DNA of 63,417 nucleotides, filler included, from Basidioascus undulatus (taxonomy: Eukaryota): the NCBI GenBank assembly GCA_000826855.1. It is 10 parts of 10 records of this genome, joined end to end, with 100 filler letters (N's around TTAATTAATTAA, not from the genome) between each part and the next. Parts side by side here need not be neighbours in the genome. Positions count along the whole stretch, not along the records: positions 25,077 to 47,720 come from JTLS01000291.1; 9 more parts are not named here. One strand, 5' to 3'. Made by a program: the position numbers and the translations under genes. This document shows positions 1 to 63,417 of the stretch, piece by piece. The first letter of the stretch is position 1. Each line of letters begins with the position of its first letter. The notes under the pieces were generated by a model, which saw only the letters and a program-made list of their open reading frames with translations, was not told where the DNA came from and ran no database searches.

Positions 1-111
1 AGCCCAGCTGACCTGTTGCCTGAGAGTCCACAGATTTCGCTTTCCCTCCTCCGCCTTCTCCCATCTCTCTCCCATCTCCGGCTCCCCAACTGACCTGGCT
101 CGCTGCCGCAG

Positions 112-709
112 TATCACTGACCTCCGCCACACCATCCCGCTCTGCATCGCCCTGCACCGCGCGCTCCTCCGCCAGGGCGCCTACCTAATTGACAACCGCG
201 CGATCCGCAACTTCTCGACCTTCCGCCTCGCCATCATCCGCGAGGGCCCGGACCTTGCGCTCTTCGCGCACCCCGCGCCCCTTTCCCGCCTCGCGGCGTG
301 GCTCGTCGAGGCGCTCCGCGACCGGATTCTGGGGAAGCGGTTTTTGGACGGCCAGGATGCAGGGGCGAGGAGGGCGATGCGGGAACTGCCGTTTGTTGTG
401 GCGTGTCTGGATGAGAGGACAAGCACGTACGTCGTGGCGGGCGTCACGGGGTCGGCACTGTTTGGGGACGTACGGAAAAAGTGGGCGGCTTTCTGGTTTT
501 TGCCCTGGGGAGCGTGGAGGAGATGCTGATGGAGGGGTTGCCGGGGGGGCAGCAAACTCGGCATCGCCTTCCACGAGGCCGCGGAGGCGACGCGCAGCCG
601 CACGCGACACGACCGCTTCGACGCGTCCATCGTCGAGGTTCATGCCGACGACCTGATGACGTTCGTCGAGGGCGTGCAGGACGGGCTGGCGGTGTCGCAG
701 AGGAGGTGA
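112..709 (+). CDS. CDC45: CDC45 replication initiation factor, last two exons (5' part outside window)
   Basis: Exons 112-480 and 553-709 splice to ...IALHRALLRQGAYLIDNRAIRNFSTFRLAIIREGPDLALFAHPAPLSRLAAWLVEALRD...LPFVVACLDE...GDVRKNKLGIAFHEAAEATRSRTRHDRFDASIVEVHADDL..., the typical fungal Cdc45 C-terminus; TGA at 707-709. Confidence 0.93.
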
Positions 710-1262
710 TGGGCATTTTGGACGGGGTGTGGCTTCAGATGGTGGATGGTTTCGGTTTTCTTATACTGTGCCTGCTACTTTGTTTCGTTCGTCTTCCTTT
801 TTTTTTCTTAGCTGCATTGCATACTCTACAAGCCGGAAGGGGTGCACGTGCAGATGCAGGGGCCGATGTCTCCTCATTGAAAGATCGCTCGAAGTCGGTC
901 AGTCGGACGCTTTCACCCGTCCTTCTTCATCGATAATCTGTTCAGCATGACTCCTTGCCCTTCTGTTCACAACGGATACAACATCCAGTCCCAGTTCTGG
1001 CAGGAGTGAATGCGCAGCGCAGAGCAAGATGCGCGCAGTTCCGTTCGCAGAGGGACGCATGCGGCACAGGCACGCAGAAACGCAGAACAGCAATCCTGCG
1101 ACGCCCGACCAATTGTGGGAGAAAGGTATCAATGAAGCACGCCTACACAGAACTCAAAAGCCCCTTCACGTCCATCCTCAGCCAGCCAGCTTCACCATGA
1201 AGTACACGAGCGCAAGCTCGTTCGCAGACGGCGCCGAGCCCCGCGAGCGCTCCACGACCTCA

Positions 1263-2389
1263 TCAGTCCCCTCCCACACCAGCCCGTCCGTATCCAGCTC
1301 GCCAACCTCCTTCAGCCCTTAAGAGCCAGCGTTCTACCTTCTCAGTCGAAGAGGCGGGGAGCTCGCCCTCTCCGGACGCGGCTTCGTCGGCGGCGCCTCG
1401 CTCCGGCTCGGGAATGCTAGCTGACAGCCTGCGCTTCTTCGGCGAGGGAGGAGAGGCGTGTGAAAGATGGTGCGGCTGCCTGGGTGGAGAGATTAAATCG
1501 GAGGGTCGGTCTGAAGGAGACGCGACGGTGAAGCACGGGTAGGAGCCCCAAGGGCCGATAGTGCAGGGAGGATCGGGGGCGCAGGTGTGGGGTGGGGAAC
1601 GGCTGGATGTAGGATGAGGAGCTGGCGGCGGCGGCTGGCGATCCGGGCGGACAGGCAGGTCTGGGTCCTCCGGCCGCGCGATCGAGCGCCAAATCAGCGG
1701 GTCGGCGAGGTAGAGCTTGCGGAGGTACGTTCCGAGCGCGAGGGCGCGCTGCTGCCTGGGCATGTGGCATAGCGCACCCAGCCTGGCTGTGAGCCACCAC
1801 ACGCAGATCGGGATGGACGCGGCGAGGCGGGCAGGCGGCAGCGATGGGTCGGTCGACGGGTCGACCTCGCCGTCCTTGATGAGGATCATGCGGGGCTGAG
1901 CTGCCGCGGGCTCGTCCCGGAAGAAGGTTCCGCGGCTGCATGACGCGAAGTCGAAGTCGAACTCGTTCGTCTGCAGCGATATCGATACAGGAGAAGACCA
2001 AGCGTGCGTAAACACGAAGAGACGGGCGAGAGCCAGAGGGAGAGGACTTGACAGTGTTTCGTCGTAGACATACTCTTTTGGCCCAGGATCAGGAACCCCT
2101 CCAGCCACCACCATCTCCCTTCCAGCGAGTTCCTTCTCCTTGCCCACGATGTTCGAGATGAGCGCCCTTATGGACGGATACAACGTCCACAGGCCTTCGT
2201 AGAAGAGCGTCTCCCATGCATTCTCTACTGCATGAGCGTGGCGACGCATCAGCCTGCGCTTTGTCTCACGCTTTGAAGTGCGGTTGGGGGGTTCGAAGAG
2301 GAAGGTACTGCGCGCACGGTACGATATTGAGCGGGTGCTCCTCTTCCAATTTCTGCGGGACGAGCTTGTGACGCTTGATGTTCTTTAGC
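1263..2389 (-). CDS. Hypothetical protein (multi-exon; ends uncertain, possible frameshift near 1320)
   Basis: 328-aa ORF with coding-like composition (WETLFYEGLWTLYPSIRALISNIVGK...); upstream GT-AG exon candidates at 2325-2389; family not recognised. Confidence 0.45.
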
Positions 2390-2762
2390 TATTAGCCATG
2401 GACGCGTCAGCTGTCGCTTGGGAGCCTCATCTTGGTATAGTCCAGGAACCTCACAATCAATCGGCCGAGAGGATCCACGAAACCAGGCGTGCCCACTCGA
2501 TCACGGGAGACCCCTCATTTCTTTATATAATAGCTACCGTCAGAGTAAGAGCTGTCGTATGAGCGGCTGTTTTGATGGTGAAGGAGAGATGGGTGAGGAG
2601 AACGCGTTGCTTTCAGGCGCGTCTTCACGCCCCGCGTCCAGGCATCGTGTCACAGCCAAATAACTAGCAGAGTGCACCTCGCCCCTAACCGATTGGTCAA
2701 GCCACGGATTAGAAGCATCGTAACCCCATAAGAGGTATGCAAGCCCGTCCAATTCATTGCAT

Positions 2763-4158
2763 CTAGCTGACCAGCTCCGTCCGCACCTCACCCGTATCGA
2801 AATCCCGCTCGATCTCGTACTCCTCCCCTGCCTCCGTTTCCAGCGGGCCCAGATTGAGCCGCAGCAGCTTGGGCGTAACCTCCCCGAACATCTTGACCAG
2901 CGCGTGCCGGCGCTCCCGCGCGGTGGCGACCCACGATGCGAAGGCTGCCTCGAAGACTGCACGCTTCGGCTCGAGCGTAGCGGCTGTGGTCGGCCATGCG
3001 TCGAGCGCGCGCGCTTCCCAGTCGATTGGAAGTGAAAGGCGGTAGAGGGTGGGGAAGATGGAGACGGCGGCGGCGAAGTCATCCTAAGGAGGATACCATC
3101 TGTCAGTATCGCGTTACGAACGAAGGGTGAGAGGCAACAGGAACGATGCACGCACATCAAACGATCCATCATGACCCAAGAAAGGCTGTTTAATCTCGTT
3201 CGAGACCAGCGCGAGCTCTTGCAGCTTCGGAAACGCACCGGCGAGGAACTCGAACAGCTCGGGCGAGACGACCCCGCTGTCGAGTCGCAAGCCGAGGTGC
3301 GTGAGCGGCAGCCTCTCGAGATCGCGCACGAGGGACTGGATCATCCGGCTCTTCACAAGCAGTCCCTGCTGCTCCTCGTCCTCTTCCGCGACGGGGTACG
3401 GCTGCTGATACGACAGCGTGCGCAGTCCGGGGCAGTGCGTGCGCACGAACGCACCGAGCACAGCGGTGAACCCGACTTCCGCGCCGGTGACCACCAGTGT
3501 GCGGAGATGCGGGAGGGCGTTCGGCGGGCCGGGGAGCGTCAGCGCCTCAGCGGCGCGGACGCCGACGTCGACCGTCTCGAGGTATCGAAGCCCCGGCGCG
3601 TCGCGGAGGAGCTTGTGCAAGTCCTCTGCGCTTCCGGGCGGGGAGGACCAGAGGAGCGAGCGGAGCGCGGGGAGGGACCGCTTCGAGATCCGCCAGATGA
3701 TGGATTGCGGGGCGGAGCGCGTGAAGTGCAGGGTGGTGAGCTGCGGTGCGAAGAGCGCGAAGAAGTGCTCCAGGAGCTTGGGGCGGAAGCGGTCCGTCGT
3801 GAGTCGGAGGGAGGTGATATTGGGCAGGGAGGAGAGGAGGTCGAAGTAAGCTGAGGGGAGGACCGAGGGATCTCGTCGGCGCGTGTCGGTGATTTCTCTA
3901 TGGGCGGGTTCAGCCTCGCGAATCGGGCAGGGAAGACCTGCAGACGCACCGGACGTGAGCGGCGATCTCAGGCTGCTCCTTCACTGCTTGGAGAAGCGAC
4001 CCGTAAAGACTCTGAGAGCGGAACAAGAGCGGAAACGCAGCCGCCCGCGTCCGCCGGTCGACGGATGAGAGCGCGACGAGCTCCCCAAAGTCGCGCGGGT
4101 CGGTCGAGAGCGCGAGCGCGAGATCGATGAGCGTTTCGAAGGGGAGATCCGAGTACAT
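2763..4158 (-). CDS. F-box-like / leucine-rich-repeat-like protein (3 exons, intact)
   Basis: MYSDLPFETLIDLALAL...LVALSSVDRRTRAAAFPLLFRS (F-box-like) followed by LPNITSLRL, LPHLRTLVV, CPGLRTLSY, FPKLQELAL repeats; introns splice in frame; TAG at 2763-2765. Confidence 0.7.
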
Positions 4159-5808
4159 CGACTCCAAAGTGTTAGTTTCGCCCTCGATTGGTAGGTTTGG
4201 CGGGGCGTTAGAGTGAGCAGGCGAGCCGGGCAAGGCGGGGAGGTGAGGGTGAAGGGAGAGAGCGATGAGGCGTTGACACTCGCGAGGAAGACACCCAGGA
4301 TATTTTGTGCTTGATCAGCAAGACGTGTTCCAGTGTGGACTGCCACCTTCGGATTGAGGAGACTGCTTCCTAGGATTATGATCAGAAGCGCAATTGTGCT
4401 GTAGAAGTGTTTAAGTGAAACTAGTAGAGACCGCATGAGCGCGGGTGGGCCCCCTCAGTGGCGATGAACATTTGCAAAGCGTACATCAGGTTTCCGACCG
4501 CCCAGGGGAGGAGGATTATGTTACTCTTTATAACATTTCTGAAGATTGTATAAGGAAATTCAGTTCCAGTTGGACGAAATGACTGCATATGTACAAGCAG
4601 GCTCACTGTGGCCGTGGAAAGTCCGTCGAGCAATCCGACGTTCACTCGCCAATATGCCGACTGCAAACATCTAAATCAACTCCTCTAGTCCTTAACCTTC
4701 CAAGTTTTATATTTTACTTTTTTTTCCTTTTGCACTGGTGGTCCTGGATTAGCAGAGGACCCCGAACCTATCGAGGGGCCAAATTAGGTAAGCGGAGTTG
4801 TGTCGTGTTAGAGCACTTCCAGGCAGTGTCTACCCATCTCATGTCATTCGAATGTTTCCTGAAATCTGTTCTGGGAATTTTTCCCAGATGATTTTCACTA
4901 CGCCCGGTACCCTGTCGGTTGGAATGGCGTGTTATGGTGCATAGTGGGACCCTGCAAGTTTGATCACTACGCTAGAAAGACGGATTGCTAATAAGTCTTT
5001 TTCTCCAGTAAACACAGCGCCGTAATCGCCGGCGCAAATGGTGATCTTCGCAAAGTATCAACGTCGGCACACCTTGCGCCTTGTCTTCAGCTTCACCGCT
5101 CAACTGCGCAAATATCATCGCGGGTGCTAGGATAGATTGAATTCAGGCCCATAATGTTCTGTAATGACGGCCGTACTTCCCGGGCCTGATGGCACTGGAG
5201 GGTGCCTTTGTCGAGGACAACAGGTAGTACCTCTTGTCCCATTACGTTTTCGTTCTTCTTCGCATAGCTCTCGTGCTTCCCCCGCCATGCCATCCACATA
5301 CAGTCGAAAACCGGTTTAGAGTCGGATGAAGTTCGTTTCCTATGAAGAGCCTTTCTATGTCATACACTAGAGAGGGTCGACAGAAAGGTTTCCTCTCCTA
5401 GGCGCGGGGGAAGGAGGGGACTCCAAAGCGGTTCTCGGAGCGAACGCCCCCCCCAGCCTGCCGTCACATTGTAGCAGACATACTTGCCTTCATTGCAATA
5501 AGGTTGAGTATACATGGAGGTGGACTGTGCCTGGGCTGCTGACCTGCTGGTAGGCACTTGATCCCGCAACTCCACGCGCACTCACTAGACCCAGCTTCGT
5601 CAATCCTCAAACTTTATGTCAATTCATAGACTTTCTGGAGCCTCCGTAGGCCACAGTCAAATATATTCTCGACACGTGCATGCTGTGCTCGGCCTCAGGA
5701 TGTCGACCTGTCACCGCCCGGTCCTTCTCCGTCAAGAATAGCTTTTTTCCCTTTCGTCTCTCACTCTCAACCCCCTTCCTCTCTTCACAACTAACAGGCT
5801 TTCAAATA

Positions 5809-7430
5809 ATGCAGCCCCTCCCCGCTTATCAGCCTCTGCCTCAGACCGACGACGAGGCTTCGATCGCGATCCTACCTTCGAACGGGAGCAAGGCTCAGTC
5901 AGCAGCCCTGTCGGTCGACTCGCCGTCCGGGCCTCCGCCTGCTTTCTCTTCGTATATCGCCGAGGCGACGTACGGCGCGAACGGAGAAGTACGCTCTTAC
6001 GATCCTCACCTCAACAACGATGTGCGTCCAGCATTCCTTCGTCTGATTCCCTTCCGACCATCCCGCACATCTGAAACGCCTTTCTGCAAGGGCGAGGCAC
6101 TGTATCGCTTCCTCCGTCACCATGGCGCCGTCACTCCGCAGTTGCGCGTCCGCATACTTGGAAGGCACAAGGAGTACCAACCGAAGAGCGACGGGTCGCG
6201 TCCCTCGACGGGCGGGATCAACCTCTCCGTTGGCGGCACGAGGATCTCGCTCGGAGCCAACGCGCCCGCACCAGCTACAGTGCGCGTGCGCGCTGACGAC
6301 GTCTAGAAGACCGTCACCGACTTCGACTTCTACATCGACTGCTCCGACATCGTCCTCGCCGCCGCTTCCGGAAACCGGTTCGACCCGGCCGCCGGCGCGG
6401 CTGTGCAGCGTGCGCAGCCCGCCGCTGCATCTTCCTCGTCCTCAGCAGCTATCAACTCCGACCCCCCATTCTACGTCGTTCCCGATGTCGTGCCAACCTA
6501 CAGGGGCACGACTCATCGCGAAGTTGTCGCTCCTGATGTCGGCGACCAGGAGGGCGCCACGCCTTTTAGTGAGGTGCAGCGCTTGAGCAAGGCGGAGACG
6601 AACTGGCGCGCGCAGGAGTGGTCAGGTCGGATGAAGCTGGGTCTGGAGCCGTGGACGATAGCGGGGTCGGATGAGGCCGGCAGGTTTTGGTGGGGAAGGT
6701 ATCCTACACGCTCCGCGACTGGGCGGATCGGTACTGCGAGAGCGACAAGCTTCTGAAGGAGTTCGAGGTGCGTGTACTTGAAATATTTCGACTCTTTCTT
6801 CTGCAGTTATCGGCTTACGCAGTTGTTTATGTCCCCCAGTTCAACAAGACTGTCTACGGCTGGGACTTGCAGAAGCTTGAAGAAAGTGCGAGCGGGCCGA
6901 CTTTCTCAGTTTCAGGCGAATATCGTGGATTGACAGCGTTTCTGAAACTCTACCGCCCGTGACCCGCAGCTATTCGCGGCGCCGTCCTCTCCACGGGCTA
7001 CCCGTACACCATCACTATCACCTTCCCGCTCAGCAACGCGCTCATCTCCGTCCGGCCCGCCTCTCGTCTCTCACGCACGCTCTCACACCCGGCCATCCGG
7101 GTCATCCTCGCGCTCACCATCCTCGGATGGATCGTCGAGTGGCTGTTCAGGCACTACCACCCGCGGGGCGGGGGGAAGTGGGCGGTGGGCGGCAGCGCAT
7201 GGGCGCTGAAGCGGGAGGTCGAGGTTGTTGGAGCTGCGGTGGAAGGGAAGGGACAGCCTGAGGACGGGATGAGGAGGGATGAAGAGGGACGGGTGTGGAA
7301 GGTGGCTGGTGTTGAGGTCGGGGAGTGGTGGAGGGCTTGGGAGGAGAGCGTGAAGCAGAGGGTGAGGGCGCAGTACAAGGGGGAGCTGAGGCGGTTTGGG
7401 GGAGCTGCGAGCGGGCTGCCTGGCTATTAG
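5809..7430 (+). pseudogene. Conserved-looking fungal hypothetical membrane protein with probable lesions
   Basis: Spliced product contains DPHLNND-GEALYRFL, TVTDFDFYID, LRDWADRYCESDKLLKEF.FNKTVYGWD and a hydrophobic segment VILALTILGWIVEWLF. There is an in-frame TAG at 6304-6306 and a frame switch near 6676-6690 that no plausible intron explains. Confidence 0.55.
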
Positions 7431-10400
7431 TTGAGTGATAGAGCGTCGAGCCCTGATTTCAAGTCGTGCATTGCATTCCCACCGATGTGCTTGACGTTTC
7501 CATGTTGACTGGATGTTGGGCGCCACCGAAGCGACGCGAGAAAGCTACATTACTGTGGCACGCAACGCCGTCAAGCTCATCTCAAGGGTGGTACGTTGAT
7601 TGCAATTTTCACTGCTTCGCGACCGGCCAGCGGCGGTGGAACATCGGAATGCGTTGCGTTGTACTGGGAAGAAATCCTCGCGACTGCGGCTTCACCCGCG
7701 CACTATCCACAGCCTAAGCCGCCTGAACTCCTATGTGCTTTGTTGGTAGATGTTTCAAATAGGAAGACTGTACGCTGCCACGTCTTAACACAAGACCTGA
7801 AAATGTGTGCAAGGGTTGTCTTAGCGTTTGGGAAGATTTTGGCTCTGCTGATGAAAGTCCTCGCACAACTGAGTTCTGGACTTCTTTCTAATATCTTGCG
7901 GGTTGGAGAATTTTGATTGATATTAAGGGGCCTTCGCTGTGGATACAGAAGATCGGCTTGGACTATTTCCCTGCGATTGCAAAGGGACAAAAGCAAAGGA
8001 CTGACGTAGGAGACTGCTGAGAAATGTGGAGCTTCTGTGGCTTGGGCTCTCACCTGTACAGCACCCAGCCGCATCAAAAGGAAGGTCTACCGAAGTATGT
8101 CGGAGGACAATAAAGTGAAGACTAAGCAGCCGCATATGGAGGTAGCTCGAAGCAGTGGAGATAGTGGAGATGGGGCACTTTTAAAGCCCGCGGGCTAAGT
8201 CCGGAGACGTTTCATCCGCATCGGCGGGCGTCACAAAAATGCGTGCCAAGCGATAGATGGCAAAACATGGACATATCCGGAACTGAACCGGAGACCTCCT
8301 CCAAGCCATTGATATGCTAAGAAGGCGTGATAAGCCACTACACCATATGCCCATTAAGAATGGACTTCACAATTCCCTACCACAAGCTCACGGAAGTCAA
8401 TAAAACAAGAGAAACGGTAGACATTTTGCCGGAAAGACTTTCAGAAACAGGAACATACGAGCTGCCAACGCCTTCTCTCAGTCCGGTCCGCCAGGATGCC
8501 GCCGCACTGCCAGCCGGTTGAAACAAAGGTTTTGGTCTCAAAGCAGCAAGGTGAACGTTAGAAGGAAATAAACTCCTGATTCAGGCCATGAAACTCAACA
8601 GAAAGAAGGAAGAGCCGGAATTTTTTCCAGAAAGCTCGTCTGGGTCAGGATTGGATAGCCATGGAAGACGATCTCAAAGCTCTCGGGGCAGGACCCTCAG
8701 AAACGCAATGTTGGAAGGCACGATATGTATAGCTGTTTCTATCCAACTGAGTACCACTGGGCTATGTGGCTAGTTTAACACACAAACGTGCCCCATTGAA
8801 CCTCGCTGGTGCTCCTCATACTGGAAACAGGACTGTGGGCCATGGATACCGTGATGCAGCGATCCACTGAATGCAGAGTTTGTAGAGACTTTGAACTCTT
8901 TGGCCGTTTGATCCAAGTCTAGAATCAAACTATTCAAGTGTTCCAGACATCAGATTTTACCGCATCTCGACAACGCCAAAACGGTCGAGGCCCGGGCGGA
9001 CCTACTGGTTTGAACAAACGCAGTTGCGATAGCCTCCCAAAATCATTTAGTCCTTAGTCCTCATTCTTTGATTGAAAAATAGAGGTTTGGACGAGTCCGT
9101 CACAGTCTAACATCCGCCGTGCGTAGTCGATCACTGGTCGGCAGGAACACTGATTGCTCGCCAGCAGCCGCCCGATGCTAGAATTTTCTGGATGTAGTTG
9201 CCTACGCGCAAGGTTGCATAATCAGTCTAGGGATGGAATACAGACTGAACATACTGTACTCACATATCCAAGGGGTGGGTGAAGGGACAAGCCTGAAGAT
9301 TGCACAACGGCGCGCTCCAAGACTTCTCACAGTTGTGCTTTTGAGCCGACGCCTTCTCTGGGGCCTACTCACCCCCCTCTGTAAGAGCGGCCGCAACCGA
9401 CGCGTTCACTCCACAGGGCGGATGGGAGTAGCTATGTGCATTCATGCCCGGCACCACACCACCACCGACATGGCAGAGATGATGCGAAGAAGGATGCTAC
9501 CGGACGGGTACGACGGTGCGGGGGTGAAACCGTCGACCTGCGAAATGTTCGCAGACTTGGCGTCGAACGGATGGCCCTTAGTGGAAGACTTCTACAAGGA
9601 GTCTCTGCGAGGACTTCACGACATCATGTCTCAGCAGCTGCATTCTCGACCGCGGCGCATGGTAGAGGAGACGAGAGTTGTCGAAGTCGTACCAGTTGTA
9701 CCTTATGAGCCATGCGGGCATGTGCCTCTCCATATCCTTGATGAACTCCTCCACAAGTGAGGTGGAATCGTACACCCTCTGTGGGTAGCCAAGTGGCATT
9801 GAAGGGCAAGATTTCCATGGGGAATGACTACGGGCCAGCTGTGCAAGCTTGTACTGGCGTGCGAAGGGTACTCCCTGTGTTCAGCCAACTTTCCCGGCAT
9901 TACCGATGCAGTGGTGGCCGGTGCATGAACGAAGCTAGGAACCATCGCCCGCACCCTGGCTACGTGTGAGCCATGGATAACCGAGAGGCTGAGGCTCCGC
10001 GGGGAGGTGGGGTTCTTCGAGTCGCTACCCCCAGATGTCGCTTCGAGGGCCATCGAGGAACCCCTGATGGTGTCCGATCTCGACTGGCCTGATGATGAAG
10101 TGCCTATGTCCCTATGGCTCACCTTCGGTATTCACAGAAGAGATAAAGTTTAATGTGTTTGTTTTCTTTCAGTACAATTAGATCCCAGCTATCTGGTCAG
10201 TGCCTTGAGCGTGAGCACACTGTTCGACGTCTCGCCGGGGCCCGTGAGGGAAGCGGAGGCTGGGATTGTTGGTGTGCAACCAAAATCCCAAGTCCGAAAA
10301 CCTTCTAAAAAGTTTCCTGTAAATTGTCCAGAAGGAGCTTTCGCATTCTAGTTTAACACATGGAATAACGTCGGGAGCGACGCAGGCCGGAGCCGCTGCG

Positions 10401-10473
10401 GAAATGACTCGCGTACTCCTTCTTCTCTTCCCTCCTCACCCTCAACCATTCTCTTCGATCCACCGCCATAATT

Positions 10474-11943
10474 ATGTCTCGCCAAGCGCTCAACCTCACG
10501 TCGCTGCCTTTCGAGGTCCACGAGCATATCGCCAGCTTCCTTCCCAAAGCGGACCTGCTCTCGCCCTCGATCGTCAACCGCGCTCTTCGCGCAGCGGCGT
10601 CGGCCGTGCTCTTCCGCTCGCGAGCCATCCAGCCAAGCCATCTCGCCGAATGTATCGACAGTACTCACGAGTCTCGCTCGTACGGCCCCGAGCTGCGGTA
10701 CACGTCAAGTGAGATGATTTCTGACTGTAGGCGTCCGAGCGCGGGACGTGGCGCTGAACCGTTGCGGAGGCTCTCTGAACAGGGAGCTGCACGTCGATTG
10801 CTGGGAGGCGACAACGAAACAGATCCCACACATCGACGTTCACGGTCTCTCCTCCCTCGTCATTACCGCTCCTTATCTCCCGTTCCCAGTCTGGGCCTCC
10901 GTCGCTTGCTTTCACTCCACCCTGCTCGACCTCTCCCTTACCCTGGTCTCTATTCTCCCTTCTCCAGCTTCTCATGCGTCCGAATCTCTTGATTTACCCC
11001 TTGTGAAAACGCTCAGCCAACTTCCCTTTCTCCAAAAGCTTACCATCATCTCCGTTCCTGTCCCCCTTAATCCGTCTCCCACCCTGCTACCTGCCCTTCG
11101 CTTCCTGTCCACATACAGTCACCCCTCTCCTTCCCCTCCTCGGTCGCTGCCCCAACCTCGTGATCTTCAACAACGACGCGACGGACATCGGTGCACTCGG
11201 GCTGGGCCTGTCCGAGGAGCAGCTCCGTCGTCTCGTCCGCATGCTTTCCGGCGGCGGCAAGCTCAAGGCGCTCAGCGTCATCGTCCCTGACGGTGCGGAC
11301 TTCAAGCTCCTCGACGTCATCGCGGACGCCTAGCCCGACCTTCAGGATCTGAAGTTCTGTGTGGAGGAGATGTGGCGGGTCGTCGGAGGGGATCTGGTGC
11401 GCCCAGGGAACATTTTTGCTTCGAAGCATTGAATCCTCACACACTACTTTGACCACTCAGTCTACCATCTGCGGTTCCCTCTCCCGCCTTTCCCGTCTCC
11501 GTTCCGTCAATCTCGCCTTCAACCTCCATACCGCCTCGTCTGACGAGCCGCCCGATGAACCCGATGAGCCTCAAGAGCCGCCGCCCTGGAAAGAGTACGA
11601 GGATCTGGACAGCTGGACCGAGCGTATCCGGGCGCTACGAGCATTCCGCAGTCCAGACGACCTCCGCGGCTGAGCCTGGCGCGAGCAGTTCTCAGTGGAC
11701 CTTGCGCAGACGTGCCCGCAGCTGGAGGTGGTTCAATTTCATGTCTGGTGGTACACGTTCATGATGGCCACGGTTCGGGAGATATGGCTTGTGCGGAGGC
11801 AGGTGTAACGGGGAGCGCTGCCGTGGGTGATTCTTGGGGGGGATATCGTGGATGGTGGGCTTGATCTGAGGGGAAGGTGGGAGGCGGAGCTGGAGTGGGT
11901 GGGGAAGAAGCCTTGGGACGAAGGAATGTCGTTTGCTTCATGA
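10474..11943 (+). pseudogene. F-box/LRR-like pseudogene (paralogue-like to 2763-4158)
   Basis: LTSLPFEVHEHIASFL...SIVNRALRAAASAVLFRS F-box-like start and LRR-like segments (LPFLQKLTI, CPNLVIF, CPQLEVV). Lesions: +1 frameshift in a C-run near 11122, and in-frame stops TAG 11331, TGA 11671, TAA 11806. Confidence 0.75.
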
Positions 11944-13498
11944 ACAGCCTGCACGCGGACTGTGAGGCACAGAAAATGGAAATACCGTGCTCCTGCCGTG
12001 AGTTTTAAGAGTTTCAGGCATTCCTTAATGCCTGTATCGCATCGGGAGCGGGGGTCGGTCGACTTTGCTGCATCTTGTATGTCGTCTGGGTTCGTGCATT
12101 GGCTTCCAGCCGTCGATGGAGGCCTTCAGGCAGTCTCAGGTTTAGAATTGCTTTGTGACATTGGTTTTGAATACGCCCGTTTGGCAAGTCAGGCTTGGGG
12201 TTGCATGTCACAGTCAGTCTTGGGGCTGCACGTAAGGCCCGTTTCAAGATGCCGTTGGCGACCACCATTCGTCGCGTCGGTCAGAATATGTAGTAATAAC
12301 CGCATACCCTGGGCATACTATACCAGACGGAATTTTCCTTAGGCTTGACGAAGACAGCGGTGCTTTATGATAAACGTATTCCGCTCCAGCGTAGCACGGG
12401 GCTACATGGCACGGGGCTGCATCGTGGAATGAAGCGCTTACCGCTTCTTGCCAAGACCAGCTGCGCATAGAATGTGCCAGTGAAACTGCGGGCTTCGAAT
12501 ACGAAGAATTTCGAAAGCAGCGGAGGAATGCTTAGATTCGGAGTTTTGTGGGGGAGCAGCCCCCGGCCCCAGGAGCGCTTTTTCGATCAGGTTAAAGTGT
12601 ACTCCTTCGAGTTCCACCTGCAGCCCTGCTCATCCCTTCCAGTGGCGCAAGGGAGCAGCTGGATGCATGGTCTTTGGCGCAGCCGTCGGCGGTCGTGCGG
12701 GCGTTCCACTGCGCGGCTAAGGATGCTCCTGATTCGAGTATGCCGACTGGACCGTCCAGTCTAGGCATGTTAGAGACCCAATGGCAATGGCTTAAGCGAA
12801 GGACAACCAAAATCAAAGCGAGCGAGTGCGCAGTTGCCAGCAAGCCAGCGAGGAGAAAGCCCTTCGACAGTACTGATGGGGAGCTCGCTAAATGTCATTA
12901 CCCGATACGCAACTCAACTCCTACAAGATCTTTTACCTCTCCAAGTAGCCAAGTCTGCGGAGGTAGCAGTCAGGCTGTGAGCGTCTTCTGCCGGCCAAGT
13001 CCTTCGCAGCGTACTCAGGATGGCGGCTGTTCGCTCGACAGACAAGCGCTTTCATGCATAACTCCATGTTGTAGCCGCATTTACACTTGGTTTTCTTTCC
13101 AGTCCAGTGTCGAATGCGTCGAAAGAAGCCAATGACATGCCGGCGACAGCCGGGGAGGTCGCGACCCAAACCTTTGCTTTCACCTCCTCTCTACGTTACG
13201 TGCCGAAGACCTGGATCACCCATATCCAAACCCTTCGCTCTTATTCCTCACGGACTCACCAATCATGTATCAACCCCACCACGACACACGACGTCCTCCT
13301 CGCCTTACTTGACGCTTTGCAACCCCCCGGACAAGTTGCACGTGAAAAGCCCTCGCCCCGCTCCCCTCGGCGATTCGCGGGGCCGAGCCGGTGTCCTGCG
13401 ATTCCGGCCGGGTGTCCGCGCATCTCCCCCTTCGCTCCATCCTCATCCTCGTCTTCCTCTCATCCTCGTCCCTCCCAACCACCAAAACACCGTCAACG

Positions 13499-14935
13499 AT
13501 GTCCGCCGTCCTCGCCTCCCAGCTCGTCCTCCACCCGCGCATCTCGCAGGTCTTGCGGTTCTTGTCCTTCACTGTCTCGCGGGACAAGGTGCGTCGCTCC
13601 GCCTTCTTAAAACAATCCCCTCTTGCACGAAGCTGATGGGAGTGGTGGGTTCCGCAGGTCTACCGCTCCCTCCAGTACCTCGCGCGCTTCCTCGCGTGGT
13701 TCTATGCTCGCAACGGGTGGAAGGATGTCGGTCCCCTGGGCGTGAGCTGGAACGCGATGAAGGGGCAGTTGTCGACTGCGCGGAAACGTGCGTCTTCCCT
13801 TCCCCTTCCCTTCCCTTCTCTCCTCTCCTTTTGGGACTCGGGTCTTTTGGAAGGTGAAAGGAACTGATAAAGGTGTGGGTGCGGGAAGTGATGCGCATCG
13901 GCAAGCCCCTCGAGCACGCGCAGGCCGCCGTCCGCGCGCTCGACACGCCCGACGCCGTCCTCCGCCTCACCGCGTTTGGCAGGCAGATCGGGTACTTCTT
14001 GTTCCTCTTCTACGACGCGGTGCTTTGGGTGCGTCGTTTTCCTCTCCACCCATCTCCCTCCCTCCCCTGCCTTCTTCCTCTCTTCCCCTCCCCGTTCCTT
14101 CCCTCTCGCTCTTCATCCCTTCTCTCTTCCTCTCTTTTCCGCTTTCTCTCATCCCGAAGCTAGGAGGCTAACGCTCGCCCCGCTCGCGCAGTTCCACGCC
14201 TCCCGCGTCCGCCCGCTTTCCCCGCCGACCGCCGACAAGGTCGCCCGCCACGCCTTCCGCTTCTGGGCGTTCGGCCTCGCGTGCTCCCTCCTCAGCGGCG
14301 TGTACAAGGAGGCCGGCGTGCGCGCCAAGCTTGCCCGCGCGCGCAGGGCGGCGCTGGTGGAGAAGACGGGCGAGGGGGAGGGGGAGGTTGGGAGGCTGGA
14401 GAGGTGGGCGGTTTGCTTCCTTCGGCAGGTTGGAAAAGCGGGACGGAGGCTGATGTGGGTATGCGGTGGGTGGACAGTGCCAAGAAGGCGAACCGCAAGC
14501 AGATCTTCCAGGACTCGCTCGACTTGCTCATTCCGACGAGCGGCCTCGGGTGGGTCAACCCGGGCGAGGGCGTCGTGGGTCTTGCTGGGTGCGTGCGCTC
14601 TTCCTGTCTCTTCTTCTTCCTTCCCGCTTCCCTTCTTTTCCGTTTCCTTTCCTTCCCTTTGCTCTTCCCTTCTCCGTTTCCTCTCCCAACTCGTCCTGTG
14701 GCCCGTCTGTTCCTTTTGCTTCCCTTTTGCTTCCCTTCGCTTCCCTCCCCTTCCCCTCCTTCATTCGATTCCCCCCCTTCCCCTCCATTCCGCTCTTCCT
14801 ATTTTATGTTTTGCGAGTGGCTTTCCGGGACATCACGGACTGACGACAGGGTGGGATGGATAAAATAGCCTCATCACCTCCCTCATGGGCGCAAAGACGC
14901 AGTGGGAGGCGACGGTGGGAAGGAAGAGCGCGTGA
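13499..14935 (+). CDS. PEX11: Peroxisomal biogenesis factor 11
   Basis: Spliced: MSAVLASQLVLHP...SRDKVYRSLQYLARFLAW...KGQLSTARK-MRIGKPLEH...GRQIGYFLFLFYD...FRFWAFGL...QDSLDLLIPTSGLGWVNPGEGVVGLAGLITSLMGAKTQW; TGA at 14933-14935. Confidence 0.93.
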
Positions 14936-15973
14936 ACCGCCGCGTCCGTGGGTCGGCGTGCGCGTTGGGAGGTATGCTCCGAGCGTGGTTCGGGAAGTAC
15001 GTAGCTGGACTTTGTGACATATGAGAGGGAAAAGGAGAGGGAGATGAAGAGCGGGATTGCTCGAACGATCCTTTTGAGTGGCGTTCTGGGAACTGGTGTG
15101 TGGTTCGGTGTGGACTGGGCGCGGAGAGTTGCGGGTTGGGGCGCGCACGCTAGACGGGGAGAAAGGGGAAAAAAAGGAATATGTTGGGTGCGCTTCGGTG
15201 CGTTGAGAGAGGAGAGAAGGGCGTCGCTGTCGAGGAACTGGTCGTTCTCGAGCTGTCACGGTCAGCGAAGCATCGTCGGCCAGGCTCCGCGCTACGCAAC
15301 GCAGCAGCTGGCTCGCCCACTTCCTCCTCCTCTCATCAGTTATCTTCATACGGGTCTCTGTCGATCAGAAGCATAATCAACTTTCTGGGCTCATAATTGC
15401 GCGAGGGCGTGGCTCGGCGTGGTTTCGCCTGACTGCCCGACCGGCACATCTCGAACGGTAGGGAAATGTCCAAATTAGGGCAAACTAACCTGGAAGATAC
15501 GAAGGCTCCACGTTAGTTGTGAAGGTCGGGCTGGTGATCTTTATGCGACAAAAATCTGTGAGAGGGTACGGCAAGTCCTGGCAGATTGCGTATCTCCTAA
15601 ATTGCAACTGCAGATGCTGAGCAACGTCGTCAAGTCAATCCCAGTGGCTCTGAATTCAATGAGAGAATAGGGATCACGGTGGTGCCGGATGCCTTTTTAA
15701 AACGACGTGCGCAAGCAATGCGACGGGGTTGGTTGTCAGTTTCCACGTGACAAGCTGCATTGGTCTTGATGAACATTTTTGAGGCCAGACACAACCTGAG
15801 GGTCCTTCCCATTTCTTCAGGACTGCAGGAGCGCAGGTCGTGTGCAGAGTTCGAAGGGCTGTTCTTTCGATTGCAGCTGAGTTTTCTGAGCGCTATGTGA
15901 AAACGCAAGAGCGCTGGGTGCCTATTGTTCTGTTTATTTTTCCTCTTCAGTGTTCGCTTTTGTGGCGGTCCAC

Positions 15974-18332
15974 ATGTCGAGAGGACACATCGGGGCATCT
16001 CACCTGCGCCTGCCCTCACCCACCGTACTGGCCTTCCCTATTTGATCTTTCCATATCAGACCGCATCCAAAAATCCCGCCAAACCCCTACCCAACCCTGA
16101 CAAGCAGTGGGCTTTGGACCGCAACGATACGTGCCAGGAATGTCGGGAGCGGCAGCGGGTGCGTCCCTCGCCTCGCCTCCCCTCGCCTCCCCAGGTAGAA
16201 CACGAGCAGGTTGAGGGGACTTGGCTGATGGCGGATTCCAGTGATACGACGGAGCAAAGCCTTCCTGTTGGCTGTGTTGGAATGCGGGCAGGAAATGTGT
16301 CTGGAGAAGTGGGAAGGGCACGCGGCGGACGCACTTGCTGAGGCAGATCGGTGCGCGATCTCCCTCCCAACCCACTCCATACAGTTCCCTTGAGACCCCG
16401 GACGCTACTGTATTTTTTCAGCTTTCGAGAAGGAGTTGGAACTCGTCACTTGTGGTGGTCTGGGGGCGACGGAGGAAGGTGAGCAGGAGAACGCGCGGGC
16501 GGTTGAGCTCTACAGGGAGGCTGATAGCCGACCGGGAATGGGGTTCCAGAGAAAGGAGACTGAGGTGGAGCTGGTACATTACACAGACGGTATCCCGATA
16601 GTGGTGGGCTTCAGCTCACGATGGGCGATACACAGTACGCCACCCGTCTTGGAGAAGTGTCGACCCTGCGCTGACAGCCGCCGAGGGGCCGCTGTACGCA
16701 CGGCGCTGGCGGCGCTGAATGATGCGATGGACAGCGGCAAGTACGTCCTGGACTTGCTCTGCACGTATCAGGTCCTCTCCGTACGTCGGCGACCGGGGGA
16801 TAGCGAAACCCGAATTGAACGTGCTAAAGTTCTGATTCTCGGTTACAGTGCAACGCCTACTGTCGGAACGAAGTCGCTACTGCGTGGGCTTTCAACGGAG
16901 CGAGTGCGTTTTCTCCCGGAACGTGTATGAGCCTCTCCTGCTATATTCTCATCTTGCGCCCCCCCCTTCCACAGGATCAGACTCGCCGTCAGCAACGGCT
17001 TCCACCGCCTGGACGCCTCCAAGCTACTCGCAGCGGCTCGCCGCTCGAGCACGCCCCCGACGCCGCCAGCTGGGCAGCCACAGGCAGCCACAGGCCGGAA
17101 CACCTCGGCTGCTCATTCAAAGCAAGTGCCCAGTTCGCCGGGCGAACAGGCAGTCGCCCTGGCTACGTTTTGGAGCTTTTACATGGCCCAGTACGTGGAT
17201 TCCTGCGCTCTCGCCTGCCGGAGCGCGGTTGCTGACTGCGCGCCTGCCGGGATTACAGCCGCTGCGGCAGCGTGCTCTGTCGCTGGCCTATTCGTTAGCG
17301 GACGATGACATCCTTTCCGTCTTCTGGTTTCCGGCTGCTACCGTACGATCCTTCCCATCTTCACTCCCGAACTTGATCCTCACTCCAAGCGCACAGTCTC
17401 CCTCCCTTTCTTCCTTCGCCCTCATCTGCCCCTCCTCTCCGCCCAATCCGAACACGACCCCGACGCATTCACAATCTACACCCCAACATGGGACTCTTTT
17501 GTCGCGCTCTCCAAAGTGCTGGCGCTCAGCGGCCGCATAACGAGCCTGCACGACGGCCCGCCCGCCGCTCACGAGAGGGACGAGGTGCAGCGCCTCGCGC
17601 GAATCCGGGCGAGCACGGAGTTCGACGGGCTTGAGGAGCTCATAGCTCAGTTCCGTGCGAGCCTGCCGGAAAACATGCTATCTCCGCATAGGGCGGAGGA
17701 GTGGGACTGGCCGTATAACGGTCCGCGGCGGTTCACAGCCATGAGCATCACGTACTGGTGCGCTACGGTGTTTCGATCTCGTCTCCAGGGTGACTGCTGA
17801 TCGCTGGGTGTGGGGAATTCAGGCTCCCCCTGCTGCTGCACGAGATGCCCGCTCAACACAACGTGGACTCGACGTCTGCGTGCGCCAGAGCCGCAGCGGA
17901 CATCGTCGACCTCATCACGTACCTCGCTTCGCTAACGTTCAACCTCGGGAAGCTGAACTTGACTGTAACGTGCGTCTTCCCCACCACCCCGTCTCTCACC
18001 TCACTCTCCCGCAACGTTCTCAAATGATTTTACCGCTCTGGGTAAACAGTCTGGCATGAACGCGCGCCGCCCAGTCTCGCTGCAAGGCGTGCGGCATGCG
18101 CTTGCAGAAAAGGATTGGGCGCGCGCTGCAGAGCTTAAAGCCGCCGTGAAGGTCATCGCCCATGCGCACCGCCGGATGGGCCAGACTTGGCCGCTTGCAG
18201 GTAAGTGTTGACAGACAGTATGGAGCAGGCCAGGTTGCACTGACAGAGTGCCGGCCGGGGGCGGCGTGAGGGACAGTCATGCACGCCATCATGTTAGAGA
18301 GGGCTGCGAGGGAGCTGGATGTCTTTATGTGA
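15974..18332 (+). pseudogene. Zn(II)2Cys6 fungal transcription factor, inactivated (start uncertain)
   Basis: CQECRERQR | *YDGAKPSCWLCWNAGRKCVW: a binuclear cluster with TGA (16242-16244) and Cys3>Tyr (TAC 16245-16247). Downstream middle-homology-like motifs: RLAVSNGFHRLD, TFWSFY, SLADDDI, RRMGQTWPLA. Confidence 0.75.
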
Positions 18333-18970
18333 TTCGAGGGGCGCTACAGGCATATATACTTATATTTTTAATGTTGTCGACTAGGGTTGCGGAGGCTGCA
18401 GCCTCACCTTTTCAGCGAGCCGAACTACGTTGTGTCTTCTCCGACACCTCAAACCCCACCCACAGTTCGCTCGTGATAAGCCGGTCCCGGGCAAAATTTA
18501 CCCTAACCTTGAATGTATATTGTTTATGTTCTTCCTTCAGCAGAGTTGGAGGGAGGACTGAAGGTCCGACGAAAGCCACTGGCACCACCCAATCCGCCTT
18601 GCCGGCCCGAGCACTTTTTGTCCTTCATAACCGGCACACCCTGGATTCAAAGGCCATTTTTACATGAACCTCGAAATAACCACGGTTAAATATGATCTCA
18701 ACGTGAGAATGGATGTCCGGAAGCGGGACACTGGCCATCGCATATTTCTGTGTAGAACGAACGTGGAAGAACTGAAGCCCAAACGCTACTGTGGAAAACG
18801 TCACTTCTCAGGATGTGAGAGTGTATTCACAAAGCGGTCGAGTGGCAGCAGCTGCCGTCTTCCTACAGTATTTACGAAGTGCGTGGACCCCATGCACAAG
18901 GATCATGTTTGAAGTGGTGCCTCCACAGCCAGAGTTCCAACTTATACTAATTTGGGGTTTCCAGCTGCCT

Positions 18971-19547
18971 GTAAGCAAAGTATAGTCAGTTCGCTAAGAC
19001 TTGACTACAGAAGTATAAGCATTTGGGTTCAGGCAAGGGGAAGACGTAAGCAAAGTAAGTGTAAGCAAATTATAAGCAATAGTACTTAAAGTGTAGTCAA
19101 TTTGCAGAAGACGGCAGAATGCTTCTCAGGGTACGAAAAATCACCGGCTCTGTTACAGGCTCACTCCGGCGATCCGCTCAAACATACACAAGCATCAAGT
19201 AAGCGTTATGAGGACTCCAACACTCATTGGAGGTTGTTGGAGGAGCTTGGTAGGTGATTAGCCGAGGGCCAGTTTCATAATTCATGCTCAAGTCATGGTC
19301 AGAATCGGCGTTGAGCCATGCTTGAGGTGCAAGCACATACATCTTCAAATTTTTTTTAGACAATAGCTCCTATATTGCAATGAATTGACGTAAATATGTG
19401 GACAATCTGGTCAGTAAGACTTCAATGACACGTTGGAATCATTAAAGTCACTGCCTCGAACAAAAGTATAGGTGAAGTGTAATCCTAAGTCTACGGCCGC
19501 TTCTGAGCCGTAAGCAAAGTGCATCTACACTTTAATGACTATACTTT
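18971..19547. repeat. Dispersed GTAAGCAAAGT / AAAGTRTAGTC motif cluster in both orientations
   Basis: GTAAGCAAAGT at 18971, 19046 and 19510, variants at 19061 and 19073; AAAGTATAGTCA (18977-18988) is the exact reverse complement of TGACTATACTTT (19536-19547). Confidence 0.6.
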
Positions 19548-20719
19548 TAAGACTTTTGGAGTATAAGGTTGGATCTCTGTCTGGTCGCCTGAACGCCGCC
19601 TTCAGCGCTCTTGCCAGCACCTTGCATTTTCTTAACCGTCGAAAACAAATTTCCCTACCATTCTGGCATGGGAGAGGATCCACCTACGCTGAAATATTGC
19701 GCAGGCGGCGAAACGAAGGAGATAGTTTGCACTTTGCACCGGTCCGTCGCCAGTGTGCAAGTGCATCGGGAGTACCAGCTACCCCCGGCAATATCCTACC
19801 TCTCAAATAGAACATTTATGGAGAGGGAATCACAGGCTCCCCCTTCGTTGTGACACACATACCGATTCGGGTTGGGCTGCGCAGCCAGGCGCTTTTTTCA
19901 GGGTTGATGCGAATGTGATGACTGGTCAGGGCAACCGTCACTTTCAGCCTGAGTATGAACGGGGAGGTGAAGTAATTTCCCAAAATCTTCAGATAGCAAT
20001 TATCGCTATCCTCTCATCATTGCTACCAATGTAGTCGCAGTCTCATGGGGCATCCGTTAAAGGTCTGGCATTGTGGCTCACACGTTGATACCTTCCTTTC
20101 AGTTTTGATAAAAAGTAATCAACAATAATAGGGTGGTAAAGTCGCACTGGTAGCGAAACTGGTTGGGCGGATTGCATTAACTTATTCTGGGCAGCGTTGT
20201 GTGGAATCATCGAGACTCCCAACAGCCTGGGCGGCACCGTTCAGCTTCCTTTCAATCCAGATTGCCTTATCTCCTTTTCCTTTATAGAACAGGAAACTCG
20301 GGTGCCATATATGCGGTCTGGTATACACAGTCGTGATACCGCGTTTTAACAGCCGGCACCGTGGAACAGTCTTGTCGGCGAGCGGCCTGTGGTGTTCAGT
20401 TTCTGGCATTGCGGGCGGAAAAAATCTCCCACCAAAAGATTACAAACAAGCTGTAGGTTCTTCATCAAGACCTGTAAAACTCACGAAGACCTTGAAGCTG
20501 CAAAAAGACGGTCTTACTGCACAATGGAAACACGTGCGGATGAACGGCGTGGGGAGCCGGACGCGCCGCGGAGGGACGCGCTACCTACTACTGCTCCTGA
20601 GCGGCACCGCCAGGCCGATAGCCTTGTTCAACAACAGCCACCTTTACGACCCCGCCGCCTCCTTCAGCCTTTAATTCCCCCAGACGATAGTGACGACGAC
20701 GACGACGACAAAGCTGACG

Positions 20720-22729
20720 ATGCCGGACGACGGGCACTATCCAGAGGACGAGCCCATCCCGTGCGCCGCCTCCGCCGTGCCTCAGGGCCCCCGCACGCTC
20801 TGAGCCCGCTCAACCGGTTGATTCCGCAGGGACTCGTTCGAATCGCCTAACGACGAGGCGGCCTTTTTCCGCGAGCGCATGCAGACGCTCGCGGACGCGC
20901 TCACCGATACTCGGCTTGCGTTCGACGAGTTTCAGTCCGAGAGCAAGGAGCTCGAGGCCGAGCTCGAGCGCGAGCTGGCTAGCCTGGAGCGGCAGGTCGA
21001 GCAGGGCGCGCGGAGGGAGGCGGATCTGAAGGAGAGCGCGCTGGAGTACAAGGTGCGTGGCAGCGGCGAGGATGAAGGGAACTAGGACGGGCGCTGGGGC
21101 TCGGACTGAAGCGGGCGCTGCGGGAGGGGCTGCAGGAGAAGTTCCAGGCGCAGCTGTTGAGCCACAACAAGACGCAGGAGCAGATGCAGAAGGAGCTTGA
21201 GCTCCACCGGAAGCTTGCGAGCGAGCACCGCGACAAGCTCCGAGACGTCGAGATGGAGAACGACGATCTCGAGCGCGAGGGACGGTGCGTCTCATCTCCC
21301 TTTCTGCGTTCGTTCCCTTCGGCCCTGGCTGATGAGTTGTGAGGGTTGGGAGGGCAGTATGGTCACGAGCAGCCTGGCGGACGTCCAGGCGCAGTACAAC
21401 AAGAGCCTCGAGCGCATGGCGCTCCTCGAGGAGGAGATCTTGACCAAGAGCCGGCTGGAGGAGGACATGCAGCGACTGAAGGACGAGCTGCGAGGTGCGT
21501 CTTCCTTGCCGCCGGGTCAGGGAGATCTGGAAGAGGGTATCAACATCCTGGGCTGGGCGCCGCGCAGACATGACCGACGAGCTCGCGGCGTACAAGGAGA
21601 GCCGCGAGCGGCTGGAGGAGAGCGAGGAGGAGAATGCGCGGTTGCGGGAGAACATGCGAGGTGCGCAATTGTTTCCAGCATTAAGTGGCCCTCCTGCATG
21701 ATAACTAACTGGCGAGCGCGGGGACTTCCAGATCTCCATCTCGAGCTCGAGCAGCTGCGCGAGAAGCTCGCCTCAGCAACGTCCGCGCCTTCCTCCCCCG
21801 CCCCGCGCTCCTCCTCCGAGTCCACCTCCGCCCTCCCCCGCAACCTCTCCACAATCCGGGACGAGTCCGTCCCGTCCCTGGTTCCCTCACCCGCGCGCAA
21901 GTCGGGCCTCCCGCGATCCACAACCTCCCCCGCGCTCTCGCCCTCGCGCCTCCCGCAGCGCGCGCAGTCCCCGCCGCTCTCGCCCTCCCCGCTCTCCTAC
22001 TCCTCCTTCTCCGCCGCGCAGTCCCAGGGCATCCCCCGCGCGTTCCCCGCCTCCCGCACCCTTGCGCGCCAGTCCGAGTCGTCCCCCGCCCCCGTCCGTC
22101 ACCCCACAGCGCCAGCGTCCGCCGACGATGCCCTCCATCTCTCGACCGCCACGACCATGCGCAGCTCGACAGGCAACCGCAGCATGCTCGCCACGCCGGG
22201 GGGGAACCGCTTCGTCCCCGGCAAGACGACGCGGAACGCGAACAACATCTTGCGGGATATCCGCTCACGGGCAGCGGACCTGGAGAAGCGCGTGCGGGGC
22301 GCCGGGCGCCGACCGGGCGCGTCAGCCCCCGGCACTTTGGGCCCGGGGCAGCGCACCGCCATCCCCCAGAGCGCGGCGACCAAGCGGGTTGCTGCGCTGC
22401 GGGACATCGGGAATGGGCCCGCCGAGGGCCCCAGCCCCGCGAGCTCGAATGGCGGGTGGGTCATAGTTGACGGGGAGCTCCAGGAGAGCCCGGGGCGGAC
22501 GAGCCCGACGGTCAACATGCGCAACTCGCGCGCCGCGACCGTGAGCGGGGCGTTCCCGCGGCACCGCAAGTCCGGGTCCTTCGACGCTGCGGCTGCCGCT
22601 TCCTCTGACGCTGGTCCAGCCGCACCCTCTTCTTCCTCCACTTCATGCTCGACTACCACGGCGCGCCGCCCGCCCTCGCGCATCAAGCGCGGCAGATCCG
22701 GGTTGTTGTTCGCGAAGCGCAAGACGCGG
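20720..22729 (+). CDS. nudE: Nuclear distribution protein NudE/NDEL1 homologue (3'-truncated by contig end)
   Basis: LAFDEFQSESKELEAELEREL...LRDVEMENDDLEREGRMVTSSLADVQAQYNKSLERMALLEEE...LEEDMQRLKDELRD is the NudE coiled-coil signature, followed by a Ser/Pro-rich tail. Confidence 0.9.
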
Positions 22730-22829
22730 NNNNNNNNNNNNNNNNNNNNNNNNNNNNNNNNNNNNNNNNNNNNTTAATTAATTAANNNNNNNNNNNNNNN
22801 NNNNNNNNNNNNNNNNNNNNNNNNNNNNN
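22730..22829. other. Artificial contig linker N44-TTAATTAATTAA-N44
   Basis: Identical 100-nt spacer with stops in all six frames; also at 24977-25076, 47721-47820, 49967-50066, 52211-52310, 54455-54554, 56698-56797, 58939-59038 and 61179-61278. Confidence 0.98.
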
Positions 22830-22934
22830 TGCGAGGATTGCAGGCTGTGGATGGTATGGAATCGTAACCAAGATGGAAAACGTCTTTGTGCCACCTGCAA
22901 TTCATATTCGGCACTCCACAAGGTATCGGCTCGG
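22830..22934 (+). other. GATA-like C4 zinc-finger coding fragment at contig start
   Basis: Frame from 22830 reads CEDCRLWMVWNRNQDGKRLCATCNSYSALHKVSAR (CxxC-x15-CxxC with W-x-R, G-x-x-LC and Y-x-x-LH). Confidence 0.45.
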
Positions 22935-25076
22935 TGCCAGAGGTACCGCACAGCCGGTTGTTGCGCAAACAAAACGGAGCTCGCGGCACACGAAGGCACA
23001 AAACACGAGGCACAGGGCTACGGCCAAAGCTCTTGGTGCCCGCCTTTATTCGCCGTGCAAAGTGGTTGTATGGCTTTATGCTTAGGCATCGATTTTGCCT
23101 GCAGCTGCAAACAACTGCAAAAAGCCGCGGCGCGGAAAGACGGTAGTCTTTCCCGCCCCGAGCTTAGATTCTCAGTCTCCGCCAGCTGATTCCACATAAA
23201 GGCTCTTTAAGGGATCACGTACTGCCCTGAAACGAATTGATGATCTGCACAGTGGCATAAGGGACGCCATTTGCAACGGCAATATCGTCAAAGCGCTGAG
23301 CCCGCCACAGTTGGTACGTGAGGCATCATGCTATGTTGGTTTTCGGTAGATGTATCCATAAGCCCACCGACCTGTATAAAGATAATTTGTTTCTAGAACT
23401 GAGGGTAGTGCTGCAGCAAGTGCTCTGCGCGTTGGCTCCCTGTTGCCGCGCTTACACTTCCACTGCGGAGGCAATTGCGTCTCACAGACTCATTACTCAT
23501 GAACAGAACGTTTATACTTTGAACATGAGTAGTTTATTCTCAGTTCTTCATGCTGTAGGCCTGCCGGCCTTGGAATGCGTCCATGGTATCGGCTTGGCTC
23601 TGTGGACCTCTACAGCCAGTGTTTCCCCTGTCCAGCCCCCTTGCCCTCTTGGAGCCCTGCTTCGTTGACAAAAATACTTCTTACTGAAGGATTCCCGTTA
23701 GGAGTGAATCTTCCTTGGTTGCAAGGATCTCGTTTTTTCTGTTGCGGCCCAACGTCCGTGCATACGAAGCAGTGGGCGCAGGCGGCCTTCGGGCGACACA
23801 AAATAAAAAGCCAAATTTATGTTGGGGTCCTCAGTAATACGATTATCCTCCCTTTATAGCAGTGGAAAACTTCGAGAGACTCCAGAACGCTTCGGTAGTG
23901 TTGCACCACTTGTTCTCAATGTTCTAGGGAGGCTTTTCGAGTCCGCGGTGGTTGACAATTGCCTGAAAAAGAAAAAGGAATGTATGGGATGGTCTAAGCT
24001 TTCGGTGCAACAATGGCGTTTGTGGCAAATATGAATGTGAACTTACCGTGTCCCCCTGGAGCATGCAATGCAAAAAAATGGTCAGCGGGGATACCGCGGG
24101 AAGGTCAAATGATGGAGCAACGCACTTTGTAAGAGCGGTAGTGCGATATGAGACCAAATCCGGAACCAACAGCGAGGAGTTTGTAGTCGGCAGTGTCGAA
24201 GGCCCACTGAAGTTTCGGGCGTCAATTCGTATCTGTGAAACTCTCTCTAGAAACGCGAAAGGCCTGCATTGTCTGTGAAGTCAGGCGAGCTAGTCAGCAT
24301 ACCGAATTTTCAGCGATCAAGATACAAACTCACCTAGGGTCGTGCTCTGCATTCTGTACTGCCGATCTCCGTCGAAAGGGTATTGTTGTGCCAGCCTGCG
24401 CGCATGAGCAAGTCGTCAGCTCGCCGCCGACTGGCCTAATACTTCGCTCGTGTCACCGCCCTTCGGATCGTTTCCTTTCTCAAGATGGATTTGTAAAGCC
24501 ATCAACAAGAGCGGTCAGTCTTCACGAAGAGATCCCACCGCTGGAAGAAACACTCACAGCTGTCACTGCTGCGTTCAGGCCCATCGGGTACGGAAGGCTT
24601 TCATGACGCCAATCCAGCTAGAAATAATCCAGGTCGGAGGCGGTCTTGGCTGAAAGCTCGTCCAAATCCATAGCGATGAAGAACACCACATGCATGTGCT
24701 GAGGTTCAGCGCGCGATTGCGCAACGTCTGCACGGATGCATCAGCCCGTGTTATCTCGAATCCAGCCAAAGAGAAGCAGAAATATCCTACCTGCCGCGCA
24801 CTGCAAGACTTTTGTAGAGAAGGAGAAGTTTTCAGTTGGCTTACGAGATTGACGGTAGGTATGGCACTGACCATGGTGGAACCGCTTCAAGTCGAACCAC
24901 ACTTCGGCCCCATCCATGTGCACCTGTGAGAGCCCAGAGTTGCCATGATCATCAGATTTGTAGAAGATTATTTACTNNNNNNNNNNNNNNNNNNNNNNNN
25001 NNNNNNNNNNNNNNNNNNNNTTAATTAATTAANNNNNNNNNNNNNNNNNNNNNNNNNNNNNNNNNNNNNNNNNNNN

Positions 25077-26343
25077 CAGAATTTGTTGAGTTAGTGGGGA
25101 AAGAGGAGAGAGCGAGGTGGGAAAGTGGGGGATTGGACCTTGCGGGGGGTCGGAGAATGCTTTCACGTCTTTGATGAGTTGGTCGAGCACGTCCGCGCTG
25201 GGGGAACATTATTCACCAAAATGAGCCCGAATGTTTCAGAAAGAAAAGGGCAACAAAGCAGCTCACCGCCACAAGTGCATGAGCCGCACAGAGCCCACGT
25301 CAAGCGGCAGGCCCGGCAGCGAGCGGCCCTCGTACCACACTATGATCGCCGGCTTGGCTTTCATTGCGAGGAGGAGGACTCGCAAGGGGCCGAAACGGTG
25401 CTCCCCTTCACGCAACAGCCACACACGCATCCCAAGCTTGAAATCAGCGCTCGGCTGCGGCGGGGAGAGAGGGAGACGACGCACCCGGTCGCGGGTACTG
25501 AACCCGCTTCTTGAAGAACTCGAGCTCAAGTTTTGTGAGGAGCCAGTAGAGCAGGCGGAGCGAGGACGCAGAAAGCGGAGAGGAGGAGGCCGAAGCCTGC
25601 GTGAGCGCTCCGGTCGGTGCAGGGGGAGGAGGCGGAGGCTGCTGGTGCTTGAGGATGGTCTTGAGACGCTTCTCACTCAGGATCCAACTGGGGTATTCGC
25701 CCTTGATCTTCCCGAGGAGCTTCTCAAATTTTCGGGGAGGGCTGTCAGAGAGCTGTGAGGTGAGAGGGGTTGGGGGACAGGGGAAGGACGCACGTTCGCT
25801 GCGCCGAGCTGGGGCTGCTGGGCGCGGACCTGCTCTGACCGACCCTCATTCGTTAGGGAATGAAAGGAGGAGGGAGTGAGGAGTAGGTCGGACCTTGCTG
25901 ATCGCTTTCTCGACCTCCTCGACGGACGGGGTGTGCCCGCCCTGCACCTGCGGCTTCGCAGGCGGCACTGCGTCGCCGCCGTCAATAGCCGCCTCGTCTG
26001 GGAGCGGCCGTTGCATGACGGGTTCAAGGCAGGATAGCGGATGGGACTGTTCGACGAGGACCAGGGGCTCCAGGCCAGGCGGGTACAGCGGCGCCGGGGG
26101 CGAAGGCACCTTCTCGGGCGGGCGCTGCTCCTCCTGCGGCGCCTTCTCCTCCTGCGGCAGCTTCTCCACTTCGGGCGCCTTCTCTTCTTCTGGTGCCTTC
26201 TCCGGATGATTGGCGATGGGGCTGTCGTCCGTTTCAGTCGCGGGAGCATCCACGTCGGTGGCGGGGGCCGGGGCCGGCTGCTCAGCTGCCGCTGTGTCTC
26301 GCTGTGCAGGGGTCTGGCCGGATGATGGCGCAGGCGTGGACAT
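25077..26343 (-). CDS. Hypothetical protein with acidic/Pro-rich N-terminus and a KL..IK..P.W.LSEKRLK motif (3' end probably truncated)
   Basis: MSTPAPSSG...EEEKAP/EVEKLP/QEEKAP repeats, then spliced VRAQQPQLGAAN-LSDSPPRKFEKLLGKIKGEYPSWILSEKRLKTIL...RVLLLAMKAKPAIIVW. The motif recalls N-termini of fungal Set5/MYND-type proteins. Confidence 0.55.
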
Positions 26344-27049
26344 TTTGGGAAGGTGCTGGGCGTGATGGTGGCGGGTAAGGAAGAAAGGAAGCGAGTCGGT
26401 CGAGGAGAGAAGGCACGGCTGAGCAGCTTGAGGTACGGGCCGGCACGGAGCGGGTCTGTTGCGCAACAACGAGGTCGGGCGCAGCTGATAGTCGAGTTAG
26501 CTGCCAGCCCAGTCGAAGCTTACCGGGATTCGGCGCCGCGTTTCCGCTAAAGTTGGGCGTTGGAGTGTAGATTTAGTACCTTCAAAGGGGAAAGTGAGGA
26601 ATTTGGGATTCCGAAGAACTGCGTAGGCACCAGGTCTGACCAACTACGTCGTCCAGCCTTCTTGAACCACAAAGAGCACTTTCATATTCAGCTGCGGAAG
26701 CGAAGCGGATGGCACAGCAGCTGGAGAACGGCAATGAAACAAGCTTTTATCGGTGGTAGTGGGTTCAAGATCTTGACCACATTCCCTTGGCCGGACAGAG
26801 CGGTTTCTGTACCCGGTCTTGGCAGCCGTCAGTGACGGTACTCAGTTTCTGAGCGCGTCTGTCAGTAGTCTGGACATATACGGAACGTTGACTGGCGTTA
26901 ATGTTGATATAGAGGTCCACCAAGTAATACGAAAGTGTCATGGAGATCAAAACTTGATACAAACTCAATGGCGGAGGCAACCCCAAAGGTACAGAGCGAT
27001 ACGGGAGAAGGGGAGAGAATGGGCAGGAAGTTGAGATGGTGCATTCAGG

Positions 27050-30000
27050 CTAGTAGATGTACCGGAAGTTGACCTGCGTCAAATTTGTATGATAATTAGA
27101 GGCATCCTGTCCATGCCTTGATACATGAGACTCACATTCTGCTTGTCCGTCAGATCCGCGAAAGCCGTCGCGTCCTGGTCGTGCCTTTCTACGACCTCGC
27201 CTCTTTCCTCGCGCTCCCGCAGCTCCTGCGCGACCTGCTCCTTCTTCTTGTTTGCCCGGGCGTACAGGAAGCGGAGGAGCAGGGCGGTCGCGATCTCGAG
27301 GCAGTTGCAGACGAGGATGGCGCCGATCCCGAGCGGGTACTTCGGCGCTTGCTCAGACTTGAAGAAGCTGGGTGGGGTGGGGAAGAGGGGGTTAGAGAAT
27401 GATATACCGGGGTGTGGGAGGGAAGGGGAAAAGCTACAATGGTCCGATCGTGTTCCCGATGCAGAAGCCGAGGAAGCTCATCGCTACTACGATCATCTTT
27501 TTGGTGTGACCTGCAACGCATGGAGGGAATGGTGTGAGAGACTGGGAGTTTGGAGATGAACAGCATTCTTTGCTCACCTGCCACTGAGGATGTGATCATG
27601 CTGCACTCGGGATCAGCATTCATGTCCAAGAGCTAGACGTACAGCTGTGAGGGATAGTACCTAAGCATCAGAACATAGGGTGCTTGGAAGGAGCCAGTTA
27701 AGTCTGTCAAATACGTATGATTAGTCTGAACTCTTCAATCCTGAAAACAGCTGGAAGAGCTAGGGGTCTTACAGAAGCAGAACAGCCGACCGACATGACT
27801 GTCCTGCGGTGCGAGCAGGAAGCCGAGCACGCCCGAGACGGAGGGCAGCATGTATGCAGCAATGACGAGGGTTCTGTCGAGCACCTATCAGCAATCCACC
27901 TCTCTCAAAACCGCTTGCGAGGATGAGACGCTGCGCACCTAGAGTTCGACGGCATGCGATCGTTGATGAGGATCGCGGAACTGATCCAGACGACCACCTG
28001 CGCTTCAACAGTGAGCATACTAAAGTTCTGCTTTACAGCAGGGCTTATGGCTTACCAGAGCCCCGTAGGGCACTTGGAGGAGCGTGGTGTGGAGCCGATT
28101 GAAGCCGAGGCCTTGGATACTGGGAGTGGAAGGGTCAGTGAGCAATTTTGGGATGGGCGACGAGGGAAGGGACGGAGTACATCAAGGTGCCGAAGTTGGA
28201 GATGCCGCCGTTCGGTGCTTAAGTGGAAGATAATTAAGTGAGAAATCCGTTCGTCGGGCAGGGAAAGTTGGCTCACCGTTGGAGAAGATGGCGAACCAGA
28301 AGTAGCACCACGCCTTGCAGAACGACACAGCGCATCATAAGCGTGAACCCAGAAAATATCTTCTCGTCAAAGGTTACCTTGACATCCGTGACTGTGTTGC
28401 CAGACCCAAACAGGGTCACTAACTCTCAGGATGAAGATTAACGTAACAGAAACGTACTGGCTTCCCAGAACTGGTCCCACTTCCAGTGCTTGTTTCTGCA
28501 TGGTCCTACAAAGTGAGAACACGGTTGTGCCGCTCGTGATCAACAAGTAAGCTCACTCGATGCCCGTCTGGTTGTCACGCAACCGTGCGATAGCGATGAG
28601 CGTCTCTTCCTTGGTCAGCCAGCGGGTCGTGGCCGGGCTGTTCGGGACCGAGATGGCGGAGGTGAGTGGTCCCGCTCACGCTCACAGCGCGAAGCGGCTT
28701 ACTTGTCGGGCAATAGAATCATTATCACGATTCCCCAGACGAAGCATGCGGCACCTGGAGAGCAGGGTAGAATGAGCGCGAGTCTTTCATGGTCAACTGG
28801 GAGTTGCTACGCACCGACGATTAGGAACTCGTAGCTTGCGGTTTAAGGCAATTCAGGAGTGTATGTGACCAAGCCATAGGGTGTGTCGCTCACCGCCAGG
28901 AAGGTAGGCCGCCACGGATGTTTCCGATACCATACTGCGGTCGACGCTCAGATTCAGCCTGACTGTGGCCTCGCAGCCTCAGAGACGACCTACACCGAGC
29001 AAACCGCCGACGCTGTATCCAATTCCGTTCGCCAAATACCAAATGCCTGATAAAGAGGAAAATTAGTACAAGTCGGACTCTAAAGTCCATTGAGACGCCT
29101 ACCTATCCGCAGAGGCTGCTCGCGACGTGTATAAAACACTGGGATACCAAAGTCAGCGAGAGCGGAGGCCATAAGGATGCCGGGTCACTTGCTGGAAGTG
29201 ATAATCATGAATCTAAACCGGCAGATATGGTCAGAGTTTTTGATCGGCGTCAAATGGATCAAGCGAAACTGACGCAGGATCGGCTGCAGCCTCAACAGCA
29301 CCACTGAGGCATCGTACGACGACCAGGGGCGCAAAAGCGTTGCAGGCCGCTTGGCACATCAGCAAGACGCCCCACATCTGAGGGGTTCGGAATGTGCAGG
29401 ACTTAATCAGAAAATTCCGATGCGGACCCAAAGAGGTGATGAACGCACGGAGATCATAACACCGAGAAATTTGGCGACGGGCAGTTTTTGCAAGAGGAGG
29501 TTGTTGGGCACAGCCCAGACCAGCCACCCGAGGTAGAAACAGGACGAGAGCCAGCTGTACATGGTCCCGTGGAGGTTGAGGTCTTCTTTCATCCCGAATA
29601 TAGCTGCGTAGCTGTAACGAGTTTGGGATCAACACTACTTTCAGCCGAGCGGGTGCGACAAAACGGGGTTACCTCAATGTCGTTTTGTCGATATAGTAGA
29701 ATGCTGGTCCAGAGATGGGGTCAGAGTCAGGAAGATTGTTGGGAGACCAGTCTAACCATAGCAAACTGAGAGCCTGCATTATCGGGCGGCAGTGGTCAGT
29801 GTGAGCAGCCATTGCTGCAGTCCACGAAGAATCAAACCACTACCCACGCTGATTATCCCCCCAGTACCACAACCGGTTGCGGAATTAGGGCAATCTTCTC
29901 ATCAAGATTGTATCGAGGGTGATTCGACTCACCAGGAAGGATGAGCCAGTCAATCTTGCGAATGACCTTCTTCTCCTCTGTGGGATCGATGCCCTCCGTG

Positions 30001-30191
30001 CCCTCGCCGTATCGCTCTTGGACCTCCCGGTAGATGGCGGGATCGATGTCCTTGCTGATGAGGCGCTTCCACCAGGGCATGGGCCTCGGCGGCGCGACCT
30101 TGTAGTACTCATTATGCGTCGCCTCGACCTTCTCAGCATCGCTGCTAGCGCGAGATATGAGTGGTGGCGGCCCTTTGCTGTCCGTAGCCAT
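27050..30191 (-). CDS. MFS anion:cation symporter, allantoate permease (Dal5) family; very intron-rich
   Basis: KVIRKIDWLILP...FYYIDKTTLSYAAIFGMKEDLNLHGTMYSWLSSCFYLGWLVWAVPNNLLLQKLPVAKFLG; RCLSGAVEAAADP; FYTRREQPLRIG; C-terminal DLTDKQNVNFRYIY*. Confidence 0.92.
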
Positions 30192-31619
30192 TGTGAGATG
30201 AAGTTTCGAGGTGAATGAAGGGAGTGATTGGAATATCAAAGTGGCACTGGGGATTTAAAGAGCAACCACTGCGGCTATGGCCAGATGTGCGCGAGATGCT
30301 TGCCCGTACCTCCACAGGCCATGTGGAAGAGAATAGTACGAATCGACGACGGTTACTGACGGCTACACTGTGAGAACATGTGCAAATGCGTGTATGTGGC
30401 AACACACGTGAACACAAAGCCAAGTCATTCGCTGCATAAATAGACGTTAGCTCCAATCCCGGCGTCCCCTTCAACCAAGTTCAACCCTTCTGCAGTGCTT
30501 CCTCGCCGAGGGTGATCTGAGTGGGTGTTGACAGTTGAGGTCGAGGGCGCCGAAATAAAGGTTGGATAATGTCACAATTGGCCTGGAAACAGATTGGAGA
30601 GAAGGCCATTGTTCGCGAATACTGCCACGCAAACGAAGAACAATATGAACGCCTTTTCAGAGGCCGTTATTCTCGAAATAATCGATACAGTTCGCAAACC
30701 GTTCCTGTCCTTTCCTATCTGCCCTTCCCTACCACATCGGCAGGGCAAGGGCAGAGCAAGGACAAGAACAACGTAGGCGCTTGCGTGGAACGACCTTGAG
30801 CTACTCCAGTAACTCCTATGTGTGTCTGTGTAAATGCGTGTGAATATCTTGACGCGTGTGATTTGAACAACAGAGGGACTCTTAGGTATCCCATGAGTCT
30901 TAGCGAGAATTCAAGTCATGCAAAAGACTCGCACCGCCGCTGCCGAGCCAGCTGAGAAGATCGGTTAAAAGGAAGCAGGCTCTTGTTCTCGCAGATGAGG
31001 CTTGGTGGGTTGAGTCGGATCAGAAACACTGGATTCGAGCGATTGGCGAGGGTGAAGAGCGCACTTCCTCCGGCATGCGTATCACCCGGTGTGGACTTGC
31101 CAGGATGCCCGCAAAGAGTCTCCCATCGACGATTGCCAGCCTCGAACAAGGATAGACGATTGGGTCGGTTCAGCAATGAAGTAAGTTACTGCATGTCCGC
31201 GACTACCGTTATTGCTAGGTATGTGTGTGTGTGTTGTGGCCCTGTGCGTGAGCGTGACTGCAGCCCGATCACCAAGTCGGTCTTCACCCTCGGCGCCCCC
31301 CCACCGCCCCTTCCCCGGAGTACATAGTGAAAGATCCGAAGTAACTCTTCAGGCACAGAAACTCGCGGTCGATCTATCTAATAAGCTCGTTGGGCGTGAT
31401 CTTGAGTCTGCAAAATCCGGAATCGCGGGCCGCCAACAATATGCGGCTGTGCGGCCGGTTCAGTTTCCCGGACCGACTGTGAAGTGTGACCTGCATGACA
31501 CAGCGGACCAGGACGTTCGGAATCAGCGGTACAACCATCAAGCAGGAAGGCAGGTTTTCTAAGCTGAGGACTGGGAGTCTTCTGACCGTGCTTGATGCTC
31601 AAACCGGACAGTACACCCG

Positions 31620-31652
31620 GTGTGTGTGTGTGTGTGCGTGTGTGCGTGTGTG
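31620..31652. repeat. (TG)n/(TGCG) microsatellite
   Basis: gtgtgtgtgtgtgtgtgcgtgtgtgcgtgtgtg in the intergenic region between the two transporters. Confidence 0.85.
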
Positions 31653-32271
31653 AATGAGGAGCGAGATTGGAGAGCCACGACCCGGACCTGGATGCCCAGC
31701 GGCTCACCAAGTCCACAGAGAAGCAGTAGAAAGGCTGGCTCTTGAATACAGACATAATAAAAGGAGACGAATGACTTGCGATCCCAATCCCACGAGGATT
31801 GGGACCCTTGGGTTTATCAGTCAACTGTCACAACACAAACAACTCCGCCTTGCAGACGGTCACGCGGGGTCACACGGGCGTGTTTGTTGTCGAGTCTCCA
31901 TTACCCCGAGTCGCCAGATTCATGACGGGACACGTTCCCCGAAGTGCCTTGCGGCTACAAGCGCTTGTGGGATACTGCCGCCCGAACTGCTGACTGGCAT
32001 GAGCCGGTTGTCGAGGCCAGGCTGGCCAGTCGAACGTCGCCCTTTCGTCCTCATGGGACATGCTCAGTAGTAGGATAACGACTCAGTAGTATTTCGCCCG
32101 CCACTTTCACACACTCTTCCGTGCCCCTGCGCCTTCACAGCTTGGTTAATCACCTGATCGGAGTCATTGTACCTGATCGCTAGGACACGCCCGGGGTTAC
32201 AACCCACACCTTTGATACCGATCTGTGGTTCTCTCTTCACTTCTCCTTCCCCCTTTACCGATCATACGACC

Positions 32272-35183
32272 ATGACCGACAACAAGCAAGAACTCCGTGA
32301 TATTGAGAAGGAAGCTACGGTTCACATCGACAACGTCGAGCCGAATCGCGATGCTGCAGAAGACGGCTCGGACGCTCTTCAACCGGAGTTCGACCCCAAT
32401 GTAAGCTCTGCAGTTGATTTCTTCCCCGGATCCCCCCCTAGGTCTGATCGGCTTGACCCTCAGACTACGAAGCGCATCTTGCGCAAGCAAGACTGGCGCC
32501 TCATCCCCATGGCTGCTATCATTTACTTGATCGCGCATTTAGATCGTGGCAACATCGGCAAGTCCCCTACTTGACTGTTTCAAGATGGATTATGGAGAAG
32601 GAGTGCTCAGCTTCCCCCTACTTCAGGGAATGCCCGTATCATGAACTCGGAGCAGGGCGATTCTCTCACACAGCATCTTCACCTGTCGCCGGGGAGGTTC
32701 AAGCTGGCGCTGCTTACATTTTTCATTGCCTACGTTGTGAGTCTGGAAAATGAGCGCGGTTCTATACTTGAATTGACTCTGTTTTTTCGCTCCAGGTTTT
32801 CGAACGTATGTTTGTGTCCGAATGGTGAGACTTTCTTCACCTAACCATATTGCAATTCCAGCCGGCATGGTGTACCTCATCAAACGTCTCCGCCCGAACA
32901 TCATGATTGGAATCTTGGTGTAAGTAAATTTACTATTCATTTGTACTTTAATGGAATTCTGAGCAGTAGTGTCGGATGGATTTGAAAGTATCGGCTGGGG
33001 CTCAATTACCATGTTGACGGCTGTGGTGAAAGACTTCGGCGGGTTGGCTGCTGCTCGATTCTTTGTGAGTATACTGAGATACTACAACGTACTTTTTTAT
33101 TTGACGACTGACCTATATCCGTAAAAAAGGTGGGCATGTTTGAAGCAGGACTTTGTGGGTGATATCCGCCTCTCAGTCGAATACGCTTCTGCTCATTTCT
33201 AACCGACGCCTCATTGTGCATCAGACCCGTGAGTATAGCTCAACCTCTTCCTTAACTTTATGTTCACTACTCTAACCGCTCCTTCAGTGGTCTTGTCTGT
33301 AAGCAGCTGCACGTTACGCCATTTGCTTATCGCGACTGGCTGACGGTACCTTTTGACTCCAGTTTTGCTCACGTTCTGGTACCGTATGCGTACATGTTAC
33401 ATTGTGGTACAGTTTCAGGCGCTTACTGGAAGGGCGCATAGGTCCCGAGGAACGCTCCATCCGCACTGCGATCATCTTGGCTTCGAGCACCCTAGCGTAC
33501 GCTTGTCATGTGTTGTCGCGTAGGACTCCGTTTCAGAAAGCCGATGCTCACATTTGCAATTTCACAGAGGTGCATTTGGTGGAGCACTTGCTTACGGGAT
33601 TAGCCATATAGTGAGTTTAGCATGAACTTACAACATTGGAGCTGACTCGAGGCTCGCTTCCAGAATGGCCGCGCCGGGATCCGTGAGCCAACTCTCACTA
33701 GAATGCTCAGACTCTCAGGTACTGAATCTTGGTGTGTAGAGGGATACCGGTGGTTGTTTTTGATCGAAGGCGCGCCATCGGTTGCCGTTGGTATCGCAAC
33801 CGTCTTCCTGGTGAGTGGGACCTGGCCTCCTGTCGACCTTGTCGAGTTTTTGTTGATTGAAGCCCGAGTCCCCGTATAGTATCCGTCCTTTCCCGAGCGT
33901 TCAAGCTTTTTGTCCGCTTCCGAGAAGTCCATCGTGGCCCAGCGCATGAAAGACGTCGGGAGCTCCGGCCGCGATAGGATCGTGGCACGGGAATACTTTG
34001 CGGTTCTTGCAAACTGGCGCATGTGCGTTACGCTTACTGTTTCGATGCATGGACTGAGTCTGAAAACACTGGAGAGGAATGTGATTCAGATACGCGCACT
34101 CGCTCATCGTTGTAGGAAATTCGTGTGTCTTCAACAGCATCTCGCTGTTTGCGCCCAGTGCGTTTCAGTCGTGTCATCTTCCCATCCCGATGACACAGTC
34201 TCATTTGCTACCCCTTCCTTATCCATTCCTATTCCGAAGCTATCATCAAGGGCCTAGGGTGTGTTTCTTACTTCTCTTGTGCTCTGGGTTGTCCTTCTCA
34301 TGGTGCTTTTCTGCCCTGCAGCTACACCTCGCTTCGGGCACAGCTTCTTTCGGGTACGTTTCTCTCACTTTCCCGGGGAATAGACACTGATGATCTCGCA
34401 GTTCCTCCATATGCTGTTGCATATGGCGTGACACTTCTTGTGGCATGGAGTGGCGACCGCACAAACTCCCGCGGCATACACTGCGCTGTGTGCATGGTGC
34501 TGTGCTCGTAAGGCTCTGCTTACTTCTCCAAATAATCACCAACTAACGCTATCTTGTATTCTAGGGTCTGCTTCTGGGTCATGGGCGCCATCGAGCCGAC
34601 GGCGTATGCGGCCCGGTACGCGCTGCTTATCATCGCAACCGCAACAGGGTTCCCAGCAGTCCCCGTACTTTCGACATGTCAGTGCATCTGTCGGGCTTGT
34701 GGAACAGGAAAGAGGTCTCGCTAATCCGAACGCCGGACAGTCCTTTCGGCAAACCTGCATACCACCACTGAGGCAGCCGTTGGCCTGCCTGTTAGCTTCG
34801 GCATAGGGTATTCAGGTGTGTTAAGCAGATGTGTCTTGATGTGGCCCAAGACTGAAACGAGAGTTTCCCAGGGATGATCATTGGGGTACCTCATCGGCAC
34901 AGTAATACATGCACTATCTTGAGCTGTTGTCTGACATGTTCTTGCCTTCCAGCTTTTCATCTACAACGACTCCGAGGCACCGGGATACAAGTCGGGACAT
35001 TTCATCAACGCCGTGCGTCTTTTTCCTCACATTCACCCAGGAAGAGTTACAGTTGACCCTTGTTCCGCATAGGGTATGAGCATTCTGTCTGCCAGCGCTG
35101 CCCTCGGCCTCGTGGCATTCTACTCGATTCAGAATAGACGCATCAAGCGTTCGAGGACAGACGAGCGGTTGTGGGCCCTCTGA
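32272..35183 (+). CDS. MFS anion:cation symporter, Tna1-like (nicotinate/pantothenate-type); very intron-rich
   Basis: RILRKQDWRLIPMAAIIYLIAHLDRGNIGNARI; GMFEAGLYPGLVFLLTFWYRPEERSIR; LAGAFGGALAYGI; GYRWLFLIEGAPS; IIKGLGYTSLRAQLL.VPPYAVA; TGA at 35181-35183. Confidence 0.92.
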
Positions 35184-35751
35184 GTTTCAATTGTCGTACT
35201 GTAAAGGTGTTTGACGCATCCGCCCATGGGATATGCGGCCGATGGAGACTACCGTATTCTGATGCGTGACGTGTGCCATGAGCGTGCCGAAACCCGGGAC
35301 CGCTTCAAGACCTGCAAGTGCCACCACACTTACTGACTGCTTTCATACACGAATCTGTTAAGTCAGGCTGTAAGCAACGTCATATGAACAAGCATATCCG
35401 ACGAGTCGATGAGCGTGAGCCGCATGCATAATGACTTCCTCACGCACCAAGAGTAACCGCAGCTGCAAGGCAAGCAAAGTTGTACACATATAGTGGTAAG
35501 CATGTGTGGTCAGTAGGTATAGAATGTATCGATCTAGTTGGATTTGCGGGACTGCGAGCAGGGCATGAGCGAACGAAACGAGTTGCGAGGTGGAATGCGT
35601 AACAATGGAAATGTGGAGGAGAGCCACGAAACATGAGAATGTGGGAAACTAATAAAGTGCTGTTCCAACTATAAAGTAGGGGAAAAGAGCAGGGCATAGA
35701 TGTCTAGGGGTGGGTGAAAAGTGTCCGAGGGGGGAAAAGATGGACTAGAGT

Positions 35752-38700
35752 TCAGAAGCTGAAGATCGCCGCGCGACGGCGTCTGGCGCCGCCGAGAGGG
35801 TGAACGACGACGGCAGCGAAAAAGAGCCTGGAAGCGTTGAAAATGGGTTAGACCGCAAGCTGGGGACAATTTGGAAACAATTCGGAACACATACCCGACA
35901 GTCAAGCTACGGAGCACAACGAGACGAGAGTGGTCAGCCTTGACGCGCGACCGTGGGAGGACAGTCGAGGAAGCACGTACCCAATGGCAACTTGAATCAA
36001 GGATTGACCGACGCTCAAACCGTTGGAGAAGCTGATGTTTGAGCCGTCTTTGGTTGTTGTCGATTTTTCGGCCCTCTGCGCAAAGTGGAGGAGACCACCG
36101 CTGTCACACGAGCCAAGTCGTGAACATAAGCCTGCCCAGGTCAAACAGTTTGGTTAAGCGAATCCGGCTTACTTGGAAAGACCAGTCGGAAGCTGGAACA
36201 ACGCGGCCGGCAACATCATCGTGAATGCGGCGCCGTGACTGAACTTGCCCCACAGGTTGCCCAGAATGCCGACGGCCTGCACGACGGGGCCGCACGACGA
36301 TAAGCCACGTCAGAAGCCCACGACGCACGCGCTTCTCATACTCACAAAGCTTCCGACAGCCGAAGTGAGGTCGGAGCGGCTCTGGAATCGCTTGCCGGCG
36401 CTGCAAGGCAAGTGGAACGGTCAGTTGAGCCGGGCGGCAGGGCTCGTTGCTGGCTGCTTGGCTCACTAGAAGTTCACGACCCAGCCGGTGATGGCTGTCA
36501 GAACCTGCAGTGGCAGCTCGCGCGAGCGCAGAGAAACGTTCTGTCGCAGCGTGATGAAGAAGGCGTCTGCGACCACAGATTGTCAGTCTCCGCACAGGAC
36601 GAGTCAGAATGAGAGACGTACAGGCTGGCACAAAGAGGATGTACTGTGCAGTGGTGAACCCGTTTCAGCAAATGTTGCGCAGGCTATGAGCTGAAGATTG
36701 GACTTACCCAAATCTCGCCTGGTGTGCGCTGGTACACCGTGTCGTTGTGCCGAGACGCGCATGTAAAGCTGTAACCCGGCCAATGCCAACATCAGCTTGG
36801 CGCTCTGTCGCGACAGGACAGCGCAGAGGTGGGCACTCACTCGAGATCGATTGGTAGGCCCGTCAAGAGATACCACAGTTCGGCGCCGATGCTGATTCCG
36901 AAGCCCTGTGGAGACCTGTCAATAGGATTCCAACGGACATACTAAGTGGGCGGAAGACACACAAGGAAGAGCGAGTAGATAATGGCTGGAAGTCAAAGCT
37001 CGTCAGCAACTTTGCTATCAAGCTGGCTGAAGATATGAGCGCGGTGACATACCGTAGAACATGCGCACGCTGCCTGATACGATATTTCGCGCAGACAACT
37101 CGAGCGACCCGCAGAGCACGATATAACCCTTTACGTCACTTTGGATGTCAGTCCTCGACAGCAAGCCTCCGACGCTCATGACTACTGACCGGAAGAATCA
37201 GCACCACCGAGCCCGCGATGACCGCCGAGTAGCACACATTATGCGCCTGCGACAGCGCCGCGGCGATGAACGAGTTGAGGGCAGCGATCGCGATTCTGCA
37301 GCCGCGTCCGACGTACTTACAATCAGTAACGGGTCGAATTGAAAAGAAGGTTAGTAGCAAAGTAAAGCACGCACTCGAAGACCTGTCCGAACAGATCGTT
37401 GCGCGCGGAGAGGAGCTGGATGCCGCACAGCAGCATGCCCAGCGGGAACGCGAGCAGCGAGTCGATCATGCTGCCTTTGAACGTTAGAGGCTGCGCACCA
37501 CAACGCAAGTATCGTCAGCTATAAGGGCGGGAGGCAATAGGGAGCCAGAGACGAAGATGACGCACAGTGATGAAAGCCGAGCAGCACCCGCCGATCAAGA
37601 TCGTCCACCAGGCGTTGTACAGCTCCTTGCGGAGCATGAGCTCGTCGAGCTCCTTGCTCGCGTCCGAGACGGACATCTCGTCGTGCGTGACCTGTCGTCG
37701 CAAAGAGAACGGGTCAGTCGTCTGCAGCAGACGCGCGCCGGGTGGATCGCGAACGCACCTTCCAGTAGAGGTAGTGCGTCAGGAGCAGCCGGTCGAGGTC
37801 GAGCGTCGCGCCTTGCTTGATGAACCGCGTTTCGCTCGTGTGCGTCGCGGGGTCGCCGAAGGAAATGAGCATCATTCCGGGAAGGTAGATGCACCTGCGA
37901 GGCGACCGGGAACCGGCTGTCAGTAAGCGCTGTATGATCGGCGTTGCAGGTGACGACGACCACGCACTGCATGTTGACTGCGGTGGAGCGCGATGTCAGC
38001 TCTGGAATTAAGGTGCGGAGTGGATATGGTGCTCACCGTCGAGAACCCGCGCCGTCGCGCTCATCTGCGCTTCCAGGCGATGGGAGCTGTCGAAAGAAAA
38101 GATAAGTCGTTACGAAAGAATACGGAGCAGGCGAACTGCGTACGGAGCACCGAACATCAACACTGCGCACAAATGTCAGCATCGAGCACGCTATGAAACA
38201 GCAAAATGCGTACGAGCTCGACAAAGTTTGAGAAGGAACTCCTGCCTGTGCAGCATAGCCGCAACGTGCATGGTGATCTACATCCAACCCCGTCAGCTTG
38301 CGTCTTCCCTTCGTCTCCGCCCCGCGCTCACGCACATAAATCTGTTCCTTCTTCCTCTTCTCCCTCGCCTTCTTCCGTGCCTTCCTTTCCTTCTCCGCCT
38401 CCGCCTTCGCCCAGTCCTTCTCCTTCGTCGAGAAGTACCCGTCCGTCCCCGGGTGATCCTCCGTGTCGCTCGTCCCCAACGAGCTCACATGGCTGCGGCT
38501 GTGCTTGTGCCCCCCACCCAGCGGAGTTTGGACCGCGTGCATAAAGTGCTGCCACCCCGTCTGGCTCTGCTTGAATGAGGGCACGGACTTGCGCTGGCGC
38601 GGCTCGTTGGAAGGCGCGGCGGCGGTGGATGTCGTCGATGTCGTGGGGGAGTGGGAATGTGTGGGAGCGAGGGGAGGGCCGGGGGGACTCCGCCCGCCGC

Positions 38701-40228
38701 CCTGGCCGAAGAAGGTCGAGGAGAGAGGGGAGGTAGGCGCGGAACGGTGCCCGGATTCCAGGCTCTCGCTGCTCCGGTTCGTTTCGTGCCCGGCGAGCGA
38801 GTAGCGGTTGAGGTGGAAGCCTGACCGAAAAGCATGAGCATCGAGAACAGATCAGCAAGGCACGCTGAGACAAAACAGAAGAGGAAGCGGAAGACGCACC
38901 AGAGCGCTTCAAGTCGGGGGCGACAGACGCGTTCTGCGGCGTCGCAGCACCGGCGATGGTGGCACCCGCCCCCACGAGCGCACCGAACACGCCCGCGCCG
39001 TTCCTCGCGCTCTTGGGCCTTTCGGGCGGGCGGAGGTGGAGCGGGTCGGGCAGCTTCGGCTTCTTCTTGTACTGCCTGAACTCGGGCGACGACGGCGAGG
39101 CCGGTGACGGCTGCTGCTCCTTCTCCTGCTGGTCCTGCTGGCGGACGGTCGAGAGCGTCGGGACGGAACCGGGGGACGAGTGCGCGCGGATGGGCGGCGG
39201 GCGGAGGAACTGGAACGACTTGCGCTCCTTGTGGTCCTTGTGCTGCGACTGCGGGACCATCGGCGTCATCGTCCCGTCCGTGTCGCTCGACGCGATGGAG
39301 TGCACGCGCGAGCGCTGGCCGGCCGTCGTGGTCGTCGGCGTGCTGATCCCGGACGAGGACTGCGTGCTCGCATGATGATGGTGATGCATCGCGAGCAGAC
39401 TGCCGAGCACGCCGAGCGCCTGCGGGCGCGAGTGCATGGGCGCAAACGCACGGTGCTCCTCCTCCTCGTCCTCCTCCTCGTTCTTCTCCGGGTCCTTCGC
39501 ATCCGCCGTGGGCCGGCCCGACGCAGTCCGTTTGTGCATGAACTTCTTCATCCCGCTCGTCCCGTGGGAGGCGACGAGCTTCTGCGCGCGCTTGGCGAAG
39601 AAGCCGAGGGAGCTGCGGTCCGAGTGCGGGTCCGCGGGGAGCCCGTCGGTCTCGCCAAAGGGGATGTACGCGTTCGGCTCGGCGGGTGGCGGCGTGGGAG
39701 CGCGCGAGACGTCCGTGGAGGGGAAGGCGGTGGTCGTGTTTGAGGTAGGGGAGGAGCTGGAGCTAGATGGGAGGCTCAAGTTGGAGTCGTTGCGGCGGAG
39801 GGACTGCCGTATCAGGCTCCTACGAAAGAAAGGAAGATGCAGGGGTCAACCAGCGTCATTCTCGAGCTCGGCCTGTGTCGCTGAGACGTACGACTGTAGC
39901 CTCATGAACGCCTCATGGTCCATCCCTAACCATCCATCCACCCTCCAGTAAGTTCACGTTGCCCAAAGCCCAAGTAGAAAAAGATGGAATACGCACCAGC
40001 CTCGTCCAGCGTGCTGGGCGAGATGACCGGCGACGCCTTGGCCGGGAGAGCCGTCCCCTCGCTCCATTGGACCTTCCTCCTGCTCTTCTCCAAGCGGCCA
40101 ATGCTCGCCGGGTCGACAGCGGTGTCGTCCGACGTTCTCTGCTCGTTCTCGTGGAGCGCGTGCGGGCTCGAGTAGCCCGTATCCGGCAGCTCTAAGCGCG
40201 GGGGGAGGGGGGAGCCCTCGGTGCTCAT
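35752..40228 (-). CDS. PRM10: Pheromone-regulated membrane protein 10 / ThrE (DUF1212) family
   Basis: Long disordered N-terminus, then ITMHVAAMLHRQEFLLKLCRALLMFGAP.HRLEAQMSATARVL, YLPGMMLISFGDPATHTSETRFIKQ, LILP-GYIVLCGSLELSARNIVSGSVRMFY, and LIQVAIGLTVGLF...AIFSF*. Confidence 0.9.
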
Positions 40229-41587
40229 GGGCGTGGCGTCTGCGGAGATGGGGTGGGTGCTGGGTGCGATGGTGGTGGTATGGGTATGGGTGGGAGAACG
40301 TCGTGTTTGCTGGGGGTAAGCTGTTGAAGGCGAACAAAGCGCGAGTGCGCGCAGCAGCGGATGGCGGACGTGGGGTAATGCGAAGCGGCGATTCTTGGCT
40401 GCGGGGGGGCTGTTGCGGAGCGTTGAAGGGGCAGGACGCGTGCGGCTAGAGCTGGAGGACCAGAGTATCGAGAATCCGGAGAGGGTATACGAGAGAATAG
40501 AGAAAAGAAGGTGAAGGTGGAGAGCGAAAGAAAGGAGAGCAGAGGAAAGGTACAATCTGGAGCATGCGCGTTCGACAGCAGCAGGTCCAGAATCCCAGAC
40601 AGCTTGTGGTGGCACGATATCGGCCCGAAGGCGTCCCCGATCAATTTGCCCTTCTCGCTTCACCCTCTTCTTCTTCATGCACCCTCTCCGTTCCTTCATT
40701 CCGCATCTACATGCACTCCGTTTTTCGTAGTAACCCCCGCTCATACGCAGTCCGTAGGCGCTTGCTCGCTCTCCTTACGCCACACCTTGCGAAGCTGGGA
40801 GAACTGCGAGGGCTTGCGCCTAGTACGTCGTTCCCTCAAACTCGTCGGCGCCCGGGGCGCAGGGGACGTGTCGCAGGTCCAGGACGGGAAACACGTCTGC
40901 CGAACGTTTCCAACTTGAATCCTGAACGGAAGGTCCAGTTTAGATCAAGCCAGGTTACAAACTCCTTCGTCATGCTTCTTCATTCGGTTGCCGAAGCTTT
41001 ATTTGTCTGTTCGATTGCAGTTCACGAGTTCGAGAGGCGGTCGAGAGATCTTCCTTGCCGACCGACCGACCGAGCACGTTGAGGCAACTGATCGGAGTGG
41101 AAGACGGAGCAAGGGTGACGTGGACGGATATCTGCGGAGGGAGATCGAAGTCGACGAAGGTGTATGTGACGCGTTGCTCGTTCCCCCGGACATGAGATGG
41201 GGTCGAGAGGTCGGGAGGCCGGGAGAGGAGTCGGGCGCCCGAAGGCCCTGGAAGCCAAGACGTTTCGATTCCAGTGAGTGAGTACGGCGGTCATGGAGCC
41301 GCGGGAGGAACGTTGCCGAAGTTGGCATGGAAGACCGGTAGAGTCCGTTATGAGGAGTTGGGAAGGAAGCCGGGGATGCGTGTGGACGTTGGTGGACTAT
41401 GCCGGTCTGTCGTCCCTCGTATACAGTGATTCGGCCAGACTTCGTGAGGCAACGCGCCCCGTGCTTAAACCACAGACATCTTTCCCTCTGTGCTTCTGTA
41501 ACAAGCTCGAGAGAATCATCTGTATCGCAGCCGCCCACCTCATCTCCACCCTCACGTCCAAGCCCGTGCGTGTCCCTCCATTCCCAC

Positions 41588-42275
41588 CTAGTCCTCCTTA
41601 TGAATCCCCAACTTCGCATGGATCGCCTTCACAGTCGTGCCCTCCATCGCGGCGCACTGCATTTCACACCCGCACCCCAACGCAGCCCATCCGCCTCAGC
41701 CATGCTCGCTCCCTCTCCGCGAAACGAGCCTGACAGAGAGCGCACCTTGCCCATCAGTACCTGCTCCTCCGCGTCAGCTTGATAGGACCACAGCCATGTT
41801 GGAAGGGACAGACCTGCGCGGCATCTTTCACTTCGTTATACTACCCCACTCCCTGCCGGATCAGCACCATATGTGTGGAGTGTACGACAGAGCGAGACTC
41901 GCCTCATGCAGCAACTTTATATGCTCCTGCACGATCGCGTCCGCGTCCTCCTCTCTGCCCTCCCCCATCCCCATCAAACCCTCTCAGCCCATCCCAACTA
42001 CCCTTCAAGACAAGACAGTAGCAGTACGACGCACCCCAGCTCCCCCTCCAGCTCCCCAATCGCCCTCTCAAGCTCCGCAATCCGCGCGCGCGCGTCCACG
42101 GGCGGCGCGGTCGAGAGGGGCTTCATCTGCGTGCGAGCACTCAGGCGCGATCAATGGGGCCTCCGCGATATGGGGTAAGATGGGAGGGAGAAGGGAGGGA
42201 GAGAAGTACGGGAGAGGATGACGACGAGGTCTTGGTGGTGCTGGTGAGGGTGGGAAGCTTGAAGGGGGAGGTCAT
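41588..42275 (-). CDS. SWI5: Swi5/Sae3 homologous-recombination mediator (6 exons; missed by ORF track)
   Basis: Exons 42275-42210, 42126-42035, 41954-41903, 41840-41814, 41760-41746 and 41656-41588 give ...RIAELERAIGELEGELGEEDADAIVQEHIKLLHEYNEVKDAAQVLMGKCAAMEGTTVKAIHAKLGIHKED*, carrying the HIxLLHxYNExKD signature. Confidence 0.92.
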
Positions 42276-42782
42276 GGTGGCATGGGGGGAGGGGCGGATG
42301 CGGGATGGGGAGGTCAACACGCGTCGGGGACGCGTCGGAATTTCGTGCCCCTGGACTGTCGTCTGGCTAGTTTTCTCTGGCTTGCTCCCGAGCGATTTTT
42401 GTGCTTCTCACCCTTCCCAATACTTCGGCTGTCTAAGGGAAACGAGGTGCCAGCTCGCATAGGTCAATGCCAGGTGCCGCCTCGGCGAAGCTGAGTGCCA
42501 GGCGCTAGGTAGAGTCGAGACACTCTGACAACAGAAGAGGCCTGGAAGAGCGGTGGTGAAGGTGTACAGCAAAAGGCACAATGAGAGAACGAGTTACGAG
42601 CATCTCCCTCACAGCAGGGCCGACAGTAATGCGAAGCAATGCTCTCCGTTCCCACCGACCTCATTCCCGCAGCCCAAAGGAAGTTCTATCCGGATTGTCT
42701 TTGTCTTCCTCCCACCCACCCTCCTCTTTCATCTCCCCACCTCTCTATTTCCTCCTTCCTTCTTCCTTCACCCAACCTCTCC

Positions 42783-43962
42783 TCAAACAGCAAGCAGCCC
42801 CTTCTCAACAAGGTACTGCGTGATAATGCGCACGCTCTCCTCGACGTTATGCTGGTCCGTCCGGATGTGCACCTCCGGCGCGGACGGCGCCTCGTACGGC
42901 GCGGAGATGCCGGTGAACTCTGCGGGAACGAGGGGAGGGGTTGAGCCGCAAGTGAGGGACGAAAGACGAGGGAAGATGAAAAAAAAAGCGGCGCGGGAAG
43001 GGGAGGACGGGAGAGGGAAAAAAGGCAGCGAGCGGGGAAAGGGGGAGAGGCAGGAAGGTGGATAGGAAGTCGACGCACCCTTGATCTCCCCCTTCCGCGC
43101 CTTGGCATACAGCCCCTTAGGGTCGCGCTTCTCGACGACCTCGAGCGGCGCATCAACGTAGACCTCGACGAACGGCAGCCCCTCCTTGTCGTGCAGCGCG
43201 CGCGCAAAGTCGCGGTCCTTCTTGTACGGCGAGATGAAGGACGTAAGCGTGATGATCGAGGCGTGCGCGAACAGCTTCGAGACCTCGCCGATGCGGCGGA
43301 TGTTCTCCCTGGGCGAGCCGGGCGAGTTAGAATCGTTTGGGGGATGCCAAAGGGAGATGTGGAAAGGAAAGAGAGGAGTTGAGGAAAGAGAGGGGGAAGG
43401 GGGAAGAAAGCGGGAAGTGGAAAGAGAAAGGGCAGGGAGAGAAGGAGGGGAAGGTAAGAGGGAGAAGGGAGACGCACTCGCGGTCCTTCTCCGAGAAGCC
43501 AAGGTCCTTGTTCAGGCCAAAGCGGATGTTGTCGCCGTCGAGGCGGTACGCGGCCTTGTGGAGGTGGAGGAGGTGCTGCTCGAGGGCGGTAGCGATGGTT
43601 GACTGCCAGATCACGTTTCCATGCGGTCCCGAGGTGGTCAGAGAGTGTGGGGGCGGGTGGAGAGAGGGAGGGGAGGAGAGGGGGCGGAGGGGACAGCGCA
43701 CCTTGCCGGACGCGGAGAGACCCGTGAGCCAGATGGTAAGGCCCTTCTGACCGAGGAGCTGCGAGCGCTCCTCGGTGGAGACGGCGCCTGTTCATAATAA
43801 AAATACCGGAACTTGCAGGACATGAGCAATGTACGGAAGGGGACAGGAAGGAGGGGGAGCAGGCGGACCCTCGTGGAAAGTCTATGGGTTGCAAACGAAT
43901 TTTCAGATTCGAAAAGAGCTGTGAAGCAGTGAATGAAGAGTACGCACGATGTTGGTGGCCAT
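42783..43962 (-). CDS. MET14: Adenylyl-sulfate (APS) kinase
   Basis: [42 protein letters not shown]...[19 protein letters not shown]...[13 protein letters not shown]...[28 protein letters not shown]; the first exons are 15 nt (43948-43962) and 13 nt (43869-43881). Confidence 0.97.
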
Positions 43963-44208
43963 TTCGATAAGGATACAGAAACGAGTGTGGGAATGGATGG
44001 ACCTAGGGGTGTTGAGGGAGGAAGACGAGCAGGCCAAGGTCGATCACGCCTTCCCCTTCGGTTGACTGGGCTTCTCTCACGCCATCCGTCCATCCGTCCT
44101 TCCAGCATCTCTCCGACATCCGTCCGCCCCTACGAGCCTCCCTCACCGATAGCAGGCAGCCAGACTTCCTCCTCACCAACTCCTCCATCTTTCATTATTC
44201 GACCGGCG

Positions 44209-47200
44209 ATGGCCTCGAGCGCGCACCGCCGAACAGTCCTCTGGGACCCGCTGTCCCCCGAGCAGCGCCCGCCCGACGCGCAGGGCCGGTTTGTCGTCGC
44301 GGGGCAGGATGTCCGGCTCTATCGCGAGCTGCAGGGCCCGGAGGAGCGTGGGCGGGTCGTGCTCGAGCATGGCATGACAGATGTGCCCCACGTCAAGGTG
44401 CGTGTACTCCTCCATAATCCACCACGATGATGGAAAGGAAGCCGGTCGTTCTGCTAAACACGTGAGGAGGGGGATGGCAGTCCATCGCCTGGTCCCCGCA
44501 CCCCTCGCACCCGACCCTCCTCGCCCTGGGTCTGACCACCGGCCAGACGCATCTCACCCACCTTTCGCCCTCCACAACGTCCGCGACGGCCCCGCCGACA
44601 CCCTCCGCAGTCCTCCCCGCGCGCGTCTCCCGCTCGGTCAACGACGTAGCCTTCTGCTCCCTCGACCCGTCCTACCTCTGCACAGGGCTCGACAAGGTCC
44701 GGTCGGACCACAGCCTCTTTGTGTGGGACGTCGAGTATGCCGCATCCTCACCCAAACCCACTGGGCGCCCCTTCTCCCGCCCCGAGCTCAGGCTCCCCGT
44801 CCGCGGCGCCCCTAGCACGGCAGCCGACCCGCGCCCTCTCGCCGCGTACGGGAGCGGCGAAGCGTGCACTTCCGCGCTCTTCCTCCCAGGCTCGACGCGC
44901 CTGCTCGTCGCCGCCCTCGCATACAAGACCGTGCGCCTATACGACCTGCGCGACGAGCGGCCCGCGCAGACGTGGCCGACCAAGGCCGTCTTTGGCGCGA
45001 CGGCCGATGCGCTCGAGGGTGGGCGGCGGTGGGCGACGCTCTCCGAGGACGGGATAGTCAAAGTCTGGGACTGGCGGAAACCGGGCGAGGCGGTGCTTTC
45101 GTTCTCGTCTGTGGACGCAGCGGCCAGCGGCGGCGTGGCTTCGACCACCCACCCGCGCTTCGCTGCTGCCCCCGCGCCTATACAGTCCATCGCTTTCTCG
45201 CCCAACCGCCGGGGCGTGCTCGCGACGCATGAGCGCGATGCGGCGGTAGTGCGCTTGTGGGACGTCACCGAGAGCCGCGTGGTAGACGATCGTGGCGCGG
45301 GTGCAGAGGCGGGGGGCACCGAGGACGGGTGGAGCAGGTGGAATTGGAATACGCCGAGCAGCGTGTTGGGCGGGACGAAGGTCCCCGAGCAGGCGGTTGG
45401 CTCGGCCGGCTCGGACGCGCACGAGGCGGACGAGCCCACCCCGCCCGTCCTCACCTCTGTGCGGCGGTGTAGGTCCTTCCAACATCCCCATCATCATCTG
45501 CACATGCTCATTCCTCGTCTTTGCAGCACCCCGCTTCCCCTCCCCCCTATCATCCTTCACCTTCGCCACTCCCCCGCCCTCATCCCCGCACACCACGCGC
45601 CTCCTCGGCGTGTCCCCCTCCGGCATCCTCACATTCACCTCCCTCCCGCCTCCGTCATTCCAGTCCTTCTCCCGCGCGTCGAACGACCTCGCCTTCGCCT
45701 CAGGAACGCACGTCCGTGTCCGATCTGCCGGATCCAGCGGTTCTGCCCCCTCCGCGCCTCTAGATTTGCGGCATCATCACCGCCGGGCGCCCTCCAAGCG
45801 AACAGGACAACCCGCCGTGGTGGCTACGTTTACTTCGTCATCTGACGATGATGACGAAGACCACTCGACCGCGCACCCTTCGTCTTCAGCAGACCGCCTC
45901 CCGCCCAACGCCCACCCATCTTACCTCTCCTCCTCAGCAAGCACCACCTCCTCCACCAACACCACCTCCGCGTCCTTCTCCCCCTCCGCGTCCACATCCA
46001 CCTACGCCCACTCGCCTGCGCACTCGCGCCCGCGCGGCAACCTCGCGTCCCAGCTGCGCGAGAGCGAGTCGGGCGAGGCGACTCCGCGGGCGATGAGCCT
46101 CAGCCGCGCGGCGGGCGTGCGGATGCGGGATGATGTGGGCGGGGGAGAGGAGGATGGGGAGAAGCTGGAGGGGCGGTTGGAGGAGCTGAGGCGGATTGCG
46201 AGGGAAGGGAGTGGAAGGGGCGCGAAGAGGGGCAGGCCAGAGATGGGCACGCTTATGCGGGAAAGGGCGATGAGGGGGTATGGGATGGACGTGAGTCGCG
46301 AGAGAGCGGTGCGGGAGATGGCATGGCTTATGGTGCTTTGGGTTGGCGTGGGCAGCCGAAGAAGAACGTCGAGATTGTGAGGCAGGATCCGGAATGGCAG
46401 GAGCGGCACGACGAGGTGTTAGCCGTATGGGAGTGGGTGGATCGTGCGTCCTCCACCCCTCTTCACATTCCCCGTCTTACGTCTCACCCTACTCTCCGTA
46501 CCCAGACTCCCTGCACCTCCCCTCCGCCCTGCCCACAGCCGGCAAGCCCGCCCCAGCGTCCTACGACTTCACCCTGTCCGGCCTTTCGCCAATCATATCC
46601 CGCACGCTCCCTCCCGTCCCGTCCACCTCGCCCCTCCCCCCGCGCCCAGACGCGTTCCAGCACGCCGTCGCCGCGCTGAACGCATGGCGGTGGGATGCCT
46701 CCCCGGTGGGCGCGCCCGGGCCGTGGCGGTGGGTCCGGTCGGCCAAGGTCGAGGAACGGCGACTGGGGCTTGCGGTTATCGGGCTTGAGGAGGACGAGGG
46801 GCGCGGGGAGGGCAAGGTTTTGAGACTGGAGAGCAGAGGGATGCACGCACGCGCGGCGGCGTCGTCGTTCTTCCTCGGTAACATCCCGCGCACGATCGTC
46901 TCCCTCAAGCGGTCCGAAGGTCCGTTCCCCACCCTTCTCTCCCTCCTCCTCCTTCTCTGCCATGCTTATCGCTTTACCCCGTAGTGGAGTCCCACCGCCT
47001 CCTATCGACCACGCTCCAGGCGTACCTCTCCCAGCCCGACCGCGGCTCGCCCGTCTGGCGCGACCTCTGCGCGAGCCTGAGCACCGGGCTCGAGGACCCG
47101 CACCTCCGCGCTATGCTCGCGTTCGTTGGCGCCGGAGGGGACTGGGAGGACGTCCTGGATGAGCCGGGACTGCCGCTCAAGGACCGGCTGGGGGTAGCGC

Positions 47201-47720
47201 TGAGGTTCTTGGAGGACGATAAGGTGCGTCTCCTGACCCTTGGCCTTTTCTCGGATACCGTCGTTTCGCACGGGCCAGGAAAGTACTGATTGATCGATGA
47301 TGGACGTAATGGACAGTTGATGGCGTACATCGCCGACCAAACGCGCTCCTGCATCCGCGACGGCGACCTGCAAGGCGTGCTCCTCCTCGGCCTCTCCCCC
47401 TCCTTCCTAGACCTGCTCGAGAAGCGCATAGACCGAACATCCGACCTCCAGACCGCCGCGCTCCTCTGCGCGTTCGCCCCAGGCGGGGCGGCGTCCGACC
47501 CGCGCGCCGCGCGCTGGATCGACCAGCTCCGAGCGCTCTACGACGGCTGGAAGATGTACGCCCACCGCATCGCGTTCGATATTGCGCGCGGAAGGATCCG
47601 CCGCGAGCGGGGCGCCGGGGGAGAGGGCGAGGCGGATCCGCTCGTGGGAGGGCTGGAGAAGCAGGTGTTTGTCAGGTGCGGGTTTTGCGGGAAGAGCATC
47701 GTGCATGCTGGGCGGGCGGA
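44209..47720 (+). CDS. SEA4: GATOR2/SEACAT WD40 subunit MIOS/Sea4 (3'-truncated)
   Basis: SIAWSPHP..LLALGLTTG, LCTGLDKVRSDHSLFVWDV, GTLMRERAMRGYGMD, LEDPHLRAMLAFV..GDW.DVLDE.GLPLKDRLGVALRFLED, DRTSDLQTAALL, and FVRCGFCGKSI at the start of the C-terminal Zn region. Confidence 0.9.
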
Positions 47721-47820
47721 NNNNNNNNNNNNNNNNNNNNNNNNNNNNNNNNNNNNNNNNNNNNTTAATTAATTAANNNNNNNNNNNNNNNNNNNNNNNN
47801 NNNNNNNNNNNNNNNNNNNN

Positions 47821-48648
47821 TTCTTCCCCCCGCCCTCCCTGCCACCCCTCACCGATCCGTACTACACCGCCCCGCCCATCGCGCTCCCGCACCTGCAGTC
47901 CATGCAGCACGAGCTCGCGGGCGCGAGCAGCGAGCTAGCGCGTCCGATCGTCACGGCCCGGCCGACGACGCAGCGCACGCGCCAGGCGAGCGAGCAGCGG
48001 AGGAAGGCGGTGGAGGACGGGAAGGAGAAGAAGCTGTTTAGGTGTGAGGTGCCCGGGTGCGGGTCGACGTTCACGAGGCAGTTCAACTGTGCGTCTTCCG
48101 CCCTGTCTCTTCTTCCCTTCCTTTTCGTCTGCTTGCGTCCCGGCCCTCTCCTGCTTTCTTCGTAGCATGACAAGAACTTGCCGCTTACATGCGAGGGAAT
48201 GCGCCAACAGTGAAAGGCCACATGCGCTCGCACACGAACGAGAAGCCCTTCAAGTGCTCCATCCTCGGCTGCAACAAGGCGTTCGCGCGCCAGCACGACC
48301 GCAAGCGGCACGAGGCGCTTCACAACGACGACAAGCCCTTCCGCTGCGGCGGGTGCGGCAAGACGTTTGCGCGCCTCGACGCGCTCGCTAGGCATCGTGC
48401 GTCCTGCTTTCTTCCTACCCCTCACCTTTATTCTGTCCCCTCCCTCCCTGCTTCCGCCTTGTTCGTGTTGTGTACGGCTGTCTTATTGGTGCCGGTTCTG
48501 GGATCTAGATAATCGCGATGCGGGCCAGGACTGCGCGCGCGCACACGAAACGATGATCCGCCGGACGTCAGAGGAGGGCGAGTCCTCGTCCGCGTCCGCA
48601 TCCGCCTCCGATAGCGCTGCGACGCCGAGCCGGGGCGTACTGCTCTGA
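47821..48648 (+). CDS. C2H2 zinc-finger transcription factor, Crz1-like fingers (5'-truncated)
   Basis: [78 protein letters not shown]. Confidence 0.88.
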
Positions 48649-49488
48649 TCTCCGCCCATCCACCTCATCTCTCCCTCTCCACCTTCGTACCCTTCCTTCG
48701 TCTGTCCCTTTCCTCTTCGCACTTCGCATTCCGCACTTCGCATCATGCCCCGGTGTCACTCCCCGTTCGTTTGCGCCCGATACCCCTTTCTCCCCTCCGC
48801 TTTCGATCTGCTTTCCTGTTACGAACATCAAAGAACACTTCGTCTCCCACTATGTGTCTGTGTCTTTCTAGTACTAGTACCCTTGTTTGTTCTAGTCTCG
48901 CAGTCGTCTTTGAACCAATCACGATTTCCACGATTCCCTTCCGGCTCGACGCGTCCCCTCTTGTACTCTTATGACTATTGGTGTCTTGGTTTTTCTCTTT
49001 CTGTGCACGTTCTCACCCTAATACTTTTGGACGTTCAGCTCGTCGTGCAGCGCAGTACGGTATACATGTTGTAACAGGCTCGAGCTCGTCGATATGCCAT
49101 GGCTGCTTGACGCTCACCAAAAGTTGCACCAGATCTGTAAGCCCTGCTAGCAACGTGAAATGGAGTGGCGTTTGCTGGGCGGGACTGCTTCAGGTGCTGG
49201 CGTGGCTGCTCGTCCGCGGCGGCAAACTGCCGACGCGGTACATCAGAAATATGTAAGAGAATGAATGGTGCGCATAGATGCCACGACGAGACGTTCAACA
49301 ATGTGGCCGCACGGCGGATTACAAGGGAACGTGCACGCAGTGGGAGCACATGGAAAGTAGTACAAGAACGGGCAGAACAAGAAAAGCAGACAAATAAAAC
49401 GGAGGATTTGGATAAGTGGAGAGGAAGCGCGGACAGAGGCAAAGAATGGCAAAGCCATGACAAGGTTGCGCGCTCGATCGCTCGTCGA

Positions 49489-49966
49489 TCAGATCTCGAG
49501 GCCGACGCAGATGTACTTGGGGTCGACCTCGAACGGCGGCTTGGTGACGATCGTGCCGCCGCAGTACATGAGCGAGTGGAGGAGAACGTCTGTAGACGCG
49601 CGCGGTGCCCACAGGGTAAGTATCGCTGTGCGTGAACGGAACGCGCTGTGGACAGTAAACGTACCAAGGTCAGGCTCGGAGCGCTTGAGGCAGATGACGA
49701 GCGCGGTGCAGTCGAGGCACTCCTCGGCGAGCTCCAGGACAGCGACGACGCTCTCGCGGAGGTCGACCGTCTCCCAGCCGCCCTTGCCCTTGCCGTCGGC
49801 GAGCTCAAGGAAGAGCGCGCGGCCCTCGTCGTCCTGACGGAGGACGGCGCCCTCCCACGCGCAGCCGAGCGCCTCGCTCGTGATGCTGACCGGCTCGGCG
49901 TCGCGGACGTCCGCGCCGGGGAAGATGCGGCTGAGGAACGCCGCGGATGTGGGCTGGTCAGCAGCG
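49489..49966 (-). CDS. OAZ1: Ornithine decarboxylase antizyme, C-terminal part (5'-truncated)
   Basis: AFLSRIFPG...WEGAVL...DLRESVVAVLELAEECLDCTALVICLKRSEPDL-DVLLHSLMYCGGTIVTKPPFEVDPKYICVGLEI*, matching the basidiomycete antizyme domain. Confidence 0.85.
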
Positions 49967-50099
49967 NNNNNNNNNNNNNNNNNNNNNNNNNNNNNNNNNN
50001 NNNNNNNNNNTTAATTAATTAANNNNNNNNNNNNNNNNNNNNNNNNNNNNNNNNNNNNNNNNNNNNAAGGAGGAGGGGAAGGGGGGGTGGGCAGCGTAC

Positions 50100-50885
50100 C
50101 TCCTGCTTCTTCAGCTCGTCGCTCGTCGGCTTCCCCATCTCCCTCTGGCGGTTGTCGTACTAGCCACCCCCACCTTGCATCAGCCCCGCTCTACTTTTCC
50201 CGCCCACCCAGAAGTGACGCACCATCATCTTCTCCACCATCGCCCTTGTCTCGCCGTCCAAGTCGCTGAGTTTGCTGTTCTCAGGGACGATCTTGGTCGT
50301 GTCGATCTTTGGCGCGCCCTCGATCACACACGGCCACCACTGCGCGCTCGAGACCTTCTCCACGTGCAAAGTGAACGTGTTCTGGTCCTCTGTTCTCGGT
50401 CCCTCACCCACATCAGCACATCCTCCCTCCCGTCTTCCTTGCTCATCGAGAGGGGGGAAAGGGGGGGGAGTGCGGGCAGACGCACCAACACTCCACGTCG
50501 AGTCCTCCTCCTTCACGTCCGCCCAGAACTTGCCCTCCACGAGCGGCGGCTGCCCCTTCAGCCCGACACGGAAGTCGCGCTTCTTGAGCGTCACGGCGAG
50601 GTCGCGCGCGCGCGTGCCTTGCGGGAGGGGGAGGGTCAGGTCGAGGTCGGAGATGGTCTGCGTCCAGCGGTAGGGGAGAGCTGTCGGAATGGGCCAAGAG
50701 GCCTTCAGCTGGAGCGCGGATGTTTGAGAGGGGATGAGGATGGGTGGACGGACGGACGCACCCTCCTGCTCGGACTTCTCCTTCGCTGCCCGCGCGGCCG
50801 CTTCCTCCTCCGTCAGCTCGCGCGGCGCAGGCTCGGTCGGGAGGGGCGGGTGCAGAGAGACCGTTTCGTCTTCGATGATGGCCAT
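50100..50885 (-). CDS. nudC: Nuclear movement protein NudC (CS domain; 3'-truncated)
   Basis: ALPYRWTQT...LPQGTRARDLAV...[59 protein letters not shown]. Confidence 0.95.
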
Positions 50886-51179
50886 GGTGAGTCGCGGTGA
50901 AGCGTGTGTAGCTGTTGGTGGTGAGCGAGGAAGATGGCGAAGAAGTGAGAAGGCCGGTGACGTACCGACACTCACGAAGTCGAGAACGCGTGCGCGGCAC
51001 CGCCTCAGGGGTTGAGCTCGTTCGTTCTGCTCTCACTACTCATCCACGCTCGTTCTTGTTGCTCAGATCCGCCTCACATTCTCTGGCGCGGTCCCGCGCT
51101 ATCAACCCGGCGCACGCTGTAATCACGGTCGCTCGCAACTCGCATTCGTCTCTTCATCTTACACTCCCCATTCATTGAG

Positions 51180-52144
51180 ATGTTCAACCACCGCCGCCGT
51201 CGATCATCCGCATCCTCATCTTCTTCGAGCTCGTCCTCGTCCTCGTCCTCGTACTCATCCTCGTCATCCTCGTCCTCATCATCCTCATCCTCCTCCTTCT
51301 CCACCGGCCCCCTCACCCTAACCTCCACCGCCCCCTCCCACTGGTCCTACACCGCCGAAGGCGGCGCAAACATCGTCTTCCGGTACACGGGTCCCCCCTC
51401 TCGCCTGTTCACAGGCACCGTCCTCCGCCTGCGCAAGTCCAAGCGCTCGACATCCATCTCCCCGCACACGGGGAACCTCGACCGTCCCTCCCGCTCTTCC
51501 TCCGCGGAAGAGGAGGAGGAGGAAGACCCGAGCATCGCGTTCTCCGCGCAGGTTGTAAGGCCGCTGCTGGGGAGGGGGCTCGTGCCCCCGTTGCGGAGCG
51601 TGAGGCTGGAGAGGGAGTGGGTGGGCGAGCTGGCGAGACGGGAGGAGGGGAGACGGCCTCAGGGACGGAGGAGGGAGGATGGAGTGGATGAGGAGAGGAA
51701 GTGCGGGGTGTTGACTACGGATTTGGTGGGGAAGTGGACGGAGGAGGAAGAGGTTCTGACGGTGGAGATCAAGGTCCGTCTATCCCTCCCTCCCGTCCCT
51801 CATCCCCCGCATTCTAACCCCCTCTTCCCACCAAACCTTGTTTCCCCGACGAACCCGCCCCCCAGCCGAAATGGGCCTTCCTCCCCTCCCCTCCTCACCT
51901 CTCCTCCTCCTCGCGCCCGTATAAAGCATCCCACAGCCGCACAACGATGCACCGCATCCTAAAGCACCCGGGGCTGTCCGCGGCGGACGCAAAGCGCGCG
52001 TACGACCCGCTCGACCTCTTCTCACGCGACCCGGCGCGCGTGCGCAAGGCGCTCGAGGACCTGTGGGACGGCTGGGTCGGGAGCGGCGGGGAGGCGAATA
52101 ATCTGAGGGTGTTCGTTGCGGGGAGGAGGGTGGAGCCGGGGGTG
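51180..52144 (+). CDS. IPK1: Inositol-pentakisphosphate 2-kinase (3'-truncated)
   Basis: WSYTAEGGANIVFRY, GTVLRLRK, VEIK|PKWAFLP, YDPLDLFS and NNLRVFVAG motifs; poly-Ser N-terminus. Confidence 0.9.
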
Positions 52145-52310
52145 GTGCGTTGTTCGTTTTTCTTCTTCTTGTTCTTCCTTCCCACCTTCCCCATCTTCTT
52201 TCTTCCTTCCNNNNNNNNNNNNNNNNNNNNNNNNNNNNNNNNNNNNNNNNNNNNTTAATTAATTAANNNNNNNNNNNNNNNNNNNNNNNNNNNNNNNNNN
52301 NNNNNNNNNN

Positions 52311-52590
52311 CACTCCGAACAGGAGGAACGCCGTGAACGCGCTCCGCGCGTAGGACGAGATGAGCTGCGGGAGGTCGTGCGCGGAGGGGGACATCTCGTC
52401 ATCCATTTTAGTGTCCTCGTTGTCGGAGGCTGAGCCCGGCGTCGTGTCCTCGGCGGAGAGGTGTGCGCGTTTCCGAACGTCGCCTGTCGGCGCCAACGTG
52501 CCGCAAAGCAATCAGCAAGACTTGGACCACCGCCGGTATGCCGGTCGGATTCTACTCACCAGGAGCAGTGCTGGGCCGCTTAGCGCTCAT
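52311..52590 (-). CDS. Hypothetical protein, 5' end only
   Basis: ATG at 52590; exon 1 MSAKRPSTAP with a GTGAGT donor splices in frame to GDVRKRAHLSAEDTTPG...; runs into the contig end. Confidence 0.5.
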
Positions 52591-53156
52591 GGAAGGCAAT
52601 GAACGGGGAAAACGAAAGAAACGATAGGGTGTGCAGGGTGCAAGATGGCAACCTGCGGTCGGCCGACTCACTGCACTTTTTGGACAAGTCCTTGAGATCT
52701 GCTTACCTAAGCTGGCACGGATGCTTTCTTACCCTGCATAACTTCCTTGTCCAGTGCAACACGATGGTTGTAGTATTGGATTCTCTGTTAGTAATACGAA
52801 AGAGGACATGTGTACACAGTGTCCTGGACACCCGCGGCCAGAGCACAAAAAGTCAGATGGGACCTGTGTGTAGCTTGCCACGGATCAAAGCTCACACCAC
52901 GCAAGCTCGTATTTGCTCACGCGGTCTCCATTCACGGTGTGATCTGAGTCGCTTCTTTCGTTTATTTGTTAAAGAAAATACTAAGAAGGTACGGTACTTT
53001 GTCATTCCGCGTCAGCTTGAGACTGAGCTCTCCGCGTTTTGCCCGCGTAGGCCCTAACGCTCAGTCAGGCCCATGCGAACTCCGAAGCTGAACCAATTTC
53101 GTTCAATCTTGACTCCATACTCTCATCAACTTTTCTTCGTCGTATAAACTCACCCA

Positions 53157-54133
53157 ATGTTAAATCTCTTCAATCGACCGTCGCTGAACCTGATTCTGGG
53201 TCGCCGCCCGCGGTCCTGAGCCAGCCTGAGCCCGTCGAGACTCTCAAGTTCAAGCCAGGTTTCGAATTCTGGCGATGTCCTGCTCATAGCGGAGGATGGC
53301 GTCGCTTTCAAAGTAGGTGATTCTGAATTACCATGTAATAAGTACGCCGTGCTCACAGCTTCTATGCAAACAGGTCAATCGCGAAGACTTCGTCGCGGAA
53401 TCGCCCGTCTCCTCGAACGTCCTGTCCTGTCGGACGTCTCGTCCCCTTCGAGGCTTTGATCGAGCACCCGGAGGCTCTCCCTCAAATCAAGCTCTCAGAG
53501 CACTGAACTGCCATTGGCAATCTTCTTTCGTTCATCTGCCACAAGAAGGAGCACCCCGACATGATCACGGAGTGCATGACCGCCCCGCTTCCACGGCACA
53601 GCCTCCTGTGCGCGGTGGACAAGTCCGAGGTCTCCCGCCTCCGAGACAAGGTCGAGATTCATTCTTACACATGCTCGTCGAGGAAAAAAGCCGCTACGAG
53701 GACGTCTACCTCTTTGGCGCCGTCGCCGGCCTGCCGAAGGTCTGCCGCCTCGCATCCCGCCGCTGCATCATGTACGACCGCAATCCGCACACTCTCGACG
53801 AACCTCTCGGGCGCGAGTGGCACAAGTACATCATTCCTTCCTACGCCGATGCTCTTACGAACCTCTACAAGGCACACGACGTGTTCTGGAACACTTTCAA
53901 AACCTCGCTCTTTCGCTACATCGGCTCCTCGGACCTCGTGGCCTCCGCAGAAATTATCGAATTGTTCCACTCTCATCTTGGTAACCGCCGGGGCGATGTT
54001 GAAGGAAGCTCGAGAGTATGCTCAGCAGCATTTCGTAGGGCCGCGACTTGGCAGGGTGAGTTCGGACTTGTTGGCTATGATTGACCAAAAGTGGAGCGAG
54101 CTGCAAAACCTCTCGTATGAGGTCGACGTTTAG
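53157..54133 (+). pseudogene. BTB/POZ-domain protein pseudogene
   Basis: GDVLLIAEDGVAFK|VNREDFVAESPV, LPQIKLSEH*TAIGNLLSFIC and LLCAVDKSEVSRL are BTB motifs spread over different frames; TGA at 53504-53506. Confidence 0.7.
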
Positions 54134-54416
54134 TCATTGATTTTCTCAGGTGCATGCATTCGTGGCGGCTTCTATCCATCCTTACTGCGTCTCATTATCG
54201 CAAGGCGCGCCGGCAGTACGCCTGGAAGTGCTGATTCAACGTGAAAAGACAGTGCTTGAAAGCGCACATCTGTTTCCGCTGTTCTTCACCTACCTTTGCC
54301 TGTTCCTACTACCCATGGGCCTTCATCGCCCAGACACGCTGGCTCTCGGTCCCGAACACTCGCCAGAGCCACTATGTCTCTCAACTCGCTTGACCCCAAG
54401 GCTTGAGTACACAGCC

Positions 54417-54422
54417 AAAAAA

Positions 54423-54454
<32 letters not shown>
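54417..54454 (+). repeat. Poly(A) tract at contig end
   Basis: About 37 A with one G, directly before the linker. Confidence 0.9.
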
Positions 54455-54554
54455 NNNNNNNNNNNNNNNNNNNNNNNNNNNNNNNNNNNNNNNNNNNNTT
54501 AATTAATTAANNNNNNNNNNNNNNNNNNNNNNNNNNNNNNNNNNNNNNNNNNNN

Positions 54555-55937
54555 CCTCACCGCCCGCGCCGCGCGCTCTTCCCTCCGCGCCGCCCGCCCC
54601 GCCGCGAAGCGCACCTACGCGTCCGCCGCCCCCGAGGCGTCCTCGTCCGGCCCCGCCAACCTCGGCAACCGCCCCATCTTCTACCGCTCCGACGCGACCT
54701 GGGCCATCCCCAGCTTCCTCCTCACTGCTGGTTTCCTTGTCTATCTGTACGTTGAGCCCCGCGCGTTTGGGAAAGCATGATGGGAGAGGGAAGGAAGACT
54801 GAGTGAGGTGCGTTTGGCTTGGGGTGAACAGGACCAGCCCCGAGAAGAAGAAGGCCGCGCACAAGGTCCACAACGTTGTCGAGGCTGTCAAGCCGGCCGC
54901 TGAGAGGCCCGAGGACGTCAAGAAGGCAGCTGAGGAGAAGGTTGAGGTCCGTCCCTGCCCCCTTTGGCTTCTTGTCCCCTTCACGAACGACTGAACCCAT
55001 CCGTCCCCCGACCCTCAGGAGACCAAGGAGACGGCTGAGGAGACCGTCGACGAGACGAAGGAGACTGCTGAGGTTTGTTCCACCTCTTTCCCGGCACCCT
55101 TGCTCTAGTCTTCCACCGACGACGTCTATCGTGCTGTCCTTCCAGGAGACCAAGGAGGCTGCAAAGGAGAACACCGAGGTCTGTTCTATCGACTCTCTTG
55201 CCTTCACTCATGTTCCCTGCTCCGCAATCTCTTGGGCGAACGCTCACAAAATCTACCTCACTTTGCTTACAGGAGACCAAGGAGGCTGCGAAGGAGACCG
55301 TCGAGGAGACCAAGGAGGCTGCGAAGGCGAAGACCGAGGTTTGTCGCACCATGCCTTCTCTTTCCCTCCCCCTCACAACCTGGCTGATCTGACGCTTACT
55401 TCTTCCGCACTTTGCTCAACAGGAGGCTAAGGAGAATGTTCGTAGCTTTGTCCTCCCCCAGCGTCTTCTTTCCCTCCTCTCGCAACCCCTCGTCCCCGTC
55501 CTCCTGTCCTCACGTTCGCAGTCAAACCACACCCGAGGGGAGAACTGACAAGTGTGCTGTGCTCGATTCGCAGGCTGAGGGCGCCGTCGAGGCGGGCAAG
55601 GAGAAGGTGTCCGAGGCGGCCGAGAAGGCGTCCGACGTTGCTGAGGATGTCAAGGAGAAGGTGGGGCAATTCTTCCCCCTCCACTATTCCATCTTACTCC
55701 ATTTCTGTTTCTATTGGTTCATGATGACTGACAGTGTCGGGTGGGATTGGCCGACAGGGCAAGGACGTTATCGAGGAGGGCAAGGAGAAGGCCTCTGAGG
55801 CGAAGGAGGCCGCGAAGGAGAAGACCGAGGAGGTGCGTTTGCTCGTTGGCGGATTGTTACTCCGTCCATCAGCTCGGCTCAGTGCTGATTTCGGTTCATG
55901 CGCGGCTCAGGTCAAGGAGAAGACTACCGGCAACTAG
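54555..55937 (+). CDS. LEA group-3-like hydrophilin with mitochondrial presequence and single TM anchor (start missing)
   Basis: LTARAARSSLRAARPAAKRTY|AS presequence-like segment; TM WAIPSFLLTAGFLVYL; ETKEAAKETVE-type 11-mers; 9 exons splice in frame to TAG at 55935-55937. Confidence 0.8.
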
Positions 55938-56318
55938 AGGAGTGGCCTCGAAGGTCGCCATGACGGATGAGGGGCCAGGGATCTTGGGGTGGAAGGGAAG
56001 GGAGATGGAGAGGGAAGTAGGAAGAGAGAAGGGAGGAGAGGGTATGGACATTGCATGCTCTTTCTACGGAAGTCTATCTGCGTGAGGGATGTGAAGATGT
56101 GAGGTGCGACGCCGTGACCAGCTTGCCGCTTCCTCAGCTGTCGCAGTCAACCGTGTAACAGTCACTACGACGTTCATTATCTACCATTCCGCTGGGCCAA
56201 AGACTGGACCAAAAAATGGGAGTATTACACGCTATTAACTGGCTTCAACCCGGACGAGCACCGCAAAGCAGCGCGGTCAACGCGATCGGTTCCTGCTTTC
56301 TTCCCTGCTCCCGACTAC

Positions 56319-56697
56319 ATGCCCGCCTGGCCCACCCCGTCGGCGGCGTTGCCCCCCGAAGTGCAGCATCAGATCCTCTCGCACCTCGCATCCCAAGTCT
56401 CGCCCTCCCCCTCCGATTCCCAGTCCCTCACGCCCCCCGCGCTCGCCTTCCCGGCCCAGGCAGCGCTCGCGTCCTTCGCGCTCGTCTCCCGCGCGGCGCG
56501 CGACCTCGCGCTGCCGTACTTGTACCGGGCGCCGTTCCTCAGGGGGCTACATCAGATTGAGCGGCTGCGGAGGACGCTGGTGGGTGAGAAGGAGGAGGGG
56601 AGGCTGGCGCGGCTCGGTGAGTGGGGAGGCTGCGGGCGGGAGGTGAGGGAGAAGCTGATGAGATGAGATGGCGGTGGGCAGGCGGACAAAAGCGAGG
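56319..56697 (+). CDS. F-box-like protein, 5' fragment
   Basis: LPPEVQHQILSHL...LASFALVSRAARDLALPYLYR; truncated by contig end. Confidence 0.6.
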
Positions 56698-56797
56698 NNN
56701 NNNNNNNNNNNNNNNNNNNNNNNNNNNNNNNNNNNNNNNNNTTAATTAATTAANNNNNNNNNNNNNNNNNNNNNNNNNNNNNNNNNNNNNNNNNNNN

Positions 56798-58842
56798 CCC
56801 GATGTGCGTTTGCTAAACCGCCTGATGTTAATTTCTGCTCACCCTCTCCTCCGACTCCTCTCAGGCTGTACCAACCCATGCCCTCATAGACTCGGGGGCA
56901 AACTCACTCTTTATTGATGACCGGTTTGCCACCCAACACCAGCTTCCCCTCATCCCAAAACCTGTCCCTCGCCTGCTCCATGTCATCTATGGCTGGCCCA
57001 TCTTGTGTGGCACAGTCACTCATTCCGTCTCCATCACCCTCAGTATCAGTCCACACTGTGAATCCGCCTCCTTTGATGTCTGTCGCATTGGTCACTACCC
57101 CATTGTCCTCAGTATCCCCTGGCTCCGCCATCATAACCCCACCATCGACTGACAATGTAACACCATCTCGTTCAACTCCAACCACTGCAACTGGTCCTGC
57201 CTACCTGTCTCATCCACGCTCTCAGCCCTCCCTCTTGTCCCAGCATACCACGACCCTGTCCAGTCCCAGTCCGCCAGCCAAGGGCACGCCAGCATGGCTC
57301 CTTGCACCCCTGTCCAGCTTCCTGATTCTCTGAGCCCTGACCCTGCCCCCTGCACACCAGCGCAACTGGACCCTCCTATTCCCCCCATCCCTGCTTCCAC
57401 AACCCCGCATATCACTCCAGTAGGTGCAGCAGCATTCACCTGTGCTGCCACCCTCCCCAGCTTCACTGCCTTTGCCATGCCCCTCCACCAAGTCCTTAGT
57501 AACCTCACTGTCAACATCACTAGCCAAGCAACCTGTCCCAATGACCCATCCCCTGCTCCCCTTTCTGAACTTCCTCTGCCCCTCCCAGACCCCCTGGACT
57601 ATGTCAAGACCCTCTGCAGCATCATTCCTCCCGAATATCATGACCTCCTCACGAAGACACACTTCCCCTGCACTGTCCGTATGACCAGCTATCAACCTCA
57701 AACCAGGCATGACCCCTCCATTCAGCCTGCTTATACTCCACATATGAGCCTGAACTCAAGGAGCTCTCAACATGGATGCAGGAGAACCTCTCAAAGGGGT
57801 TCATCTGCACCTCAAAATCCCTGCTGGTGCCCTGATCCTGTTCGTCAGGAAGAAGGACAGCTCGCTCCACCTCTGCATCAACTACCATGGCCTCAACTGC
57901 ATCACCATCAAGAACCACTACCCCCTTCTCCTTATCTCGGAAACCAACCAGATCCATGGTGCCAAAACCTTCACCAAGCTCGACCTCCATGACACTTATA
58001 ACCTCCTCCATATCAAGTCTGGCGACAAATGGAAGACCACCTTCTGCACCTGCTACGGCCACTTCGGATGCCTTGTCATGCCCATCGGTCTCACCAACAC
58101 TCAAGCTTCGTTCCAGCACCTCATGAATGATATCTTCCGCGACATCCTCGATGCCTTTGTCCTTGTCTACCTTGATGACATCCTCATCTTCTCCCACAAT
58201 CCAACCCAACATGAGGAACACATCCGTGAAGTACTCCGCTGCCTCATTGCCAATGGGCTCTATGCCCAGGTGGAGAAATAAGGCCTCAACTGAGTTCCTC
58301 AGCTTCATCATCACCGCTGACAGCATCACCATGTCACCTGCCAAGATTGACACTGTCCTCTCCTGGCCTGAGCCGCAGACAGTCACTGAGCTCCAGGCCT
58401 TCCTTGGTTTCACCAATTTCTACCGCCACTTCATCCATGGCTACTCCCACATCATCCTCTGACTCACTCGTCTCCTCAAAAAGGGTGCTGTCTTCTCCTT
58501 CAATGACCCAGTCCAAACAGTGTTCCAGGCCCTCAAGACCGTGTTCACGTCTGCTCCCATCCTCTGCCACTTCGATTCTGCCCTAGAAACCATCATCGAG
58601 TCCGATGCTTCTGATTATACCATCTCCGCCATACTCTCCCAAGTCCATCTGACGGCCTCCTACACCCCGTCACCTTCATGTCCTGCAAGATGTCGACACC
58701 TGAGCACAACTATGAGATCCATGACAAAGAGCTCCTTGCCATTGTCTCTGTGGTCAAGCTCTGCTGGCACTACCTCGAGAGCCTCACTGAGCTGTTCCGT
58801 GTCCTTACTGACCACAAGAACTTCAAGTACTTCCAGACTGCG
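56798..58842 (+). mobile_element. Degenerate Ty3/gypsy LTR-retrotransposon pol (protease-RT-RNase H)
   Basis: ALIDSGA protease near 56880; FVRKKD..LCI.Y.GLN.ITIKN.YPL, FTKLDL and YLDDILIFS of [20 protein letters not shown] and [13 protein letters not shown] of RNase H; multiple stops and frameshifts. Confidence 0.95.
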
Positions 58843-59038
58843 TGCATTGTGAGTGGACTCCCCTGCATCACACCCAAGGTCCTCCCAGCCACACCCCTGT
58901 TGCCACCCTTCCAGAACTTTCCATCTCTTTCTATCTCTNNNNNNNNNNNNNNNNNNNNNNNNNNNNNNNNNNNNNNNNNNNNTTAATTAATTAANNNNNN
59001 NNNNNNNNNNNNNNNNNNNNNNNNNNNNNNNNNNNNNN

Positions 59039-60659
59039 AGGCCAGGAGTACAATAGCTTGATGGAGGGGAGATGGGGAAGGGGAGGACGGACGTTGAGGA
59101 TGTACTCGTTCCCGACCTGATGGAGTGGAGGGAAGGGAAAAGGTCATAGGACAGGAGGTGGGGGGTGGGGGAGTGGAAAGTGCGGTGGAAGACGCACAGT
59201 GATCCCCGCCACATGATCAACCCCATACGTCTGCAGCGCATCCTTGATCGTGTCCCTTTGGCGTTCATAAACCTGTCCACCCACCGCACTCTTCCCATCA
59301 ACTCCCTAACCCCCCACACCCACATCCCATCTCCAAAACCTCGCTCACCGTGTCATTCGTGTCAATATCTGTCTCGGAAGAACACATCAGACGATGAAAG
59401 CGGAATGAAGCGAGAAGAAGGGGGAAGACGTACAGATCCCCAAAAAGACCTGCATCTGCACCTTGGTGTCCTGGATCGCTTGGAGCTGCGCCACCCCACC
59501 CCCGTCTCTCTCGCTTCAGCACCCTTCAAGAGGATCCACGTGAGGGCGAGCGACGCACCACCAGCGCAGTCTGGTTGCAGTCCCCGCCGTAGAGGCGGAT
59601 GCGGTTCGTCAGCTGGGACCTGCCCGATCCCGATTTCCCGGCGCATCAGCAATGCGCTTCTTTCCCGGGAAGGGGAATGAAAAAGGAAGGGAAGGGGAAG
59701 GGAGGAGGGGAGAAGGAAGGAGAAGGGGAAGAGTGGAGGCGCACAAAAGCTGCATGTCCTCAGTTACGTTGCCCTGCGTTGCGCCGCACCAGGGGAGGAC
59801 GGAGCCGAAAGGCGAGTAGGCCATGCCGTAGAAGGCGTTGTGGAGGTTCGGGTCCTGGCTCGGGGGAGGGGAGGCGAAGGGTCAGCGGCTGCGATGGAAG
59901 GCGTGGGCAGAGCGGACGCACTTTCTCGAAGTCCGATGGGGACTTGGCCTTGACGACGCCCAGCCCCTCGCTGAACACGTTGTTCCCCGTCCCGAGCCCA
60001 TGCCCGCCCGCCGACCTAAGCCCAATCACCACGCCCACGATAATCGCTGTCCCCTCGCACTCAGGTCAGCACCACTTCCCCATCTCCTCCCCTCCCAAAA
60101 CGTACCAACAAGCGCCACAAAAAGCAGCGCCGTCCCCAGCACGACCCATTTCCTGCTCCGCCCCATCCCGCGCTGCTGCTTCGCCAACCATGTGCTCGCC
60201 CCTCCTCCTCGCCCCTCCTTCTCCCACCGCTCGGGGGGGAGCCCAAACGCGTCCCTATCGAACCGGTCGGACCGCGCCCCGTAGGGCGTCGCGAAGCCGC
60301 GCAGGTCCGAGTGCGAGTCGGAGTACGAGAGGGTGGAGTAGCGGGTGTGCTGCGGGGAAGGGACGAGATAAGGGAAAGGGGAGAGGGAGAGGGACGGATG
60401 GACGGACGGGGGAGGAGGGGTAGTCCGACGAGTGCTCGTATGGCCTGTACGGACGCTCGTACGCCTCTGACGCGCGCCCGAAGTCCACGAACGGGTCGGC
60501 GGCGCTCGCGCTCCCACTCCTCGCAGCGGTGGAAGAGTACAGATGCGGGTCGTCGTACCCCGTGGCGTCCGACGCGTACTGCCGCTGGTCCCGGCTGCTG
60601 TCGCGGTACAGCTGTGGCTGTGGGGGACCCGTCGGCGAGGGGGAGAGGGGGCGGGACAT
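59039..60659 (-). CDS. Membrane-anchored GH17 beta-1,3-glucanase/transglucosylase (BtgC-like; 3'-truncated)
   Basis: Cytoplasmic N-terminus, TM after RSRKWVVLG, then LHNAFYGMAYSP...[41 protein letters not shown] and YGVDHVAGIT-VGNEYILN (catalytic NE). Confidence 0.9.
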
Positions 60660-61278
60660 AGCGCCGCAGGGGATTTGATGAGGAGGACGACGAAGGAGAA
60701 AGGGAAAGGGAAAGGGGAAAGACAGCCCGCGAGACTTGAGCGGGTGCAGCAACGTGCATCGGATGCAAAACGACGCGCGACGAAGGCGCGTGGTTATTAT
60801 AGGACTGGCTGGGGGACGGCCAGAGCGACGAAAATGAATATTTTGAGAGGGGGTGTGAGAGTGCAAGAAAGCGACAAGGAAGGGATATGTGGGAGGCTGA
60901 GGTGTTGAAGGGAAAGAACGGAATGGCTGCTACATAAGACAGAAAGGTGAGGATCGGGAGTTTGCTCCTCTTCCCACTCTCCCTCTCCTTCTCCCCACCA
61001 ACCCCCACCACCCGCACAGCCCATGTCCACCTACCCGCACCCCCACACCGTCCCACCCGGCTACGTCCCCGAATCCCGCTTCCAAGACGCCCTCCGGAAC
61101 TTCGTCCGTCCCTTCCGCCCCCTCCTCCTCCTCCTCCCATCTCCCCAGTCAGCATAGGACCCTTATGCCTCGGACGGGNNNNNNNNNNNNNNNNNNNNNN
61201 NNNNNNNNNNNNNNNNNNNNNNTTAATTAATTAANNNNNNNNNNNNNNNNNNNNNNNNNNNNNNNNNNNNNNNNNNNN

Positions 61279-61802
61279 CGCGCGGGCGCGGCGGAGGGCG
61301 TGAGCGTGCGCGCGCGCAGGTTGATCTTGAATGTGCGCGTGTGGATCGGGGCGGTGTATGGCTCGCGTGGGGGCCGGGAGCACGGCGGGTATGCGCACAG
61401 GGAGGCGAGGTGCCGCTCGTGCTGGAGTAGAGACCAGGAGGTGCGGGAGAGGTGCGGGAGCTGTAGAACAGATCTGTCAGTTTGAGATTTATTTGTATCA
61501 AGGGATATGGCAGGATAAAGAGGGTAGACAAAAGCACTCACAGCCTCCTTCAACTCCCCCCTCTCCACTGGGCCCTCCACGAACCGCTCCGTAATGCACT
61601 GCACCTCCCGCTGCTCTGCCACGCGCCGCTCAATGTCCTCCCTCAGCGCCGCAGCGGACGCCGCCGTCTGCGCGCCCTCCGTGCCCTCGCCTTCGACGAC
61701 GGACAGGCGGAGGGGCGCGAAGGAGGAGGATAAGGAGGACGAGGGCTGGGGAGGGGAGTGTGGGCGCGCGTAGGGGCGCGGTGGGGCGGGTGAGGAGGAC
61801 AT
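61279..61802 (-). CDS. RTR1: RNA polymerase II CTD phosphatase RPAP2/Rtr1 (3'-truncated)
   Basis: ELKEA|LPHLSRTSWSLLQHERHLASLCAYPPC...FKINLRARTL matches the ER...LCxYPxC signature. Confidence 0.8.
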
Positions 61803-62791
61803 GGCTGGATGTCTGGGAGGTTGTTCGGGTGAAGAAGGAGTTTGTGGATGTTAGGAGAATGCGAGGAAGGTGACCTGGGCGAGGTGTTTGGCCTCACGTG
61901 GTCTTGACTATGGGCTGCAACGCCAATCAGAAGGTCGTGTTTGGAAATTTTCACTTTTAGTGGGTGGCATAAATTTTCCAATCAATGGTACACATAGCAT
62001 TGTCAGAACATTACTGGGTCCGGAACTCATTGTTCAGGGTGACGCCCTAGTGGCGCCGTGCAGCCTAAAGTTCCCAAGTTGCAGTCCCGCCGGTGAAAAG
62101 ATTCTCGGCCAGCCCGAGGGCAGAACAAATAAACATTTCCTTAAGAAGGTTAATGAGCGTTAAAATTTCGGCAGATGTAAAGGTCGATGGCGTGAATGTA
62201 GCCAGTTGCGCACCGGCGTGCACAGGCGGTTCATGCGACAGTAGCGTCATACATCCAAGTAGTTCTCGACGTCCAATACATGCGTTGATCAAAAACTTCT
62301 CTAAACATTGTAATAGGTTACACTTTGCTGCAGAGTTTCACAGAAGACTGCGCCATGGGAGTTGCAACCCCCCGGACCCCCCGTTTGAAAGTCAAGCAGC
62401 GTACTGTTGTACGGTTCACCTCTATCTGTGAAGGTCTCGAGATCGCTTGAAACACGGAGGTTAAGGATCACTAGCCTGTATGTCCTGCCCCATTTCTGGA
62501 ACCGGTAGGCGAAAGCGAAGATAGTTTGCGGAGCAGCCCGTTCCCAGCGAGTCGGTCTGCAGCTGGTGGATCATCACTCCGTCCGCCTCGGCGATCCCGT
62601 CAGGGCGTCGACGGCGGGGGACGGTCAGCGTTAAGAACTGAACAGCAAGATAAAACGGGTACTTTCCGCACACTTGATATCGAACTACTTCTCTTCCTGC
62701 CATAAAAGCCGTCGAGCATGCAACGCTTCACTTTGAAGTCCATCTCAAACTCGGTCAATATTCCCGGCTTTCACTCTTTCCCATATCAAGC

Positions 62792-63417
62792 ATGGCAAAC
62801 GACTCCACCCACGCCCCCAACACCCAGCCCGCCGCGCTCGTCACCGGCGTGAGCGCCGGCGGCGTCGGGCACAGTCTCTGCCTCTCGCTGAGCAAGCGCG
62901 GGTACCGCGTGTTTGGGACGGTCCGGCGTCCGGGAAGCGCTGGTGCTGAGCTGGAGGAGGCTGGTGTCGAGGTGTGTGCAGTGTCCTCCCCCCCAATTTC
63001 AGGTCTTTGAGAAGGACGCTTGTAACAGACTCGTAGGCAGACGCTCATCTGGAGAGGAGGCTGCGCAGGACAGATTCTGACCCTCGATGTGGCCTCCCCC
63101 GAGTCGGTCAAGGGCCGATCAAAGCTTTCCTGGAAAAGTCAGAGAGGCTCGACCTGCTCATCAACAATGCGGGAAGTGGGACGCGGGAGGTGCTGGTCGA
63201 GGCCGACTTGGATGCTGCTCGGAAGGTGTGTGCCACAACTGCTGCCCTCCGCTCGCAAACCGCTGGCTATGGGAACTGATGGATCCGCGGGGCCCAGGCT
63301 TTCGAAACGAATGTCTTCGGACCCCTCTGAGTCATCCAAGCCTTTGTGTCGCTCATTGTCAAGCGCGGCGAAGGCACGGTCGTCAACGTCGGTTCCATAC
63401 CCGCTTCCCGTGCAGTA
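62792..63417 (+). pseudogene. Short-chain dehydrogenase (Ayr1-like SDR) pseudogene, runs off window
   Basis: ALVTGVSAGGVGHSL, LTLDV, LDLLINNAG, FETNVFG and VVNVGS motifs; frameshift near 63113-63117 and in-frame TGA at 63328-63330. Confidence 0.8.

Follow-up and report, generated by a model that had tools for sequence, protein, structure and literature searches.

We report that a single C at position 29848, in an intron-dense transporter gene of Basidioascus undulatus, is probably a real one-nucleotide exon lying between two short U2-type introns. The splice is one that we infer, and we put the probability of this reading at roughly three in four. The gene lies on the minus strand of a stretch of 63,417 nucleotides, which is the whole of the DNA analysed and is called the window below.

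According to the reading that we favor, two ordinary short U2-type introns flank the C, which is the only base retained between them (Table 1). The codon that follows the conserved Pro of ...ILP would then draw one base from each of three exons, namely the G at the end of exon 1, the C, and the first G of a 17-nt exon, giving GCG (Ala). The two introns would be removed in succession by intron-definition splicing. Since each would have its own donor, branch motif, and first-AG acceptor, either order of removal should lead to the same product, and since the signals of each intron are complete, two spliceosomes need not be side by side. We regard the site as a probable further example of a rarity that has already been documented.

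The Transporter Gene

With C 29848 kept, our coordinate-built model of the gene has a coding sequence of 1623 nt (540 codons plus the stop) that contains no internal stop and is open as far as the conserved C-terminal ...FRY-x-Y stop. In full-length alignment the model is collinear with three relatives, P0002 (54% identity), P0003 (53%), and P0123 (57%). All 24 junctions are gap-free against these three proteins, which argues that the gene is intact and not decayed. The Pfam domain MFS_1 (PF07690) is matched at 1e-35 by P0123 and at 1.5e-24 by P0002 when the relatives' proteins are searched; the 54-residue exon of the window gene, used alone as a query, scores 15.8 bits (E 0.007), below the cutoff. 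These alignments place the gene, which is intact, in the allantoate/Dal5-like MFS group, as the original prediction of a Dal5-family transporter had it (identity to relatives, 52-57%).

The protein shares its helix-1 motif with the Dal5/allantoate-permease-like MFS transporters (anion:cation symporter group). The family name “MFS allantoate transporter” is a label taken from database sources and stands for a predicted transport role only. With its 24 introns, the gene is far denser in introns than we would expect for the Dal5-like family, the comparison being with expectation only. Its small exons measure 1, 14, 17, 20, 20, and 23 nt, and one of its introns is of the GC-AG type. A divergent transporter gene (a paralogue) adjoins it, where distant homologues gave only two HSPs.

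Reading Frame and Splice Signals at the Junction

The phases of exon 1 and the 17-nt exon differ by exactly one base: the former ends in phase 1 and the latter is entered in phase 2. The tblastn matches of P0002 and P0003 stop exactly at 29934, at the end of exon 1. Within the 159-nt interval between the two exons, C 29848 (cag-C-gtgggt) is the only site of the form AG-N-GT or AG-N-GC. The coordinates and motifs set out in the original prediction (gtgagt, CTAAT, cag, C 29848, gtgggt, CTGAC, tgcag, and the 17-nt exon) are all as it described them, and its proposal that a G+C+G Ala codon restores the frame is borne out by the open coding sequence.

Table 1. Features of the transporter gene at and around the proposed one-nucleotide exon (positions count along the window)
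Feature	Position	Strand	Remarks
MFS allantoate/Dal5-like transporter coding region	27050..30191	-	25 exons, 24 introns; coordinate-built model
Exon 1, 259 nt	29933..30191	-	ATG at 30191; phase-1 end ...CCT G; encodes conserved ...ILP
Proposed intron 1, 84 nt	29849..29932	-	Donor GTGAGT; ends aatcag
Proposed one-nucleotide exon, C	29848..29848	-	Only AG-N-GT in interval; frame open with C kept
Proposed intron 2, 74 nt	29774..29847	-	Donor GTGGGT; ends tgcag
17-nt exon	29757..29773	-	Conserved L-S-V-C-Y of transmembrane helix 1; phase-2 entry
Internal CAG, rival acceptor	29766..29768	-	Frame kept, three residues (x-L-S) lost
Intron 3, 53 nt	29704..29756	-	Donor GTTAGA; CTGAC branch motif
31-nt exon	29673..29703	-	Encodes ...FYYIDKTTL

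The alternatives also behave as had been foreseen. If the 159 nt are excised as a single intron, the reading frame changes and a stop follows at codon 102; skipping both small exons keeps the frame and gives a product six residues shorter; and use of the internal CAG acceptor keeps it with a product three residues shorter. Transcripts that skip the C and run into the stop at codon 102 would presumably be degraded. All other canonical donor/acceptor pairs in the interval meet stops or drop conserved residues.

We scored the splice sites against those of the gene's own 22 other introns (leave-one-out scoring). The inner acceptor is weak (2.2 bits; reference range, -1.3 to 6.7) and the inner donor scores 2.8 bits, or 3.3 once intron 1 has been removed (reference range, -0.5 to 8.7), so that both fall inside the range of the gene's own sites. 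In intron 1 the branch motif CTAAT lies at 29888-29884, which puts the branch A (29885) 36 nt from the 3' end; the first AG past the motif is that of the cag at 29851-29849, the acceptor. In intron 2 the branch motif CTGAC lies at 29799-29795 (branch A 29796, 22 nt from the 3' end), and the acceptor is likewise the first AG. Both motifs agree with the branch motifs of 17 of the 22 other introns; the distance from branch to acceptor in intron 1, however, exceeds that of every reference intron (12-29 nt, acceptor-proximal motif), which counts against the two-intron reading.

Lengths among the gene's other 22 introns run from 53 to 71 nt (mean 61.9, sd 4.8). Introns 1 and 2 as proposed come near this range, yet each exceeds all 22 of them. 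A single intron of 159 nt would be more than twice as long as the longest of them and would lie about 20 sd outside their range. Such an intron (29932-29774) is the core of an alternative that we think unlikely, according to which the internal site is coincidental and the one-base mismatch has another cause. In one version the assembly has lost a base at an exon edge, e.g., a G at 29933/29932 or 29774/29773; in the other a very recent real frameshift has left the gene dead or non-productive. The source is a fragmented draft assembly with draft contigs concatenated through N/TTAATTAATTAA linkers, in which a missing base is conceivable, and there is a GG at both exon edges, so that supplying one lost G would likewise mend the frame. 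The outer sites are strong (7.9 bits for the donor of intron 1, 6.1 bits for the acceptor of intron 2) and with CTGAC 22 nt upstream they would make a good intron by themselves; removal of the 159 nt in one step is thus a real competitor. Besides the exceptional length, what speaks against a single intron is that no other frameshift occurs across 1623 nt and 24 junctions, which points to a low local indel rate, and that the error or mutation would have to be confined to a handful of specific bases. A snoRNA or other structured RNA as the reason for a long single intron is ruled out by the Rfam score and the fold z-score: the best Rfam match in the interval is snoZ256 (E 0.23; 18.7 bits, where the gathering score is 50), and the folding of the interval is ordinary (z -1.7).

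Chance Occurrence of the Internal Site

How often would such a site arise by accident? We made 20,000 dinucleotide shuffles of the interval and required at least 50 nt on each side of the site. A bare AG-N-GT appears in 9.8% of the shuffles, a figure that favors a single intron with a coincidental internal site. When both sites must score at least as high as the weakest of the gene's 22 other introns, the fraction falls to 3.8%, and to 0.56% when a branch motif (CT[ACG]A[CT], 10-40 nt upstream, with no intervening AG) is required as well. With the thresholds set at the observed scores, a choice made post hoc, the corresponding values are 0.8% without the branch criterion and 0.14% with it. When the observed thresholds are applied to both strands of the whole window, 32 AG-N-GT sites remain, and only one of these, C 29848, has the branch motif. 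The combination of in-range scores, branch motif, and first-AG acceptor, found in 0.14-0.56% of shuffles and nowhere else in the window, thus tells against coincidence and for two introns with a retained base.

A second calculation concerns the gene as a whole. When 24 introns are placed at random in the coding sequence, at least one one-nucleotide exon results in 29% of trials. With introns at such a density, a one-nucleotide exon is not improbable a priori.

Conservation of the Junction among Homologues

The junction falls in a conserved stretch of the protein, ILP-x-[LI]-[ASGC]-VCY...IDK, which is gap-free in all 120 of the homologues listed; P0123 and P0144 are also gap-free from ILP to IDK. 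The check on the length of TM1 that accompanied the original prediction therefore comes out in its favor. In the 120 listed homologues, position x+1 holds L (112 proteins) or I (8), and position x+2 holds A (103), S (14), G (2), or C (1). The window gene encodes L-S at these positions, just upstream of the internal CAG; the acceptor at 29774 is hence the one that suits the family, and it calls for exactly one extra base. At x itself, 106 of the homologues have Y and 8 have F, with L and C in 3 each, while the closest relative, P0123, has Ile. The Ala of the two-intron reading occurs in none of the 120 and neither does Gly, a point that can be raised for the single 159-nt intron; with both residues absent, the identity of x does not discriminate between the readings.

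The same alignment bears on a further alternative, which we consider improbable. The C might be skipped and a functional mRNA kept in frame in another way, either by use of the internal CAG (29768-29766), in which case the exon shrinks to 9 nt and helix 1 loses three residues, or by joining exon 1 directly to 29703. Both products are open to the normal stop, and the internal CAG lies only 8 nt past the first AG, in a pyrimidine-rich context. It scores 1.9 bits, however, against 6.1 for the acceptor at 29774, and the bases that would become intronic still encode an in-frame L-S that matches the family consensus [LI][AS]. The absence of gaps in all 120 listed homologues argues against the three-residue-shorter product, and loss of the 17-nt exon deletes the conserved VCY.

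Wider searches were made with single exons. The exon-1 peptide found no relatives, and the 54-residue exon matched three proteins. The 77-residue exon, searched against a library of 1.84 billion proteins, gave 59 matches, the best of them with 61% identity across the exon and 57% at full length. The window's own protein is absent both from these 59 matches and from the 120 listed homologues. A metagenome scan returned 10 loci, all of them distant paralogues (identity no higher than 70%, over 23 residues) in which the junction is not informative.

Comparison with Known Cases

The original prediction described one-nucleotide exons as extremely rare, which overstates the novelty of this one: RNA-supported cases are on record in Arabidopsis and Fusarium, and there are 13 in Coprinopsis cinerea. 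The closest parallel is the group of Fusarium CYP621A P450 genes, for which a one-nucleotide exon G (AGGGT) is described, with the base conserved in about 20 orthologues and confirmed by SRA reads (PMC12940212). There too, according to that report, a phase-1 exon of a fungal nuclear gene cannot join the following phase-2 exon, what looks like one intron has over twice the usual length, and a single mid-intron AG-N-GT repairs the frame and preserves an invariant family spacing (PMC12940212). The Fusarium exon, however, is a G in a P450 (PMC12940212), whereas ours is a predicted C exon in a 24-intron MFS transporter. Its authors propose a cryptic site that rescues a one-base deletion (PMC12940212). 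For the present gene, two independent neighboring introns in an intron-saturated gene seem at least as likely as such a rescue.

In Arabidopsis APC11, a constitutive one-nucleotide exon between canonical introns is reported as verified by GFP fusions and RT-PCR; the authors favor intron definition with sequential (recursive-like) removal and consider the identity of the base immaterial (PMC4674806). That is an experimentally verified plant gene, in contrast to the fungal case here, which we read from the genome. A long-read annotation of Coprinopsis cinerea that covers exons of 1-3 nt lists the one-nucleotide exons, 13 of them in 13 genes, as transcript-supported, so that such exons appear to be a low-frequency yet regular feature of fungal genes (PMC12230235). 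Coprinopsis, a short-intron fungus, offers a genome-wide catalogue where we have a single gene.

A last alternative, and a very improbable one, is a nested (stwintron-like) or non-canonical splice, in which a new signal arises after a first excision or a non-GT/AG site is used in a shifted position. Fungal stwintrons and one-base intron shifts are both documented (PMC5587772). Stwintrons resemble our two-intron reading in the successive spliceosomal excision of adjoining intronic segments; they differ in that a splice signal of one intron is interrupted by the other and no base is kept, while here two complete introns would leave one base. A stwintron in the strict sense, with a signal that exists only after the first excision, we reject, both introns being complete beforehand. 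Both are fully signaled in the primary sequence, and excising either makes no new in-frame donor or acceptor. A one-base shift of an outer site would require TG or CA in place of GT or AG. At the ratchet points of recursive splicing, where two excisions likewise follow each other on adjoining segments, the AG directly meets the GT (zero-nucleotide exons, 0 nt in between), unlike the present site, at which one base would be retained.

Proposed Intron Saturation and Implications

Per kb of coding sequence the gene carries about 15 introns (24 in 1623 nt, or one per 68 nt), and their phases spread over all three classes (5, 9, and 10). Other genes of the window have exons of 0.8-1.4 kb. Where introns are so dense, it is no surprise that two of them should lie a single base apart, and the one-nucleotide exon probably originated by such intron saturation.

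We also compared the introns with one another. Introns 1 and 2 align locally with a score of 13, against a shuffle mean of 12.9 and a best score of 22 among 276 intron pairs, and a search for copies of the introns elsewhere in the window found only chance matches of 11-17 nt. An introner-like or duplication origin is rejected on the present data, since the introns share no sequence.

It is tempting to go one step further, although we hold this only tentatively and give it a low probability. The one-base exon might be a by-product of massive, position-indifferent intron gain, either in the lineage or at this locus together with the adjoining divergent transporter, with no lower limit on exon size and with leaky skipping of the C. 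If so, the strong outer sites would make C-skipping a built-in leak to nonsense-mediated decay and possibly an expression valve.

If the exon is real, it would add to the fungal one-nucleotide exons a case from another gene family (an MFS transporter), whose retained base, C, differs from the G of the Fusarium P450. It would support two views: that the identity of the base is irrelevant, and that under intron-definition splicing exons have no minimum size. Automatic gene callers cannot model a one-nucleotide exon, and a gene of this kind would therefore be truncated, shifted, or split in annotation. The intron-dense transporter gene may offer a compact natural substrate for studies of micro-exon splicing.

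Gene Model and Family

We modelled the minus-strand transporter gene from coordinates, using two homologues as guides. The model has 25 exons and 24 introns and ends at a stop codon (27052-27050); its coding sequence (1623 nt) is divisible by three and free of internal stops only when C 29848 is counted. The splice junctions of the original prediction were recovered at the same coordinates on the minus-strand sequence.

Features of the transporter gene and of the window (positions along the window)
Feature	Position	Strand	Remarks
Exon 1	30191-29933	minus	ATG at 30191; 259 nt; translation ends in conserved ...ILP plus one extra G
Intron 1, proposed	29932-29849	minus	84 nt; donor gtgagt, 3' end aatcag
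1-nt exon C, proposed	29848	minus	gtgggt directly after
Intron 2, proposed	29847-29774	minus	74 nt; donor gtgggt, 3' end tgcag
Micro-exon, 17 nt	29773-29757	minus	directly after tgcag
Micro-exons, 20 nt	29212-29193, 28834-28815	minus	
GC-AG intron	29192-29139	minus	donor GCAAGT; needed for the in-frame conserved ...ITSM-F-YTRREQP... junction
Micro-exon, 14 nt	28391-28378	minus	
Micro-exon, 23 nt	27600-27578	minus	
Exon lengths, 1-13 (nt)			259, 1, 17, 31, 163, 104, 20, 36, 53, 41, 20, 52, 81
Exon lengths, 14-25 (nt)			38, 14, 37, 37, 64, 59, 101, 43, 23, 73, 232, 24
Second, divergent Dal5-like MFS gene	~32150-35200	plus	head to head with the transporter gene
Its helix-1 coding stretch	32452-32547	plus	no intron
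MIOS-like WD40 gene	44466-45842		long open stretch
Inositol-pentakisphosphate 2-kinase gene	51123-51959		long open stretch
Linkers 1-5	22730-22829, 24977-25076, 47721-47820, 49967-50066, 52211-52310		
Linkers 6-9	54455-54554, 56698-56797, 58939-59038, 61179-61278		

The predicted protein aligns end to end (54% identity) with the homologue P0002, which one source describes as an allantoate permease-related protein of Pseudozyma flocculosa, and is 53% and 57% identical to two further homologues, P0003 and P0123; in these three alignments all 24 junctions are free of gaps. With a profile search we obtained 526 relatives; of the 120 that were listed, most of those with a name are "MFS allantoate transporter" proteins of ascomycete moulds. 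P0123 and P0002 both match the full Pfam MFS_1 profile, the match beginning exactly at helix 1. Because the homology is full-length and collinear, with gap-free junctions, and these family members match MFS_1, a decayed pseudogene is ruled out.

Splice Signals around C 29848

Exon 1 closes in phase 1 and the 17-nt exon requires entry in phase 2; as read from the sequence, frame repair at this junction takes exactly one base. The 159 nt between the two exons contain a single AG-N-GT/GC site, at C 29848, where two complete sets of splice signals lie one base apart. Retaining this C is the sole canonical solution, and its flanks resemble a genuine pair of splice sites. We scored sites with position weight matrices built from the 22 other introns of the gene (ranges are leave-one-out). 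For the inner donor the score is 2.8 bits, rising to 3.3 after removal of intron 1 (reference range -0.5 to 8.7), and for the inner acceptor it is 2.2 bits (-1.3 to 6.7). Intron 1 carries the motif CTAAT (branch A 29885), with the proposed acceptor as the first AG downstream; intron 2 carries CTGAC (branch A 29796), 22 nt from its acceptor. A comparable motif lies 12-29 nt from the acceptor in 17 of the 22 reference introns. The lengths of all 22 run from 53 to 71 nt (mean 61.9, sd 4.8), which makes a single 159-nt intron an extreme outlier and introns of 84 and 74 nt only somewhat long. No Rfam family reaches threshold in the interval (best 18.7 bits against 50), nor was unusual folding of the 159 nt found (z -1.7), which leaves nothing else to account for one long intron.

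Removal of the interval as one intron had been expected to shift the frame towards an early stop, and the stop indeed falls at codon 102. Skipping both small exons keeps the frame, also as predicted, and thereby loses the conserved VCY. Use of an internal CAG (29768-29766) as acceptor, directly upstream of which an in-frame L-S is encoded, would likewise keep the frame, but at the cost of three positions that show no length variation among the 120 listed homologues; it scores 1.9 bits, versus 6.1 for the first AG (29774). From ILP to IDK all 120 of these (of 526 relatives) are gap-free. After the conserved Pro comes Y (106 homologues), F (8), L (3) or C (3), and never Ala; L (112) or I (8) follows, and the third residue is A (103), S (14), G (2) or C (1).

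The frame would be open as well if the assembly had lost a G at either GG exon edge; the source consists of draft contigs. Against such an indel, the gene has no other frameshift in 1623 nt and 24 junctions, and coincidence would have to explain the internal site, its branch motif and an intron of doubled length alike. The branch-to-acceptor distance of intron 1 is long and its acceptor weak. For C 29848 as a 1-nt exon, the observation is confirmed, the interpretation supported and the splice predicted, with a probability that we put at about three in four.

How often would such a site arise by chance? In 20000 dinucleotide shuffles of the interval, with at least 50 nt left on each side of the site, a bare AG-N-GT occurs in 9.8%, one whose splice sites both match or beat the weakest reference sites in 3.8%, and one that also has a branch motif and obeys the first-AG rule in 0.56%. 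With thresholds placed post hoc at the observed scores, the figures are 0.8% and 0.14%. Across both strands of the window, 32 AG-N-GT sites reach the observed thresholds, and only C 29848 has the branch motif as well.

Splicing would proceed by intron definition, introns 1 and 2 being excised successively in either order, and the resulting G-C-G (Ala) codon would be assembled from three exons. PMC4674806 puts forward this model of successive removal for an Arabidopsis case. Since the outer donor (7.9 bits) and outer acceptor (6.1 bits) are the strongest sites, some one-step loss of all 159 nt is expected; its product is frameshifted.

Origin and Intron Density

Introns 1 and 2 align with a score of 13, at the level of shuffled sequences (mean 12.9), and no copies of the gene's introns were found elsewhere within the window. 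These results lend no support to an origin by duplication or from an introner family. Introns occur once per 68 nt of coding sequence in this gene (phases 0/1/2: 5/9/10), and when 24 introns are placed at random in this sequence, 29% of trials produce one or more 1-nt exons. Seen this way, the 1-nt exon is the natural tail of extreme intron density, and a special rescue event is unnecessary. A deletion with cryptic-site rescue, the scenario of the Fusarium authors (PMC12940212), could also account for its origin. Open stretches of 0.8-1.4 kb occur in other genes of the window, unlike in the intron-dense transporter.

Neighbourhood

The nine linkers (each 44 N, TTAATTAATTAA, 44 N) mark the window as a concatenate of contigs; all six frames of TTAATTAATTAA contain stop codons. 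The pieces measure about 22.7 kb, 2.1 kb and 22.6 kb, followed by several of about 2.14 kb, and gene neighbourhood across linkers is no real synteny. The transporter gene lies entirely within the 22.6-kb piece (25077-47720). The span of the second Dal5-like gene suggests that it too is intron-dense. In a pattern scan, short intron-like segments (donor, branch motif, YAG, 48-95 nt) are denser at about 34500-39000 (minus) and 33000-38500 (plus), which hints at additional intron-dense genes on the 22.6-kb piece; for two long open frames in these stretches there was no Pfam match. A distant paralogue at a metagenome locus (L008, 2499-2754) has a helix-1 intron between ...LVF and YLDK, near where intron 3 lies in the transporter gene; the two may share an older intron position.

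Comparison with Known One-Base Exons

Neither intron 1 nor intron 2 interrupts a signal of the other; a stwintron is rejected, and the pair contrasts with the configurations in PMC5587772. For the 1-nt exon of Arabidopsis APC11, tests with reporter constructs showed that it is irrelevant which base is retained (PMC4674806). At the 1-nt exon of Fusarium CYP621A (PMC12940212), AGGGT is common to about 20 orthologues, the apparent intron exceeds twice the median length, and SRA reads confirmed the splice. The transporter follows the same logic as this published account and differs in gene family, in the retained base and in having so extremely intron-dense a host gene. In Coprinopsis cinerea, an annotation based on long reads lists 13 one-nt exons, spread over 13 genes (PMC12230235). 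One-base exons are thus already published, and the transporter of B. undulatus would add one more.
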